Assembly: GCA_018238155.1 (NCBI GenBank)
Contig: JABCTZ010000007.1
Location: forward strand, 1 to 64,000
Source: Candidatus Heimdallarchaeota archaeon
Lineage (GTDB): Archaea; Asgardarchaeota; Heimdallarchaeia; JABLTI01
DNA: 64,000 nt
Direction: 5' to 3'
Shown here: positions 1 through 64,000 of the stretch, one piece after another
Layout of the letters: each line of letters opens with the position of its first letter
Numbering within the stretch: the stretch's first letter is position 1
Program-made: the position numbers and the translations under genes
Notes under the pieces: model-generated
What the model was told of the DNA's origin: nothing
Seen by the model: the letters and a program-made list of their open reading frames with translations, nothing else
The model's database searches: none

Positions 1-141
1 TCAAACCCAGAAATATTACTTATAATTGAGTTAGTAATAATTATTCTGCTAAACATCTTCTATATTACTGATGGGTTACTTGCGAACAAATTCAGAACAA
101 ATTTCGTTGAGATGGACATGCCTAAAATGATTGAAATATAG
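1..141 (+). CDS. 3' end of a probable membrane protein running in from the left edge
   Basis: Frame 1 is open from base 1 (SNPEILLIIELVIIILLNIFYITDG...) to TAG at 139-141 and contains a hydrophobic stretch. Confidence 0.45.
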   Translation, partial: SNPEILLIIELVIIILLNIFYITDGLLANKFRTNFVEMDMPKMIEI

Positions 142-558
142 GCGTCGCATGGTTGGGGGCTCAAACACCTCGATACAGACAAATTTTTTTTGAAGAAAAG
201 AGCATAATTTCTAATAAAGAGCTATGAGATGAACTGCACCAACAAACTGTTTGTGGAAAAAGAATTCAAATACATATTGGAATAATTCTCCCTAAGAAAA
301 GGAACAGTATGAATGCAAATTCTCCTTGACAAATGTACATAAAGATTACACTGAGAATCACGAATTTACATTTCCTTTTTGATACTATGGATTTCAATTA
401 TACACTTGAGGATGAAGAATGAGTTTACTCTTATTTAATTCGCTTTTTTTTTGTCCAATAAACCTTTAATATCATTATGGAGGGATTAGTCTATTAGATT
501 TCCTCGTTTCTAACGAAGGATTATATTACCAACTATTACTAATATTGGAGTTCTTGAT

Positions 559-1962
559 ATGGATCTATTACGCGAATCAATATCTGATAAAACTGCTTCA
601 AAATTATCCGAAAATGAAACAAGTATAAACAACTTTGATTATTCTGACCTATATCAGCTTGAAAGCAAGATTCCAAGAAAATTTGCTGCAGGTGAGGTAG
701 ATAAATTAACTTATATTTTTGGTTACATTGCTGACCAACAGATTAATTGTGTTGTGCATTTTGAAGGCTTTTTCGATATAGCAAGAATGAAACGTGCAGT
801 AGTAACTACTTTTTATGCTGAGCCTGTTCTTGGTTGTCGTTTTGTTGAAATGCCTGATGATGTTTTTTGGAAACGAAGAGAGGATCTCCATAAACTTGAT
901 CTTTGCACCTTTGAAGAAACAAAGGATCTTGATAAATCTGTATCAGATTTCCTTATTTCAACTTGTGATGCTACCACTGATATTCCTTTGCAATTGAAGT
1001 TTTTCCGCACAGAAAAGGGTGATTCTCTTTGTTTGAAAGCAAGTCATCTTGTTCTGGATGGTGGTGGTGTTCAAGATTATGTTGTTGTTTTGTCTGATAT
1101 TTATAATAAATTGAAGAAAGAACCAGCTTATCTTCCTGAACCGAATATTGAAAGCGATCGCTCGTTAAAGCAAGTCTTTAAGCACCTGAGTTTTTGGAGA
1201 AAAATTAATGTGATAAGTCAACTAAAAATTCGCCCTCCAACGTGGGCTTTCCCTTGGGATGCAGTTAAAGCTAAAACTCGAAAGTATACTATTTTTCGCT
1301 TCACAAAAAACCAATACCACAAGATTAAGGAATTCAGCAAGAATGCGAAGGTGACAATAACTGATTTGATTCTCACTGCTTTCTTTAGAGCAGTGTTTAA
1401 AATAACAAATATTCCTGCCAAGAAAAAACTCTTTGGTACTTTTACAGCTAACCTTCGAGCATTTATGCCAAATAGGAAAGCCAAATCACTTTGTAATCTG
1501 TCGGCTTCTGTTCATCCAATATTCAGTAATATTCCTGGTGAGGATTTTGCTACATCTCTTAAACGCGTCAATAAATCAACTCGCAAAATGAAAAGGAAAG
1601 GCACTGGATTAGAGACAGCATTATTTCTTCGGTTGCTATTTAGTATGCCTTTCAAGAAAGCTAAGGAAATACTTAGAAAGACACTCGAAGAGCAAGTAAA
1701 GTTAAAAGCTTCTTTTCCAGTTATAACAAATATTGGTATCACAAAAGCAAATGATATTACGTTTGAAGGAGTAGAAGCCGTTGATGCTTTTATGCTCACT
1801 CCCTATATGAAAGCACCTGGTTTTCTAATGGGAACGATGACTTTTGAGGACAACTTACTTTTTACAATGGCTTATTTCGAAGAATCATATAGTACACCAT
1901 TGATTAACAATTTCTTAAGTCTTATGAGCGAAGAATTACTTACTGGAACTAGTGCAAACTAG
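559..1962 (+). CDS. Stand-alone condensation-domain / CoA-dependent acyltransferase (PapA5, WS-DGAT or alcohol acetyltransferase-like)
   Basis: SHLVLDGGG matches the HHxxxDG motif; also TITDLILTAF, NLR and TNIG segments typical of the family; 467 aa. Confidence 0.75.
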   Translation: MDLLRESISDKTASKLSENETSINNFDYSDLYQLESKIPRKFAAGEVDKLTYIFGYIADQQINCVVHFEGFFDIARMKRAVVTTFYAEPVLGCRFVEMPDDVFWKRREDLHKLDLCTFEETKDLDKSVSDFLISTCDATTDIPLQLKFFRTEKGDSLCLKASHLVLDGGGVQDYVVVLSDIYNKLKKEPAYLPEPNIESDRSLKQVFKHLSFWRKINVISQLKIRPPTWAFPWDAVKAKTRKYTIFRFTKNQYHKIKEFSKNAKVTITDLILTAFFRAVFKITNIPAKKKLFGTFTANLRAFMPNRKAKSLCNLSASVHPIFSNIPGEDFATSLKRVNKSTRKMKRKGTGLETALFLRLLFSMPFKKAKEILRKTLEEQVKLKASFPVITNIGITKANDITFEGVEAVDAFMLTPYMKAPGFLMGTMTFEDNLLFTMAYFEESYSTPLINNFLSLMSEELLTGTSAN

Positions 1963-2017
1963 TTCTTTTTTTCAGTTTTTTCTAAAAACTAATAATGTTT
2001 CTTCTAAAGTATAAAGC

Positions 2018-2848
2018 ATGTCCTACGAAGGTGTATCCAAATCAGTAGTTTTAGCTCAAAATAAATATGGATCTAATTCTGTTTGTATATCATTGGAAAA
2101 CGAGCTTATTTTTGTAGATGCAGGAATGAACACTACTATTGCTTCTGAATTTAGAAAAAACATGGAAGAAAAGTTTGGTAAAAAAGCAAGCACACTAATT
2201 TTAACTCATGGACACATAGATCATTTCTTTGGTATGGGTGCGTTCTCTGATCTAACAGTTATTGCTCCTAAAACATCTAAAGAAAAAATCGAACGTTATG
2301 TTACAGCTGAATTTACAACAGAAATAATTGCGAGTTTTGAAATCTATTTCCCTACTTTTAAAGCAGCAGCAAAAGTAGCAAAACTTTTCATGCCATCAAT
2401 TTGGTTCGAGAATGAAATGGCGGCAGGTAAAAATCAAGAAATCCAAATTCAAGTTACAGGTGGGCATACAAACTGTTCCTCATCAATTTATTTCCAACAG
2501 GAAAAAATCCTTATTGCAGGGGATTTATTGCAAGTTGAAGTTTCACCTTATTTCGGTGAACCTGATAATGATATGGGTCTTTGGATTCAAACCTTAAAAT
2601 TGTGGGAAAAAATGTCCTTAGATGCATATTTACCTGGTCATGGACCAAAAATTGATGTCAACTATTTAGTTAAAGTACGTGAATTCTTTGAACAAATCCT
2701 TGAAACAGTTACTAAACTAAAAGCAAAGGGATTAACAGTAAAGGAAGTACTTGAGCATCCTTCTTTGCCATCGGGTTATTGGCCCAGAGGGGCGACCAAA
2801 CTTGCATATCAAATGAGCATAGTTAATTTGTACAAACACTTAAGGTAA
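2018..2848 (+). CDS. Metallo-beta-lactamase-fold hydrolase (cyclase-like)
   Basis: THGHIDH, GGHT, AGDLL and PGHG motifs. Confidence 0.85.
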   Translation: MSYEGVSKSVVLAQNKYGSNSVCISLENELIFVDAGMNTTIASEFRKNMEEKFGKKASTLILTHGHIDHFFGMGAFSDLTVIAPKTSKEKIERYVTAEFTTEIIASFEIYFPTFKAAAKVAKLFMPSIWFENEMAAGKNQEIQIQVTGGHTNCSSSIYFQQEKILIAGDLLQVEVSPYFGEPDNDMGLWIQTLKLWEKMSLDAYLPGHGPKIDVNYLVKVREFFEQILETVTKLKAKGLTVKEVLEHPSLPSGYWPRGATKLAYQMSIVNLYKHLR

Positions 2849-2939
2849 TAAGAAGTGAAGGAAATTCATTTTGAAACCTTAAATTGTAAAGAGCTAAAGT
2901 AAAAAATCATCTTCATATTCTATTTATAAGGTGATATTA

Positions 2940-3281
2940 ATGATTACAAAAAAACCGACTGAAGTTGATAAACTAGATAATCCTCATAAAGTAGATACTA
3001 GAAAATTGTATAATACGGTGGAAGCAAATGTTATCCATTTAACTTTGCAACCTGGTGAAAAATTACTGAGACATATTACACCGGTAGACGTTATATTTTA
3101 TGTTATTGAAGGAAAAGGCACAGTAGAAATTGGCGAAGAGAAAAAAGAAGTAGATGCTGATACTTTAATTGAAAGTCCTGCAAATATCGTTCACTGTTGG
3201 TATAACACTAGTAAGTCTATTTTGCGTATACTTGTAATAAAAACTCCAAGACCAACAACACCAACTAAATTTATCGATTAA
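2940..3281 (+). CDS. Cupin domain protein
   Basis: LQPGE..H.....IFYVIEGKG...PANIVH cupin pattern; ATG 2940 follows an AGGTGA SD-like sequence. Confidence 0.8.
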   Translation: MITKKPTEVDKLDNPHKVDTRKLYNTVEANVIHLTLQPGEKLLRHITPVDVIFYVIEGKGTVEIGEEKKEVDADTLIESPANIVHCWYNTSKSILRILVIKTPRPTTPTKFID

Positions 3282-3334
3282 AAAAACAACTACTTTATAT
3301 TCATTAAATAGAGAGTTTATGGTTGAAAGCAAAA

Positions 3335-4441
3335 TTAACGTATTTTCAGTCCTTTTAGAACACTATCAATCATAAATTCTGTATCTGTTCGCCAATCATG
3401 TTTTTCATTATCAAATGTTAGTGGCCATGGTAAAAACGAAGTAGCTCGATTAAAATCTATATAGTTAAAATGCATGTCAGTCAACTTCTCTCGCAAATGA
3501 GAGAGAACATTAGATAAATGACTTGGAGGTAAATGCAGATACCAAAACAGATTATTATTATTGATTTTAAATGTAGAACTGAATGGGAATGTAAGTTGAA
3601 GTATTCGTGATTCTAAATCCTGAATTGTCGTTCGTTTTGCAGAACCCCAAATTAATGCTGTGCTATACAAATCAAATATTGTTGGAGCTAGGTTTACTTT
3701 GTAATTACTGATACATTCATCTTTCACTTTTTTGATGTAGCGACTGAACGTCTGTGGTGTAAATTTATAACCTTCTTTTTTTAGATCAACAATAATATCA
3801 GTATTTTTTCTTCTGGCATCTTTAACAAGATGTTTTAGAATAGCAATATGTGACTGTGTCAGCCATTTTTTGGCTGATCCTGCTTTTGTTATTGGCAGTG
3901 ATTTTTCTTTATTTTTAACATTGCACGTGAACCATTCCTCTAAGTCAAATTGCCATTGATGTGTTATTGGGTTCCAAAAATCTGCATTTGGTGCTGTATA
4001 AATTGATTCCACGCCTTCAAACGATAAGACATTGAATCCATCGATTAGTTTTTTCTCTTTGACGATATTAAACAATTCTATTATAGAATTGCGTGTTCCT
4101 ATTGGAGCGCAAAATTGAACAAGCAATCCATTTGTATCTCCAAAACATCTTGCTTGATAATGTGTGTACGGATGTTCATAACATAATTTCTCAACGAATT
4201 GTAGCTTTTTTTCATTATCTGCTTCAATTAGAAGGTCAATATTTTCCTTCCCCAAATTCCAGATATTTGTTGTAGCAACGACGTTGAAAAAAAGCTTCTT
4301 AGGTGATGAAAGGTCTTGGATAATTCCAAATACAATTGATTTGGAAAGACCAACGCGACTTGAAAGCCATTCGTAGGTTCCAAGAGGGTTTTCTTGTACC
4401 GCAATGAGAACACTAAGATGTTTTTGAGTTAATTCTATCGT
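3335..4441 (-). CDS. Lrp/AsnC-type regulator with two wHTH domains; start codon anomalous
   Basis: Frame stays open upstream of the ORF-track start to 4441 (TIELTQKHLSVLIAVQENPLGTYEWLSSRVGLSKS = HTH 1); second HTH LTQSHIAILKHLVKDARRKNTDI. Confidence 0.65.
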   Translation of the reverse strand, partial: TIELTQKHLSVLIAVQENPLGTYEWLSSRVGLSKSIVFGIIQDLSSPKKLFFNVVATTNIWNLGKENIDLLIEADNEKKLQFVEKLCYEHPYTHYQARCFGDTNGLLVQFCAPIGTRNSIIELFNIVKEKKLIDGFNVLSFEGVESIYTAPNADFWNPITHQWQFDLEEWFTCNVKNKEKSLPITKAGSAKKWLTQSHIAILKHLVKDARRKNTDIIVDLKKEGYKFTPQTFSRYIKKVKDECISNYKVNLAPTIFDLYSTALIWGSAKRTTIQDLESRILQLTFPFSSTFKINNNNLFWYLHLPPSHLSNVLSHLREKLTDMHFNYIDFNRATSFLPWPLTFDNEKHDWRTDTEFMIDSVLKGLKIR

Positions 4442-4474
4442 TCAATTTCACACTCGTTCAATTTTTTTTAACCT

Positions 4475-5017
4475 TCAGTGTAATACGCAACATACTCTTG
4501 GTGTACCGCTATTTGGTGCAGTTTCAGGAGGGTCAAAGATTACTATATCTTCATCATAAGAGATTCCATAACAATCGTAATTAGCCACTGTAGCTCTCAA
4601 TTTATACCAACCGGGTTCGGTTGCAACATCAAACCATTCTGCATGTAAACAGTAACTGGATTCACAACCTGTGACAACAGTAAGGAAATAATAGGTTAAT
4701 CCAGATGGTAAAGTTAGATATTGATAAATATCTGCATCTACATGTTCTGCATATCCGCTCAATGAATAAATCGTAATAATAGTATACACATCATCAAAAA
4801 CTCCATCGGAATCTAAATCATAATAATAGGCATGATCAATTTGTATACGAAAACCACGAATAAAATATTCGATTGAATATTGTTCTGATCCACTTTGGTC
4901 CATCTGTGTAGAGAGTGCTGCATCTTGTTCGGGGGTCATGAGTATGTTTTGAAGTGGGATGGAAAATAGTGGAAGAGTTAATAATCCTAATACTAATAAC
5001 AAACGATAGTATTTCAT
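4475..5017 (-). CDS. Secreted hypothetical protein
   Basis: Signal peptide MKYYRLLLVLGLLTLPLFS; GAGG SD; beta-rich body with a DLDSDG loop. Confidence 0.65.
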   Translation of the reverse strand: MKYYRLLLVLGLLTLPLFSIPLQNILMTPEQDAALSTQMDQSGSEQYSIEYFIRGFRIQIDHAYYYDLDSDGVFDDVYTIITIYSLSGYAEHVDADIYQYLTLPSGLTYYFLTVVTGCESSYCLHAEWFDVATEPGWYKLRATVANYDCYGISYDEDIVIFDPPETAPNSGTPRVCCVLH

Positions 5018-5211
5018 TTCACAAACCTCATTTTTTTATACGCCAATAATAACTATTCATTGAGAGGATATTTTAATTATTATATAACTCTTCCGCATAA
5101 AATTATAACAATTTTTCCTATTACTAACATTAAAAATTTGTTTTTGGTTGTTTTCGTGTGAAAAAGAAGCAAGTGGTTTAATACTTTGCTATTTAAACTA
5201 ATGACTTTTTA

Positions 5212-6111
5212 TTATGTTAAAATGGGATACTCATGTATTCTAGAGAGTTTGAGTAATTTCGAGAATGATTTGGGAAAAGCTGTTTTCTCACAATTATAAA
5301 TTCCAACTACTTTTTCAAGAAAATCTTTGTTGGTTATATCCTTTTGAAATACTAATTCACCAATTCTATGAAATAAAATCCTTTTTGAGTTAATTGCCTT
5401 AATATTCGTATGATTAATTTCAGCTGAATTCAGAGTTGAAATGACCATGATATTATCATAAGGTTCTTCGACTTTACTGAGCAAGATCTGAGTAATTTCC
5501 ATTTCAGGGATTATTTCCCATAATATTTCACTTAATAAAAAACCAATTTTTGTGCTGTTTATTTGACAAAAAGATGTGAAATCATTCCATGTTTGTTGAT
5601 TAACATAACGTATAGTTACATCTTTTGTTACACGGTTACTGTTTTGATATTGCGGATAGTTTTGTAAAAGAGAGAGAAAAGGTATCTTTTCGATACTTTC
5701 TGGAACAACAACAATTGAATTTTTAATTCGATAAATGTATTTCAATAATGTAGCTGTATCAATATCTTCTGCAATGACTAATTTTTTGATATTAGAAAAA
5801 TAGAATTTCACATTGTCAGGTAACGATGACAAGTCTTTTTTATTGATGTGCAACTCCTCTTCATTTTGAATTATTTCAAGATGTTCAAAATTCCTCCTCC
5901 TAAAGTGATTCTCAAGAGGAGGTAAAAATATATTTGATCCATTTCTCGTCAAAAAATTCTTAATGATGTTTGTGAAAATTGTTCCCGTATTTTTCCCCCA
6001 TATTTTTGTAAGTGAAGAAAAACGTTCAAATAATTCTTTATCTAAATCTCTGATTGTAACTACTTTTGAGATTAGTTTTTTGTTATCGTGTTCTATATTG
6101 CTCTTCTTCAT
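5212..6111 (-). CDS. Internally duplicated protein with two putative ribbon-helix-helix domains
   Basis: Two homologous halves starting VTIRDLDKELFERF and VTIRYVNQQTWNDF. Confidence 0.55.
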   Translation of the reverse strand: MKKSNIEHDNKKLISKVVTIRDLDKELFERFSSLTKIWGKNTGTIFTNIIKNFLTRNGSNIFLPPLENHFRRRNFEHLEIIQNEEELHINKKDLSSLPDNVKFYFSNIKKLVIAEDIDTATLLKYIYRIKNSIVVVPESIEKIPFLSLLQNYPQYQNSNRVTKDVTIRYVNQQTWNDFTSFCQINSTKIGFLLSEILWEIIPEMEITQILLSKVEEPYDNIMVISTLNSAEINHTNIKAINSKRILFHRIGELVFQKDITNKDFLEKVVGIYNCEKTAFPKSFSKLLKLSRIHEYPILT

Positions 6112-6220
6112 CTTTGATTATCTGTCCGTGATTTTGATTGCCCGTTTACACTTTTCTCGCTCTATCCTCTTACACTTTTCATATCATAAATGAAGTAGGA
6201 ACCGTTAAATATATAAAACT

Positions 6221-6238
6221 TGTTAAACATGTTAAACA
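6221..6238. promoter_or_regulatory. Tandem near-palindromic 9-mers TGTTAAACA x2 just downstream of a TATA-like box; putative operator
   Basis: Exact copies at 6221-6229 and 6230-6238; ATATAAAA at 6211-6218. Confidence 0.45.
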
Positions 6239-6260
6239 AAGAATCTCTGAGGTAACAAAA

Positions 6261-6755
6261 ATGGCAAGTCCAATAATATTCGGTTTGATAAATTTCCTGC
6301 ACGACCTATTTACATCGTTATGGATTGGCGGTCTGGCATTTATGGTTTTAATTCTTATGCCAGTAGTTCGAAAATATTTTGAAGATAAAAAAGAAGGAGA
6401 AGCTTTTCAAGAGAAAGCTCAAAAGAGACTTAAGATAATTGTTTACATAAGCATGGTTGGCTTAATAGTAACTGGAATACTAATGAGTAATCAAGCTTTA
6501 ACAAAGCACTATGATGGACCTTTTTCATTTTCAAATAATTACTCAATTGTGGTTGGTATAAAACACATACTAGTAATTTTAATGGTAATAATTACAATAA
6601 CTAAAAGCCAGATCCTTGATAGATTGAAATCAACTTCAAAAGCACTAAAGAAAACAAGAATGATTTTGATCCCCATAAATTTGTTTTTAGGAATAGCTGT
6701 ACTAGTATTAAGTGGAATAAGCGCCGCATTTGCTGCGATGCCCGTAGTTCCGTAG
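6261..6755 (+). CDS. CopD/DUF4149-like 4-TM membrane protein
   Basis: FLHDLFTSLWIGG and IKHILV motifs; four hydrophobic helices; GAGGT SD before ATG 6261. Confidence 0.7.
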   Translation: MASPIIFGLINFLHDLFTSLWIGGLAFMVLILMPVVRKYFEDKKEGEAFQEKAQKRLKIIVYISMVGLIVTGILMSNQALTKHYDGPFSFSNNYSIVVGIKHILVILMVIITITKSQILDRLKSTSKALKKTRMILIPINLFLGIAVLVLSGISAAFAAMPVVP

Positions 6756-6777
6756 TGGATCTACCGGATTCAATAAC

Positions 6778-6801
6778 TAATCCCTGAACGAGAAGGGATT
6801 A
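6778..6801 (+). terminator. Hairpin downstream of the CopD-like gene
   Basis: TAATCCCT / AGGGATTA inverted repeat followed by a T-rich run. Confidence 0.4.
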
Positions 6802-6922
6802 ATTATTCTTTATTTTAGAGAAAACTTTGCTTTATATATTTAGAATATTTAGTGAATTCCCCTAATAGTTTTAATCTAGTTTCATTTCTAATCATTTGTA
6901 ATAACAATTCTAGGCGAAAATT

Positions 6923-7135
6923 ATGGGTGCTGTGAACGAAGAGAATATATGCGCTAAATGCGGGATAAAAGAGAATTCTAGAGAATTACATTATTGCTTT
7001 GGTTGTAAGAAATGCTATTGTAGTGATTGTGTTAAACTAACAGAGAGTGATGATTGTTATTCAAATTATGTAAAGTATTATGTTAATTGTCCAATAGATA
7101 AAAAACATCATATGAATAGTACCTGGTCACCTTAA
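6923..7135 (+). CDS. Small Cys-rich zinc-finger protein
   Basis: CAKC, CFGC and CSDC plus further Cys/His. Confidence 0.6.
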   Translation: MGAVNEENICAKCGIKENSRELHYCFGCKKCYCSDCVKLTESDDCYSNYVKYYVNCPIDKKHHMNSTWSP

Positions 7136-7231
7136 TATCATGATGAATGAAAAAATATTGGTAGTTATCTGCAATTAATGATCGCAGGTGATATGATTCG
7201 AAACCAACAAACCTTTACTCATCGTCATAAA

Positions 7232-7444
7232 TTATTTCTTTTCACCGATAACCCAACGTTGTTTTCCATCTTCTCCAAGAAAAATGAGAAAACCACAGTT
7301 AGGGCATCTAATAATGATTGCCTTATAACTTTTCTCTGAAACAAAGCTAAATTTTAAAGGACCAGTAGAAGCGCATTCTTTACACTTTGATCCCCAAATA
7401 GTCTTTGCTTGCTTCTTCAATGCTTTCTCCTTTGTTTGAGACAA
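7232..7444 (-). CDS. Small zinc-ribbon protein
   Basis: CKEC...CPNCG; AGGTGG SD before TTG. Confidence 0.6.
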   Translation of the reverse strand: MSQTKEKALKKQAKTIWGSKCKECASTGPLKFSFVSEKSYKAIIIRCPNCGFLIFLGEDGKQRWVIGEKK

Positions 7445-7460
7445 TTTTGTACCACCTATC

Positions 7461-7841
7461 CTATCTTATTATAATTGCTCGGATTAATAAGAAAAACGTG
7501 AAGACCCCACATACCTCCAAGGAGTATCTCCGTAAAAAATCCCGATGCAAGTGTTCCTTTAAATTCTTATTCTTAAATAGTGCAATAGAATGTACTAGAA
7601 AATTAACAACAGCTAAAACTGATGCAAACAAACCGAAATAATAACCAACGATTAACTCAAAAAAAATCATTAGAAGAGTGCCCATGCTAAGGACCATTAA
7701 TCCTGATGCTACTAGAAGATATTTTGATAATGAACCATTAGGAATACGTGTATAAACTTCCATTGCTATCTCTGCAAAAAGAGGTAAAATTTGGAGGAAA
7801 ACAAGTACAAGCATGCTTATTGCAACAAATTCAAGAGACAT
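7461..7841 (-). CDS. Small 4-TM hypothetical membrane protein
   Basis: ATG start; four hydrophobic segments. Confidence 0.55.
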   Translation of the reverse strand: MSLEFVAISMLVLVFLQILPLFAEIAMEVYTRIPNGSLSKYLLVASGLMVLSMGTLLMIFFELIVGYYFGLFASVLAVVNFLVHSIALFKNKNLKEHLHRDFLRRYSLEVCGVFTFFLLIRAIIIR

Positions 7842-8023
7842 GAAGTAGAATTTCAGTCAAATAAATTAAATTTTGTGTTCTCTTCTAATTTACCTTATTG
7901 CTAAAAAAATATTTAACCAATCACTACTAAACGAAAAATTCAACTAAAACAGTAGGAAATGGAAAAAAACATTCTTTGGTAGTTTAATAATTGTAATTAT
8001 TATTTATAATCAGATGAGTAATA

Positions 8024-8539
8024 ATGAGTAATGACCTAGATTATGTAATAATAAAAGAATTAGAGATGAAACCAGAAAAATTAGAATCATTAATAGAAAA
8101 GATGGGCGAAATTGCATATGATTTAGAGGTAGAATTTGATTACAATAGTGACGAAAAAAATAATCAGAAAAACAAGAAAGAAACAGTAGATGGAAAAGAA
8201 GAGATGATGACAATTGAATGTTGGGATTTCTATTTTGAACGAAATGAGAAAACAAAGGATTATTTTTTGAAGAAAATTGAGAGAAATGATCGATGGTGGG
8301 ATCTGAAGTGGTGGCATACATCAGTACTGTACACAGTAATACTAAGAATGAACGCAAAAATACTATGGGTAGCCATAGATGAAGGATGGAACGGATTTAT
8401 GTTTAAAGTACATAAAGGGAAAATAGAAGTAAAAGAATTCCCATTTTATGAAACGTTAAAAAAAGCAATAATTTGGAATGAAGAATTTAAAGTTATAAAA
8501 CAAAAAAGAGTGAGAGAATTCTATTTTGAAGCAAAATAA
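8024..8539 (+). CDS. Hypothetical protein
   Basis: 171-aa ORF, strongly purine-skewed, no recognised motif. Confidence 0.55.
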   Translation: MSNDLDYVIIKELEMKPEKLESLIEKMGEIAYDLEVEFDYNSDEKNNQKNKKETVDGKEEMMTIECWDFYFERNEKTKDYFLKKIERNDRWWDLKWWHTSVLYTVILRMNAKILWVAIDEGWNGFMFKVHKGKIEVKEFPFYETLKKAIIWNEEFKVIKQKRVREFYFEAK

Positions 8540-8623
8540 TAGAAGATAGAAACAAACCATAAACTAACGAAAGATTCAAAAGGAAAAAAAGAACGATAAA
8601 AGAATACTAAAAGAGTAACATAC

Positions 8624-8731
8624 GGCCGGGTAGTCTAGCACGGTATGATTCCTGCTTTGGGACAATATGGGAGGAAATCCCAATTGCGAATTAGTAGGAG
8701 ATCCCGGATTCAAATTCCGGCTCGGCCACCA
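8624..8731 (+). tRNA. tRNA-Pro(UGG) with a 31-nt intron (8662-8692) at position 37/38 and encoded CCA
   Basis: Acceptor GGCCGGG/CTCGGCC; anticodon stem CCTGC/GTAGG; anticodon TGG 8658-8660; T arm CCGGA-TTCAAAT-TCCGG; bulge-helix-bulge with central helix TTTG/CGAA, bulges GGA and TTA, outer helix CAAT/ATTG. Confidence 0.95.
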
Positions 8732-9048
8732 TTTTCTATTCTTCTCTTAAATTGCCAGCTAGTTCTAGTTTGGTATTGTGTACCATATATTTATAGTTGA
8801 GATTGAAAGTTGCTTTTGGTTGATGTGGATATAACATCAATTCAATTTATAGTTGAAGAAGTAATCTATTTAATTTCTACAAAAATATTTTCAACAAAAT
8901 CTAATTTACAATTAATAATTAGCTAAATAAACACCTATTTAATTGAATTTCACCATAATCCTTTTATATTTTTGGAATACTATTTATTTCCCGATTTTTT
9001 TTGGGAAAAGGATATGGAGAAGATTATTTATGAAAAAAAAATGAGATA

Positions 9049-10275
9049 ATGTTCTTTGTTCTATTATTAACAATATTTGGAACAATGACAATTTCAATTA
9101 CAAATGTACATGGATATGAGACTTTTACTGGTTACGTAAAAGATAGATCAAATAACCCAATATCTGGAGCATCGGTTATGTTAACCGATAGTTTAACGGC
9201 TATACTTGGTTATACATCTACAAATGCTTATGGTTATTATTCATTTACTGCAACATTAAGGGGCAATTCACCTTATTCCCTGTCTGTAGGAAAGACTGGT
9301 TATGAACCAGATGATAAAATCATTACTAGCGGAGGTTCTAATGACTTTAGTTTATATGCTTATGTATATGGTTATGTAGAGGACTCACAAGATGATTTTA
9401 TATCTGGTTCTACTGTTAGAGTCTATCATAATTCTGGCTTTTTAGGTTCTGATACTACAGACTCGAATGGGTATTACTATATACAAATTGATAGCACACC
9501 AACAAATGGTGAAATAACTGCGGAAAAACGTGGTTTTAGAGATTATTCTCAATCAATTTCAACTGGTGGATCATTTAATTTCAATATGAATGCTTTAAAA
9601 GCAATTATTGTCGGTATATCTGATTATCAAAGTATCAGCGATTTATACTATTGTGATGAAGATGCTTCTGACTGGTATGATCACTTATATGACTTAGGTT
9701 ATGATTGTGAAGTCTATGGTGATGGACATACTTCTAATTATCCACAATATGATGGATTAGCCACTGAATCAAATGTTCGAGCTGCAATACAATCTCTTGC
9801 GACTAGTACAGGTTCAGGAGATACAGTATGTTTTATAACTTCTGGTCATGGTGGAACCTCTTGGGGTAAACAATATCTTGTTATGCATGAATGTAATGCC
9901 TTTGGTGGTAAATATAAAGAAAATGAAATAAAGGATGATTTCGAAGATTTTGCTAGCGGTGTGAATTTATTTTTCTTTTTTGATAATTGCTATTCAGGTG
10001 GTATTTTACCATCATTATCCTCAATGAGTAATGAAGAATACATCTATTGCGCTGCAACTTGTACTAAAAATGGATATGGTTTTGAAACATATGTTCCCCG
10101 TAATGGCCTCTGGACATACTTTTTCCTAGAATACTCTTGGATTAATCATTTTGGTGGCGATGCTACTGATTCTATGGAAGATGTCTTTGAATACGCACAT
10201 GATAATTACGATTATACTACTGGTATTCACGAACCGCAAGAATATGATGGTGATGCAGGATCTTTCTATCTATAA
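9049..10275 (+). CDS. Secreted caspase-family (clan CD, C14-like) peptidase with two carboxypeptidase-regulatory-like domains
   Basis: KAIIVGISDY, SGHGG and FDNCYSGG (His-Cys dyad); repeats GYVKD..NNPISGASV and GYVEDS..FISGSTV; N-terminal hydrophobic segment. Confidence 0.75.
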   Translation: MFFVLLLTIFGTMTISITNVHGYETFTGYVKDRSNNPISGASVMLTDSLTAILGYTSTNAYGYYSFTATLRGNSPYSLSVGKTGYEPDDKIITSGGSNDFSLYAYVYGYVEDSQDDFISGSTVRVYHNSGFLGSDTTDSNGYYYIQIDSTPTNGEITAEKRGFRDYSQSISTGGSFNFNMNALKAIIVGISDYQSISDLYYCDEDASDWYDHLYDLGYDCEVYGDGHTSNYPQYDGLATESNVRAAIQSLATSTGSGDTVCFITSGHGGTSWGKQYLVMHECNAFGGKYKENEIKDDFEDFASGVNLFFFFDNCYSGGILPSLSSMSNEEYIYCAATCTKNGYGFETYVPRNGLWTYFFLEYSWINHFGGDATDSMEDVFEYAHDNYDYTTGIHEPQEYDGDAGSFYL

Positions 10276-10411
10276 GATTTTAAGTATAAAGAGAAATAAC
10301 ACTGATATCATCAGTGTTAATTTATTCTCAAAGAAATCACCTATTAAACAGTTTAATAAATTTCTTTGAGTAAGATCTTAAATATTTAAATATTATAAAC
10401 TTCAAATTTAC

Positions 10412-13318
10412 TTGGATTTGGAACTGATGAATGCAATTGAAAAAGGAAATCAGAGGATTAAATCAATACTAGGTGTATTTCTTAAAACAGGTAAAAAGAG
10501 ATTGCTTATTTCTACCTTAGTTAGTATTATTATTTTTACTCTGTTACTAACTTTTCTTTTAACTTGGTTTAATTATCGATATACCTCATTCCAAAACTAT
10601 GAAGAAGCTCATGATTGGTATAACAATAATGAGATTAGTGTTATTTATGATAGCGGTTTTAAAGATGGAATGATTAACGTAAGCTCCTATCTTGACTTAG
10701 CTGTTGATGAGATTTATTCTACTGTAGATGGAATTGCTAGTGATATGTTTGATAATTATACTGCTTCGATGTACTACAGAATGGAATCAGTGAACTATAA
10801 TTTGGAAAATCAAACTTATGATACGAGTTTGATGACTTTTCAACAAGAAGTATTTGAAATTCTTACTAATAATCTAATTGAGGGTAGGATCCCTAATAAT
10901 AAATCCGAGTTAATTTACTATTCGAGCGATTTATCTTCACCAGTTTATCAATTAGGAGATCAACTTGGTTTATACGCTACGGAGGGGGAAACCTTCCACC
11001 TTCAAAATTTCACCATTGTTGGTATAGTAGATAGTGTTGAAAACAAACTATATAAACATGGATTTTCAAGAGATATCTTTCGTTCTTTCCGTAAAGATCA
11101 ACGAGAAATCGATCAATTTAAAATGGATCTATTCTTCACTAGTTCTCAATACTTTATCAATATAATTTCAAATTATCCATATGATTATTCTCAAAGACTG
11201 ACTTTAAATGTCGATTTTTCTTGTCAAATTAGAGTTAAGGAAATACGTAGTTTATTCAAAATTACTGATGAGTTGAATAACATTCAATTCAGTTCTCAAT
11301 ATTATAGTTATTTACCTCAACGATATTCAGTATTTTGCTCTGATTTTGAAATTTTCATAGTCACCTTTCAATCTAATTGGCTTTCTCAAACAATTAATCT
11401 TTTCCTCATAGGAGTGCCTCTGTTTCTTTTGTTTGGTTTGATAATTATTGAATTATTTAATATTGGAAATTTCGAAAAGAGAACTCAATTCAAGATTATT
11501 AAGAATTATGGTCTAGATTTTAGCACTCTAAGAAAAATCTTGTTAGTAGAAAATCTAATTCCTGCTTCTTTTGGATTAGTGATTGGTTCTTCGTTAGGTA
11601 TACTTATTGGTTATTTGGTCTCTTCATTTGGACTTGATATTACAAATAGTGTATCTTATTTTAATGCTCTTTTGGAACCAGTTGTTCCTATTACTTTCCT
11701 CTCTTTATTCACATTTTTATTTATGGGTGGCTTTATTTTAGAAACACGTTTAGCAAGAAGAACACTACAACTTACTTCTGAAATATATAAAACAAAACGT
11801 AAGAAATATATTCGAAAAATACTTAGCTCTACAGAATCATTATTACTTCTGTCTGGAATTATTACATCAGTTATTGGTTTTCTTAGTTGGTTGTATATTT
11901 CAAATTCTGATTACTCCTTAACTTTGGCAGTTGTATCTCTTTTGAGTGTTTTTGTTTTTCTAATGGTGGTTGGAGTCACTCTAACATTGGCATCGCTTTT
12001 TCTTCTCTTATCAAAAATGATTATATTTCTATGGCGTTATATAGGGAAACAGGTTTGGAAACGAAGGAGGAGTTACTTCACATTAGCTTTGAAGCAATTA
12101 TCAATATATAGCAAAGATTACAAGAGAGTAATTTTTATAGCGTTGCTTGTTAGTCTTTGTGTTTCTCCAGGTTTAGTGTTATCTAAATCTAAAAATGACC
12201 ATTTAGAAATGGAAGCTAATCTCAAAGCTGGTTTTTCTGATATTCTTATTCAAAGTTGGGTTGTCAATAACACAAGATTGATGGAAAATGTTTCGAGTAT
12301 TGATGGAGTAGAATTAGTTGCCCAAGTTGATGTTGTAGAACTTGGAGAAACAAGTAATGTAAAAGCTTCAAATACTGATGATAGAGCGTTCGATGTTGAC
12401 ATATTAAGTATCTACAATGTTTCAAAATTTATTGATGCAATTTCAGATAATTTTCCTAATTCATGTGAATATACTTTAACTGATATATATGAACTTGAAA
12501 AAAATATGACCTATATGATGAGTTCGAAATATGCACAAAAAGAGAACTATGATAAAGATAGAGTCTACACAAGTTCCAAAATTACATCCCTTTCTTACGA
12601 TTCTTACAATATGATTTTTATAGATAAATTTGATTATTTTCCAATTTTACCATATAAATCAACTAACTTTCTTGATAGATTATTTCTTGGTAGTTTGTTG
12701 CATGAGGAAAAATATAATCTAGTTATGAGTAATTTAACTTATTCTCAATTAGATTTAGGTACTGAGATATATACTGAATCCTATCTTTTAGTAAAAACAA
12801 CCTCTGCTATGAATAAAGATCAGATTATAGACGAGATTGAAAAATTGCCATACATAATTAGTGTCACCTCTCCAGAAGATGAACTAAATTTTCTAGAACT
12901 TGAGTTTAATCAATTTTCAATAGGATTTCTAGTAATAATTACTATTATTTCATTCCTTCTGTTTTTCTTCGAAGGATATATTACAGCGAGAGATATTTAT
13001 AAACAAAGAATACGCATCACTGAGTCTGAATATATTGTTGGTGCAAAAAAGCATCAGATTTGGTTGAATTTTTCGATAGAATTACTTTTAGTAACAATAT
13101 TTCCATTGCTTATTTCAATACTTTTATCTTCAATTTTATTATATAATGCACATGCCTATTTTTTGGGTATACCTCAGAATTTCAAGAAGTTTGTTCCTTG
13201 GTTGCCAGTTTGGTTTATTGTATTAATTCTTCTCTTCTCTTTACTTGTAGTTTTAAGTGGTTGGTCATTTGAAATGTGGAATCAATTCAGAAGATATAAA
13301 TCAGTGCGTCAGGAGTGA
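10412..13318 (+). CDS. FtsX/MacB-like ABC transporter permease (duplicated architecture)
   Basis: LIEGRIP..KSEL, FTIVGIV and KNYG...LVENL motifs; two large extracytoplasmic domains. Confidence 0.75.
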   Translation: MDLELMNAIEKGNQRIKSILGVFLKTGKKRLLISTLVSIIIFTLLLTFLLTWFNYRYTSFQNYEEAHDWYNNNEISVIYDSGFKDGMINVSSYLDLAVDEIYSTVDGIASDMFDNYTASMYYRMESVNYNLENQTYDTSLMTFQQEVFEILTNNLIEGRIPNNKSELIYYSSDLSSPVYQLGDQLGLYATEGETFHLQNFTIVGIVDSVENKLYKHGFSRDIFRSFRKDQREIDQFKMDLFFTSSQYFINIISNYPYDYSQRLTLNVDFSCQIRVKEIRSLFKITDELNNIQFSSQYYSYLPQRYSVFCSDFEIFIVTFQSNWLSQTINLFLIGVPLFLLFGLIIIELFNIGNFEKRTQFKIIKNYGLDFSTLRKILLVENLIPASFGLVIGSSLGILIGYLVSSFGLDITNSVSYFNALLEPVVPITFLSLFTFLFMGGFILETRLARRTLQLTSEIYKTKRKKYIRKILSSTESLLLLSGIITSVIGFLSWLYISNSDYSLTLAVVSLLSVFVFLMVVGVTLTLASLFLLLSKMIIFLWRYIGKQVWKRRRSYFTLALKQLSIYSKDYKRVIFIALLVSLCVSPGLVLSKSKNDHLEMEANLKAGFSDILIQSWVVNNTRLMENVSSIDGVELVAQVDVVELGETSNVKASNTDDRAFDVDILSIYNVSKFIDAISDNFPNSCEYTLTDIYELEKNMTYMMSSKYAQKENYDKDRVYTSSKITSLSYDSYNMIFIDKFDYFPILPYKSTNFLDRLFLGSLLHEEKYNLVMSNLTYSQLDLGTEIYTESYLLVKTTSAMNKDQIIDEIEKLPYIISVTSPEDELNFLELEFNQFSIGFLVIITIISFLLFFFEGYITARDIYKQRIRITESEYIVGAKKHQIWLNFSIELLLVTIFPLLISILLSSILLYNAHAYFLGIPQNFKKFVPWLPVWFIVLILLFSLLVVLSGWSFEMWNQFRRYKSVRQE

Positions 13319-13324
13319 GATGAT

Positions 13325-14983
13325 TTGATTAAGTGTAAAGACCTAATAAAAATCTATTATGATGAAGAAACAAGCTTACGAGTTCCCGCTTTACGAGGGT
13401 GTGATTTGTTTGTCAGTGAAGGAGAGATTTTATCGATCGTTGGTCCGTCTGGTTCTGGTAAAACTACTTTTATCAATATTCTTGCTGGATTAGATATTTG
13501 TTCTAGTGGTGAAGTAATTGTTGGGGATTATCATTTAGCTCAAATGTCTTTAGAGGAATTAAATACTTATAGATTAGAAATGGTTGGGATAGTAGACCAA
13601 TTCCCAGAACGAACTCTCTTTCTTGATGGAACTCTTAAAGATAATCTAAAATTCGCATCAAATATTAGGCAAATTTCTGCTGGAAAATCACAAAGAAATC
13701 ATCAGAATATACTGGATAAATTGGGGATAACCCATTTGAAAAATCGTCTTGTTCGAAATTTTTCTGGTGGGGAATTAATTCGAGCTGCTATAGCTTGTGC
13801 TTTAGCAAAAGAAGTCCCTATTTTATTGTGTGATGAACCGACAGGGCAATTAGATAGTGCTAATACTTTCAAAGTGAAAGACTTATTGAAAGAAATTGCG
13901 GTTGAATTTGGAACCACTATTCTTGTTGTTACTCATGATCCGCGATTTCTAGATGGCGTAGATAAAACTTGTGAAATAAAGAATGGTCGAGTCTCATCGG
14001 TGCTTGATGTAGCTGAGCAATTAGTTTATGGAACAAAAAAACAATTTCCATTAAAGTTTAAAATGCAAATTGACTCCACTAATAGCATTCGATTGCCCGA
14101 TTATATTAGCAATCTCTTACATTTAACGAATAATGCTGAGTTGGATGTTTCTGAGGATGGTAAAGTTCTTCTAACTCATCCGGAAGGGCTTGCTCCTAAT
14201 AAACCATCATTAGAAAAAATAAAACTCATTAGAAAAGAACTTTTAATGGAATCCTTGCCTTCGACTTATTTCCAACAATCGAATATCATTATTGAATTAA
14301 TTAATATATCCAAGAATTACAGTACTAATAAGAATGTTGTAAAAGCATTATCAAATATAAACCTCCAAATTAAGAAGGGCGAGTTAGTATTTATTCTAGG
14401 TCCGAGTGGCTCGGGGAAAACTACTCTAATAAAATTATTATCTGGTCTAGAGGATGAAACTTTTGGTTCAATACGAATTTTAGATAAAATTTTCAGTGAA
14501 TTTTCTAATACGCAAAAATCAGCTTTTCGAAAACAAAATATAGGATTGGTTCCACAACAAGGTATCTTGCATCCTTATTTAACAATTGCTGAAAATTTCT
14601 TTCTTAAGGATTTTTTTTCAGGTAAAATTGTTAAAGATTTTGAAACTCAAAAAGTAACTGAATATCTCAAGAAATTTAATATTACTCATAGGAAGAATTC
14701 ATATCCTCTTGAAATTTCTGGTGGGGAGCTTCAACGTGCATCACTTGCAATAGCCTCAAGTCAGAGCCCTCAAATAATAATTTTAGATGAACCTACTGCG
14801 AATCTAGATTCTGAGCTTGCTGAAGAGGTAATGCAGGAAATATATAATTTGCATTCGATGACTAATATTACATCTCTAATTGCTACCCATGATATTAATA
14901 TTATTAAAGATGGTTATAGAGCTATCGTACTAGAGGATGGTAAAATAGAACAAGATGGACTTACCACCTCATTAGATGTTTAG
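13325..14983 (+). CDS. ABC ATPase with two LolD-type NBDs
   Basis: Two GPSGSGKT Walker A motifs; FSGGE and ISGGE signatures; two DEPT Walker B motifs. Confidence 0.9.
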   Translation: MIKCKDLIKIYYDEETSLRVPALRGCDLFVSEGEILSIVGPSGSGKTTFINILAGLDICSSGEVIVGDYHLAQMSLEELNTYRLEMVGIVDQFPERTLFLDGTLKDNLKFASNIRQISAGKSQRNHQNILDKLGITHLKNRLVRNFSGGELIRAAIACALAKEVPILLCDEPTGQLDSANTFKVKDLLKEIAVEFGTTILVVTHDPRFLDGVDKTCEIKNGRVSSVLDVAEQLVYGTKKQFPLKFKMQIDSTNSIRLPDYISNLLHLTNNAELDVSEDGKVLLTHPEGLAPNKPSLEKIKLIRKELLMESLPSTYFQQSNIIIELINISKNYSTNKNVVKALSNINLQIKKGELVFILGPSGSGKTTLIKLLSGLEDETFGSIRILDKIFSEFSNTQKSAFRKQNIGLVPQQGILHPYLTIAENFFLKDFFSGKIVKDFETQKVTEYLKKFNITHRKNSYPLEISGGELQRASLAIASSQSPQIIILDEPTANLDSELAEEVMQEIYNLHSMTNITSLIATHDINIIKDGYRAIVLEDGKIEQDGLTTSLDV

Positions 14984-15012
14984 AGGTTCGAATTCCGACT
15001 CGCCACCATTTT
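14984..15012 (+). repeat. Degenerate copy of the tRNA-Pro 3' end (att-like)
   Basis: TTCGAATTCCGACTCG-CCACCATTTT versus tRNA TTCAAATTCCGGCTCGGCCACCATTTT, 24/27. Confidence 0.75.
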
Positions 15013-15165
15013 AATTTATTCATCTTGTATTATTTATCTCCTGTTTTTTGATCATTTCTTTTTACCAAAAAATATTAAGTACAATTACTTTTACTGATAT
15101 AAAGAAAGGGTAGCAACTGTTGCCACTTTTATGGATAGATAGGACCTATAAATAATATGAAGATT

Positions 15166-16176
15166 TCACATGAAGCTATCAAATGAGATGATTTTTGGCA
15201 AGTCTAAAGAATTAGGGTCAAGAACTATGAGGCATCGTTGATGGTAAGGATTGCCCTTTTTTGTCCAGTGACCAGAACCATAAACTCGAAAGCGTTCATT
15301 ATAAAATCAGAGATGAACATGTCCAACAACAAGATGTGTTTCTTCAGTGATAGCAGGCAACCAAATCTTACCAAATTATATTAAACCCTTTTTTGCTTCA
15401 AAGACCGCTTTTCCGATATTTGTTTTATTTACTAGTGCAGGATTTATACCGATTCTATTTCCATGAACGAATAATACTTGCTCCGAACCGATCTCAACTT
15501 GTAGGATCCACCCGAAATATTCCAATATTTTCTTAGTTGTAAGTTCTTTTGGTTTTGAAAAGTCCGATTTTAATGTCATTACTAATCCAATTGATTTTTC
15601 AGTAATTGCCAATTCTTCAGATCGTTTTTGGATCAATTCTTGCCATAAAAAGTCTGAATTAACTACCATAGTCGCTGGTGGAAAGGCAACCGGATCTTAC
15701 GAAGTCTTACAAATTCCTACTCGGTCACCATTTCTTTTGTTCTTTCTGTATCCTAATATTTCTTTTCTATCTTTTTCAGCGAAATTTCTTAAACCGTTTT
15801 CACCTTCGACTCCTGTTATTACTTTCTTTATCCACTCTTTCTCTTCTAATCTTAGTACTAGAAATGGAAATCTTGAGAGTATCCTGTCACTATCCTTTAC
15901 CCGCACAAAATCGATCTTTCGTACAAGGATAGAATACAAGTTCAGTGACCAAACATTATCATTACAAGGAACAAACCATTCTCCCTTAAGCGAAGTTAAG
16001 TCGCTATTGTCATTAGAGTTTTCTTTCTGTGATTCTTTAGCTAAAAGTTTGTTAGCAGTTAGCCAGTCATTTATTGGAGTAGGTTTTGCATCGAGTAAAA
16101 AAGGATCATTTTGCCAATTTAGTATCACAAGAAACTTCCTCACAAAGCTTTGGTACTATTATTCCATTTAAGCACC
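15166..16176 (-). pseudogene. Degraded calcineurin-like metallophosphoesterase
   Basis: Reading through stops gives VLFVHGN...AKKGLI*FGKIW...HLVVGHVHL*FYNERFRVYGSGHW (xHG, GHxH and G.W motifs); the upstream fragment is frameshifted. Confidence 0.55.
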
Positions 16177-16338
16177 TATTCTTCAATTTACCATATTTGT
16201 GTTGGATCATTACTTACTCGTACTTTTTTCTTAGATTGTATTTTCTTTCTCATTATTTGGTTCTGCATTTCTATTTTTTTCAAAATAGAAATAATAAGGT
16301 GAGAAATTCACCTTACAATTGCTTGCTATCTTTTTCTC

Positions 16339-18966
16339 TTACCAACCAAATCCTCCACTACCAGGATAGTCTGAGGAATCGTTCGGATCGGTTCCATTGA
16401 TTACTTCTGTTAGGTCACTATACCCATCGTTATCACTGTCTGAATCCTTCGGATTTGTATGGTAAGTATTGACTTCGAGACCGTCTAATAGTCCGTCATT
16501 ATCGCAATCGTTGTCAAGCGGATTTAACGCATGACTCTTCTCATATCCGTCCGTTAAGCCATCGCTATCGACATCGCGGATTTTGATCTTACTTCTAGCA
16601 GAAGAAGAGGATTGACCGTAGGTGTTGATCCACCAATAATACTCGTTTTTATCGCTTATACCATCATTATCTGTGTCAGCTTTTGTTGGATTAGTACCTG
16701 ATGTATAGACTTCGTAATAATCTGTCCAGCCATCGCCATCTGTATCTGCAACATTTGGATTCGTGTTATAATTTACTACTTCCAGTTTGTCATTCAATCC
16801 GTCATTATCAGTATCCGTGTCTCTTGGATTACAATTATTGAGGTACTCATCAATATTTGTTAATCCATCTCCATCTGCATCATTTTGAGCATCATTAATC
16901 AATGGAAGCAAATTATTATCTACTTCCCACCCGTCTTTCATGCCATCGTTATCACTATCGTTATTGTGTGGATTGGTTCCTTCTTGATATTCCTCATAAT
17001 TGGTTAATCCATCAAGGTCAGCATCGCTAGTAGCATCATTAAGCAGTGGATTGAATCCATTATCTATTTCCCAATTATCTGGCATACCATCTCCATCTGT
17101 ATCCGCAGACATAGGATTGGTCTGGAGATTATATTCCTCTAGATTTGTAAGTCCATCTCCATCTGGATCTTCATTAGTGTTTGCCGTATTGGGATCTAGA
17201 CCATATTGTACTTCCCAATATTCAGATAAGTTATCATTATCGGAATCAGCATCTAAAGGATCAGTTTCAGTTAGATGTATTTCATCCCAATCTGGGAGAA
17301 AATCTCCATCTGTATCCCAATTATCAAAACTAGTACAATAAGTCATTTCTTCAAAATTGGTTAATCCATCCCCATCATAATCTTCATCTCTATCAAGTGT
17401 TCCATCACCATCCGTATCGCTTAGTGTTGGGTCATATATTTGTGTGTCTGCTTCCCAACCATCTAGCAACCAATCTCCATCTGTATCTCCTACAATGGGA
17501 TCAGTATTGTAGGTATTTATTTCTTCTCCATCTACTAATCCATCATAATCAGAATCTGGATTATTTGGATCTGTGAAATAGACGAAGAGCTCTTCATTGT
17601 CCCAGAGTCCATCTTCATCTGTATCTTCTTTGTTAGGGTCTGTATGATAAGTGTATAATTCTTCTATGTCCAATATTCCGTCTGAATCTTGTTCCGAATT
17701 TTCTAATCCTAATAATTTTAACGGATTTACCATTCCTAATCCATATTTCTGTAATCGCTCTACTCGTTGCTCTTCAATATCAGAATCATAGGGTACGTTG
17801 GAATCATATATTGCACTTTCAATGATTGCTTGTTCTAATTTTGAATTTGCCATACCGCTATAACCTTTTTTCCCTTGAAGTAGGGCAGCTATTCCAGCAA
17901 CAACTGGTGCAGCCATACTTGTTCCTGTCATATAAGTCGCATGAGTGTCTCCATCATAGATATTAGAAGTTGGATATGTAGAGAGTATGTTAAAACCCGG
18001 TGCAACTAATTTAAGATCGCCATCATTATCATTATCATAAACATATTCCTCATTTCTTAGACCAGCATCATTCGGTAGCTCATCGTAGATTGAGCTTACA
18101 CTTACAAAACCATTACAGAAAATTGGAATATTATTTTGATTTAAAATACCTTCTATTTCATAATCTCTAAATATTGGTTCAGTTTCCCAGTTATTTGCAA
18201 GAGAAGCAGGATAAATTAAATTCCAATCATTATCTTCTTTACTTTCTTTATTACCTGCAGCTGTAGTAAAGAAGAAATTTCCACTTTGAAGTAATCTTTT
18301 AAATATTAGATCTAAAATTCCTTCACGATCATCACTGATAATATGGTCTTCCCACCCTTCACTGATATTCACGATTTTTAATTCAGGGTCATCTATCTGA
18401 TCTTCAAGCCATTCCAGAAAGCTTGTTACAAAGCTAAGTATTTGTGCAGCAGTACTATGTGCTTTATGTGCCACTGAAATTATTCTTGCATCTGGTGCAA
18501 TTTGATGAATAATTCCTGCAACATGAGTCCCGTGACCATAACCATCTTGACCACCATAAGCAATATAATCATAGAAAATTGAATCTTCGTGAAAAGGATT
18601 CTCATCAGGATAATCCATAGGATTATATTCTAATATATCCCCTTCATTGTCTATTGTCACTATTTTATCAATAACTGATGTTCCATCAATACGTTCAAAA
18701 GCTTCATGTGTGAAATCTACTAAATGATCAAAAACAATTACTGTGACAGGTGTTCCAAGATAATTTTTTCCTGTATAATAATTATGAATTTGATTAAATC
18801 CCATATATTTTGAAAGTGTTGGGTCTATATAATCATCAGTAAGGCTATTTGAAAATAACATGTTATCTGCTGGATTACTAATAAGACCTTTTGATAATGA
18901 TTTGAAGTAATCCTTTAAAGAAGAGGAGTCTAAATCTCTTTGTATTTCATTTTCTACACCTCTCAT
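16339..18966 (-). CDS. S8 subtilase with ~19 C-terminal DxDxDG (TSP3-like Ca-binding) repeats
   Basis: Catalytic VIVFD, GHGTHVAG, AAGN and GTSMAAP motifs; repeated DTDGDG.TD..E....TNP units. Confidence 0.9.
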   Translation of the reverse strand: MRGVENEIQRDLDSSSLKDYFKSLSKGLISNPADNMLFSNSLTDDYIDPTLSKYMGFNQIHNYYTGKNYLGTPVTVIVFDHLVDFTHEAFERIDGTSVIDKIVTIDNEGDILEYNPMDYPDENPFHEDSIFYDYIAYGGQDGYGHGTHVAGIIHQIAPDARIISVAHKAHSTAAQILSFVTSFLEWLEDQIDDPELKIVNISEGWEDHIISDDREGILDLIFKRLLQSGNFFFTTAAGNKESKEDNDWNLIYPASLANNWETEPIFRDYEIEGILNQNNIPIFCNGFVSVSSIYDELPNDAGLRNEEYVYDNDNDGDLKLVAPGFNILSTYPTSNIYDGDTHATYMTGTSMAAPVVAGIAALLQGKKGYSGMANSKLEQAIIESAIYDSNVPYDSDIEEQRVERLQKYGLGMVNPLKLLGLENSEQDSDGILDIEELYTYHTDPNKEDTDEDGLWDNEELFVYFTDPNNPDSDYDGLVDGEEINTYNTDPIVGDTDGDWLLDGWEADTQIYDPTLSDTDGDGTLDRDEDYDGDGLTNFEEMTYCTSFDNWDTDGDFLPDWDEIHLTETDPLDADSDNDNLSEYWEVQYGLDPNTANTNEDPDGDGLTNLEEYNLQTNPMSADTDGDGMPDNWEIDNGFNPLLNDATSDADLDGLTNYEEYQEGTNPHNNDSDNDGMKDGWEVDNNLLPLINDAQNDADGDGLTNIDEYLNNCNPRDTDTDNDGLNDKLEVVNYNTNPNVADTDGDGWTDYYEVYTSGTNPTKADTDNDGISDKNEYYWWINTYGQSSSSARSKIKIRDVDSDGLTDGYEKSHALNPLDNDCDNDGLLDGLEVNTYHTNPKDSDSDNDGYSDLTEVINGTDPNDSSDYPGSGGFGW

Positions 18967-19143
18967 ACTTTTCTCTTTTTAAAAAAAGTACAATTACTTT
19001 ACTATCTCAAGTTCGACATTTAAATCTCCTGTATTTAAATACACTACTGTATTAAATTACTATGAATTAGTTAGCAAGAAGAACTTTTAAGTATTAGAAT
19101 GAAGCTTTTTTAAATATAAATTAGATATATTAGCTGATGGCAT

Positions 19144-21348
19144 ATGGGGAAGTATTCAAGAAGAGGAAATAACTTGCATTTTCGAAAAGCAATTTACTTA
19201 TTTTTTATTCTAGTCATTCTTCTCAACAATTTGGGTATTTCATTTGAATTGTATGAGGTAATTCTAACAACAAATTCTTCAGTATCTGACTTTCCGATAA
19301 TTTCTCCTCAACCTCACCAACTCATTACCAGTGAGAAGAATCCTTTTGAATTTTCAAAGGTAGGGGCGTTTGATTATGGATTTGGTTCTCCTCGAGATAT
19401 TGTTGTGCAAGGTGAATTAGCTTTTATTGCTAGTGAGTGGGGTGGTCTACTGATTTTTAATGTGTCTGATCTTTCTCAACCTGAACTAATAGCTATTTTT
19501 GATGAGGATAGATCTATTTCTTCTGATTATCTATGGTCTTCTTCTTCTGAAGTTACTTCTGGTGTATTTGTTGAAGATGATTTAGTCTTTCTAGCGGATG
19601 GCGAAAATGGATTATTGATAATCAATATCTCAAAGTCAATCTCTCCACAATTAGTTGGTAAATTTCATGTAGATAATAATTTATTCAGGGTATATGTTAA
19701 GAGTTTTATTGCTTATGTTATAAGTGGTAATGCTCATGAAATTTTTCAAATAATTGATTTAAGTGTACCAAATTCTCCTTCTATGAAAGGAGAAATTAAT
19801 TACGAAAATGAAGGCATTGTAATTAAGGAATGTATTGTTAGAGATAACTATGCTTTCTTAGCAACTAATACTAAATTTATAGTAATCGATGTATCAAATC
19901 CTTTCAACCCTGTAGAAATAACTAGAGTAAACAATTTAGGTGGAAATACCCTCGCGCTGTATGATAATTATGCATTACTTACTTCTTCTACCGAAATTAA
20001 GATTATCAATATTAGCAATCCTAATCAGCCATTATATATAAACAGCACAGCATTTAACGTTGAATATATTGATAGTATTTGTTTAAAAGGCAATACTGTT
20101 TATTTATCTGATTGGGGGTCCCCAAAAATTATTGCTGTTGACCTTTCTGACATTTATAATCCTGTACAGATAAGTACAATCGGTAATTTTGATGTTGGTA
20201 TTAGTGAAAAAAACTTGGCAGTTAATGATGAGTATACTGATGGAGATATAGTTTTTTGTGCTGAAAAGCGAGGTCTTTTCATCTTTAACTTCACATCTCC
20301 TGCTGATGTTGAATTACTCAGTTACTTTGATACTGGTTCTCGAGCAATGGAAGTTAAAGTGGTTGATCAATATGCTTATCTTTGCTCTTGGAAACAATCA
20401 CCATATTATCCTTCGAGTTTTGAGATTCTTTCTTTAGAAAACATCTCTTCTCCATCTTTATTAGGTCGATATATATGTTGGAATCATACCATCTCAGATG
20501 TTTCTGTGTCTAATGGATATGCCTATTTATCCATTGTCTCTTATGGGTTACAAATCCTTGATATACATGACCCCACATCTCCAGCTTTAGTTGGTTGGGT
20601 GAATGATAGTGAAAATATGCGCAATGGTCTTTTTTATGATGAAAGCTCTTCTATTGTATATCTTACTGCTGGTTGGGATGGGGTATTGATTATTGATTGC
20701 CATATTCCAAAAAGTCCTGTTGTTCTGGGACATTACCAAAAGAGTGGATACTTTGTTTCTGAAGTTTTTCTTGAAGGAAACTATTTGTATCTTGGTACTT
20801 CTGATGATTCTGGTAGTTTGATCATTCTTGATGTAACAAATCCTGCTTCTCCTTTGTTCAAAAGCATTGTTTCAAGTGGAAGTGATTTAGGTGGTATGTA
20901 CATTGCAAATGGGTTTGCTTTTCTTACTACTGACAGTCCACTACTAGTTGTGTACGATATTTCTGATCCCTTGCATCCAGCTTTTGTTTCCTCTCTCTCA
21001 AATGGGATGCTTTGGGGTCAAGCTGTTGCTGTTAGTGGCACGACTGCTTTTATTGCCCAATATGCTGCTGGGCTTCGTGCAGTTGATATCAGTAAATTAG
21101 ACAATCCTAAGGAGATTGCTGCTATTCGCGATCATTATAATGGTCTAAGTTTTGATGTTTTTATTCAAGATGATTACATTTTTGTAGCTGATAGTTGGGA
21201 TGGCTTGGAAATATATCAGTTGGTACGATCTCAATTGCTTTCGAAGACAACTATTATCCTTTTGTCAACTTTGATACCTTGTGGTCTAGTGATCACTATT
21301 GGGACATTTTTTGTTTTTCGACGAAGAAAAAAAACTGATGCCCTCTAA
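19144..21348 (+). CDS. LVIVD-repeat surface protein with C-terminal TM anchor
   Basis: Many GL.I.D.S.P..P repeats; N-terminal signal/TM; C-terminal TM followed by RRRKK. Confidence 0.85.
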   Translation: MGKYSRRGNNLHFRKAIYLFFILVILLNNLGISFELYEVILTTNSSVSDFPIISPQPHQLITSEKNPFEFSKVGAFDYGFGSPRDIVVQGELAFIASEWGGLLIFNVSDLSQPELIAIFDEDRSISSDYLWSSSSEVTSGVFVEDDLVFLADGENGLLIINISKSISPQLVGKFHVDNNLFRVYVKSFIAYVISGNAHEIFQIIDLSVPNSPSMKGEINYENEGIVIKECIVRDNYAFLATNTKFIVIDVSNPFNPVEITRVNNLGGNTLALYDNYALLTSSTEIKIINISNPNQPLYINSTAFNVEYIDSICLKGNTVYLSDWGSPKIIAVDLSDIYNPVQISTIGNFDVGISEKNLAVNDEYTDGDIVFCAEKRGLFIFNFTSPADVELLSYFDTGSRAMEVKVVDQYAYLCSWKQSPYYPSSFEILSLENISSPSLLGRYICWNHTISDVSVSNGYAYLSIVSYGLQILDIHDPTSPALVGWVNDSENMRNGLFYDESSSIVYLTAGWDGVLIIDCHIPKSPVVLGHYQKSGYFVSEVFLEGNYLYLGTSDDSGSLIILDVTNPASPLFKSIVSSGSDLGGMYIANGFAFLTTDSPLLVVYDISDPLHPAFVSSLSNGMLWGQAVAVSGTTAFIAQYAAGLRAVDISKLDNPKEIAAIRDHYNGLSFDVFIQDDYIFVADSWDGLEIYQLVRSQLLSKTTIILLSTLIPCGLVITIGTFFVFRRRKKTDAL

Positions 21349-21544
21349 GGGGAAGATTCTTATTTTCTTTCAATAAAAGAAACTCTAAACTCATTATTTC
21401 AATACTTCTTCTTTAGTAATAGTGCTGTTTTTCATTACTACCTACCAACAAATTATTGTACAATTAAATGTCTGAGATTTTCTATTTAAATACCAAACAT
21501 TTCCCTTGATTCCTAATCTTAGCCTGGAAAAATAAGCTCCTAGT

Positions 21545-21576
21545 GATCGCGGATTCAAATTCCGGCTCGGCCACCA
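21545..21576 (+). repeat. Near-perfect copy of the tRNA-Pro 3' end (attR-like)
   Basis: 27-bp exact match CGGATTCAAATTCCGGCTCGGCCACCA (21550-21576 = 8705-8731); 31/32 overall. Confidence 0.95.
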
Positions 21577-21612
21577 ATATTTCCTACTGACTGTTAAATT
21601 TTTATATTCTTT

Positions 21613-21828
21613 TTGGATATATACTATATGTGGACGTTTCCTAATTTGATTCCTGAATCCAAGCTAACTCCTGAACAACGTGTAAAAATCACTTGTGATT
21701 TATCTAATACGTTTTTAGCTATTTTTCTTAGTTCACTTGAAGTTCGTTTTTCTAATCTTAGTCCTACAGAACGTATTGATTATTTGAAAAAATTGGTGAG
21801 AGATCGTGAGCGAAATAGGCGCCTTTGA
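21613..21828 (+). CDS. Small protein overlapping the nucleotidyltransferase gene; putative antitoxin-like partner
   Basis: LTPEQRVK motif; 3' end overlaps the GTG at 21806. Confidence 0.5.
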   Translation: MDIYYMWTFPNLIPESKLTPEQRVKITCDLSNTFLAIFLSSLEVRFSNLSPTERIDYLKKLVRDRERNRRL

Positions 21829-22372
21829 TTTACTAATACAATGAACTGTTCATTGTTTAAATGACGCTTCTATTGATTATTGTATTGTAGGTGCTATTGC
21901 AGCTAGTTATTATGGATCTGTTCGCTCTACGGAAGACTTGGATGTAATTATTGATTTGTCAACTAAAAATATTGAGCAAATAAGAAGACTAAGAAATTGT
22001 CTTCACTCCTCTAACATTGATTTAATTGAAAATGATATGTTACAATGATTGCTTGTGAAAAGTCATATTACTGCTTTTGATACTCGAACTTATTTCTATC
22101 GTGTTGACTTTAAAGGGGTTTATTCTTCTCTGGATAGAGTGACAATGTCAAATAAAGTTAAAGTTACAATATTGGATGATTTAGAGGCCTGGCTAACTAC
22201 TCCTGAGTTACAAATTGTCGCAAAACTACTGCTTGGTATGCGTAGTGAAAAGGACCTTGCTGATATCAAAAATATTTTGCTAAATTATAAAGAATTCCTT
22301 GACTTAAAGATTCTAAGACAACCCGAAAAAGAATTTTGTGTTGTAGAAATATTAGATCAGTTATTAGATTAA
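21806..22372 (+). pseudogene. DUF6036/AbiEii-like nucleotidyltransferase interrupted by two in-frame TGA codons
   Basis: YCIVGAIAASYYGSVRSTEDLD motif and K...RSEKDLAD; TGA at 21842 and 22046. Confidence 0.75.
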
Positions 22373-22398
22373 TTTAAGACTAATTATTTGAATAGTCA

Positions 22399-22425
22399 CG
22401 GATTCGAATTTCGCTTCAATCACAA
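22399..22425 (+). repeat. Highly degenerate copy of the tRNA-Pro 3' end
   Basis: CGGATTCGAATTTCGCTTCAATCACAA, 19/27 ungapped versus 8705-8731, followed by a T-run. Confidence 0.5.
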
Positions 22426-22543
22426 TTTCTTTTCTTTCTTTTTTTTGTTTAACAGTTCAAGCGTAAAGTATAAAAAAGACTAATATTATCATTCAATATT
22501 CGTTGAGTGTTTAAAAGATTTTGAAGAAACTTGGGTATGGACA

Positions 22544-24298
22544 ATGGGCTACAAAAAATGGTTTGTAAAACACATCTTTAAAGAAATATTATTGTTTCTA
22601 GTAATGTTGCTGTTTCTGATATTGTATATTGGTACAGTTTCAATTACTCCTTTATTAATTGGCAATGTTTTTGCTGAATTATCTAAACCTAGTGGAACCA
22701 TACAACCAATACTTCTAACATCACTCTATATTGTAATAGCTGGTGTGATACGCACTGTAGGTGATTACATTCAAAGTTATACTAATGAATTAATTGCTCA
22801 TAAAGTAACCAAAAATGTTACAGAAGAATTCTATGATGATATGTTAGAAAAGAGCCAAGAATTTCACGATAGAGTAAGAATAGGTGATGTCATGGCTCGT
22901 GCAACTTATGACACCCGACAAATGAATATTTTTATTTCTCCAGGATTAAAATTTCTCTTTGAAGCATTATTCACACTTACCTTTTCAATTTCATTGATGA
23001 TTTATATTGATCCTAAATTGACTCTCCTTCTTGCTGCTGCTTTACCTTTTTATATATTTACTATTTGGGAATATAATCGAAAATTGGGTCCCATTTCAAA
23101 AGCACAAGTAGAGCAAAATAGTCTTATGAATGCTCGTTTGCAAGAAAGTATAACAGGTATCCGTGTTGCTCGAGCCTTTGTGAAGGAAAAAGAAGAAATC
23201 TCCGCGTTTGATAAAGAAACTGAAAAATTAAGAGAAATAAACACTCGAAGAGGTATACTTGGTGCGAGATACTATGCAATTATAATTACAATTTTTATTA
23301 CTGCTGTAAGTTTCTTATGGGGTGCCTATGAAGTTTCAGTAGGTAATATGACACTTGCAAATCTCATTACTTTTGTTATGTTGATGATGACTTTAATGAT
23401 GCCAACTTGGCAAGTCGGCTGGACCATTACTCAATTTCAGATTGGTATGGCTGCAGCAAAACGGATTTATGAAATGAAAGAACGAGAAGAATATGTTCCT
23501 GAACCTACGAACCCTCAAGAATGGCAAAATCGATTCGGTGACATAAATTTTGAAAATGTTTCATTTTCGTATAATGGTAAAAGTAGTAGAAGTAAGGCAT
23601 TAAATAACATCAATTTTAAAGTTACCGGTGGATCAACAGTTGCTATTATTGGTAATCCCGGTTCAGGTAAATCTACTCTCATTAAGCTTTTAATGAGATT
23701 ATATGACCCTACTAGTGGAACGATATACGTTGATGACATAAATATACGTGATATAAATATTGCTAATCTCAGAGACAATATTGGTGTTATTGAACAAGAG
23801 GTTTTTCTATTCAGTAAAACCATACGAGAAAACATTGCTTATGGCAAACCTCATGCAACACATGAAGAAATTGAACAAGCAGCAACATTAGCTCAAGCAC
23901 ATGATTTCATAATGGGATTCGAAAATAAATATGATACCATAGTAGGTGAACGTGGTGTTACACTTTCTGGGGGACAAAAACAGCGAGTAGCTATTGCTCG
24001 AGCACTTCTCGTTAATCCGGCAATATTAATCCTGGATGACGCAAGTAGTGCAATTGACGCTGAAACAGAGAGGAAAATCCAAATTGCAATTGCAAATGTT
24101 TTGAAAGATAGAACCACGTTTATTATTACCCATAGATTAGCAACGATAAAAAATGCCGATATAATTATCGTTCTAAGAAATGGTTCTCTCATGGATAATG
24201 GAACTCATTCAGAACTTATTTTACGAAATATTGACTATAGACGACTATTTGAACGATTCTCGGAGTTACCTCCGATGGAAAAAGTGGAGGGCACTTAA
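22544..24298 (+). CDS. ABCB-type exporter half transporter (TMD+NBD), subunit 1
   Basis: Six TM segments; GNPGSGKS, LSGGQ, degenerate Walker B ILDDASS. Confidence 0.9.
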   Translation: MGYKKWFVKHIFKEILLFLVMLLFLILYIGTVSITPLLIGNVFAELSKPSGTIQPILLTSLYIVIAGVIRTVGDYIQSYTNELIAHKVTKNVTEEFYDDMLEKSQEFHDRVRIGDVMARATYDTRQMNIFISPGLKFLFEALFTLTFSISLMIYIDPKLTLLLAAALPFYIFTIWEYNRKLGPISKAQVEQNSLMNARLQESITGIRVARAFVKEKEEISAFDKETEKLREINTRRGILGARYYAIIITIFITAVSFLWGAYEVSVGNMTLANLITFVMLMMTLMMPTWQVGWTITQFQIGMAAAKRIYEMKEREEYVPEPTNPQEWQNRFGDINFENVSFSYNGKSSRSKALNNINFKVTGGSTVAIIGNPGSGKSTLIKLLMRLYDPTSGTIYVDDINIRDINIANLRDNIGVIEQEVFLFSKTIRENIAYGKPHATHEEIEQAATLAQAHDFIMGFENKYDTIVGERGVTLSGGQKQRVAIARALLVNPAILILDDASSAIDAETERKIQIAIANVLKDRTTFIITHRLATIKNADIIIVLRNGSLMDNGTHSELILRNIDYRRLFERFSELPPMEKVEGT

Positions 24299-24299
24299 A

Positions 24300-26111
24300 T
24301 TGACCGAATCTCAATCTTACAAAGAAGATTATGATAGAATATATACCGATAAAGAACTTCTCAAAAGATTCTGGAAATATTTATCAGCTTATAAATTACA
24401 ATTAACAGTAATAATTATTGGTATTTTAATTATATCAGGTGTTAGTATCCTACCTCCAATGATGATTCGATGGGCATATGATCGATTGGAGTTGGGTGAA
24501 GGGTGGACTGCCGTTGCCCCCTATGCTATAACCTATGTTGGTCTATCTATTCTGTTATGGGGTTTACAAGTGGTGCAATCAATAATCGTTACCATTGTTA
24601 CTCAAAAAATAATAAAAAGAATTCAGATGGAAACTTACCAAAGCTTGCAAGAGCACGATTTAAGCTTCTTTGATAGACAAGCCACTGGAAAAATAATGTC
24701 CAGATTGACAAACGATTCGCAAGAACTAAACGAAATGATTAATGTGGTTGCTAATTTCATCTCTAATTTTGTAATAGTTTTTTCAGTGCTTGGAGTAATG
24801 TTTTACGTCAATTGGCGATTAGCACTTGTAACATTGGGTATGGGTCCTATTGTTTTCTTAGTTGGCCTTCTATTTAGACGAGTAATTAGACAAACGAGTG
24901 GAAAATGGCGTGCAGCAATTGGAAAAGTAAATGCTTCTTTCCAAGAAAGCGTGTCTGGAATATCTGTTGCGAAAGCATTTGGTCGTGAAGACAAATCGAA
25001 AGAAGAATTCGAAGTAATAAATGATGCAACATTTCAACTTGCAAGAAAAAGAGCATTTGCAATAACCGGTATTTGGCCTGTGATGGATGGAATAAGTATT
25101 CTTGGAGTATTTGGCATCAATCTATTTGGCAGCTGGTTGTTTTTCGCAAACCTTGCCTCAAGTTCCACAATACTATTTTTCATATTTTTATTGAATAGAT
25201 TTCTTTATCCCTTGATGCGTGTTGCTGCACAAATATCTACAATCCAAAGTGGTTTTGCTGCTATGGAGCGAATTTTTAGTATAATTGACGCTGAAAAAAT
25301 AGTTAAAAATCCTGAGAATCCAATAATCAAAGAAATTGAAGGGCAAATTTCTTTCGAGAATGTACATCAACATTACATTGAAGGCACGCCAGTTTTAAAG
25401 AATATTAACCTTGAAATAAAATCAGGTGAGTCTATAGCAATAGTTGGACACACAGGTGCAGGAAAAACAACTATCGCTTCATTACTGATGAGATTTTATG
25501 ATATTAATGGAGGTTCTATCAAAATTGACGGTGTTGATTTACGTGATTTTGATATCCAAAACCTCAGATCACAAATTGGCTTAGTAAGCCAAGATGTTTT
25601 TCTTTTCAGTGGTACGGTTCTTGATAATATTCGCTATAGTAAACCTGATGCAACAATTGAAGAAATTGAGAACGTTCTACGCATTGTTTCTGCAATAGAA
25701 TTTATTGATGCCTTACCTGATGGCTTAGATACTGTACTTGGTGAACGTGGGAAAGGTCTATCTGCAGGTCAAAGACAGATGGTTTCTTTCGCTCGAACTT
25801 TATTGACAGATCCGAAAATTTTAATTTTAGATGAGGCAACCGCTGCTGTTGATGCTTATACTGAATCAAAGATTCAAGATGCTCTGGATAAACTTCTTGC
25901 TAATAGAACCTCAATCGTAATTGCACATCGCTTAACAACAATCAAAAATTCTGATAGGATTATTGTCCTCGATCATGGTGAGCTAGTGGAACAAGGAAAT
26001 CATGATAGTCTAATGAATGAAAAAGGACTTTATTCAGAACTTTACGAGACATATTTTAAGCATCAATCCGCAGAATGGATATCAGAAATCGGCAATGTTT
26101 TTTCTGAATGA
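24300..26111 (+). CDS. ABCB-type exporter half transporter, subunit 2 (TmrAB-like heterodimer)
   Basis: GHTGAGKT, degenerate LSAGQ and ILDEAT; TTG 24300 follows GGAGG. Confidence 0.9.
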   Translation: MTESQSYKEDYDRIYTDKELLKRFWKYLSAYKLQLTVIIIGILIISGVSILPPMMIRWAYDRLELGEGWTAVAPYAITYVGLSILLWGLQVVQSIIVTIVTQKIIKRIQMETYQSLQEHDLSFFDRQATGKIMSRLTNDSQELNEMINVVANFISNFVIVFSVLGVMFYVNWRLALVTLGMGPIVFLVGLLFRRVIRQTSGKWRAAIGKVNASFQESVSGISVAKAFGREDKSKEEFEVINDATFQLARKRAFAITGIWPVMDGISILGVFGINLFGSWLFFANLASSSTILFFIFLLNRFLYPLMRVAAQISTIQSGFAAMERIFSIIDAEKIVKNPENPIIKEIEGQISFENVHQHYIEGTPVLKNINLEIKSGESIAIVGHTGAGKTTIASLLMRFYDINGGSIKIDGVDLRDFDIQNLRSQIGLVSQDVFLFSGTVLDNIRYSKPDATIEEIENVLRIVSAIEFIDALPDGLDTVLGERGKGLSAGQRQMVSFARTLLTDPKILILDEATAAVDAYTESKIQDALDKLLANRTSIVIAHRLTTIKNSDRIIVLDHGELVEQGNHDSLMNEKGLYSELYETYFKHQSAEWISEIGNVFSE

Positions 26112-26307
26112 TTAATTTCATTACTTAGATATGATATTCGTGAATGAAATAAAAAACGAAATTACTTATCGTCCTATAGGTTTTATTAAAACACCATTTG
26201 ATACTTCAGAAGGGATGCCTATTCAGTCATCTTTTACACAAGCAAAAGGAATAATATTTCTTCGGAAAGAATTTCACAATGCCTTGAAAGGATTAGAGGA
26301 TTTCTCC
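26051..26307 (+). repeat. Left copy of a ~260-bp imperfect direct repeat (ABC gene 3' end plus trmO 5' part)
   Basis: Aligns with ~30763-31020, e.g. GCAGAATGGATATCA and CCATTTGATACTTCAGAAGGGATGCCTATTCA; left end approximate. Confidence 0.85.
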
Positions 26308-26316
26308 AGGGTCTGA
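26131..26316 (+). pseudogene. trmO: Truncated 5' fragment of trmO/tsaA
   Basis: Nearly identical to the first ~59 aa of 30844-31356, then diverges and stops. Confidence 0.85.
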
Positions 26317-26703
26317 AAAAAGGTGTTCGAAAACCTGTGAAAGAAAGACTATATGTTCCTTTGTTTCATCTACAATGCGTAACTAGTGCTGTTTAAGATG
26401 ACCATCACCATTGCAAACACCACACAAGTAGGCTAAAGCGTTTGTTACTTTCGTTGGGACTGAGTATTTTTTCCTTCAAGTGCTTTCGAAAAATAATCCA
26501 TCAAATTTAAGATCTAGTAATGGCAAATCCAGTACTTTACATGCACAACGATATAGTGTGTAGGGCATTGCTCCACGTTCGAGATAATCAATTATTCTCT
26601 TCTTCCACTTTATTATGCTAGAATTAACCGACTTGTAAAAATAATCTTGAGCAAACTCTGCTATGAGGAGGACTTTCTTTTTGATTTCTTCATTAAGTAA
26701 CAA
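26307..26703 (-). pseudogene. Decayed LAGLIDADG homing-endonuclease-like gene
   Basis: Read-through of the 75-aa ORF: FEST*RKKYSVPTKVTNALAYLCGVCNGDGHLKQH*LRIVDETKEHIVFLSQVFEHLF; truncated at the trmO junction. Confidence 0.7.
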
Positions 26704-26753
26704 ATTAATGTTTTAGTGGTCGTGGCTTCACAATCCACCTTGACCACCACTTT

Positions 26754-29138
26754 TTATTCTTCTTTTAAATTGTTAGCTAATTCTTGTTTAGTATTATGAA
26801 TCCATCCTGGGATTACTGCAATCAATACTGTTCCTAAAGTAAATAACAAAGTAACCCAAATCGTTTGCCAACTGAAACAATATGGGATTTTTTGAGTGTA
26901 TTCTTCTATCCAGTACAAAAATATAAATGTGATTGGATAAGCAAGTGCAATGCCAAGTAGTACTGAAATTGGCATTAGTATTGCATTCTCAACTACACTT
27001 ATTTGAAGGATTGAGCCATTAGAAAATCCAAAAGCACGCATAATTGCAAATTCTCTTGTTCTCTCGAGTGATGAAATAAATGTCGTGTTGAAAATTGCTA
27101 TGAATGCGACTATAAATCCTAAAATCATTGCAATAGAAGCAATTTCTTGTTCAATATATACTATCTCCATCATTTGTTTCAAGAAGAATTCATCTGTGTA
27201 CGCGAAACTTATCCTAATTTCATTATCATTTAATATATCCACAATTTCATCTCTGTACCCTTCCTCCACAATCATTCTCATAGAATTAAAGTGGATTGCA
27301 GGTCCAATGATTGATTCTAGATATTCTTTCTGTATAACGATTGTTGAAGGCATCGCCCAAGAATCAGATACTCCAATAATTGTAAACTCAAGTTGCATTT
27401 GATAAAACCAAATAGTAATATTATCTCCATTTGATAATCCTAGGTCATGTATCAATCGAGCATTTATTAGGCACTCATTTGTTCCTTCTGTCACGAAATT
27501 ATGTCCTTCTCCAAAGGAAAAATTTGTCATAGTACTATTCCACGGTTGTACTTTTAGGAATATAATAGATGTATCATTAGCTGTCGTCATTGTTGGTATT
27601 TCTAGATATGGTTCAACTTCTTCCACATGTGGTAGATCTGTATAGGAATCTATCACATCTTGAGATATTGGTTGATAGAAGTTTGCCTTTACATTCCAAT
27701 TAATGCACTCATTGATGTTTATCGGAATTTGAGTATTTGTAATATCAACTACTGCTACTAAAGACGCACTTAATGCAAGTGCACTCATAACTGCGAAAAT
27801 TGTTACCCAAGTTCTTACTTTTTGCCTGTTAAGGTTTCTTATACCAATTCTTGGTATTTGTGGTAGATACTTTGTAAATAATAGATAATCCATAATCGAT
27901 TTCTTAGTTATATTTGCTGTCATTTTACCACGTAAAGCTTCATAGGGATTCATTTTTGCCACACCCAATGTTGGGATTATTGCAAAAATTAGTGTTGTAC
28001 CCATTGCCATTGCACAAACCCAAAAAATGGTGAACCAATCAACACTTAATGCAATGGTTGTTACTCCCCATGATTGTCCTAAACTCATAGTGATTAAGGC
28101 AAGTATACCATATGATGCACCTGATCCTAATAGACATCCAATTGCTCCTAGGACTGTAGCCCGAATAGTGAACATACGAATAATCGCTCTGTGCTTAAAT
28201 CCAAAACTATGAAAAACACCGATTAATCTTCTTTGTTCTGCAACGAATCTGCTCATAATAATATACATGACAAAACCGCTGATTATTATCGTTAAAATTG
28301 TACAAACACCTAAGTATTTCGCAACGAGATTTGCTACAACTATCAACTCTGATCTTATAGATAATTCTCGTGGATACGAAACACAGGCTAATGGATTCCC
28401 TTGAGAGATGAAGTGTTCACGAACTCTTTCACCAATTACTAGAACTTCTTCATGTGGAGCTTTCTCATTCAAATAGACAAGAACACTCGTATAGGTATTA
28501 CTCTTAAGACCTAATAGTTCTCTAACAATGGCTTCATCCATCCAAAAAACAGCCTTATTTGTCAGCTTGAAATTTAACCATTCTATTGAATGCACAAAAG
28601 CGACTATCGTCAATGTTTTTTTCCCTGTTAACCCTCTTATTACAATTTCATCGCCTAATTCCAAATTAGCCGCTTCTGCAAAACTGCTATGTACCATTAC
28701 TTCATTTAATTCATCTGTAAAATTCCCTTCCTCGAGAGCAATTTGATTAATTCTTGGTGGTGAGGTACTATCTACACCAATGAAAACTGCAGAATAATCT
28801 CTTGTTAGATTTTTAGTAGAACCTGATGCAATAACCCTTTTCTCAACTAGAGCAGTGCTATTCGTTTCTTCATCTACAATTATTTCAATTTGCTGTACAT
28901 GTGTCTCATTGAATAACCTACTATCAAACCCTATATGTCCTAACTTAAGAACTTCAGATTCATTCTCAAGTGACAATGTTAGTGAGTCAGAAGTTTTCAG
29001 AAAAGCAATGGGGAATGCAGTAACAAACATAATAGCAATAATTGTAATAAGACTCCTTGTTTTTTTCTGATAGATATCTCTAATTGCAGATTTGGCTATC
29101 AATAAGTTTCTCTTTGGACATCGAATTTTTCTAGTCAT
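26754..29138 (-). CDS. FtsX/MacB-like ABC permease
   Basis: EQRRLIGVFHSFGF and ERTREFAIMRAFGF motifs; duplicated architecture. Confidence 0.85.
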   Translation of the reverse strand: MTRKIRCPKRNLLIAKSAIRDIYQKKTRSLITIIAIMFVTAFPIAFLKTSDSLTLSLENESEVLKLGHIGFDSRLFNETHVQQIEIIVDEETNSTALVEKRVIASGSTKNLTRDYSAVFIGVDSTSPPRINQIALEEGNFTDELNEVMVHSSFAEAANLELGDEIVIRGLTGKKTLTIVAFVHSIEWLNFKLTNKAVFWMDEAIVRELLGLKSNTYTSVLVYLNEKAPHEEVLVIGERVREHFISQGNPLACVSYPRELSIRSELIVVANLVAKYLGVCTILTIIISGFVMYIIMSRFVAEQRRLIGVFHSFGFKHRAIIRMFTIRATVLGAIGCLLGSGASYGILALITMSLGQSWGVTTIALSVDWFTIFWVCAMAMGTTLIFAIIPTLGVAKMNPYEALRGKMTANITKKSIMDYLLFTKYLPQIPRIGIRNLNRQKVRTWVTIFAVMSALALSASLVAVVDITNTQIPININECINWNVKANFYQPISQDVIDSYTDLPHVEEVEPYLEIPTMTTANDTSIIFLKVQPWNSTMTNFSFGEGHNFVTEGTNECLINARLIHDLGLSNGDNITIWFYQMQLEFTIIGVSDSWAMPSTIVIQKEYLESIIGPAIHFNSMRMIVEEGYRDEIVDILNDNEIRISFAYTDEFFLKQMMEIVYIEQEIASIAMILGFIVAFIAIFNTTFISSLERTREFAIMRAFGFSNGSILQISVVENAILMPISVLLGIALAYPITFIFLYWIEEYTQKIPYCFSWQTIWVTLLFTLGTVLIAVIPGWIHNTKQELANNLKEE

Positions 29139-29163
29139 TTTTATATCACAACAAAAAATCTTG

Positions 29164-29862
29164 TTAACATTTACTATTTACTACTTCCTTCCTGATTTTT
29201 CCAGAATGAAGATACAGTACTCTATCTGCAAGATGCATTATATTTTGATCATGAGTCACTAAAATCGCTGTTTTTTGTTGTTCTTTACAGATCATTCTAA
29301 TTAGCTCTATAACCTTAACACCTATCTCTTGATCCAATTGTCCTGTTGGTTCGTCAAAAATAATCATCTCTGGATCCTTTGCTAATGCTCTTGCAATTGC
29401 TACTCTCTGACGTTCTCCTCCCGAAAGTTGTGAAGGGAAATTATTCATTCTATCTTCTAGTCCCACCGCTCGTAATGCCTCTTCTGATTTTCGTTTCAAT
29501 TCCTTCCCTCTAATATCAACTAATCCCATCATTAATTGTATATTTTCAATAGCAGTTAGTGTAGGGATTAATGAGTAGAACTGAAAAACGTAAGCTAGTT
29601 TCTTCTTCCTGAAATTTGTTAAAGCTGCTGATTTTAGTTTGGTTATTTCTTCACCATTATAGGAAACTTTACCTGATGTAGGATAATCAATTCCCCCAAG
29701 AATATTCACTAAAGTAGTTTTACCGCTTCCTGAAGGACCCATTAGGAATAATATTTCTCCTTGCTGCACTTCAAAACTAACGTCTCTTAGTGCATGAACT
29801 GCTGTTGTTCCTAAAATATAATCTTTTACAAGCCCTTTTGCTTTGATATATGCTGCGTTCAT
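29164..29862 (-). CDS. LolD/MacB-type ABC ATPase
   Basis: GPSGSGKT, LSGGERQRVAIARAL and DEPTGQLD. Confidence 0.92.
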   Translation of the reverse strand: MNAAYIKAKGLVKDYILGTTAVHALRDVSFEVQQGEILFLMGPSGSGKTTLVNILGGIDYPTSGKVSYNGEEITKLKSAALTNFRKKKLAYVFQFYSLIPTLTAIENIQLMMGLVDIRGKELKRKSEEALRAVGLEDRMNNFPSQLSGGERQRVAIARALAKDPEMIIFDEPTGQLDQEIGVKVIELIRMICKEQQKTAILVTHDQNIMHLADRVLYLHSGKIRKEVVNSKC

Positions 29863-29989
29863 TTTTTCTCACATTGATTTCTTTTGTCAAAAGGATTAAA
29901 GATATTTTTCTACATCTGTAAGTTGAGAGTAGTCTATACTTCGCGTAACCTTTTTATATACTTTCGTACTTGACTCTAAATGAGACTAG

Positions 29990-30661
29990 ATGCAAGAAGA
30001 TATTAGACTACGGAAAGAAAAACGGCAAGAATCAATTTTAAAAACTGCTCTAATGGTTCTTTCCAAAGAAGGGTTTGATGGGCTTAGTATGCGGAAGATT
30101 GCCAAAGCAGAAGGAATATCTGAAGCTATGCTTTATCGATTCTACAAGAATAAATATGCCATTTTACAAATCATATTAAGGATAAATATTCAAAAAATCA
30201 CTGATGAATGGAAAAATTTTATGGCCACAGTTAAGGCATTAGTACCTAAACTTGAAATCTCTTTACCAATTATTGGTAAAATGATGGCTAAAACAATTTC
30301 TGAAAATCAAGCCTTTTTCCAATATATGATTAGGGATAGTCCTAAATTTGGAAGAGTCTTTTCTAGAATGACTCAAGAATCTGAAGAAGGATTTCAAGGT
30401 TTATTATTACTCCAGAATGCGCTTGAATCAATTGATATCATAGGTGTGTTAACTAACTATTTTAACCGATGTAAGAAAGCGGGGGATTTGCGAGATGATC
30501 TTTCACCTGAAAACTGCGCAATACTAATTACTTCTAATTTATTACCTTTAATTACTCATCTTCCAATTCTTGTACTCAAAATAAGCGAAGATGATATTGA
30601 TATTGTTAAACTCGTTGATACTCAAATTAAGGTCATGCTTAATGGAATGATTAGCAAATAA
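29990..30661 (+). CDS. TetR/AcrR family regulator, divergent from the ABC operon
   Basis: GFDGLSMRKIAKAEGISEAMLYRFYKNK HTH. Confidence 0.9.
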   Translation: MQEDIRLRKEKRQESILKTALMVLSKEGFDGLSMRKIAKAEGISEAMLYRFYKNKYAILQIILRINIQKITDEWKNFMATVKALVPKLEISLPIIGKMMAKTISENQAFFQYMIRDSPKFGRVFSRMTQESEEGFQGLLLLQNALESIDIIGVLTNYFNRCKKAGDLRDDLSPENCAILITSNLLPLITHLPILVLKISEDDIDIVKLVDTQIKVMLNGMISK

Positions 30662-30762
30662 GAGCTGAAAATGAATCGTTTTCGTCAGAAACAATAAAAA
30701 AAGTAGTGTCTATTTTTCCAATATTGCTTGAGCATTTAAATACCGATGGAACCTTTCAATCG

Positions 30763-31020
30763 ATACTTCTAACACCAATTGGCAGAATGGATATCAAAAA
30801 CCAACAATGTCTTTTTTAGGATGAAAAGTTTTATTACCTTATTGTGATGCTCATGAATAAAATAAAGAACGAAATTACTTATTGTCCTATAGGTTTTATT
30901 AAAACCCCATTTGATACTTCAGAAGGGATGCCTATTCAATCCTCTTTTACACAAGCAAAAGGAGCAATATTTCTTCGGAAGGAATTTCAAAAAGCCTTGA
31001 AAGGATTAGAAAATTTTTCC
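30763..31020 (+). repeat. Right copy of the ~260-bp imperfect direct repeat
   Basis: Aligns with ~26051-26307. Confidence 0.85.
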
Positions 31021-31356
31021 CACATCTATCTTTTATATCACTTTGACAAAGCACGTTCTATGAAATTACAAGTAAAACCATTTCTAAGTGAAGAAATGCT
31101 GGGTATTTTTGCAGTAAGAGCACCAAATAGACCTAATAGTATTGGTATTTCGATTGTCCGATTAAAACAAATATCAGCAAAGAATGATTTTATAGAAATT
31201 CAGTTTGAAGGTGCAGATATGCTTAATGGTACTCCTTTACTGGATATAAAACCTTACGTTATGGATTTTGATTCTCAAACTGATGTTCGAAATGGTTGGT
31301 ATGATAGTCGTGATATAGAAATAAATCAATCTGATAATAGATTTACAAAAGACTAG
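30844..31356 (+). CDS. trmO: tRNA m6t6A37 methyltransferase TrmO (TsaA)
   Basis: PIGFIKTPF, GIFAVRAPNRPNSIG and DMLNGTPLLDIKPY motifs. Confidence 0.9.
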   Translation: MMLMNKIKNEITYCPIGFIKTPFDTSEGMPIQSSFTQAKGAIFLRKEFQKALKGLENFSHIYLLYHFDKARSMKLQVKPFLSEEMLGIFAVRAPNRPNSIGISIVRLKQISAKNDFIEIQFEGADMLNGTPLLDIKPYVMDFDSQTDVRNGWYDSRDIEINQSDNRFTKD

Positions 31357-31499
31357 TGTTAAGGTTGATTTTGAAATATTCTATAGTGACAAAACTAATC
31401 TTTCGCGTTAAAAATAAGTTTTTCTATTTAAGAGAAATTAAAGGAATGATAGCAAACGAATTTACTACTATTTTTCTCTTTTATTTCTAATTAGGAGCA

Positions 31500-31910
31500 T
31501 TACTTACCATTTGGATTGGATGTTCCTTCTGGACGTAACCTGTAGACCAATACAAGTATACCTCCGACTAATACAATCAATCCACCAATTCCAAAGACTA
31601 TGATGCTAATAACTATCATTATAATGGAAGTTATGATTAAATCAAATCTAATTATAAAATCATAGATTCTCACTAAAAATAATTTCAATCCTATTACTAC
31701 AGCAAGAGCACCAAAATATATTGACACAATTGAACCCGCAATGGCATTTGCAAGTCCAATATATCCTGCTCCAAAAAACCAATTGATATTTCCTCCGGCA
31801 ACAGAAATAATTAACGACATTAATCCCATAACAACTGTTAAAATTCCCCCTATTAAACATAAAAGGAAACCGTAATCATCTAACGTTTTAATTGATATTT
31901 TTAACGCCAT
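31500..31910 (-). CDS. Small Gly-rich membrane protein
   Basis: Three to four hydrophobic segments. Confidence 0.6.
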   Translation of the reverse strand: MALKISIKTLDDYGFLLCLIGGILTVVMGLMSLIISVAGGNINWFFGAGYIGLANAIAGSIVSIYFGALAVVIGLKLFLVRIYDFIIRFDLIITSIIMIVISIIVFGIGGLIVLVGGILVLVYRLRPEGTSNPNGK

Positions 31911-32041
31911 TCAATCAAATCCAATACAAGAGTATGCAATTTATAATTTTCTTTTAAAGTATTCCAAAAATCTTTGTTTAATTCCATGATTTCTAGAAAA
32001 AGGTTTTTTGAGGTACTTTTAACACACCTCAAAAACACCAT

Positions 32042-33565
32042 TTAGAAATCGTCATCTGCTTCTTCAATAATAATTTCCTCGGATTCATCTTCCACTGAAC
32101 CACTGATTTTATCTCGCCATTTATCAACTACTGATGAAGCCCTAGTTTTAACAACACCAATTCCTTTTTTAGCCATCTCAATAGATTGCTCTTTAACTGA
32201 AACACCGATTTCTGCCGAAGCGCTTAATCCTTTTTTTGCAAGTGTAATAGTAGCATCGCGAGCAAACATCTTCCAATTAATTCTTCCTGCTTTTGCATCT
32301 TTTACAAATTTTTCAACATCTTCATACGGTGGGAGAAAGTTCAAGCGATAGATCTGTGGTGAGGTATAGCTTTTAAATTTACTACTTGAAGAATAGAGTA
32401 TGATACTTAGAATAACAACTACAGTAGCGAAAATCATTGTTATACTGTGACCAATTTGAACGACCCCTACATTTTTGAAAAAGAGAATTTCTTCGATGCT
32501 TCCAGGACTAAAACCTATTTTTAGAACCATACTGTGATAAGATAGCGCGAATCCCAATATCATCATAATTACTCCTCTTTCTGAAATAAACCTAAATACA
32601 TCACTAATGTAGAATTCCTCATTCGTTTCTTCCTGAATTTCCTTTTGTTTTGGCTCATCTGATGTAGTAATCTCAATTGTTTTCTCTGTTATTTCCTTAG
32701 GTTGAAAGTCTGAATCCAATTTCTCTACTTTCCGATAATATTTGGAGATACTGTTTAACAAGAAAAACGCTGAAACTAAAATACTAACCCAAGCTATATA
32801 ATTGGTGTCTCCTTTAACAAGTCGAAGAACTAATTGTATTGCATGAGAATTCGTCATTAGATAAAAGAATGGTAGAATTGTGTAAAATACATCATCTTTT
32901 CTAGCTAATCGCCAAACAACTACTAGTAAAAACAATCCCATTAAAATCCCAGTTGCGCTTGTCGAAATATACAATCCAGAAGCTAAAATAATTCCTTGGT
33001 ACATAAGATATCCATTCAATCCAATACAAGCAATAATGAGTGGTGTGAGTATCCCGCTGAATAACGCACTTCCTCCTTCCTTTTTACCCATAAATAGAAT
33101 ACTACCTGTTACTCTACTCCCAAGTAAATTCTTACTAAATGAAAAGGATGAAACTATTGTAATACACATCCAAAGACAATATAACACTGAGCAAATGATT
33201 GTAACTACTACAACATTATTTAGAAAAATGAAACCTGTAGTTATTCCTCCTGCAAAAAGAACTACTAAAAGTACATGCAAAAATACTGGTGTTTTAGCTA
33301 ATGCAAATCCAACAAGAATGTATGACATAGCAAATGCTAACTCAAAATAGAAGAGATAATTGATCAAATCTGCACGTGGAATACCAAAAATGACTAGGTT
33401 CACTGATTTAGAAATTATTGCTGTTAAAGTTGTCATTGCAATAATTACTAAAAAGAAGATTGTGTAAATTAGAAACTTCTTAGTAAATAGCGCTTTAAAA
33501 CCAGACGTAACAATATTTTTCAGATATTTGTAAACAGATTTTTCTACGTAGCTCATAACACTCAC
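32042..33565 (-). CDS. Polytopic membrane protein, function unknown
   Basis: About 10 TM segments; acidic C-terminal tail. Confidence 0.7.
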   Translation of the reverse strand: MSVMSYVEKSVYKYLKNIVTSGFKALFTKKFLIYTIFFLVIIAMTTLTAIISKSVNLVIFGIPRADLINYLFYFELAFAMSYILVGFALAKTPVFLHVLLVVLFAGGITTGFIFLNNVVVVTIICSVLYCLWMCITIVSSFSFSKNLLGSRVTGSILFMGKKEGGSALFSGILTPLIIACIGLNGYLMYQGIILASGLYISTSATGILMGLFLLVVVWRLARKDDVFYTILPFFYLMTNSHAIQLVLRLVKGDTNYIAWVSILVSAFFLLNSISKYYRKVEKLDSDFQPKEITEKTIEITTSDEPKQKEIQEETNEEFYISDVFRFISERGVIMMILGFALSYHSMVLKIGFSPGSIEEILFFKNVGVVQIGHSITMIFATVVVILSIILYSSSSKFKSYTSPQIYRLNFLPPYEDVEKFVKDAKAGRINWKMFARDATITLAKKGLSASAEIGVSVKEQSIEMAKKGIGVVKTRASSVVDKWRDKISGSVEDESEEIIIEEADDDF

Positions 33566-33677
33566 TCATTATCCGTGTCTTCTTTTTCTAAACTTAAATA
33601 TGAACCTTTGTTAATTACTCGATAAATCGCTTTTATAATCTAAATAGTTTTTAATCCTTGAAGTGATACTAGGAATC

Positions 33678-34391
33678 ATGAAAGCGAATCCATCAAAACA
33701 GTATGATGATATGGCAGAGCTTTATGCTCTGAAGAATGAATCCAGCTTACATAATGCTTTGTATGAGCGTCCTGCCACAAAAGCAATAATGCCCGATATT
33801 AAAGGTAAAAAAGTATTTGATGCTGGGTGTGGTACTGGAAATTTAACAGAGTGGTTAGTGGCTCAAGGTGCAGATGTTATTGCTTGTGACATTAGTGACG
33901 AAATGGTCAAATATACAAAAAAACGGTTGGGTGACAGGGCACAAGTTCGAGTAGCCGATCTTGGTAAACCACTTGATTTCATTAAAGATAATTCTATAGA
34001 TGTTATTGTATCATCACTTGTTCTTCATTATATCCGTAATTGGTTAAACGTCTTCACAGAATTTAGTCGTATTCTTAAGAAGAATGGCTATGTAGTTTTT
34101 TCAACACATCATCCTCATGCTGATTGGCACTGGTTCAATAAACCCAATTACTTTAAAAAAGAACTTTATAGTGAATCTTGGATCATTAATGGGAAACCTT
34201 ATCCTGTTAGTTTCTATCATAGAACTTTGGCAAGTATGTTTGCAATTTTCAGAAAAACTGGATTTTTTGTTGATATTCTTTTGGAACCTTTACCTATAAA
34301 AGAAGCAAAAGAAAAAGATCCTGAAATATATGAACGACTTTTAACTAATCCACATTTCATTTTCTTTCGGATGATAAAGAATCCTTCATAA
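33678..34391 (+). CDS. Class I SAM-dependent methyltransferase
   Basis: VFDAGCGTG, SSLVLHY and RILKKNG motifs. Confidence 0.9.
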   Translation: MKANPSKQYDDMAELYALKNESSLHNALYERPATKAIMPDIKGKKVFDAGCGTGNLTEWLVAQGADVIACDISDEMVKYTKKRLGDRAQVRVADLGKPLDFIKDNSIDVIVSSLVLHYIRNWLNVFTEFSRILKKNGYVVFSTHHPHADWHWFNKPNYFKKELYSESWIINGKPYPVSFYHRTLASMFAIFRKTGFFVDILLEPLPIKEAKEKDPEIYERLLTNPHFIFFRMIKNPS

Positions 34392-34642
34392 ATCTGTAAA
34401 TGTGTCACTTGCTATCAATACTATTTTAAAAATCGGTCCAAGTGATTTCTTAATTTAGATTTTTTTTTAATCTCTCGAAAAATAAAAATGATATTTTTTG
34501 AAATAAAAGTAAAAAAAAGCGAAATTTCGTAATGCTTCCTTTATAGAAGAAGCCTATACTAAATCCTTTTCTTAAGATAAATTATTAATTCCTCTGAAAT
34601 CTAAATACTTGTGTGAGGAATTTGTGTAGAAACTCATTATTA

Positions 34643-35320
34643 TTATTCAACTAGTTCCGATTGTGTCATTTTGAATATTTTATTATCCAATTTTTCAGCT
34701 TCTTTCATTAATTTTTTCGCAACACGTTTTGATGATCGAAGATTTAATCGATATAGGTTTTCTTTCGAAATTCCGCCGTTTGTTCTTCTCTCAGTTTTGA
34801 TGTAGTTTACATTTTCTAGTGTTCTTCGTTTGTTCTTTCCACTATAGAGAAAAGGTCTGATAAAACTGGCAATACCCATATCGGCTAAGAGATCTGCATC
34901 CTGTAAGATTTTCAATTCATCAGAGCGAATCATATCTACTTTGCTTGGTCTATCATCGTGATGTTTTACAAGGTCAACAACTTTTTCGATAAAATCGTTC
35001 TCAAACTTTCCTTGTTTAGTTAAGATTTCACGAGTCAATTTGGCTCCATAAATGGGGTGATCATCCCATTCCTTTTTGATTTTCTCTTCTGTATTTAGTT
35101 TTGTTTTACCAATATCGTGGAAAATTGCTGCTGTTAGGATTACTTCTTTTTCAATGCTTGCTTTTGATTTTCTGATTAAATCTTTGCAAGTCTCAAAAAC
35201 ACGTAAGGTAAAGAATGTTTCATCCCACTGTCCATAATAAAAGTGTTCTGTATTGGAATAGAGATCACAAACGATTTCGTACAATTTTTTGTAATCGGGG
35301 GGTGGCATTAAAATCTCCAT
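34643..35320 (-). CDS. HD-domain phosphohydrolase
   Basis: AAIFHDIGK, HHD and LQDAD motifs. Confidence 0.85.
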   Translation of the reverse strand: MEILMPPPDYKKLYEIVCDLYSNTEHFYYGQWDETFFTLRVFETCKDLIRKSKASIEKEVILTAAIFHDIGKTKLNTEEKIKKEWDDHPIYGAKLTREILTKQGKFENDFIEKVVDLVKHHDDRPSKVDMIRSDELKILQDADLLADMGIASFIRPFLYSGKNKRRTLENVNYIKTERRTNGGISKENLYRLNLRSSKRVAKKLMKEAEKLDNKIFKMTQSELVE

Positions 35321-35479
35321 TGATCCTTTGAAAAGGTTCTACCTACTTAATTATTAGGTGTTAGAAGTTAAATCTCTATCTTTTTAGACTTTTTGCTTAC
35401 AAACGATTTATTATTCTTGATTTCTCCCTTAAGAAACTTTTTTTATCATGAAGCTTACACTTTTGCATGGTGAAATTCT

Positions 35480-36307
35480 ATGTCCGAAACAGAAATAGAA
35501 TCCGAAATTGAAACTGAAGAAGCTCCTATACAGCCAGCTTCTAATTCAAATGAACATGTGAAAATACAAACTGTTTATGTTGATAGAGATATTGATCAAG
35601 AGGATGATAAGGGAAAGGAATACAAAGATAGAATGGTAATTCGTTCATATTCCTCAATGATTTTATTTATCCCCTCATTCATTACTGCTCTTATTTGCGG
35701 TATTGTTCAAATGAGTATAGACCTCTCATCAAAAGCTTTGCCTTATCCAGAGGCAAGTACAGGATCAGGATATGGGAATATAATTGGTATTATATTCTTA
35801 GTTATTTTCTCGTTAAATCTTATTCTGATTGCATTCGACTTTGATCGTGCAACAACTATTATTCTTGCTATTCTTTTTGTTGCTTTGATTGCTGTAATCT
35901 TACTTGTAAATGCATACACTGGCTTTCTTACAAGTGGCAATGGACCTAGTGTTGAAATGAGTATTTATTTCTCCTTTTGGGTTTACTATATTTTTGCTGC
36001 ATTATTGTTCTTTATCTTAGCATTCACTATGATTAGTGCCCTATTCAATTATTATATTGTTGAAGGAAACGAATTATTACATCACAAAGGATTTGGTGGA
36101 GGTATTGAACGATTTCCAGCATCCGATATGTCCATTGTGAAGGAATTCCCTGATCTAATTGAATTACTTATTTTCCGCTCCGGTACACTTATTTTAACTC
36201 CTATACGAACTAACAGAGCAATTGTCTTGAAGAATGTGATGCGTATCAACAAGAAAGTCAATGATATGAATGAGATTCTTTCTCGAGTAAAAGTTGATAT
36301 TAACTAG
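35480..36307 (+). CDS. Membrane protein with four TMs and a C-terminal soluble domain
   Basis: Hydrophobic segments; GGTGA SD. Confidence 0.65.
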   Translation: MSETEIESEIETEEAPIQPASNSNEHVKIQTVYVDRDIDQEDDKGKEYKDRMVIRSYSSMILFIPSFITALICGIVQMSIDLSSKALPYPEASTGSGYGNIIGIIFLVIFSLNLILIAFDFDRATTIILAILFVALIAVILLVNAYTGFLTSGNGPSVEMSIYFSFWVYYIFAALLFFILAFTMISALFNYYIVEGNELLHHKGFGGGIERFPASDMSIVKEFPDLIELLIFRSGTLILTPIRTNRAIVLKNVMRINKKVNDMNEILSRVKVDIN

Positions 36308-36435
36308 TTGTTGGCTTTTTCTAACAACTTTTTTCTCATTTTTTTCTCTTAATTTAGCCTTTTTTTCACTATCCATTTTTCAATCAATATGATAAGGTTT
36401 AAATATTGCTTAGATAGTTGTTTTACTATTAACTT

Positions 36436-36456
36436 TTTAGTGAGTAACTCACTAAA
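36436..36456. promoter_or_regulatory. Perfect palindrome TTTAGTGAG-N3-CTCACTAAA; putative heat-shock repressor operator
   Basis: 9-bp arms, ~35 nt downstream of a TTTAAATA box and upstream of hsp20. Confidence 0.65.
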
Positions 36457-36505
36457 CTGTGAGAAAAAGAACCTTGCAAAAAAGTTGTAAAATGAGGTAA
36501 TAATA

Positions 36506-37090
36506 ATGTCCTGGAGACGAAAAAAAGACGATGAATATGAGAAATGGAAGGAAATGTTTCCATGGTTGCCTTTTGATTTATTCGAAAATAGTGGATTCTT
36601 TAATGATGAATTCATTGCACAACTAATGGAAGAAGTAAATAAAATGATGGAACATTTTGATGCTTCGGACCCGGAAGCATTTAGAAAGAAAATGGGTCCA
36701 CTCACATGGGGATGGAATATGAGTATAGGTCCAGATGGGAAACCCGTTTTCAAAGAATTTGGAAATGTAAAACCATCAATAAAAGGGGCTCCTGTTGCAT
36801 CAAAAGATCGTGAACCACTTGTTGATATCTTCATAGAAGACAAGGTTGTTCGAGCAATTGTAGAACTTCCTGGAGTGTCCAAAAATGAAGTCAATGTCAA
36901 AACTACAGAGTCAAAAATTATTATCAGTGCAATAGGTCCTGATCGAAACTACTCTTGCGAACGAGAATTATCTGTAAAGATTAATCCGAAAACAGCTGTT
37001 GCGAAATATCGTAATGGAATCTTAGAATTAACTGTTGACAGAAAAGAACCAGCCAAAGTTGAGCCGGGATTTGAAGTAAAGATTGAATAG
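36506..37090 (+). CDS. hsp20: Archaeal small heat shock protein Hsp20
   Basis: GPDGKPVFKEFGN, REPLVDI, ELPGV and AKYRNGIL motifs. Confidence 0.92.
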   Translation: MSWRRKKDDEYEKWKEMFPWLPFDLFENSGFFNDEFIAQLMEEVNKMMEHFDASDPEAFRKKMGPLTWGWNMSIGPDGKPVFKEFGNVKPSIKGAPVASKDREPLVDIFIEDKVVRAIVELPGVSKNEVNVKTTESKIIISAIGPDRNYSCERELSVKINPKTAVAKYRNGILELTVDRKEPAKVEPGFEVKIE

Positions 37091-37134
37091 AATCTTTACT
37101 TTTATGAATTATTTAGTTACGTTTTACAAATATA

Positions 37135-39393
37135 ATGGAGATGTATGATATGTCATCTACTGGAATAAAAGATACAAATAGTGATAAATTAATACGTTTG
37201 CGGGTGTCAGATTCACAGTACAGAGATGTAGGCAAAGGTTTAGCTAGAATTGGACATTCAGTTATGAAACAATTGGGATTATCCGCAGGAGATATTATAG
37301 AAGTAGTTGGAAAAACACGAACAGCTGCAAAAGTATGGCCTGGTTATCCTGAAGATGAGAAAAAAGGAATCATCAGAATAGATGGTACTATTAGGTTAAA
37401 TTCGGGAGTAAAGCTAGACGAATTTGTTACAATAAAACCAATAAAACCTCCAACTGGGACCAAAGTGGTCGTTGCACCAACACAAAAAATCAGAGGGGAA
37501 CTTGATGGAAAGTTTCTTCTACAAATTCTTAATGGTCGACCTGTTTCTATAGGCGATCAAATTAGAATTCAAATACTTGGAGGAAATCAAATTGTTTTCA
37601 AAGTTGCAAGAGTTTCTCCTAAACAGATAAATACAGTTATTGTTTCAGAGAAAACATCTATCGATTTACGGTCTGCTCCCATAGCTACTGAGGATCAAAA
37701 AATAGCTCAAATTAGCTATGAGGATATTGGTGGATTGGAAGATGTTATTCAGAAACTTCGTGAAATGATTGAGCTTCCTTTGAGATATCCAGAAATCTTT
37801 GAAAAGCTTGGTGTAGAAGCTCCAAAAGGATTGCTTTTATACGGTCCACCTGGTACTGGTAAAACAATGTTAGCTAAAGCTGTTGCTGGTGAAACAGATT
37901 GTCACTTTATACACTTAAGTGGTCCAGAGATAATGTCGAAATTTTACGGTGAAAGTGAAGCCAATATACGCGGTGTCTTCAAAGAAGCAGAAGATAATGC
38001 TCCATCTATAATTTTCATTGATGAAATTGATGCAATTGCTCCAAAACGCGAGGAAGTAACTGGTGAGGTTGAACGAAGGGTTGTTGCCCAATTACTTGCA
38101 TTGATGGATGGTCTCCAGAGCCGTGGACAAGTTGTTGTTATTGCTGCTACAAACAGACCCAATTCTATTGATCCGGCATTAAGACGTGGAGGTAGATTTG
38201 ATCGTGAAATCGAAATCGGTGTGCCTGACACCGAAGGTCGATTTGATATACTTCAAATTCATACGCGAGGAATGCCTCTTTCAGAAGATTTTGATTTGGA
38301 ACGAGTTGCAAAAGTTACACACGGTTTTGTAGGTGCAGATATGGCTGCTCTTGTAAAAGAAGCAGCAATGAGTGCTTTACGAAACATTTTGCCGAAAATT
38401 GATTGGCAAGATGAAACAGTACCACCTGAAATATTACGAGAAATTGAAGTCACGCAGGCTGATTTTCAAAATGCTTTGGCGATGGTAGAACCCTCTGCTT
38501 TGCGTGAAGTATTTATTGAAAAACCTGATGTCACTTGGGATCAAGTTGGTGGCTTAGATGACGCTATTCGACAATTAAAAGAAGCAATAGAATGGCCAAT
38601 TAAATATCCTGAAGTTTTTGCCGCAGCTGGTGTGGAACCACCAAAAGGAATACTTTTATTTGGTCCACCTGGGACAGGTAAAACTCTTTTAGCAAAAGCA
38701 GTCGCAACAGAGAGTGAAACCAACTTCATTAGTATAAAAGGACCCGAAATGCTTAGTAAATGGGTTGGTGAATCAGAAAAAGCTATTCGAGAAATTTTCC
38801 GTAAAGCACGGCAATCTGCGCCTTGTATTATCTTTATGGATGAAGTTGATAGCATTACTCCTCGACGTGGAGGATCTGGTGAAAATAATGTTACTGAACG
38901 TGTCGTTAGCCAATTACTAACTGAAATTGATGGTTTGTCAAAGCTAAAGAATGTGGTAGTTATCATGGCAACTAATCGACCAGATATTATTGATCCTGCA
39001 ATCTTACGACCTGGAAGAACCGATCGTTACATTGGTATTGATTTACCAAATTTAAAAGATAGAAAAGCGATTTTCAAAATACATACTCAAAATATGCCCT
39101 TAGCAAGTACTGTAAACCTCAGTACTCTTGCTAAAGAAACTGAAGGATTTACCGGAGCTGATATTGCTTCACTGGTAAAGGAAACAGGCATGTTAGCAGT
39201 TAGAGATTTTATTACCAATTCAATGACACAAGAAGAAGCCATTGAGAAACTTTCAAAGAAGGAATTTAAAATTTCTCAAAAACTATTCGAACAAGCTTTA
39301 GTAAAAATCCACAAAGGAACACAAGAAGATTTGAAGAGATATCGTGGTATAAATGAAAAGTTTAAGGATGGCGAAGTTTCAACTTTCATTTAG
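37135..39393 (+). CDS. cdc48: Cdc48/VCP AAA+ ATPase
   Basis: N domain plus two AAA modules (GPPGTGKT twice, [18 protein letters not shown]). Confidence 0.97.
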
Positions 39394-39455
39394 ATTGAGT
39401 GGAACTAAGAAATATACAATGACATAAATATTGAATAAAAGAAAAAAGTAAAGAG

Positions 39456-40163
39456 ATGGTGAAAATGACTGATACTGATCAGATATTCTTGGCTCTAAAG
39501 AGTGGAACAAGGAGAAAAATACTTTCTATGCTTGCATCAGAACCAATGTACCTTTCCCAATTATCATTTCAACTCAAGCTAGGTCAACAAGCCATTTTCA
39601 GACATCTTCAATTACTTGAAACAGCTGGTTTACTTGAATCTGATTTCAAAGATGCCGGTCAGGGTGCTCCTCGTAGATACTATTCAATTGCAAGAGCTGT
39701 ACGAGTTGAAGTGCAGATTTCTCCTGAAATGTTTGATGTTGGTTTGTTTGACGTTCCAAAAATAGATATACAAACACCTGAGGATTTTCCTGAACTTGAT
39801 GAAATAGTTCAAAAATGTGCTGAATTAGTAAAACAACCACATTCCAAAGCTAAACTTTCGGAATACAGTGAATTGTTGAAGAAACTTGGTGTAGAACTTC
39901 AAGATATAAATGTAGCAAAATCAATTGCAGAAGCAACATATTCCAACATACGTCACCAAATTCGTTCAATTTCTTACGAGCTGCTTCCTCAACGAATGGA
40001 TCAACGCATAGTTCAAACACTAGCTTCTCGAGGCGGCGTAATAGAAATTAAAAACTTGTCTATTATCCTCCATATTTCTGAAGTAACTTTAAATGAGCGT
40101 TTAATTGAATTGGAAAAGTATGGGTTGCTTCAAATAATTAAGAATAAAGTAAGTCTTGCTTAA
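39456..40163 (+). CDS. ArsR-type wHTH regulator, Phr/HSR1-like heat-shock repressor
   Basis: TRRKILSML...QQAIFRHLQLLETAGLL...GAPRRYY; in an operon with hsp20 and cdc48. Confidence 0.75.
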   Translation: MVKMTDTDQIFLALKSGTRRKILSMLASEPMYLSQLSFQLKLGQQAIFRHLQLLETAGLLESDFKDAGQGAPRRYYSIARAVRVEVQISPEMFDVGLFDVPKIDIQTPEDFPELDEIVQKCAELVKQPHSKAKLSEYSELLKKLGVELQDINVAKSIAEATYSNIRHQIRSISYELLPQRMDQRIVQTLASRGGVIEIKNLSIILHISEVTLNERLIELEKYGLLQIIKNKVSLA

Positions 40164-40262
40164 TCTTTTTAAGCAATTTATTTCCCCTTTTTTTCCTCAA
40201 AGAATCGTTATAAACGAATTTTTTTTAAATGCGAATAATATAGAACGCATAAGTGATTTAAT

Positions 40263-41003
40263 TTGTCTTTCGCACTTATTTGGCCTTTCTTTATTTCACC
40301 TATAATTGGTTTTCTTATTGGCGGTATCCCAACAGCATACATTGTTAGTAAAAGCGTTGCTGGTATAGATCCTAGAGAATTTGGTTCGGGTTCTGTAAGC
40401 ACAAGAAATACAATTCGCGCCGCGGGATTGTGGCCGTGGGGCACAATAACTTTTTCTGTTGATATTATAAAAGGAGCCCTTGCAGTAGCAATAGTTGAGT
40501 ACCTTATTGCACCAATTGTAGAAACTAGTTCAGAAGGGTTTTATACACAATTTTATGTAATACTCTGTGCAATTGCAGCAGTTGCTGGGCATTGTTGGAT
40601 GCCATATCTAGGATTTAAAGGCGGTAAAGGTTTAGGTACCTGTTTAGGATTATTTGTCTATATTTATTGGTCTACAGCTATATTCTGGATGTTTGCTGTT
40701 TTCATCATGATACGTGTAAGTGGTTTTTCTGGTATTGGTGCTTGTTGGGCGTTAATTTTCATTTCACCATTTTGGTATCTAATTGACACTATATCTGCAT
40801 CATTGGGTTTAACCGATTTATTCTTAGCATTTTGGCCTCATATTTATTTTACAAATGGGCAACTTGGATGGCCTTTTATTCTTCTATATGCTCTAGGTGT
40901 GTGGTTAGTGATAACCATAAGACATTTTCCCGAATTTAGGAAAATTAAACGCGGAGAAACGAAAGCTTGGAATAGCCTAAAAACCACTGAAATGTTAAAA
41001 TAA
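40263..41003 (+). CDS. plsY: PlsY-family glycerol-3-phosphate acyltransferase
   Basis: DPREFGSGSVSTRN, DIIKG, GHCWMPYLGFKGGKG and RH motifs. Confidence 0.8.
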   Translation: MSFALIWPFFISPIIGFLIGGIPTAYIVSKSVAGIDPREFGSGSVSTRNTIRAAGLWPWGTITFSVDIIKGALAVAIVEYLIAPIVETSSEGFYTQFYVILCAIAAVAGHCWMPYLGFKGGKGLGTCLGLFVYIYWSTAIFWMFAVFIMIRVSGFSGIGACWALIFISPFWYLIDTISASLGLTDLFLAFWPHIYFTNGQLGWPFILLYALGVWLVITIRHFPEFRKIKRGETKAWNSLKTTEMLK

Positions 41004-41141
41004 GAAAGTTACCTTGTTTGTGAGGTATCTTCTCTCTCTTTTTTCCTTCAAATATTCAATCATGCAATACTATTTTTTGAAAAGTCTTTAATAGTAATGA
41101 ATATTGTTCTATTAATTAACAGTCTTGTGGAGAATTACAGA

Positions 41142-41588
41142 ATGCCTAAAGAGCACAAATTTGGAACAACGAGAAAATACAGACGAGTATTCTTCTTATC
41201 ATTAGTTACTTTTGGAATTTATTATATTATATACCAATATTGGATATTCCAAGATTTTGAGGAACACCACGAGAAAGCGTTTGATACAGAACCAAGATCT
41301 TATCCTTTGATAATCAACCCCACCACTATGTTGATTTTCCTGTTCATTTTCCCATTCTATCCAATTTATATCAAATATACTCTTCTTTACGATCATATTC
41401 GCACTTCACGCATCCAAAGTCCAGAAAATTGTTCTATTGGAATTAAAGCTGTTCTCTCATTTGTTATTCTCGGGATTTGTACAATTGGAATTGCTCCTAT
41501 CTTAATTGAATCTCAGTGGCAAAGAGCATTTAACAAACATATCATTGCTCATGAACATCAGCAAGAAAAATTACCTGAGAGTAAATAA
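41142..41588 (+). CDS. DUF4234-like membrane protein
   Basis: LSLVTFGIYYIIY and W..Q..FN patterns. Confidence 0.6.
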   Translation: MPKEHKFGTTRKYRRVFFLSLVTFGIYYIIYQYWIFQDFEEHHEKAFDTEPRSYPLIINPTTMLIFLFIFPFYPIYIKYTLLYDHIRTSRIQSPENCSIGIKAVLSFVILGICTIGIAPILIESQWQRAFNKHIIAHEHQQEKLPESK

Positions 41589-41589
41589 T

Positions 41590-42477
41590 ATGGTTCAAAC
41601 AAAAGTTGAAGATACTTTTTCTGAATGTTTTAAAATGCGTTATTCACGCATATTGATAACTGCAGCAGATTTAGAATTAGCATTAATTGCTGCAAATAAT
41701 ACAGTAGGTTTTGCTACAAGTATAATAATGTGTTCTGCAGAGGCAGGAATAGAACGAATTTTGAATCCAACCGAAACACCTGATGGAAGAACAGGAGTGA
41801 TAATTCAAATTTGGACTCAAAATAGCTCTAAAATGAAAGAAGTATTGTTAGCAAGGTTATCACAAAGTGCTCTTACAGCTCCCACAACAAATATCTTCAA
41901 TATGCTAGAAGATGGAGATAAATCAGATTCTATTGGTAAATTGATTTCCTATTTTGGTGATGGGCATCAGAAGAAAGTAACTCTTTTTGATAGAACAATG
42001 TGGGATATTCCTGTAATGGATGGTTCTTTTCTAATAGAGGAATCATTCCAAATGGGCAAAGGAATTGCTGGTGGAGTTTTGATTTTAATAGGTGAATCTG
42101 AAATGGATACACTTAACGCTGCAAGAGATGGAATAAAAGCACTACAAAATTCTAAAGCAAAAGCAATTACTGCATTTCCTGGTGGAATTTGCCGTGCAGG
42201 GTCAAAGATTGGTTCAAAATACTCATTTCTTAACGAGTCAACAAATCATAAATTCTGCCCCACTATTAAAGATAAAATTGATGATAGTTCACTTCCAAAA
42301 GAAGGTAAATGTGCTTATGAAATAGTCATTAACGCTATTAGCGTAGACGAAATGAAAATGGCTATGAGTAGTATAATTTCTGCTCTTAAGGATGATAAAA
42401 GACTATTGAAAATTACTAGCTCAAATTATGATGGAAAATTAGGTTCCATTAATATTCATTTGAAGGAACTTATTTGA
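41590..42477 (+). CDS. ftr: Formylmethanofuran:tetrahydromethanopterin formyltransferase
   Basis: EDTFSECF, GFATSIIMCSAEAGIE, TPDGR, PVMDG and FPGGICRAGSK motifs. Confidence 0.92.
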   Translation: MVQTKVEDTFSECFKMRYSRILITAADLELALIAANNTVGFATSIIMCSAEAGIERILNPTETPDGRTGVIIQIWTQNSSKMKEVLLARLSQSALTAPTTNIFNMLEDGDKSDSIGKLISYFGDGHQKKVTLFDRTMWDIPVMDGSFLIEESFQMGKGIAGGVLILIGESEMDTLNAARDGIKALQNSKAKAITAFPGGICRAGSKIGSKYSFLNESTNHKFCPTIKDKIDDSSLPKEGKCAYEIVINAISVDEMKMAMSSIISALKDDKRLLKITSSNYDGKLGSINIHLKELI

Positions 42478-42501
42478 TGATAAAAGAATGGTGGAATTAA
42501 G

Positions 42502-43482
42502 TTGCCAAGTAAAAAAATTATTCATACAAATTTGAATATCGCTGCTGTCGAGCTTTTCGAGGAAATGCTAGATAATAGTGAAGTGCTAAAAGCTGAAGTA
42601 CTAGAAACAAAAATAGGACCAATAATTATTGATTTTGGCATCAAAGCAAAAGGAGGTTACTTAGCTGGAGAATATATAACTCAACTTTGTTTAGGTGGTA
42701 TTGGAGATGTTTCACTTTCCACAACAAAATTCACTGATGATTTTTCTCTTCCATCCATCACTGTAATAACAGATTTTCCCGTTGAAGCAACTTTGGGGTC
42801 ACAGTTCGCGGGTTGGTCAATTAATAAAGATAATTACAAAGCAATGGGAAGTGGACCTGCTAGAGTTCTTGCTCAAAAACCAAAACACTTGTTTGAAAAG
42901 ATACTACTAGTAGAAGAAGTTGAGGAAACTGTTATTGTTTTAGAATCTGATAAATATCCAACTGATAAAGTTCTGAAATACATTGCTGATAAATGTCATG
43001 TTGAGTTAGATTGTCTATATGTAGTAATTGCACCTACAACCAGTATTGCAGGTTCTACGCAAATTTCTGGAAGATCCGTTGAAACTGCTTTACATAAATT
43101 ATTTGACCTTGGAATGGATGTTTCGCAGATTATTTCTGCAAGTGGTACTGCACCTATTGCACCCATTCATCGAAATAATACTGATTTAATGATGGGACGA
43201 ACAAATGATATGTTGATTTATGGTGCTGAAGTGTTTTTACAAGTTGAATGTAGAGACGAAGATAAATTGATTGAATATCTCAAAAAAGCGACTTCAGAAA
43301 CATCTCCAAAATATGGTTCATTATTTTATACTATTATTGAGGAAGTAAAGGGCGATTTCTACAAGATAAATCCTTCTATCTTTGCTCCTGCGAAATTAAA
43401 TGTTAATAATACGAGTACTGGGAAAACCCATTCATTTGGAAAAATAAATTGTGAAATGCTTAAGAAAAGCATTCACAGCTAA
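42502..43482 (+). CDS. mch: Methenyltetrahydromethanopterin cyclohydrolase
   Basis: LGSQFAGW, GSGPAR, QISGRSVETALHK and MGRTND motifs. Confidence 0.93.
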   Translation: MPSKKIIHTNLNIAAVELFEEMLDNSEVLKAEVLETKIGPIIIDFGIKAKGGYLAGEYITQLCLGGIGDVSLSTTKFTDDFSLPSITVITDFPVEATLGSQFAGWSINKDNYKAMGSGPARVLAQKPKHLFEKILLVEEVEETVIVLESDKYPTDKVLKYIADKCHVELDCLYVVIAPTTSIAGSTQISGRSVETALHKLFDLGMDVSQIISASGTAPIAPIHRNNTDLMMGRTNDMLIYGAEVFLQVECRDEDKLIEYLKKATSETSPKYGSLFYTIIEEVKGDFYKINPSIFAPAKLNVNNTSTGKTHSFGKINCEMLKKSIHS

Positions 43483-43610
43483 ACTTTTCATTACTAATAT
43501 GGTAAATAAATATTCTAGTTCTCTTTTTAGTCTATTTTCTTGAAAAGTTTTAAAAATAAAAGACGTATAAATATTCTATTTCACAGTAAATACTAGAAGA
43601 GTGATTATCT

Positions 43611-45032
43611 ATGTCATCATTTGAAATACCAAAACCAGATTTTATTCCACCAAAAATAAATGAAAAAGAAATTAGAAAAGTGATTGAGGGTTCAGATGAA
43701 AGTAAATGGATCTTAATGGTTGCAATTGGAACAAAACCTGATTTCTATAAACAAGCCCCACTTCTCTATTGGGCAAATAAGAAAAATATACCTGTGATTT
43801 GTACAACAACTGGACAACATTATGATAATTTGCTGGGTCACGGAATTGAAGAATTCCAAATGAATCCATTAATTGATTTACAGATAAAAGGGGATTTACT
43901 GCAAAAATCAGTTGAAATTTTCTATAAAATAGGTCATATTGGCAAATGGTTGCAGAAGGAATACCCTGAGAGAGTTGTATTACCAATACCTCATGGTGAT
44001 ACTCTAACTGCAGCTATCGTTTCTGCTGCTTGGTTTCTATCTACTCGTTCTGGTGTTGGACAAAATGAAGCAGGAATTAGAGGCATGCATCCAAAATCTT
44101 TCCATGAGATTAATCAACTCAAAGAGACAATTCCTGATGTTCAAGATTTCATTCAAAAGCAATGGCATGGTGAATGGGAATTAAACAGAGCTGAACCTTG
44201 GCCTGAACAATGGGACACTTTTATTGCCGGTGCAGGTGCATCATATTTATTTGCATCTTGCGAAACAGCGAGAGGGCACTTGTTAAGAGAAGGTTATCCT
44301 GATAAATCAATTAGAGTTGTTGGAAACACAGTTGTTGATGCCATAAATCTCGTACCCAAGCCGGAAACCTCTGCTTTTGATGACTTTCCTGATCTTGAGA
44401 AATATGATGATTGGATACGAGTAGATGTTCATCGTCGAGGTAATCTTACAGCAAAAAGATTCAAAGCTATTGTTAGTGGAGTATTAGACCTGGTCAAAGA
44501 TGGTGTACCAATTACTTGGTGTGAATTGAATGCTACTAAACGAGCTCTTGAAGAATTCAATTTACGAAAGAAAGTCTTACAAGCTCATGATAAATATGAC
44601 AATTTTATATTTACTCCATTATGGCGTGAATATGGGCAAGTAATTGAGTTCTGGAAAAGTGGCAAATGCTTTGCTGAGCTAACTGATTCGGGAAGTATCC
44701 AGGAAGAGCTAAATGAGATTCAAAAAGTATTATGTTTAACTCTACGCTTTAATACTGATAGACCTGAATCGATTTTCAATGCTCATTCAAATGTCCTTGT
44801 TCCACCATCCACTCCTGAAAATATTAAGAACATTGTTGAATTTATCAAAGACGACCCTGAAACAATCAAGACTATGAGGAATGCCAAAAAGATTTATGGA
44901 GAAAACGTTGGAGAAAAGATTATGGATTGGTTGCTTGAAGAAATGGATAAAAAAGTAAGACCATTTTCATGGGCTCATGAACGCATTTACGGTCAAGATC
45001 CTCATGATGAAGAAACAGTTAATTTTATGTAA
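43611..45032 (+). CDS. wecB: UDP-N-acetylglucosamine 2-epimerase (archaeal type)
   Basis: GTKPD, TGQHYD, HGDT, EAG.R, GNTVVDA and TDSGSIQEE motifs. Confidence 0.8.
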   Translation: MSSFEIPKPDFIPPKINEKEIRKVIEGSDESKWILMVAIGTKPDFYKQAPLLYWANKKNIPVICTTTGQHYDNLLGHGIEEFQMNPLIDLQIKGDLLQKSVEIFYKIGHIGKWLQKEYPERVVLPIPHGDTLTAAIVSAAWFLSTRSGVGQNEAGIRGMHPKSFHEINQLKETIPDVQDFIQKQWHGEWELNRAEPWPEQWDTFIAGAGASYLFASCETARGHLLREGYPDKSIRVVGNTVVDAINLVPKPETSAFDDFPDLEKYDDWIRVDVHRRGNLTAKRFKAIVSGVLDLVKDGVPITWCELNATKRALEEFNLRKKVLQAHDKYDNFIFTPLWREYGQVIEFWKSGKCFAELTDSGSIQEELNEIQKVLCLTLRFNTDRPESIFNAHSNVLVPPSTPENIKNIVEFIKDDPETIKTMRNAKKIYGENVGEKIMDWLLEEMDKKVRPFSWAHERIYGQDPHDEETVNFM

Positions 45033-45052
45033 CTGTTATCCTTCACTTCTTC

Positions 45053-46927
45053 TTACTCTTTTTCTAGTGATGAAGGAACATAATAAAATTCGCCAACATC
45101 TCTTTGTGTTCGATCTAATCTTGAATTCTTTTTATTTACTCGAGGTCGTCCACTAACTTTATCTCTTCGGAAAGTAACATCTACTGCTTTGAGGAATTTG
45201 TTCATACCTCTTCGCAAAGTTGTTGGTGACTTAACTTTACCACTTATTCCAGATTCTCCTTCAAAAACCAATAAGCTATCACTAAGATAATCAATGAACA
45301 TAAGATCGTGATCAATGACGAATGCTGCTCTGCCACTGGCTCTAACTATTTTTTGAATTACTTTGCCAACAACCATTCTTGTTTCAGAATCAAGATAAGC
45401 ACTAGGTTCGTCGATTAAATACATATCACATGATTGTGCAAGTGTTCCTGCAACAGCTATTTTTTGTAATTCTCCCCCGCTTAAATCAGAGATGTTTCTA
45501 GTTAACAAGCTTTCAATTTTCAGTGGTCTGATTATTTCAGCTCTTGTCCAAGGATCAGCCAATAATGTGTCACTAATTGTGCGGAAGAATTCTTCAACTG
45601 TTCCATCGAACTCTAAGTTTATGTATTGAGGTTTATGAGCGATTTTCACGCCTTGTTTTTCATTTTTCTTGGAGTTTTCTTTGTTTTCCTTTTTAGATGT
45701 CTCTGGAAGATCCTCGTTAAGTTTTACTTTACCTGTTGTAGGTGTTTCATCACCAGCAAGAATCCTTGCAAAGGTAGTTTTGCCAATACCATTAGGACCG
45801 ATAATACCTATTGTTTCAGATTGATGGATAGTACCTGATTTAGCTGAAAATTTAAAACCATTGAAATCCTTAGTGAATTTTCCGTAATCAAGTGCTATTT
45901 TATGACTGCCATCGCTATCTGTCGGAGTAGGTAATCGGTTATAAATAATTGAATAATCTCTAAAACGCATGTTTTCATCAGGAATGAATCCATCCAGAAA
46001 AATATTGATACCATCCCTTACTCCTCTTGGATTGGTAACTATTCCATACGCTCCTGGGGAACCGTAATACATACTTATTTGATCACTAATAGCATCGCAA
46101 ACAGCAAGGTCGTGTTCAACATTTACAATTCTTCTCTTGTCAGAAATGAGTGTTCTAATTGCTTTAGCTGCATTCATTCTCTCTTTTACATCAAGAAAAC
46201 TTGAAGGTTCATCAAAGAGATAGACATCTGCATCTTTTACAATGGTCGCAGCAATTGCTACTCGTTGTAATTCTCCACCACTGAGTACAGAAAGTTCTCT
46301 TTCCCAGAACTTGTCAAGATTTAGTAAAGCTTTAACTTCATCAATTGCTCCAGTTTCATCAACTTTGGTAATGAGATCTTTAACAACACCCTTGGTAAGT
46401 TTGGGCAATCCACTAATTTCTTGAGGTTTGATAGCTGCTTTCAGGTCATTATTTTGCAGAGCTTGAAAATAATTCTGTAATTCAGAACCTCTAAATGTTT
46501 CAATAATTTCTTCCCATTCGGGAGGATCATCCCATCTTCCGAGATTTGGTTTTAATTTTCCGGAAAGAATATTCAATGAGGTTGACTTTCCAGCACCATT
46601 TTGACCTATTAATCCTAAAACAGAATTTGGTTTAGGTCTGGGTAATCGGTAGAGCTTGAATCCATTGCGACCGTATCTATGAACTAAATCTGTTTCAAGT
46701 TCATCTGGAAGATTAATAATTTGAATAGCTGTTCGAGGGCATTTTTTTATACAAATACCACATCCAGTACATAATAACTCGATTATTTTTGCTTTTCCAG
46801 TAGTCTCATCAAGACTGATACAATCTTCGTCTTCTGATGTTCGGTTGACTGGGCAAAAATTGATACATTCAAGAGCACATTTCTTTTTGTTACATTTTGC
46901 CCGCTCAACGATAGCAATGCGCGTCAT
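45053..46927 (-). CDS. rli: Ribosome recycling ATPase ABCE1 (Rli1)
   Basis: N-terminal 2x[4Fe-4S] Cys pattern (CTGCGICIKKCP); two NBDs; TFRRD..SGRPRVNK. Confidence 0.97.
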   Translation of the reverse strand: MTRIAIVERAKCNKKKCALECINFCPVNRTSEDEDCISLDETTGKAKIIELLCTGCGICIKKCPRTAIQIINLPDELETDLVHRYGRNGFKLYRLPRPKPNSVLGLIGQNGAGKSTSLNILSGKLKPNLGRWDDPPEWEEIIETFRGSELQNYFQALQNNDLKAAIKPQEISGLPKLTKGVVKDLITKVDETGAIDEVKALLNLDKFWERELSVLSGGELQRVAIAATIVKDADVYLFDEPSSFLDVKERMNAAKAIRTLISDKRRIVNVEHDLAVCDAISDQISMYYGSPGAYGIVTNPRGVRDGINIFLDGFIPDENMRFRDYSIIYNRLPTPTDSDGSHKIALDYGKFTKDFNGFKFSAKSGTIHQSETIGIIGPNGIGKTTFARILAGDETPTTGKVKLNEDLPETSKKENKENSKKNEKQGVKIAHKPQYINLEFDGTVEEFFRTISDTLLADPWTRAEIIRPLKIESLLTRNISDLSGGELQKIAVAGTLAQSCDMYLIDEPSAYLDSETRMVVGKVIQKIVRASGRAAFVIDHDLMFIDYLSDSLLVFEGESGISGKVKSPTTLRRGMNKFLKAVDVTFRRDKVSGRPRVNKKNSRLDRTQRDVGEFYYVPSSLEKE

Positions 46928-47130
46928 CTTTGCGTAGTAACCTTCAGATTTTTTTTGTTAATTTGACTTTCTCTGCCTATGTTTCGAGCCTTCTCTTCTT
47001 CGAGGTGGTTGCCCTCTCAGAGTCAGCATTGCTCATGGTCAGAGGAGAATGCATCTCAGCATCCGTAGCAGTTATGAGTGCTTCTCGTTCACTTGCCGAT
47101 AATGAGATTTTTACTTTAAAATCCTTCCTT
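46928..47130 (-). ncRNA. Promoter plus structured 5' leader with kink-turn, copy 1 (upstream of ABCE1)
   Basis: Paralogous to 63731-63928 (core 67/76 identical); K-turn CUCU-GA-GAGG...CCUC-GAA-GA-AGAG at 46993-47022. Confidence 0.75.
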
Positions 47131-47547
47131 CCATTTTTTCTTTTGTCCTTTAGTATTCAATTGCTTTTTTCTATTATCAGTTTTTTTGCATAATAACTTT
47201 CTATTGCTAAGTTCACCATTATTGACAAATGATTTCGTAAACTATTTCGTCCATAATTTATTGCTTCTACTACTCGTTTATATTCTTTGATAGGTGAATG
47301 TATTGATAAAGTTTGTAAGCGGAATGTTGGATTTGTTCCAGTTCGTTTGCCAAACGTCTGAAATCTATCTCTCCTTTCAAGTGAAGCAAAACATGAATTA
47401 GAAATTTTCAGCAGATATTTTCTGTCTCCCGACATAATTTTTTTTTCAGTAATATTTATTATTGTAATATCTTATTGTATCTATTGAATAGTTCTTTTTC
47501 TTGAATTATTCAGAGAGTGGAAAGAATTTGGAAAGAAAGCAGGGTTA

Positions 47548-49143
47548 ATGGTATTTATTATGATCGTTTTTTTAGCAATACCTATTGTAACAACCTCTGC
47601 ACAAAATGCTATGAAAGGGGACCCGGTAATCATCTGTGTATCTTCTGAACTGATACGAGCAAAAGAACGAACAGCAAGAACGGAAGATGCTTCGTTTGGA
47701 GATATCATCTTTCATTTGGATGTGCAATTAAAAGCAGTGAAACATTTCACCTCAACAGCGAATGCTACGTTAAGGTTCAAGGATATTGCTAGTTTAGACG
47801 TAGAACAGACGATGACCGGAGAAAAAAATGAGCCGAAAATACTGCGAAACCAAGCAAATTGGAATGCAATAAAACGAGGAAAAACACAAAGTACTGTTCT
47901 ACCATTTAAAATTGCCGGATTCCAGCGATTACCAGAAAAAATGGAATTTGAGCTGGATATTGCATATAAAAATCCAAATGACGAAGAGCTTTATTTTAAA
48001 ACTTTGACATTGAATCCTTTAATACAATCTGCTACAGTTGATATAAAAAGCATTACAAATCCTCCGGATAGGTCAAAAGGCGACAATGTACCACTTAGTA
48101 TTACAGTGAAAAATATTGGTACTGAATATGCATATGGTTTGACAATTAAAATCAAAGTAAAATCTATAGGTGCAGGTACCTCAACCAGTAATCCCTATGT
48201 AAATTCAAACGGTGCAATAGTTTTACTGTCTGAGAAGTTAGTGTCAGAAGATATGATTGCTCCCAATACGCAATTAACATTCAACTATAACATACCTTGC
48301 ACAGGTTATTCGAATGGAGCTATGAATCATGGAACTTGGAAAATTATCGGAGTAGAAGCTTATTCATACAATTCCCCATCAGATATTATATCCGAAAATG
48401 ATCCAATTATTAGTGATCCTCAGTATAAAGTGACTACAAAAACGAAAAGAAATGGACCTCATGCTGTTTTCATATACTATACTTGGAACTCTGGTGGAAC
48501 TGGAGATAACTGGGCTGGTGATAATCCAAAAGATTACTTTGTCGATGGATATGGGGGCTGTAAAGCAGGATTGCACTGTTTTTCAGGTTCGTATGGATTA
48601 AGTGTCAAAATAAATCCAATAATTGCATTCGATGACAATACTTGGAGTATTCCAAATGGTGTTTATGATGGTGCTACTATTAGAGAAAATGGAGTAGATC
48701 ATGTTGAGAGTAAACTTAGCATCTCATATTGGTGGAGATACATATCTGGCGTTTCTCGAAGAAACTGTGGATTCGATATAATATTGATGGCAAGTGGTAG
48801 ACGTGGTGATGTTGCTGGAACTTCTTCACATAATACTATTCTTGTAAGCAAATGGCGATATGGTTTACCTTCTGCTACTGAGAAATGGCGATCAAATATT
48901 GATGGTCTTGTACAACACGAACTATCTCATCAATTTGGATGCGATGATGTAGCACAAGGACATGCAAAAGTTAATTGTATAATGGCATACTGGACTAATT
49001 GGATTGGTTATCCAATTTCATTCCTGTATGAATATATGAATTGGGGTGCTGGTCTCCAAACAGGTTGGTGGTATTTTGCTTGCAGTTGTAATTCATACTT
49101 TGATACAAACTGGGGTAAATTCTATACAGTAGACACGAGTTAA
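47548..49143 (+). CDS. Secreted protein with a CARDB/Ig-like domain and a C-terminal HExxH zinc metallopeptidase domain
   Basis: Signal-like N-terminus; ITVKNIG; QHELSHQFG..D....H...CIM metzincin-like motif. Confidence 0.65.
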   Translation: MVFIMIVFLAIPIVTTSAQNAMKGDPVIICVSSELIRAKERTARTEDASFGDIIFHLDVQLKAVKHFTSTANATLRFKDIASLDVEQTMTGEKNEPKILRNQANWNAIKRGKTQSTVLPFKIAGFQRLPEKMEFELDIAYKNPNDEELYFKTLTLNPLIQSATVDIKSITNPPDRSKGDNVPLSITVKNIGTEYAYGLTIKIKVKSIGAGTSTSNPYVNSNGAIVLLSEKLVSEDMIAPNTQLTFNYNIPCTGYSNGAMNHGTWKIIGVEAYSYNSPSDIISENDPIISDPQYKVTTKTKRNGPHAVFIYYTWNSGGTGDNWAGDNPKDYFVDGYGGCKAGLHCFSGSYGLSVKINPIIAFDDNTWSIPNGVYDGATIRENGVDHVESKLSISYWWRYISGVSRRNCGFDIILMASGRRGDVAGTSSHNTILVSKWRYGLPSATEKWRSNIDGLVQHELSHQFGCDDVAQGHAKVNCIMAYWTNWIGYPISFLYEYMNWGAGLQTGWWYFACSCNSYFDTNWGKFYTVDTS

Positions 49144-49230
49144 TCAAAATTGTTAAAGTTTAAAAAAACCTAAATAAATAAACAAGGAGTATAGTTTATT
49201 TGATTTAGAATTGGAAAGAAGGAATAAAAC

Positions 49231-49815
49231 ATGCTACTTAAGAATAATATAAAAACGACACGAATAATTTTGCTGATATCAGCTATTATTATTGGTATAA
49301 TTGGAATGAGCTACACAATATCAGTAGCTACGAACATCAATCAAACATTTTCATTAAAAAACAATGAGCTTTATATAAATGAAGTTATATCAGACGAATT
49401 GGTAATTGGTAAAGGAGAAACAATTCAACTTGATACAGATTCCTATTATAAAGATTCAATAGTACGAGTTAATGTTACAGTGCTGACAAAATCAAACTCA
49501 AGTATAAACTTGCTAATAGCAGAAGAATACTCAGTTTATACTTCACCAACACAAACGAATGAAACAATTGCACCAGGAGAATTATTTACAGAAGATTATA
49601 CTATTGTTCACAATGTGTTAAGTGAAATTGTATATGGATGTAGATGTACTAATGCTAGTTCAAATGCAACAATAATTTGGTCTTATGAACTTCTTTATTC
49701 AGCAAAACCATCAGAATTCATTGGAATCGAATTTCTATTCATCAACGGATCACTTCTTTCAGCGATGATTCTGATAGTATTAATTAAACAGAAACCCAAT
49801 AAGAAGAATGAGTGA
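49231..49815 (+). CDS. Membrane-anchored surface protein
   Basis: N-terminal and C-terminal TM segments; several N-x-S/T sequons. Confidence 0.6.
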   Translation: MLLKNNIKTTRIILLISAIIIGIIGMSYTISVATNINQTFSLKNNELYINEVISDELVIGKGETIQLDTDSYYKDSIVRVNVTVLTKSNSSINLLIAEEYSVYTSPTQTNETIAPGELFTEDYTIVHNVLSEIVYGCRCTNASSNATIIWSYELLYSAKPSEFIGIEFLFINGSLLSAMILIVLIKQKPNKKNE

Positions 49816-50166
49816 TCATTCTTCCCCCTTTATTTTTTCTATTCTTTAATTTTCATTCCTTCTTCTCTCAAAAAACACTAATAATTATTCATATCTCAGT
49901 AACTATCTTTTTCATTTCTCTGCTCTTTAATATTCCTTTTTCCTTTTCTTAGTAATTATTGACTTTATAAACTAAAACTTGGAGGTCTATCTGAAAACTG
50001 CAAAAAAAGAACGAATAGATAGTGGGAAAGCAAGCAAGAGGAAAGGAATGAAAGTAAAAAGAAACTTGAAGAGAGGAAACTTCAATAATCATATTTTTGT
50101 ATTTCAAAATTAACCATTCAATAATTTTGCGATGATATAACCATTTAATCTCTAACTATCTTTTCT

Positions 50167-51189
50167 TTATTCCTCTTCGTCCTCTTCATCGTCACCAATT
50201 AAAAGTTTTAATTCTTCAAGAGTCATTCGTTTATTAGATGATTGTTTTTCTTTAGTTTTCTGAATTCGTTCTTTGAGAATTTTTTGTGATTTTTGATGTC
50301 TTCTTTTAATTTGTTCATCATCAATTAAATCTAGCAAATGATGATTCAATTTGATTTTCTCATACAATTCAACTATTTTTTTATGAGCAATGTCTGCTGC
50401 TTGACGCGAATCCAAATATTTCTCGTGTAATCCACTTCCACCTGTTCTAGACTTGTCAATTTTCTCGTAAAGTTTAGTCATTCGTTCATGATGAACTTGC
50501 CCTTTCTCTGCATACTTGAGAACATTTTGATGCGCGGTATCATGTTCTTCAGACAAAGCTTTTGCTGTCTCGACCGCTTTTTCTGTTTCATCTGAAGAGT
50601 ATCCTATTAAATGTGCAGAATAAGCTTTTTCATATAATTCAGTGATCCTTTTCGTCATAGCCGCATCTTCATCTGGGGTTAATGATGTTGTTTGTTGTTG
50701 CCATTCCAAATCTCTGATTTCGTCTGTAAGTTGTTCAGGCATCACTCCAACTTCATCTTTCATTTTATAATATCGTTCTCGTAACTCCTTTACCTTTGCC
50801 CAAGCAGCTCTAATTTCATCTTTAATTTCTTCGCGCCTTGCTTTATTACTTCGAATTTGTTCGTTGCACTTGTCTCTGAGCTCTTTTTCAATAGTTGCTT
50901 CTTCTCTCAATTTTTCAATAACAGTGGATTTTTCATCTGAAACATTGTTCCGCATATTCCGATGATGTCTAGCATCGGCATTATGTTCTGCTCTAGCTTT
51001 TTTCAATTGATCTATTTTTGATGACATTTGAGATACATCTGCTCTAAAGGCATCAGTATCTTTTTTCATTTCATCCTTACTCATCCCACTAAGTTTATCT
51101 TGCAATTCAATTGCTTCCGGATGCTCATCTAAACTTTGTTCTATATTATTTTCAGAGTTTACTTGTTCTTCTTGGGTCATTTTCTTCAC
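50167..51189 (-). CDS. Archaeal coiled-coil protein (COG1340-like)
   Basis: Heptad-rich; LEWQQQTTSLTPDE and terminal RMTLEELKLL motifs. Confidence 0.75.
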   Translation of the reverse strand: MKKMTQEEQVNSENNIEQSLDEHPEAIELQDKLSGMSKDEMKKDTDAFRADVSQMSSKIDQLKKARAEHNADARHHRNMRNNVSDEKSTVIEKLREEATIEKELRDKCNEQIRSNKARREEIKDEIRAAWAKVKELRERYYKMKDEVGVMPEQLTDEIRDLEWQQQTTSLTPDEDAAMTKRITELYEKAYSAHLIGYSSDETEKAVETAKALSEEHDTAHQNVLKYAEKGQVHHERMTKLYEKIDKSRTGGSGLHEKYLDSRQAADIAHKKIVELYEKIKLNHHLLDLIDDEQIKRRHQKSQKILKERIQKTKEKQSSNKRMTLEELKLLIGDDEEDEEE

Positions 51190-51204
51190 TTGAAAGGCTC
51201 TTTT

Positions 51205-51966
51205 CTACCGAGGGGCTATACCTTTGGAGTTAATACAAAATTTAACTCTTCGCTCGAATTCACCTGGAATTCTCGCTTCAAAATTCCCCCAACCATGACT
51301 AACTAAAATGATTTCCCTATCTACCCAATAACTCATTATTGCTTTTGCTACGGGATTAATTCGTTCATAATTATAGCTTAAAGAATCATCCTCATTTTTA
51401 ATTGCTTTAGGCATTGTAGCTTGATTAACTAAAATAATTGATATGTTCTTATCTCGAGATAGTTTTCTCAAAAATGCAACTTCGAATGCTAATTTTTCAT
51501 ATAATATTTTTGTATCTTTTTTAAAAAGCATTGCTTGTCGATAGAGATTGGATATCGTATCAATAATTATTGCACCAATATTCTGATTAGATAGATAGAA
51601 TTCTAATTTTTGGACTAATTCATGTTGAGCATTAAAATCGTTTGGAAAATAGATTTTAATATTTTTGTTCACTTTTTCGAAATTTTCTTCAGAAGCAATG
51701 TTTCTAATTTTTTCACCTGAAACCTTTCCTTCTGTATCAATATAAATAATTTTTTTATTTTTTAAACTGTAACCGATGGCTAGTTGAATTGCTATAGTTG
51801 TCTTTCCCGATCCAGCTTTGCCATAAATATGGATTAGCTTGCTTTTCGTTATTTTGGAATCTACTTTTTCTCCAAAAATTAACTCTTCAAAATCCGGAAA
51901 GTTTAGTAAACCATTCATCAAAGCCAATCGTCCATTCTTCTGTATAGAAAAATAATCATTTAACAA
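51205..51966 (-). CDS. radB: RadB-like RecA-superfamily ATPase
   Basis: IYGKAGSGKT, YIDTEG, IIDTIS and LVNQ motifs; no RadA N-domain; true start may be a few codons downstream. Confidence 0.75.
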   Translation of the reverse strand: MLNDYFSIQKNGRLALMNGLLNFPDFEELIFGEKVDSKITKSKLIHIYGKAGSGKTTIAIQLAIGYSLKNKKIIYIDTEGKVSGEKIRNIASEENFEKVNKNIKIYFPNDFNAQHELVQKLEFYLSNQNIGAIIIDTISNLYRQAMLFKKDTKILYEKLAFEVAFLRKLSRDKNISIILVNQATMPKAIKNEDDSLSYNYERINPVAKAIMSYWVDREIILVSHGWGNFEARIPGEFERRVKFCINSKGIAPR

Positions 51967-52041
51967 TAAAAGTATCTTGCCAAATAGAAATGAAAACTAC
52001 TTGTATTAATAAATCAATCTCGTTTTTTTATTTGCTTGCTA

Positions 52042-52833
52042 TCAAAAATTCAAGATTGGGGGCATGTTTCTTTTATGCTCTGATTTCTTGACCATTTGTT
52101 CAACTTTCTTTACTAAAGAATTATCTATTTCAAGTTCTTCAGCAATTTTCTCATGGGAATACTCTTTCTCAAAACCTAAGAGAACTTTGTCCAGAAGTTC
52201 ATAGGTTATACCTAATTCTCCTTCATCTGTCTGTCCATCCCAGAGTCCTGCTGAGGGAGGTTTGGCAATGATGTCTTCTGGTATATCTAAATATTTAGCA
52301 AGTGTATAAATGTGGGTCTTGTACAGACCCCCGCATGGTTCAAAATCTGCTCCTCCGTCGCCATATTTTGTAGTATAACCAACGAGGATTTCTGTTTTAT
52401 TACTAGTTCCAAGAACAAGGTAATTTAGATGATTTGCATAAGCATACAAAAGAACCATTCTACTTCGAGCCATAACATTACCAACAATAAGTTTTGCTTC
52501 CAATAATTCTTTATCCACACTTCCCTTGAACGCTTCAACCATTTCTACAATGGGTATTTTCTTTACTTCAATACCTAATTGTTTAGCTAGTTCACGAGCA
52601 TCTTTCTCATATTTGGGATCAAGTGCAGCATTTGGAAGAATTAGTCCAAGTACTTTCTCTTTACCTAATGCACGAACAGCAAGAGCTACAGAAACAGCTG
52701 AATCAATTCCACCACTTATGCCTACGACGACACCTTTCGTTTTGGAATTTTCAACATACTCTTTAACAAAGAGTTCTACTTTTGCTGAAATAATATCACA
52801 ATCTATATCAAATGCTGAACTATCTAAACCCAT
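52042..52833 (-). CDS. nadE: NH3-dependent NAD+ synthetase
   Basis: GISGGIDS, GYTTKYGDG and PSAGLWDGQTDE motifs. Confidence 0.95.
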   Translation of the reverse strand: MGLDSSAFDIDCDIISAKVELFVKEYVENSKTKGVVVGISGGIDSAVSVALAVRALGKEKVLGLILPNAALDPKYEKDARELAKQLGIEVKKIPIVEMVEAFKGSVDKELLEAKLIVGNVMARSRMVLLYAYANHLNYLVLGTSNKTEILVGYTTKYGDGGADFEPCGGLYKTHIYTLAKYLDIPEDIIAKPPSAGLWDGQTDEGELGITYELLDKVLLGFEKEYSHEKIAEELEIDNSLVKKVEQMVKKSEHKRNMPPILNF

Positions 52834-52851
52834 TTTATAACACCTAACATA

Positions 52852-54687
52852 TTATTTTGGTATTTTGATTTTTCGTTCTTCGGCTATTCTAATAGCTTTG
52901 TCATAACCTGAATCTACATGTCTTGCAACACCAGTTCCAGGATCAATAGTAAGGACTCTTTGAAGTCTCTTAGCTCTTTCTGGAGTGCCATCAGCTACAA
53001 CAACCATACCCGCATGTAATGATTTACCAATTCCAACTCCACCACCATGATGGAATGAAACCCAACTAGCTCCATTTATTCCATTGAGTGCAAAATTAAT
53101 TAGAGGCCAATCTGCAATAGCATCACTACCATCTTTCATACCTTCGGTTTCTCTGCTTGGCGAAGCAACAGAACCACAATCGAGATGATCTCTGCCAATA
53201 ACAACAGGTGCAGTTACTGTTCCATCTTTAATCAGATCATTAATAATCAAACCAAATTTCGCTCGTTCACCATATCCTAACCAGCAAATTCTTGTAGGTA
53301 ATCCCAAAATAGGTACTTTTTCTCTAACACGATCAATCCATCGCGTGAGTGGTTTATCATCTGAGAATGTGGAGAGTAAAGCATCGTCAATAGCAGATAG
53401 ATCTTTAGCGTTACCTGATAGACAAGCCCATCTGAATGGTCCTTTTCCTTCACAGAATAATGGTCGAACATATTTCAGAACAAATCCTGGAAATGCATAT
53501 CCGCCTTGCTCATTTCGAACAGATGTTAAACCGATTTTCTTAAGATGTTGCTTAAGATCAGCTACATCTTCTCCTGTCATATTATTTGCCAGAGGAGCTC
53601 TATTATTAACCATTTCAAGAGCGAGTTCTACTTGATTTCTAATAGCATTACCATAATCGAAAACAATAGCTCCTTTTGTTTGCATATCGATCATTGCTTT
53701 AACATGTGAAGCCATTGCTTTGAAAGACTCACGTACATATTCTCCTTCTCTTATTTTCACACCACTATCTAGCAATTCAGTGTAATTCTTATCATAACCA
53801 ATAGGGACATATTTCTTTACTTCGTGAGCACTTGTTTGATCTGTAACTATATCTGGAATAATACCTCTTTTTACTAATTCTGGATGCGTTTCAGCTGCAT
53901 TGCCAACTAAACCAATTGAGAGCGGTTCTTTCTTCTTCTTTGCTTCTAATGCCCATTCAATTGCTTCATCAAGACTAGTGGTTAATCTATCACAATAGTC
54001 TTCTTCTACTTTACGAGCAATTTCTGCCTTATTAACTTCAACATCGAGAATAACAGCATCATTCAATGTTGCAGCCATTGGTTGTGCACCAGACATAGCT
54101 CCCATACCTCCAGTTAGAATAAATTTCCCGGCTAAAGAATCTGAATTGAAATCCATCTTTCCAGAAGCAGCAAAGCTCTCATAGGTTCCTTGAAGAATTC
54201 CTTGAGTGCCGATGTATATCCAACTACCTGCGGTCATTTGCCCATACATCATGAGTCCCAAACGATCCAAATCATCAAAACAATCTTGAGTAGCCCAATT
54301 GCCCACTAAATTTGAATTAGCAATAATTACTCGAGGTGCTTCAGTATGAGTTGGAGCTATATAGACTGCTTTTCCGGATTGAACACAGAGTGTCTCATCC
54401 GGTTCGAGTTCTTTTAATGCTCTAACGATTTTATGAAACTCTTTCCAATTTCGGGCTGCTCTACCTGAGCCTCCATAAACAATTAATTCTTCCCAATTTC
54501 GCGCAACTTTCGGATTGAGATTATTATAAAGCATTCTGAGAGCCGCTTCTGCATCCCAAGTTTTACATTGAAGAATTTCATCACTTTCATCTGCTTTAAG
54601 TGGTTTCTCGGGTTTCAAATCCATATACATGGGGCGATCATAAACTTCGATTTCCTTCTTTAGATCCGTCAAATTAAGTAACTCCAA
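52852..54687 (-). CDS. hutU: Urocanate hydratase
   Basis: [27 protein letters not shown] and HHGGGVGIG motifs. Confidence 0.97.
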
Positions 54688-54827
54688 TCGGTTTCATTCT
54701 CTACTGTGTGGAATCTTATGTCTACTTTAGATTTTTTAAATCTATGTTATATTTTTTTCTATCTTTTAAAGGAAATCTATTAAAAGAGCTTTCCCTTGAA
54801 GGACATATTCATTAAATAGGAGAGTAT

Positions 54828-56120
54828 ATGTTGTCCTCCAACAAGAGTGATTTTAATAAAGAAATTCCCGATTTAGTAATTTTACATGCAAATGAATTGG
54901 TTACTATGCACTCTAAATTTGGTGCCCCACGAGTTGGTAAGGCAATGAGTGAATTAGCCATTATTGAAGATGGGGCAATCGCCATTAAAAATGATAAGAT
55001 AATTTTCGTTGGTACCTCGGATGATTTTCTGAAGAAAATGAAAATTGGAAATCAAACAATAGTTATTGATGCTACTGGTAAATTGGTTGCTCCTGGGTTT
55101 GTGGATCCACATGTTCACCTTATTTTTTCTGGTTCTCGGGAAAATGAGCTATCAATGAAACTTGCCGGTAAAACATATTTAGAAATTCTCGAATCAGGTG
55201 GAGGAATTCTGAAAACTGTTAGAGCGACAAGAAAAGCATCAATTGAGGATTTAGTAAAAAATGGCATAAGTATACTTGATAAAATGCTTCAACATGGAAC
55301 TACTACTGTAGAAGCAAAATCTGGTTATGGCTTATCAGTTGATGCCGAAATAAAATCACTCAAAGCAATCAAGGAATTGGATAAACAACATCCTATAGAT
55401 TTGGTAGCTACTTTTCTTGGAGCTCATGCTATACCACCTGAGTATAAAGAAAGAACGGATGAATATGTTGATTTGATTATCAATGAAATGCTTCCAAAAA
55501 TAGAAGAACAAAATCTGGCTGAATTTTGCGATGTTTTTTGTGAAAAGGGTATGTTTTCAATAGAACAAACTCGAAAAATATTACTTGCTGCTAAAAAGCG
55601 CAACATAAAACCCGTTATCCATATAGATGAAATAGTTGATACAAATGGAGCTGCTCTTGCTGCAGAATTACATGCTATTCAAACCGGACATTTGCTTCAG
55701 TCAAATGATGAAGGTTTGAAAGCAATGGCTAAAGAAAAAATTATTGCTACCCTATTACCAGGAACTCCATTTTGTTTAATGATGAAAGATTATGCGCCTG
55801 CAAGGAAGATGATTGAATATGGTATACCGGTTGCTATTGCTACAGATCTTAATCCAAATTGTTGGACTGAATCTATGTTAATGGTAATAGTTCTTTCTTG
55901 TTATAACATGAAAATGTCTCCCGCTGAAGCATTGACCGCTGCAACAATTAATGCTGCATGTGCAATTCAGAGGGAAAGTACAGTTGGTAGTTTGGAAGTT
56001 GGTAAAAAAGCTGATATAGTAATTTTTGATGTTGCAAATCATTTCTTCTTATCATACCAGTTTGGAGTAAACCTTGTATCCAAAGTTATCAAAAATGGTT
56101 TAATAGTTATTGAAAATTGA
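54828..56120 (+). CDS. hutI: Imidazolonepropionase
   Basis: PGFVDPHVH, GGGILKTV, EAKSGYGL and ATDLNP motifs. Confidence 0.95.
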   Translation: MLSSNKSDFNKEIPDLVILHANELVTMHSKFGAPRVGKAMSELAIIEDGAIAIKNDKIIFVGTSDDFLKKMKIGNQTIVIDATGKLVAPGFVDPHVHLIFSGSRENELSMKLAGKTYLEILESGGGILKTVRATRKASIEDLVKNGISILDKMLQHGTTTVEAKSGYGLSVDAEIKSLKAIKELDKQHPIDLVATFLGAHAIPPEYKERTDEYVDLIINEMLPKIEEQNLAEFCDVFCEKGMFSIEQTRKILLAAKKRNIKPVIHIDEIVDTNGAALAAELHAIQTGHLLQSNDEGLKAMAKEKIIATLLPGTPFCLMMKDYAPARKMIEYGIPVAIATDLNPNCWTESMLMVIVLSCYNMKMSPAEALTAATINAACAIQRESTVGSLEVGKKADIVIFDVANHFFLSYQFGVNLVSKVIKNGLIVIEN

Positions 56121-56133
56121 AAAAAAAATCTGT

Positions 56134-56151
56134 TGCGAGTCATAACTCGCA
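56134..56151. terminator. Hairpin between convergent hutI and ftcD
   Basis: TGCGAGT-CATA-ACTCGCA. Confidence 0.45.
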
Positions 56152-56167
56152 TAATCTATTATTAGAC

Positions 56168-57082
56168 TTAAAAATCGAAATAGTGTTCGATTAAGTGTTC
56201 TTCTTTCAAGTGTTTAGGATTGTTTATTTGAAGATAATACTCGAGAGAATTTAGCACTGATTCTAAAGGAATTGGTCCAACAAGTTCAGTTCCTACAACT
56301 GATACACCATATCTTGCAGCTTCAATCCGAACAAGTTCTAACTGTCTATACATTGGTGTTTTCTTAAAATTGATATTGCTGATCCCAACTTGAACATAAT
56401 CCTTACCTTCAATTGCTGTGCCCATAGCTTTGATGTTAACTAATCCACCTGAAGCAAGGTGCACTCTTCGAGCTACTCTTTTAGCAACTTTGACATCTGT
56501 AGTTCCTAAATTGATGTTTAAACAAACCAAAGCCATTCTTGCTCCTGTAACTGTTGCGCCACCTTTTGGATGGAATTTAGAAGGGCCAAAATCAGGCTTG
56601 TGATCTGAATTTGTTTTGATAGTTTCGCGTAATCCTTCGTAATCTCCGACTCGAATATTATCAATATTTCGACGCTCTGGTCTTGTAGCAGCTTCTTCAT
56701 AGAGATATATTGGAACACCTTCCGCAGCCATAGCTTTTGCATATTTCTTGGAAAGTTCAATACATTCTTCCATTGAAACATTCTGAGCAGGTACAAATGG
56801 CACTACATCAGTTGCACCAATGCGTGGATGTTGACCTTTGTGTTTAGTCATATCGATTAATTCAAGAGCCTTCTTTGATGCAGCGATATTTGCTTGTAAT
56901 ACTGCTTCTGGTTCACCAACGAATGTAATTACCGCTCGATTATAATCACTATCATATTGTATATCGATGATGTTTGTTTTTGGTGTTTTTCTTATTTCAT
57001 CGACAATTGCTTCAACGACTTTTCCATCTGATCCTTCACTATAATTTGGAACTGATTCAACAATTTTCCTTTTTTTATCCAA
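56168..57082 (-). CDS. ftcD: Glutamate formimidoyltransferase
   Basis: ESVPNYSEG, HKGQHPRIGATDVVPF and PDFGP motifs. Confidence 0.93.
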   Translation of the reverse strand: MDKKRKIVESVPNYSEGSDGKVVEAIVDEIRKTPKTNIIDIQYDSDYNRAVITFVGEPEAVLQANIAASKKALELIDMTKHKGQHPRIGATDVVPFVPAQNVSMEECIELSKKYAKAMAAEGVPIYLYEEAATRPERRNIDNIRVGDYEGLRETIKTNSDHKPDFGPSKFHPKGGATVTGARMALVCLNINLGTTDVKVAKRVARRVHLASGGLVNIKAMGTAIEGKDYVQVGISNINFKKTPMYRQLELVRIEAARYGVSVVGTELVGPIPLESVLNSLEYYLQINNPKHLKEEHLIEHYFDF

Positions 57083-57280
57083 GAAAATCTCCTCAAAATT
57101 TTGCTCTATTACCTTTCATTCAAGATTCACTCTTTTAATACGTTATTATCCGATTGCTATCCAAAAAGAAAAAAAAATAAAAAACCTAACTTTCTTGCAT
57201 GTAATATTCAAAAAATCTAATGAAGTGATTTTGACTTTAATTTAGTTAATATTGAATTAAGTAGTTTAATAGTTAAAATA

Positions 57281-57514
57281 TTGCAAGATTCAACAGTTAT
57301 TGATTGGATTACCAAAGATAACATCTTGATTTTCAACTGGTTAATTATTATGGCTCCAGTATCTGTTATTGATTATATTATTGTCCATGAATTGTGTCAT
57401 CTAAAATATCCTAATCATTCAGAGAACTTTTGGAAAGAAGTAGCTGTTTTTTGTCTAGACTTTCAAAAAAGAAGAGATTGGTTGAGAATAAGAGGACTTG
57501 AATTATCATTTTAG
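57281..57514 (+). pseudogene. C-terminal remnant of a YgjP/DUF45 (M48-like) metallopeptidase
   Basis: FNW.IIMAP..VIDYIIVHELCHL..PNHS..FW; N-terminal part absent. Confidence 0.7.
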
Positions 57515-57620
57515 ATAACAATTAATTTTCTACTCTTTACATAAGATCTATGAACAATAATTTGAAATAACGGTAAATTATTGGTTAACTAAAAGCATTT
57601 ATAAATGATTAGACTTCAAA

Positions 57621-57807
57621 TTTAAAACAAGGAGTTTTTTTGGCATTAACTGCCGTAATCTCTTACTGTGGATAAAATCACATTTTAGAAAAGATTTCCA
57701 ATAGTAAATTCATCTCTTCAATAGAGAAAAAATTTAAACAAACACAACGAAAATTAAGGTCAATACAAGAATATTACTAATGGTCGCCAAGAAAGCTTTG
57801 TTTTAAA
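57621..57807 (+). ncRNA. Putative structured 5' leader or sRNA upstream of aCPSF1
   Basis: 57621-57644 is complementary to 57786-57807; internal hairpins; TTTATAAA box at 57598-57605. Confidence 0.45.
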
Positions 57808-57877
57808 ATAGTACACACGGAAAAAAACTATCTCTGTTGTAAATAAAAAAACTACTTTGTAATGAGAGAGAAAAAAA

Positions 57878-59791
57878 ATGCTAATTAGTCAAGAAACATT
57901 GGATGAAATTAAATCGAAAATTCTAGCGAAAACACCTCCATCTGCAGATATTTCTGAAATTGAATTTGAGGGCCCTGAAGTAGCCGTTTATTCTCGCAAT
58001 CCTCAGATACTCGTTGATAATGGTGAACTTGTTAAAAATTTAGCTAAGGATTTACGTAAACGTATTGTTATTCGCTCTGATCCTTCTGTTCGTATGAAGG
58101 AAGAGAAAGCTAAAACTATTGTTGAAAAGCTTGTTCCTAAGGAAGCTGAAGTAACCTCGATTCAATTTGATTCCAACATTGGCGAAATTCTGATAGAAGC
58201 TGTTAAACCTGGTCTTGTAATTGGAAAAAGTGGTGAAACTTTACGAAAAATAACTTCGGAGACATTCTGGAGACCTAGTGTTTCAAGAACTCCACCTTTA
58301 GACTCACGTATCGTTAAAACAGTGAGAAATATTCTTTTTACTGAAAGTGAGGCGCGCAAAAAGATATTGAGAAAAATAGGTCGGAGAATACACCGAAAGC
58401 AAATGTTTGAAACGAATTGGGTTCGAATCACATCTTTAGGTGGTTATCGAGAAGTAGGTAGAAGTGCAACTCTATTACGAACTCCTGAAAGTAACATCTT
58501 AATTGATTGTGGTGTAAATGTCGGTCGTAATTCATCAAAGGAAATGTTTCCAAGATTGGATGCTTTGGAATTTTCTATTGAGAATTTGGATGCTGTTGTT
58601 ATTACACATGCTCATCTTGATCACAGTGGCTTCTTACCATACCTTTTCAAATATGGATATGAAGGTCCTGTTTATACAACAAAAGCAACAAGCAATTTAA
58701 TGACACTACTACAAATCGATTATTTGGATGTAGCTAAAAAAGAAGGAAAGCTTCTTCCATATATGCAAAAAGATGTTAAAAAAACTGTTCTTCATACTAT
58801 TCCATTAAATTATGGAGAAGTTACTGATATCTCACCCGACATCCGTTTAACACTTCATAATGCAGGACACATTTTGGGATCAGCAATAGTGCATTTACAT
58901 ATTGGTAATGGACTTTACAATATGGCTGTTGCTCAAGATTTTAAATATCGTCAAACTAATCTACTAGATTCTGCTGTTTCAAAATTCCCACGATTGGAAG
59001 CACTCTTCATGGAATCCACTTATGGAAACCCTCAGGATACAATGCCTTCCAATAAAGAAGCTGAAACTCATATTAGGAATGTTATTAGTACCACCTTAGA
59101 GAGAGGTGGAAAAGTACTGATCCCAGTTTTAGCAGTAGGGCGTGCTCAAGAGTTACAAATTGTTATAGAATCATTGATTGCAAAGAAATTGGTACCTGCT
59201 GTACCCGTTTATCTAGATGGTATGATTTCTGAGGCTTCAGCTGTAACAACTTGCCACCCTGAATATCTTAGCCGAAAGCTTCGCGAGAAAATATTCCATA
59301 TCGGTCAAAACCCATTCTTAGCTGAATGCTTCCATAGAGTACAAGGAAGAGATGAAAGAAAACAAATCATTGGTGGTGATCCTTGTATTATTCTTGCAAC
59401 CAGTGGTATGTTAACTGGTGGTCCTTCTGTTGAGTATTTTGAGAAACTCTCAGGTGATTCCAAGAATTCCATTCTTTTCGTTTCTTATCAAGGTGAAGGT
59501 TCACTTGGTAGAAAAGTACAGAAAAATGTCAATGAAATTACCCTTATGGAAAAAGGACATGCACGTATGTTAAAAATAAATATGGAAGTTCACACCATCA
59601 TAGGTTTCTCGGGTCATAGTGATAGAAAAGAGCTTTTGAATTACGCTCGCAAAGTGAATCCTCGACCAGAAAAAATCTTTCTAATACATGGAGAGAAAAG
59701 TAAATGTATCTCTTTAGCATCAACATTGCACAAAATGCTCAAGGTGGAAACAAAAGCACCTGAAGTACTAGAAACATTGAGATTATGCTAG
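57878..59791 (+). CDS. fttA: aCPSF1/FttA beta-CASP ribonuclease (transcription termination factor)
   Basis: N-terminal KH domains (IEFEGP, KPGLVIGKSG); THAHLDH, GHILGS and FSGHSD motifs. Confidence 0.95.
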   Translation: MLISQETLDEIKSKILAKTPPSADISEIEFEGPEVAVYSRNPQILVDNGELVKNLAKDLRKRIVIRSDPSVRMKEEKAKTIVEKLVPKEAEVTSIQFDSNIGEILIEAVKPGLVIGKSGETLRKITSETFWRPSVSRTPPLDSRIVKTVRNILFTESEARKKILRKIGRRIHRKQMFETNWVRITSLGGYREVGRSATLLRTPESNILIDCGVNVGRNSSKEMFPRLDALEFSIENLDAVVITHAHLDHSGFLPYLFKYGYEGPVYTTKATSNLMTLLQIDYLDVAKKEGKLLPYMQKDVKKTVLHTIPLNYGEVTDISPDIRLTLHNAGHILGSAIVHLHIGNGLYNMAVAQDFKYRQTNLLDSAVSKFPRLEALFMESTYGNPQDTMPSNKEAETHIRNVISTTLERGGKVLIPVLAVGRAQELQIVIESLIAKKLVPAVPVYLDGMISEASAVTTCHPEYLSRKLREKIFHIGQNPFLAECFHRVQGRDERKQIIGGDPCIILATSGMLTGGPSVEYFEKLSGDSKNSILFVSYQGEGSLGRKVQKNVNEITLMEKGHARMLKINMEVHTIIGFSGHSDRKELLNYARKVNPRPEKIFLIHGEKSKCISLASTLHKMLKVETKAPEVLETLRLC

Positions 59792-60004
59792 ATTTAGCAA
59801 GGTTACGTTGAAGGTTTTTCTTTTAACATTAACCTCATCCCCTTTTTTATTTGGTTGTGTAACTATCCTTCTTTTAAATGAGTTTGATAGAAAATAAGTT
59901 TGTGTAGAGTTTTAAACAACAGATGTGGATATACTGGAATGTTTTCGTTTTTTACTGGAAGTTCTAGAGAACCTACAAGGACAAAATATCAATCTTCATA
60001 TTTG

Positions 60005-60490
60005 TTATAGCTTGATTTTCCATATCTCATCATTTACGAAATGAATATTTTTTATCGCTTTACCTCTTTTCATGTTATGGATTTCACTTCCATCAAAAAG
60101 TAATTCTCCAATAGCAAGTGCTTTACTAAAATTCTCGTCGATGATCATAATTATTGTTCCAGCTTTTAGCTCATCTGATATTTGGGTTATACCTGGAGCC
60201 ATTATATCTGCTCCATTAGTAACATATGGTACCGCACCCATATCCACAGTTACAGAAGGCAATTTAATTAATCCTTCATTGAGCACACGAAGGCTAGGAA
60301 ATATTCTGTCCCCAATTTTAAAGGCTAAAATTTTTTTATTTTCAGCATAAAATTCACCTATATCTGATACCACTAATTCTGCGCCCTTCTCAAATAAAGA
60401 ATCAACTTCATCCCCTAGAACTATCTTTAGTTTCTCTTTGAGTTCCTTGAAATCCTTTTTTCTCATTGCATGTCTACGAGTAATTTCCAA
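60005..60490 (-). CDS. DUF1947+PUA RNA-binding protein (MCTS1/Tma20-like)
   Basis: VDMGAVPYVTNGADIMAPGI and KRGKAIKNIHFVNDEIW motifs. Confidence 0.85.
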   Translation of the reverse strand: MEITRRHAMRKKDFKELKEKLKIVLGDEVDSLFEKGAELVVSDIGEFYAENKKILAFKIGDRIFPSLRVLNEGLIKLPSVTVDMGAVPYVTNGADIMAPGITQISDELKAGTIIMIIDENFSKALAIGELLFDGSEIHNMKRGKAIKNIHFVNDEIWKIKL

Positions 60491-60717
60491 AACAAAGCAT
60501 CCTTAACTATTCTTTTGGAAATTTCTTCTGATTATTCTTTATTCTTTTGGCAACATTGAGCAAATTTCTTTCTTTGAGTTTATTGCCCAAGTAATCAAAG
60601 ATTATACTTTCGTTCAAAATCAAGTAAGATTGAATATTGAAGAAAGCATTTAAAAACCAATAACTTTCATTGAAAGTACAGATTGTTCTAATCTTATATT
60701 TCTTGGAGAACAGTAAA

Positions 60718-60984
60718 ATGAGCAAACAGCAACCAGAAAGACGCTTAAGTAAAGATAGACCTATGGATCTTCTTTCAATGTCACTTGGAGGAATCGTCTT
60801 AGTGAAATTGAAAGGTGGACGCCAATTAAGAGGTAAATTGAAGAATTACGATCCACATCTAAATCTGACTTTAGAAGATGCCGAGGAAATCCTAGAAAGC
60901 GGAAACAATTCCTTAGGAACAATCATCTTACGTGGCGATAATGTTATAATCATCAGCCCACCTCCATCAGTAGACAAGAAATAG
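60718..60984 (+). CDS. Sm/Lsm family protein (SmAP)
   Basis: RP.D.L, VKLKGGRQLRGKLKNYDPHLNLTLEDAEE and ILRGDNV. Confidence 0.93.
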   Translation: MSKQQPERRLSKDRPMDLLSMSLGGIVLVKLKGGRQLRGKLKNYDPHLNLTLEDAEEILESGNNSLGTIILRGDNVIIISPPPSVDKK

Positions 60985-61312
60985 AAACAAGAGAATATAA
61001 GCAAAGATGACTCTTTATTTTCATCTAAGCTTTTTCTTTCTATAGAGCTTTTTCAAATGTAGCCGATTCAAAGAATTTTCTTATATTACTCTATTACATA
61101 TGATTTTTCTTATCTTCTTTCTATCTATATGTAATTTCAAGATGAATTCTAAGACGTTTATATCAAAATTGACTCAATTTGAATTTGTTAAAATCTCATA
61201 CCCGTTTTTTTATAAATAAAATCAATTTTATATAGTCAAGAATCAGAAAACAGAATGATAAGAAAAGAAAATATTAGGGAAAATCTTTCCCTTAAAAAAT
61301 AAATATTTGAAA

Positions 61313-62263
61313 CTATGGATCAGCTACTTCCATAATTGTTTGTATTTCTGTTGAAGTAGTCTCTGAGGAAATAAATGAATATTTCTGAGGTTTTGTCTTC
61401 TTTTTATCTATGGATTTTACAATCCAAGCTTTTCCTCTTATAGCTTTCTTTAACCAATCTGGAAGAATCCAACCAAGATAAGCAAGAACTACTATAACAA
61501 TATTACATAGAATTCTAATCAAGTTCATGCCAACAACGAGAACACCATTACTTGTTATTACTTCTTGTGTAAATGTAACCGTTACTGCTCGTTCAAGTAG
61601 GATAAAAATGACTGCAACCAAAATAAGAGTGACTCCAGTTCTTGCCACTTTCTCCTTTAAATTTTTGCGAATAATTATTAACCTGTAAAAAACTCTTGCA
61701 AAGATGAACAAAATAATTGGAATGAAAAATAGTGCTGTAACCACATTGGGTATAAACTGATATGTATTAGTTCCTGAATAAATAACATATTGAATCATTC
61801 CATCTTGATTGAGTCCCCATCCTTGGGATCCATCGGCAATGAATTCACTTACTAATTCTGAAAACATTAATCCTGCTAAAATTCCCAAAAGTAGTGTCAA
61901 TAATATTGATATTGATGATTTTACGATATCATTATCTCGCAATATGTGACGGTTTGCAAAGAAATAGAAGAAAATGAAGCTAGTAAGATTTAGTGCAATA
62001 GAACCTATCTGGAAAAACCCATGAACTAGAACCGAATTATTTCCAAATATCATAGATGCATTTATCCAAGAACCCGCATTGGTCAATATATTTGCAAGAA
62101 TAAACATTCCAAAAAATAATAGTAATAGACCTGTTCCAACAGTTCTTTTTTTGATATAGTTTCTAATAAGAACACCAAAAAAGACGATGAAAAAAGTAGT
62201 TGCAAGAACACCTGAAATTAAGTAAAACCAGCCTGCATTTGTTAAACCTTCAAAAGCAACCAT
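61313..62263 (-). CDS. 7-transmembrane protein (316 aa) with Ser/Thr-rich C-tail
   Basis: Seven hydrophobic segments counted by eye; ATG 62263 lies 1 nt after the Arf stop; YLGWILPDWLKK at the end of TM7. Confidence 0.75.
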   Translation of the reverse strand: MVAFEGLTNAGWFYLISGVLATTFFIVFFGVLIRNYIKKRTVGTGLLLLFFGMFILANILTNAGSWINASMIFGNNSVLVHGFFQIGSIALNLTSFIFFYFFANRHILRDNDIVKSSISILLTLLLGILAGLMFSELVSEFIADGSQGWGLNQDGMIQYVIYSGTNTYQFIPNVVTALFFIPIILFIFARVFYRLIIIRKNLKEKVARTGVTLILVAVIFILLERAVTVTFTQEVITSNGVLVVGMNLIRILCNIVIVVLAYLGWILPDWLKKAIRGKAWIVKSIDKKKTKPQKYSFISSETTSTEIQTIMEVADP

Positions 62264-62264
62264 A

Positions 62265-62801
62265 TTATCGTTCCTCCATTTTATCTCTAAACCAACTGAA
62301 CGACTCGATAATTCCATCTCCAGTTTTAGCAGATGTTTCAAAGACCGCCCATTCAATTTCATGTTCTGTTTCCATTAAACCAAAATTCTTTACCAACTCA
62401 ACTTGACTAATTCGATCTGGTAAATCTTTTTTGTTTAACAAAAGTAGAACAGGGATTTTTCCACCAATTTGTTTATCTAAAATGTTATAAAAAATAGCTT
62501 TTGTTTCATCAAAACGTAAATGGTCAATGCTATCAATAACATAAATCAGAGCATCTGTTTTCTCATTTATTTCTTGCCATATTGGGCGAAAATCCTCTTG
62601 TCCCCCCATATCGAAGATATTTATTTGAAGCCGAGGGAAATTAATGACTTCTCGATTGACCCCCATCGTTGGTGTTGTTTCCTTGAATTCTCCATGAACC
62701 AAGTAATTTATTATTGCCGTTTTCCCAGCTTTGTCAAGACCACAGATGGTAACTGTCACAGGTTTAGTTTTTTTTCTAAATAAATTAAGTAAAAAAGACA
62801 T
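62265..62801 (-). CDS. Arf/Arl-family small GTPase
   Basis: GLDKAGKT, PTMG, DMGGQ..RPIW, NKKD and ETSAK; N-terminal amphipathic helix MSFLLNLFRKK. Confidence 0.92.
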   Translation of the reverse strand: MSFLLNLFRKKTKPVTVTICGLDKAGKTAIINYLVHGEFKETTPTMGVNREVINFPRLQINIFDMGGQEDFRPIWQEINEKTDALIYVIDSIDHLRFDETKAIFYNILDKQIGGKIPVLLLLNKKDLPDRISQVELVKNFGLMETEHEIEWAVFETSAKTGDGIIESFSWFRDKMEER

Positions 62802-62817
62802 TTAACTTACCTCAGCT

Positions 62818-63318
62818 TTATTTCCAGAGATCGTTTTGCATAGACTCAGTAAATGCTTGACCAGGATCCTTTTCATCTTTTGCTTCGCTTGTGAAATCAA
62901 AATCCAATGTTACTATTGAGCTAATTTTTATTTTGACCTTTTTTTTACTTAACCCTTCATATAAATGTGGCAATATTTTTGTTATCATTTCAATATTGTC
63001 AATTTGATTCTTTTTTAACTCAGTAATTGTAAATAAGAAAAATTTTCGGATGTCTTCTCGTTTGTAATCTGGTCCATCAAATATTGCTATTAGGGAAGCA
63101 ATATTTCTTCTATCTGTTCCTGGCAAACTAAATATATAGCTTTCAAAAATACATCTGTCTGCTGTACTTGATGAAAAATCTCCTTCTTTTGAGCTCATAG
63201 GCATACTTTTCAATACTATTTGATTTAAAGTGCTTTCTGGAACACCTTTTGGGTGAACCTTAACTAATTCCAAGCCATTTTTTCCCATTTGTACTAAACA
63301 CAAACTAATTGGTTTCAT
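62818..63318 (-). CDS. Putative uDENN/longin-fold protein
   Basis: Strand-G-strand-HP, helix ending SMP, then three predicted strands and a helix; resembles longin/uDENN topology (inference). Confidence 0.5.
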   Translation of the reverse strand: MKPISLCLVQMGKNGLELVKVHPKGVPESTLNQIVLKSMPMSSKEGDFSSSTADRCIFESYIFSLPGTDRRNIASLIAIFDGPDYKREDIRKFFLFTITELKKNQIDNIEMITKILPHLYEGLSKKKVKIKISSIVTLDFDFTSEAKDEKDPGQAFTESMQNDLWK

Positions 63319-63730
63319 TCGTTTTTCCTCGAGAATTCATAGGTGCATAATAGAATGTTTTTGTCGCTAAAAACAATCACTTCATTTATGTTTTTCTCAT
63401 ATATATACATAGCAGTTTCTGCAAAATTTTATCTTCACTGTATTTAATTAAAAGCATTCATTTTTATGTCGAAAAAGAACAATATTGGCTAAATAACAAT
63501 TCAATTTATTGTTGGAACGAAACACAGATTAATTATTTTTCTAAGAAACAGTATTCAAAGTCTTTCGTTATTTTTCAGTGAAATGTAAATAAAGTCCGAT
63601 AACCTTCATTTGAAAGATAGCTAACAGCTAGTTTTTTTATGTAATCTCTCTGAGAGAAGATATTTTTTTAAATGGCTTCATTAGGATTCATTAACATAAC
63701 AATAGTCAAAAATAAGAATATAACAATCAA

Positions 63731-63928
63731 AAGAAAGAATTATAAAGGAAAACTTTCAGAAACGGCAATAGGTAAAGAAGCAATCTTTATAGATACTAAA
63801 GATGCCTGAGAGGCATTCATCTCTGACCGTGAGCAACGCTAACTCTGAGAGGGCTTCCACCTCGAAGAAGAGACGGCTTAGAACATAGGCAGAGAATATC
63901 AAATAAAAAAAACGAAGGTTACTAAATC
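63731..63928 (+). ncRNA. Promoter plus structured 5' leader with kink-turn, copy 2 (upstream of rpl37e)
   Basis: Paralogous to 46928-47130; TTATAAAG at 63740-63747; K-turn at 63843-63872. Confidence 0.75.
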
Positions 63929-64000
63929 ATGACTAAAGGCACTCCCAGTAAAGGAAAAGCAAACCGCACTCCAACTCACATGCGCTGTAGACGCTGTGGC
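63929..64000 (+). CDS. rpl37e: 50S ribosomal protein L37e (5' part, runs off the window)
   Basis: MTKGTPSKGKANRTPTHMRCRRCG. Confidence 0.93.
   Translation, partial: MTKGTPSKGKANRTPTHMRCRRCG

Follow-up and report, generated by a model that had tools for sequence, protein, structure and literature searches.

The regions 5′ of two genes in the window (the whole 64,000-nt stretch of DNA that was analyzed), those encoding ABCE1 and L37e (rpl37e), resemble each other closely, which raises the question of what this shared element is and whether it reflects common regulation or common ancestry. Pairwise alignment of 46928-47130 (minus strand) with 63731-63928 (plus strand) extended end to end, and its local score was 105, whereas 300 shuffles averaged 12.8 and did not exceed 23, bearing out the first-pass annotation, which had described these ~200 nt as paralogous. 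Its 76-nt core with 67 identities corresponds to the 65 identities over 74 nt found here from CTCTG to CAGAG, plus one flanking base per side. Also present in the ABCE1-side and rpl37e-side copies, as first reported, were (i) TTTTAAAG and TTATAAAG, respectively, followed by exactly 15 nt and then CGGCAA; and (ii) GAAGGTTACTA ahead of the ATG. The proposed outer stem and kink-turn (K-turn) fold proved to be the minimum free energy (MFE) structure of both copies and agreed with the family-wide covariation. To these features our analysis added a 5′ domain, a 3′ A-loop hairpin, upstream remnants of a Cas5-HD pseudogene, and 11 more genomic copies. The RNA and its adjoining genes are as follows, where R1 is a covariance model of the RNA core (146 positions) built mostly from orphan copies, i.e., those whose neighboring cas genes have decayed.

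46967-47110, minus strand: RNA core, ABCE1 side (cmsearch with R1, 155.5 bits, E-value 2e-33, full length; 40 of 41 model pairs canonical)
47053-47108, minus strand: 5′ domain, with P1 (AUCUCA/UGAGAU) around P2-P4 (RNAalifold, pair counts)
46971-47044, minus strand: 3′ domain, with a 10-bp lower stem, conserved internal loop, GCU/GGC helix, and K-turn hairpin (MFE fold)
46993-47022, minus strand: K-turn, with NC helix CUCU/AGAG, tandem G.A/A.G, bulge GAA, and C helix GAGG/CCUC (column counts, 42 copies)
46928-46970, minus strand: 3′ tail up to the ABCE1 start codon, with a degenerate A-loop hairpin and Shine-Dalgarno-like GGUUAC (46937-46942)
45053-46927, minus strand: ABCE1 gene, 624 aa, downstream of the orphan RNA (ORF, translation)
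63751-63898, plus strand: RNA core, rpl37e side (cmsearch with R1, 120.7 bits; 36 of 41 pairs canonical)
63843-63872, plus strand: K-turn, rpl37e side, same motif
63895-63928, plus strand: 3′ tail up to the rpl37e start codon, with GGUUAC at 63917-63922
63929-64000, plus strand: start of rpl37e, a gene of 51 aa that extends beyond the end of the window

The RNA core comprises 146 nt, eight helices, and 41 base pairs, and the overall length including the tail is ~190 nt. Among 41 distinct sequences, compensatory changes were found at 30 of the 41 pairs, a number reached by none of 500 shuffles, and 89.7% of the cells were paired compared with 34 to 40% when the partners were slid; an independent MAFFT alignment of 12 copies gave 89% compared with about 37%. 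The homologs thus display the structural covariation anticipated by the first-pass annotation. All 10 pairs of the lower stem of the 3′ domain displayed compensatory changes (41 sequences), and the 5′ domain, formed by the long-range helix P1 and by P2-P4, entered the covariation count as five helix blocks. The GAUGC hairpin proposed earlier was 90% pairable, but its covariation was no higher than that of shuffles; it is a candidate alternative fold, mutually exclusive with P1/P2. Downstream of the core are a short A-loop hairpin and then a Shine-Dalgarno-like GGUGAU; this tail hairpin and GGUGAU-type motif were found in most copies, including some without any ORF downstream. The 3′ domain carries a K-turn, in which tandem G.A/A.G pairs adjoin a 3-nt bulge between C and NC helices. 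Over 42 copies, the tandem pairs had G in 40 and A in 41 on the bulged strand and G in 34 and A in 41 on the opposite strand, and the bulge followed R-A-W (G21/A19, A37, A23/U14). The C helix was 90.7% paired with compensatory changes at three of four pairs, and the NC helix was 80% paired with such changes at all four. Long single-stranded variable segments are absent from the RNA, which therefore does not resemble a guide of the crRNA type. Rfam 15 returned no matches at gathering thresholds for the whole window, in line with the earlier view that this is not a known family; at E-values up to 10, the element matched Rothia-sucC (15.2 bits, E-value 2.4) and DdR8 (13.3 bits, E-value 7.8), both at chance level. 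Judged by these alignments, the element appears to be a real, conserved folded RNA with a K-turn, absent from Rfam and undescribed.

Searches of this and related genomes, a check put forward in the first-pass annotation, revealed further copies upstream of varied genes. Thirteen RNA copies were found in this genome (G000), 12 by nhmmer and a diverged 13th upstream of aEF-2, in a bin that is 90.7% complete with 5.9% contamination; the genome bins are incomplete. About 50 copies were found in related genomes. R1 had matches in 10 of the 11 other genomes that belong to the family and, elsewhere in the class, in 1 of 71 genomes, all of other families. The genes downstream of the RNA encode RFC, Rpo7, Snf7/ESCRT-III, an Arf-like GTPase, Roadblock, an M20 peptidase, PfkB, an E2 enzyme, and S19e; some copies lie upstream of tRNA genes and others upstream of nothing. 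In the RNA flanks, ARAGORN identified a single tRNA-Gly, which is antisense, and Rfam identified one more tRNA, which is intron-containing and co-directional. The flanks of three loci (L047, L012, and L057) were putatively tRNA-like. Copies are co-oriented with the downstream gene and, at most loci, the element ends 5 to 15 nt ahead of its start. RNA lineages follow the locus, also between distant genomes.

In intact copies, the RNA and the 3′ end of the Cas5-HD gene overlap, with the RNA starting within the last ~100 to 135 nt of this ORF. The gene putatively encodes a Cas5-like RAMP and a Cas10-type HD nuclease as one fusion protein. Upstream of Cas5-HD are a Csm3/Cas7-like gene, a divergent AbrB/MazE gene, and often a LAGLIDADG gene, such that a full cassette consists of an opposite-strand accessory gene (often LAGLIDADG; one cassette has a 733-aa zinc-ribbon protein and another a DUF5655 protein), a divergent AbrB/MazE repressor, the Csm3/Cas7-like gene, Cas5-HD, and the RNA. 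The position of the Cas5-HD stop codon varies within the element and the encoded tail is disordered (residues 300-327 at pLDDT < 50 in the AF2 model), which argues for constraint at the RNA rather than the protein level. Cas5-HD had no family in Pfam, NCBIfam, or padloc, and its named homologs were mostly in Heimdall/Asgard MAGs. When the Cas5-HD model was compared with the PDB by Foldseek, no row was obtained at E ≤ 0.001, and Csm3/Cas7 chains matched weakly. An exhaustive structure search aligned the C-terminal domain with the HD domain of Cas10/Csm1 (6ifk_A, Z 7.6, rmsd 3.9, 152 aligned; 6mua_A, Z 7.2) and the N-terminal domain with Csm4/Cas5-type RAMPs (Z 6 to 7), where all fold matches, at Z < 8, are middling and not decisive alone. 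The H, HD, H, HH, and D residues and a glycine-rich loop were invariant in the family alignment. The Cas7-like neighbor scored 33.3 bits against Pfam RAMPs (cut-off 22.1) and 5.5e-8 and 2.7e-5 against padloc Csm3, with the cassette AbrB/MazE at 31.4 bits and LAGLIDADG at 34.1 bits.

Binding of Cas7 to Cas5-HD was predicted with a model score of 0.74 compared with 0.00 for the best control (proteins only). Among solved complexes, 58 of 80 reach the mark for such scores, as do 2 of 110 mismatched pairs; these counts are only approximate here as the Cas7/Cas5-HD prediction used its own alignments. The runs had at least 76% of contacts in common, the partner pLDDT was at least 74, and the passing score may stem from resemblance to the solved Csm3-Csm4. 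None of the three CRISPR arrays of G000 (C12, C15, and C27) adjoined any RNA copy or intact cassette, and no Cas1 was recognized inside the examined cassettes. At the copy C17:5431, Cas5-HD lacks ~55 N-terminal residues; the ORF upstream of this copy was considered as a part of the module and rejected as an unrelated membrane protein. ARAMP and HRAMP modules are catalogued CRISPR derivatives that have RAMP proteins and no array, and the cassette is probably a CRISPR derivative of this array-less "ARAMP" kind.

The cassette is mobile, now or formerly, and its landing sites directly precede host genes, with the cassette often against the start codon. In the congener G009, a 4.86-kb insertion (733-aa gene, AbrB, Cas7, Cas5-HD, and RNA) occupies a site that is empty in G000, where it lies on C17 just 5′ of position 64236. 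The insert ends in GGTGATAAG, and TTG at the PfkB start follows directly. At GluRS, the homology to G000 resumes 28 nt past the core, directly following GGUGAUAG, and at TopoVIB it resumes 36 nt past the core, following a degenerate AUGUUAUUAAGAUA stretch. In GCA_048883465.1, rpl37e has an intact cassette upstream, as does Snf7 in two further MAGs. As a consequence of this landing position, the host gene would be read through the RNA, using the cassette-borne Shine-Dalgarno. The PfkB filled/empty junctions showed no target-site duplication, which, together with the co-orientation of copies with genes and their ends by gene starts, led us to reject a MITE-like repeat. Many dispersed copies, named in the first-pass annotation as evidence against its model, were indeed found in number, but they are tied to gene starts and hence not MITE-like. 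A loose similarity of ~22 nt was observed at PfkB between the left end of the insert and the host flank.

Relics of the same cassette were identified at both loci of the window.

46983-47435, minus strand: decayed Cas5-HD gene, C-terminal third in two frames, including a 92-aa ORF (47157-47435), overlapping the RNA (hmmsearch, tblastn)
47114-47121, minus strand: TATA-like TTTTAAAG, relic codons D-F-K of the Cas5-HD tail (in-frame reading)
63672-63809, plus strand: 45-aa ORF, relic of the Cas5-HD C-terminus, including ITIKRKNYKGKLSETA (translation aligned with P0024/P0061)
63740-63747, plus strand: TATA-like TTATAAAG, codons N-Y-K, inside the 45-aa relic ORF

The ABCE1-side remnant matched positions 222-256 and 253-343 of the 344-position family profile in different frames (hmmsearch), and its reading frame G-R-K-D-F-K-V-K-I-S-L-S-A-S-E fits the IERKNYK subfamily. 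What had been taken for a purine-rich BRE and TATA box is therefore coding sequence left over from the Cas5-HD C-terminus, reading I-K-R-K-N-Y-K on the rpl37e side and R-K-D-F-K on the ABCE1 side, and the exact 15-nt spacing is common to both copies because this coding sequence was inherited; the TATA-like relic codons were possibly exapted as a promoter. As reconstructed from these sequences, both copies in the window are orphans left by cassette insertions, in which the cas genes decayed and the RNA was left as a leader. Their likeness is thus due to common descent and not to a shared regulon.

Comparison with other genomes provided evidence on the fate of such orphans. An unfiltered covariance model did not find the element upstream of ABCE1 in four congeners (G005, G007, G009, and G010), nor did it find one ahead of rpl37e in five genomes. 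Ancestrally, rpl37e belongs to an Sm-L37e operon that has no such element, and at rpl37e of G009 the RNA core is deleted, with the TATA-like box, tail, and gene retained. About 5 of the 41 pairs were broken in orphans compared with about 3 in intact copies, and orthologous orphan pairs for the most part broke base pairs instead of compensating. At orthologous loci, orphan RNA conservation was roughly 2-fold that of the adjacent pseudogene remnant and about equal to that of the downstream CDS, as seen for RFC (RNA 89%, remnant 72 to 78%, and CDS 73 to 79%) and Rpo7 (85%, 52 to 68%, and 74%, respectively). Such conservation above the pseudogene remnants is more readily reconciled with a retained function than with decay alone. 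It could also arise by gene conversion between copies, in line with the 90% identity of the ABCE1 and M20 copies, which extends only from P1 to the Shine-Dalgarno.

Overall, these results suggest that the element is probably a conserved structured RNA that forms the right end of a mobile, array-less, type III-derived ARAMP cassette of Heimdall-group Asgard archaea. Partnership with the Cas7/Cas5-HD complex appears to be the likeliest role of the RNA; in intact cassettes it would be the cognate RNA bound by this complex, whether as a scaffold or for control, and the K-turn would probably be held by L7Ae. Orphans would be under relaxed constraint, serving at most as passive 5′ UTRs that slowly erode, with a promoter presumably exapted from relic codons.

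The conservation of orphans also raises an explanation that we consider unlikely, in which the leaders, orphan and cassette-linked alike, mark essential host mRNAs (ABCE1, L37e, S19e, EF-2, Rpo7, RFC, and Snf7, among others) as a trans-acting regulon that Cas7/Cas5-HD, supplied by the few intact cassettes, would bind or cut, e.g., in an infection-triggered host shutdown. G000 has 13 RNAs and just two or three intact protein sets, G011 and G002 keep the RNA with no intact Cas5-HD found (in bins 75% and 69% complete, respectively), and orphan RNAs out-conserve their flanks at orthologous loci, all of which this reading would accommodate; yet broken pairs accumulate in orphans, G009 deleted the rpl37e core and kept the gene, four congeners have ABCE1 without the element, and some copies precede tRNA genes or nothing. 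The orphans at ABCE1 (155.5 bits) and RFC (155.3 bits) are among the top-scoring copies, but R1 is mostly orphan-derived and biases orphan scores upward. Similarly, the enrichment of conserved informational genes downstream is equally explained by the possible landing sites of a homing-type element. Homing is central to another, rather improbable reading, in which the RNA scaffold uses the adjoining host sequence as a guide, like an omegaRNA, and the RNP recognizes the empty allele and promotes homing or retention. The cassette is mobile, the effector ORF runs at its 3′ end into the RNA, homology breaks off sharply on the right against host sequence, and the RNA lineages stay with their loci between distant genomes. 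However, the Shine-Dalgarno and the start codon past the boundary point to host gene expression, the LAGLIDADG gene of many cassettes could by itself provide homing, and the effector genes encode RAMP and HD proteins with no RuvC/TnpB-like protein. In type III-like complexes the guide sits 3′ of a short handle, which a 190-nt fold 5′ of the guide does not resemble. We would give an outside chance to a broader proposal, that the RNA is the nucleic-acid component of ARAMPs, omegaRNA-like and with a host-sequence guide for homing to essential genes, or a variant of this acting on essential host mRNAs.

The first-pass annotation had favored an L7Ae-bound cis-regulatory K-turn leader co-ordinating ribosome recycling and ribosomal protein genes. 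Its unannotated structured RNA with a canonical K-turn in the ABCE1 and rpl37e 5′ leaders stands, but the translation-gene regulon does not, and we now regard this model as very unlikely. Although the K-turn consensus occurs in nearly all copies, ABCE1, L37e, S19e, and EF-2 are among the downstream products, two L7Ae-family genes are present in G000, and L7Ae represses through 5′-UTR K-turns in other archaea (PMC5539422, PMC6298567), the downstream genes are heterogeneous and the element belongs primarily to a cas gene terminus. The lack of the element at ABCE1 of four congeners and in the ancestral Sm-L37e operon, the G009 deletion, and the coding origin of the putative BRE/TATA count further against it, and the position of the K-turn about 50 to 80 nt upstream of the Shine-Dalgarno makes direct occlusion of the latter impossible. 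A guide sRNA of H/ACA-like or C/D-like type, co-transcribed with host genes, had been offered as the alternative and is extremely improbable. The order of the 3′ domain (lower stem, internal loop, upper stem, and apical K-turn) is that of archaeal H/ACA hairpins and CUGA and GA motifs are present, but (i) no conserved ACA follows the lower stem, where the consensus is GAGAAR and then variable bases; (ii) the internal loop or "pocket" (GAGCAAU/UCGAAAC) is nearly invariant among copies and not a guide set; (iii) the alignment has one internal K-turn hairpin and no terminal C (RUGAUGA)/D (CUGA) box pair; and (iv) no Rfam snoRNA model scored above chance.

A cassette-end RNA has several consequences. 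A folded RNA physically tied to the Cas5-HD gene is a concrete candidate for an ARAMP/HRAMP-bound RNA, and the insertion pattern, with its own Shine-Dalgarno, junctions flush with start codons, and a filled/empty pair, suggests how such modules spread and persist. Cassette insertion would also account for look-alike "leaders" upstream of unrelated housekeeping genes in Asgard genomes; annotating these repeats as regulons or promoters should be avoided, as what looks like a TATA box is a coding relic. If the omegaRNA-like reading were true, the cassette would be a homing element, derived from CRISPR and guided by RNA, that settles where essential genes begin.

Several known systems share properties with this cassette. 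Free-standing homing endonuclease cassettes such as the phage T4 seg/mob genes spread by "intronless homing" and are alike in having LAGLIDADG with cargo and intergenic insertions by highly conserved genes, with the same host genes occupied between distant genomes; here, not every cassette has LAGLIDADG and homing is putative. The omegaRNA (or reRNA) of TnpB/IscB (OMEGA) is a structured non-coding RNA that begins inside the 3′ part of the effector ORF and extends to the mobile-element boundary. The cassette RNA has the same overlap and end point, with many copies per genome, decayed ones included; it differs in its RAMPs and HD nuclease instead of RuvC, the lack of IS200/605 ends and TnpA, and its closing Shine-Dalgarno that would serve the next gene. 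In L7Ae control, the K-turn lies in the 5′ leader of the L7Ae gene itself and L7Ae binding regulates translation (PMC5539422; PMC6298567); a consensus K-turn hairpin in an mRNA leader of an L7Ae-encoding archaeon is common to both, whereas here it belongs to a larger fold of a cas gene end upstream of unrelated genes. The closest relatives are the ARAMPs (2020, CRISPR J 3:156), described in the summary passages of PMC8730458 and PMC12669027 as array-less, with diverged Cas7/Cas5, in Asgard archaea. As far as these passages extend, the Asgard host, the highly diverged Cas7 nearest type III, the absence of an array at the locus, and the Cas4-like and LAGLIDADG genes near some loci are alike, and the diverged Cas5 and the associated nuclease are putatively so. 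The same passages mention no RNA component and, in PMC8730458, assign a distinct associated Cas1 to "most" ARAMPs; compared with them, the present cassettes have a ~190-nt covariation-supported RNA each, a defined right end, insertion at host gene starts, no Cas1 inside those examined, and orphan RNAs that outlast the cas genes. With the type III effector core (Csm3/Cas7, Csm4/Cas5, and Cas10 HD; PDB 6ifk, 6mua, and 9g9a), the cassette shares probable RAMP folds, the glycine-rich loop, the HD motif series, and a predicted Cas7-Cas5 contact via the RAMP domain. It differs in having no Cas10 palm/cyclase, Cas11, or Cas6, in the fusion of HD to a putative Cas5-like RAMP, and in carrying a fixed structured RNA in place of a repeat-spacer array.

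Upstream of ABCE1 and rpl37e, two regions of the window were found to be homologous to each other:

46928-47130, minus strand: ABCE1-side upstream region, 203 nt, homologous to the rpl37e-side region
63731-63928, plus strand: rpl37e-side upstream region, 198 nt, homologous to the ABCE1-side region

Local alignment of the two scored 105, with at most 23 reached in 300 shuffles, and their cores aligned with 65 identities over 74 nt. The outer stem and apical K-turn described in the first-pass annotation were recovered as the minimum-energy structure of both cores, the sequence details it had listed were all found, and its impression of an undescribed family agreed with a search of Rfam 15, where no family matched the element. 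The observation of paralogous leaders is thus confirmed. Its reading as a regulon of translation genes is unsupported, as the downstream genes are heterogeneous and the element is the end of a cassette carrying Cas5-HD, a Cas5-like RAMP fused to a Cas10-type HD nuclease. Likewise, the purine run and TATA box that had been taken as promoter elements are relic Cas5-HD coding sequence (AAT TAT AAA, N-Y-K; GAT TTT AAA, D-F-K), and the exact 15-nt spacing in both copies is due to the reading frame inherited from Cas5-HD. The TATA-like box is kept among S19e orthologues, orphan copies included, a conservation that raises the possibility of its exaptation as a promoter. Both window copies are orphans, i.e., RNA copies with decayed cas genes: (i) upstream of ABCE1, positions 222-343 of the 344-position Cas5-HD profile alone were detectable, in two frames; and (ii) upstream of rpl37e, a 45-aa ORF containing ITIKRKNYKGKLSETA matched the tail of the family members P0024 and P0061. 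Four related genomes (G005, G007, G009, and G010) had no element upstream of ABCE1, and the upstream neighbour differed. Ancestrally, rpl37e stood in an Sm-L37e operon, after the Sm-like gene (G005, G007, G010, and G011). Related genome G009 (L083, C4) has the same rpl37e cassette relic as the genome under study, G000 (window 63672-63928), retaining the box, ATCGAAAGAAAGAATTATAAAGG, and the tail with GAAGGTTGA.

Twelve copies of the element were detected by nhmmer in the 4.08-Mb G000 genome, and the covariance-model search proposed in the first-pass annotation raised the count to 13 by adding a diverged copy upstream of aEF-2, which belongs to an intact cassette:

G000 C42:25044-26827, minus strand: diverged intact cassette (L094), Cas7 266 aa, Cas5-HD 363 aa, aEF-2 29 nt downstream

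The consensus RNA has two domains. A long-range helix, AUCUCA/UGAGAU, which had been overlooked, closes the 5′ domain. The 3′ domain runs from a lower stem of 10 bp through a conserved internal loop and a short helix to the K-turn hairpin. When the 12 copies were simply aligned with MAFFT, 89% of cells paired compared with about 37% when partners were slid, and both-sided changes occurred at 18 pairs. Across 41 distinct sequences taken from roughly a dozen genomes, in an alignment that favours the structure somewhat by having been fitted to the model, 89.7% of cells paired (34-40% when slid) and compensatory changes were found at 30 of 41 pairs, a count reached by none of 500 shuffles. The K-turn positions were nearly invariant across 42 copies, with G in 40 and A in 41 on the bulged strand, G in 34 and A in 41 on the opposite strand, and an R-A-W bulge consensus. 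Beyond the core lies a short hairpin, its loop rich in A and its stem varying in sequence by locus; 25 of 30 tails folded (shuffles: mean 4.4, maximum 10). After the hairpin comes a GGUGAU/GGUUAY/GGAGAY motif, and since hairpin and motif occur even before a tRNA gene or no gene, they are part of the element. In all copies, a local hairpin, GGAUGC/GCAUUC, competes for the same bases (window 47053-47085, minus strand) with the long-range 5′-domain helices P1 and P2; each is about 90% pairable, and the two could form a conformational switch. In the aEF-2 cassette RNA, P1 is retained through compensatory substitutions (GUUUCA/UGAAAC) and the 3′ domain is enlarged; this RNA scored only 44 bits with the covariance model, and further distant variants were therefore probably missed.

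The protein-coding context was established from a long ORF that enters the element in several copies and encodes the 340-375-aa Cas5-HD family. No Pfam domain was found in this family, and its homologues, mostly from Heimdall/Asgard MAGs, are named solely 'hypothetical protein'. The alignment displays the glycine-rich loop of RAMP type, together with invariant residues in the order H, HD, H, HH, D, and an AF2 model (pLDDT 82) has a ferredoxin-like RAMP domain (residues 1-120) followed by a helical domain (138-304). In an exhaustive structure search, both domains gave middling matches, the helical domain to the Csm1/Cas10 HD domain (6ifk_A, Z 7.6; 6mua_A, Z 7.2) and the RAMP domain to Csm4/Cas5-type subunits (Z 6-7), which fit both the sequence motifs and the neighbouring Csm3/Cas7-like RAMP gene (Pfam RAMPs, 33.3 bits; padloc Csm3, 5.5e-8). 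Complex prediction with our own alignments suggested that Cas7 and Cas5-HD bind via the RAMP domain (score 0.74, best control 0.00; among solved complexes 58 of 80 attain this mark, among mismatched pairs 2 of 110), with at least 76% of contacts in common between runs and partner pLDDT of at least 74; this pass may reflect likeness to Csm3-Csm4. The cas genes are preceded by a divergently oriented AbrB/MazE gene, which a LAGLIDADG gene often accompanies. The position of the Cas5-HD stop codon within the element differs between copies, nucleotide homology and pairing extend beyond it, and the RNA-encoded residues 300-327 are predicted to be disordered in the AF2 model; it is therefore the RNA that is constrained.

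The cassette is or was mobile, and its right boundary was located by comparison of filled and empty sites. G009 differs from G000 by a 4.86-kb insertion upstream of the PfkB kinase gene, comprising a 733-aa gene, AbrB, Cas7, Cas5-HD, and the RNA. Its right end, hairpin-GGTGATAAG, abuts TTG, flush with the PfkB start codon, while the empty G000 site reads AACATCTAGACTACT directly before ATG, without a Shine-Dalgarno. Homology to G000 restarts 28 nt past the core at GluRS, directly after GGUGAUAG, and 36 nt past it at TopoVIB, after a degenerate AUGUUAUUAAGAUA stretch. The 733-aa protein (L089:6511-8712, plus strand, G009:C9), which has weak zinc-ribbon matches only and stands at the LAGLIDADG position, may be the mobility factor of its cassette subfamily. 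At most loci the start of a co-directional gene lies 5-15 nt past the motif, leaving no room for a promoter, and the host gene must therefore be transcribed through the RNA and use the cassette-borne Shine-Dalgarno. Among the genes downstream of the element are ABCE1, L37e, S19e, aEF-2, Rpo7, the RFC small subunit, Snf7/ESCRT-III, EndA, GluRS, TopoVI-B, an Arf-like GTPase, Roadblock, an E2 enzyme, an M20 peptidase, PfkB, a DUF6320 protein, and tRNAs. Some host genes are filled repeatedly, in genomes far apart (rpl37e also in GCA_048883465.1, Snf7 also in two further MAGs, Rpo7 in six genomes), and copies cluster by host locus in the RNA tree, which fits either old, vertically inherited insertions or locus-specific homing. 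Weak starts are frequent at filled sites, such as the PfkB TTG (ATG at the empty site) and the Snf7 GTG. The element lies upstream of Rpo7 in six genomes (L017, L042, L043, L048, L062, and L076); in all six the Rpo7 frame apparently starts at AUU (GGAGACAGAACA followed by ATT TAC), with AUG, GUG, or UUG absent within range. An intron-containing tRNA gene (L055:1681-1814, plus strand, G005:C11; Rfam tRNA 32.9 bits, not detected by ARAGORN) begins about 6 nt past the GGTGATA that closes an intact cassette, and reverse-oriented tRNA-like 3′ ends flank three other copies (L012, L047, and L058).

Whether orphans are still used was weighed on mixed evidence. In favour of retention, conservation of the RNA at orthologous orphan loci exceeds that of the adjoining pseudogene remnant and roughly equals that of the downstream coding sequence. 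Against it, (i) about 5 of 41 pairs are broken in orphans compared with about 3 in gene-linked copies; (ii) changed pairs between orthologous orphans are mostly broken, whereas those in comparisons involving intact copies are mostly compensated; and (iii) the core has been wholly deleted at the G009 rpl37e locus. Conservation is further confounded by what appears to be gene conversion keeping copies alike: the G000 ABCE1 copy (C39:46928-47110, minus strand) groups with the M20-peptidase copy of the same contig (C39:169500-169680, plus strand), and the G006 and G011 ABCE1 copies are another RNA lineage. The former two share 90% identity, confined to the stretch from P1 to the Shine-Dalgarno, with unalignable flanks; as they lie on opposite strands and 120 kb from each other, this suggests conversion between RNA copies. 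Overall, we read the orphans as being under relaxed constraint rather than as a maintained regulon.

For the intact cassettes, the RNA, whose conserved fold is linked to the end of the Cas5-HD gene, would be the cognate RNA bound by Cas7/Cas5-HD, serving the complex as a scaffold or control element, its K-turn occupied by L7Ae, and the A-loop hairpin and Shine-Dalgarno would maintain translation of the captured host gene. A crRNA-like guide within the element is unlikely given the predicted fold, which offers no long single-stranded variable stretch; a guide derived from the flank, by analogy with omegaRNAs, is conceivable at low probability.

Three ordinary CRISPR arrays lie in G000 outside the window (C12:~7830-9006, C15:~363585, and C27:~25157), with 14-22 copies of a 37-nt repeat, GTTTCAATACTCGTAAATGAGCTTTATTCTTTGCAAT, and a close variant; thus canonical CRISPR coexists with the array-less cassettes. 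No array was found in G000 beside an RNA copy or intact cassette. A Cas5-HD N-terminal fragment (C12:1891-2358) lies about 5.5 kb from one array. The gene set corresponds to the published 'ARAMP' kind, array-less and type III-derived; the summaries of it that were consulted (PMC8730458, PMC12669027) make no mention of an RNA component. The element is a new RNA family within this known but uncharacterised kind of CRISPR derivative.
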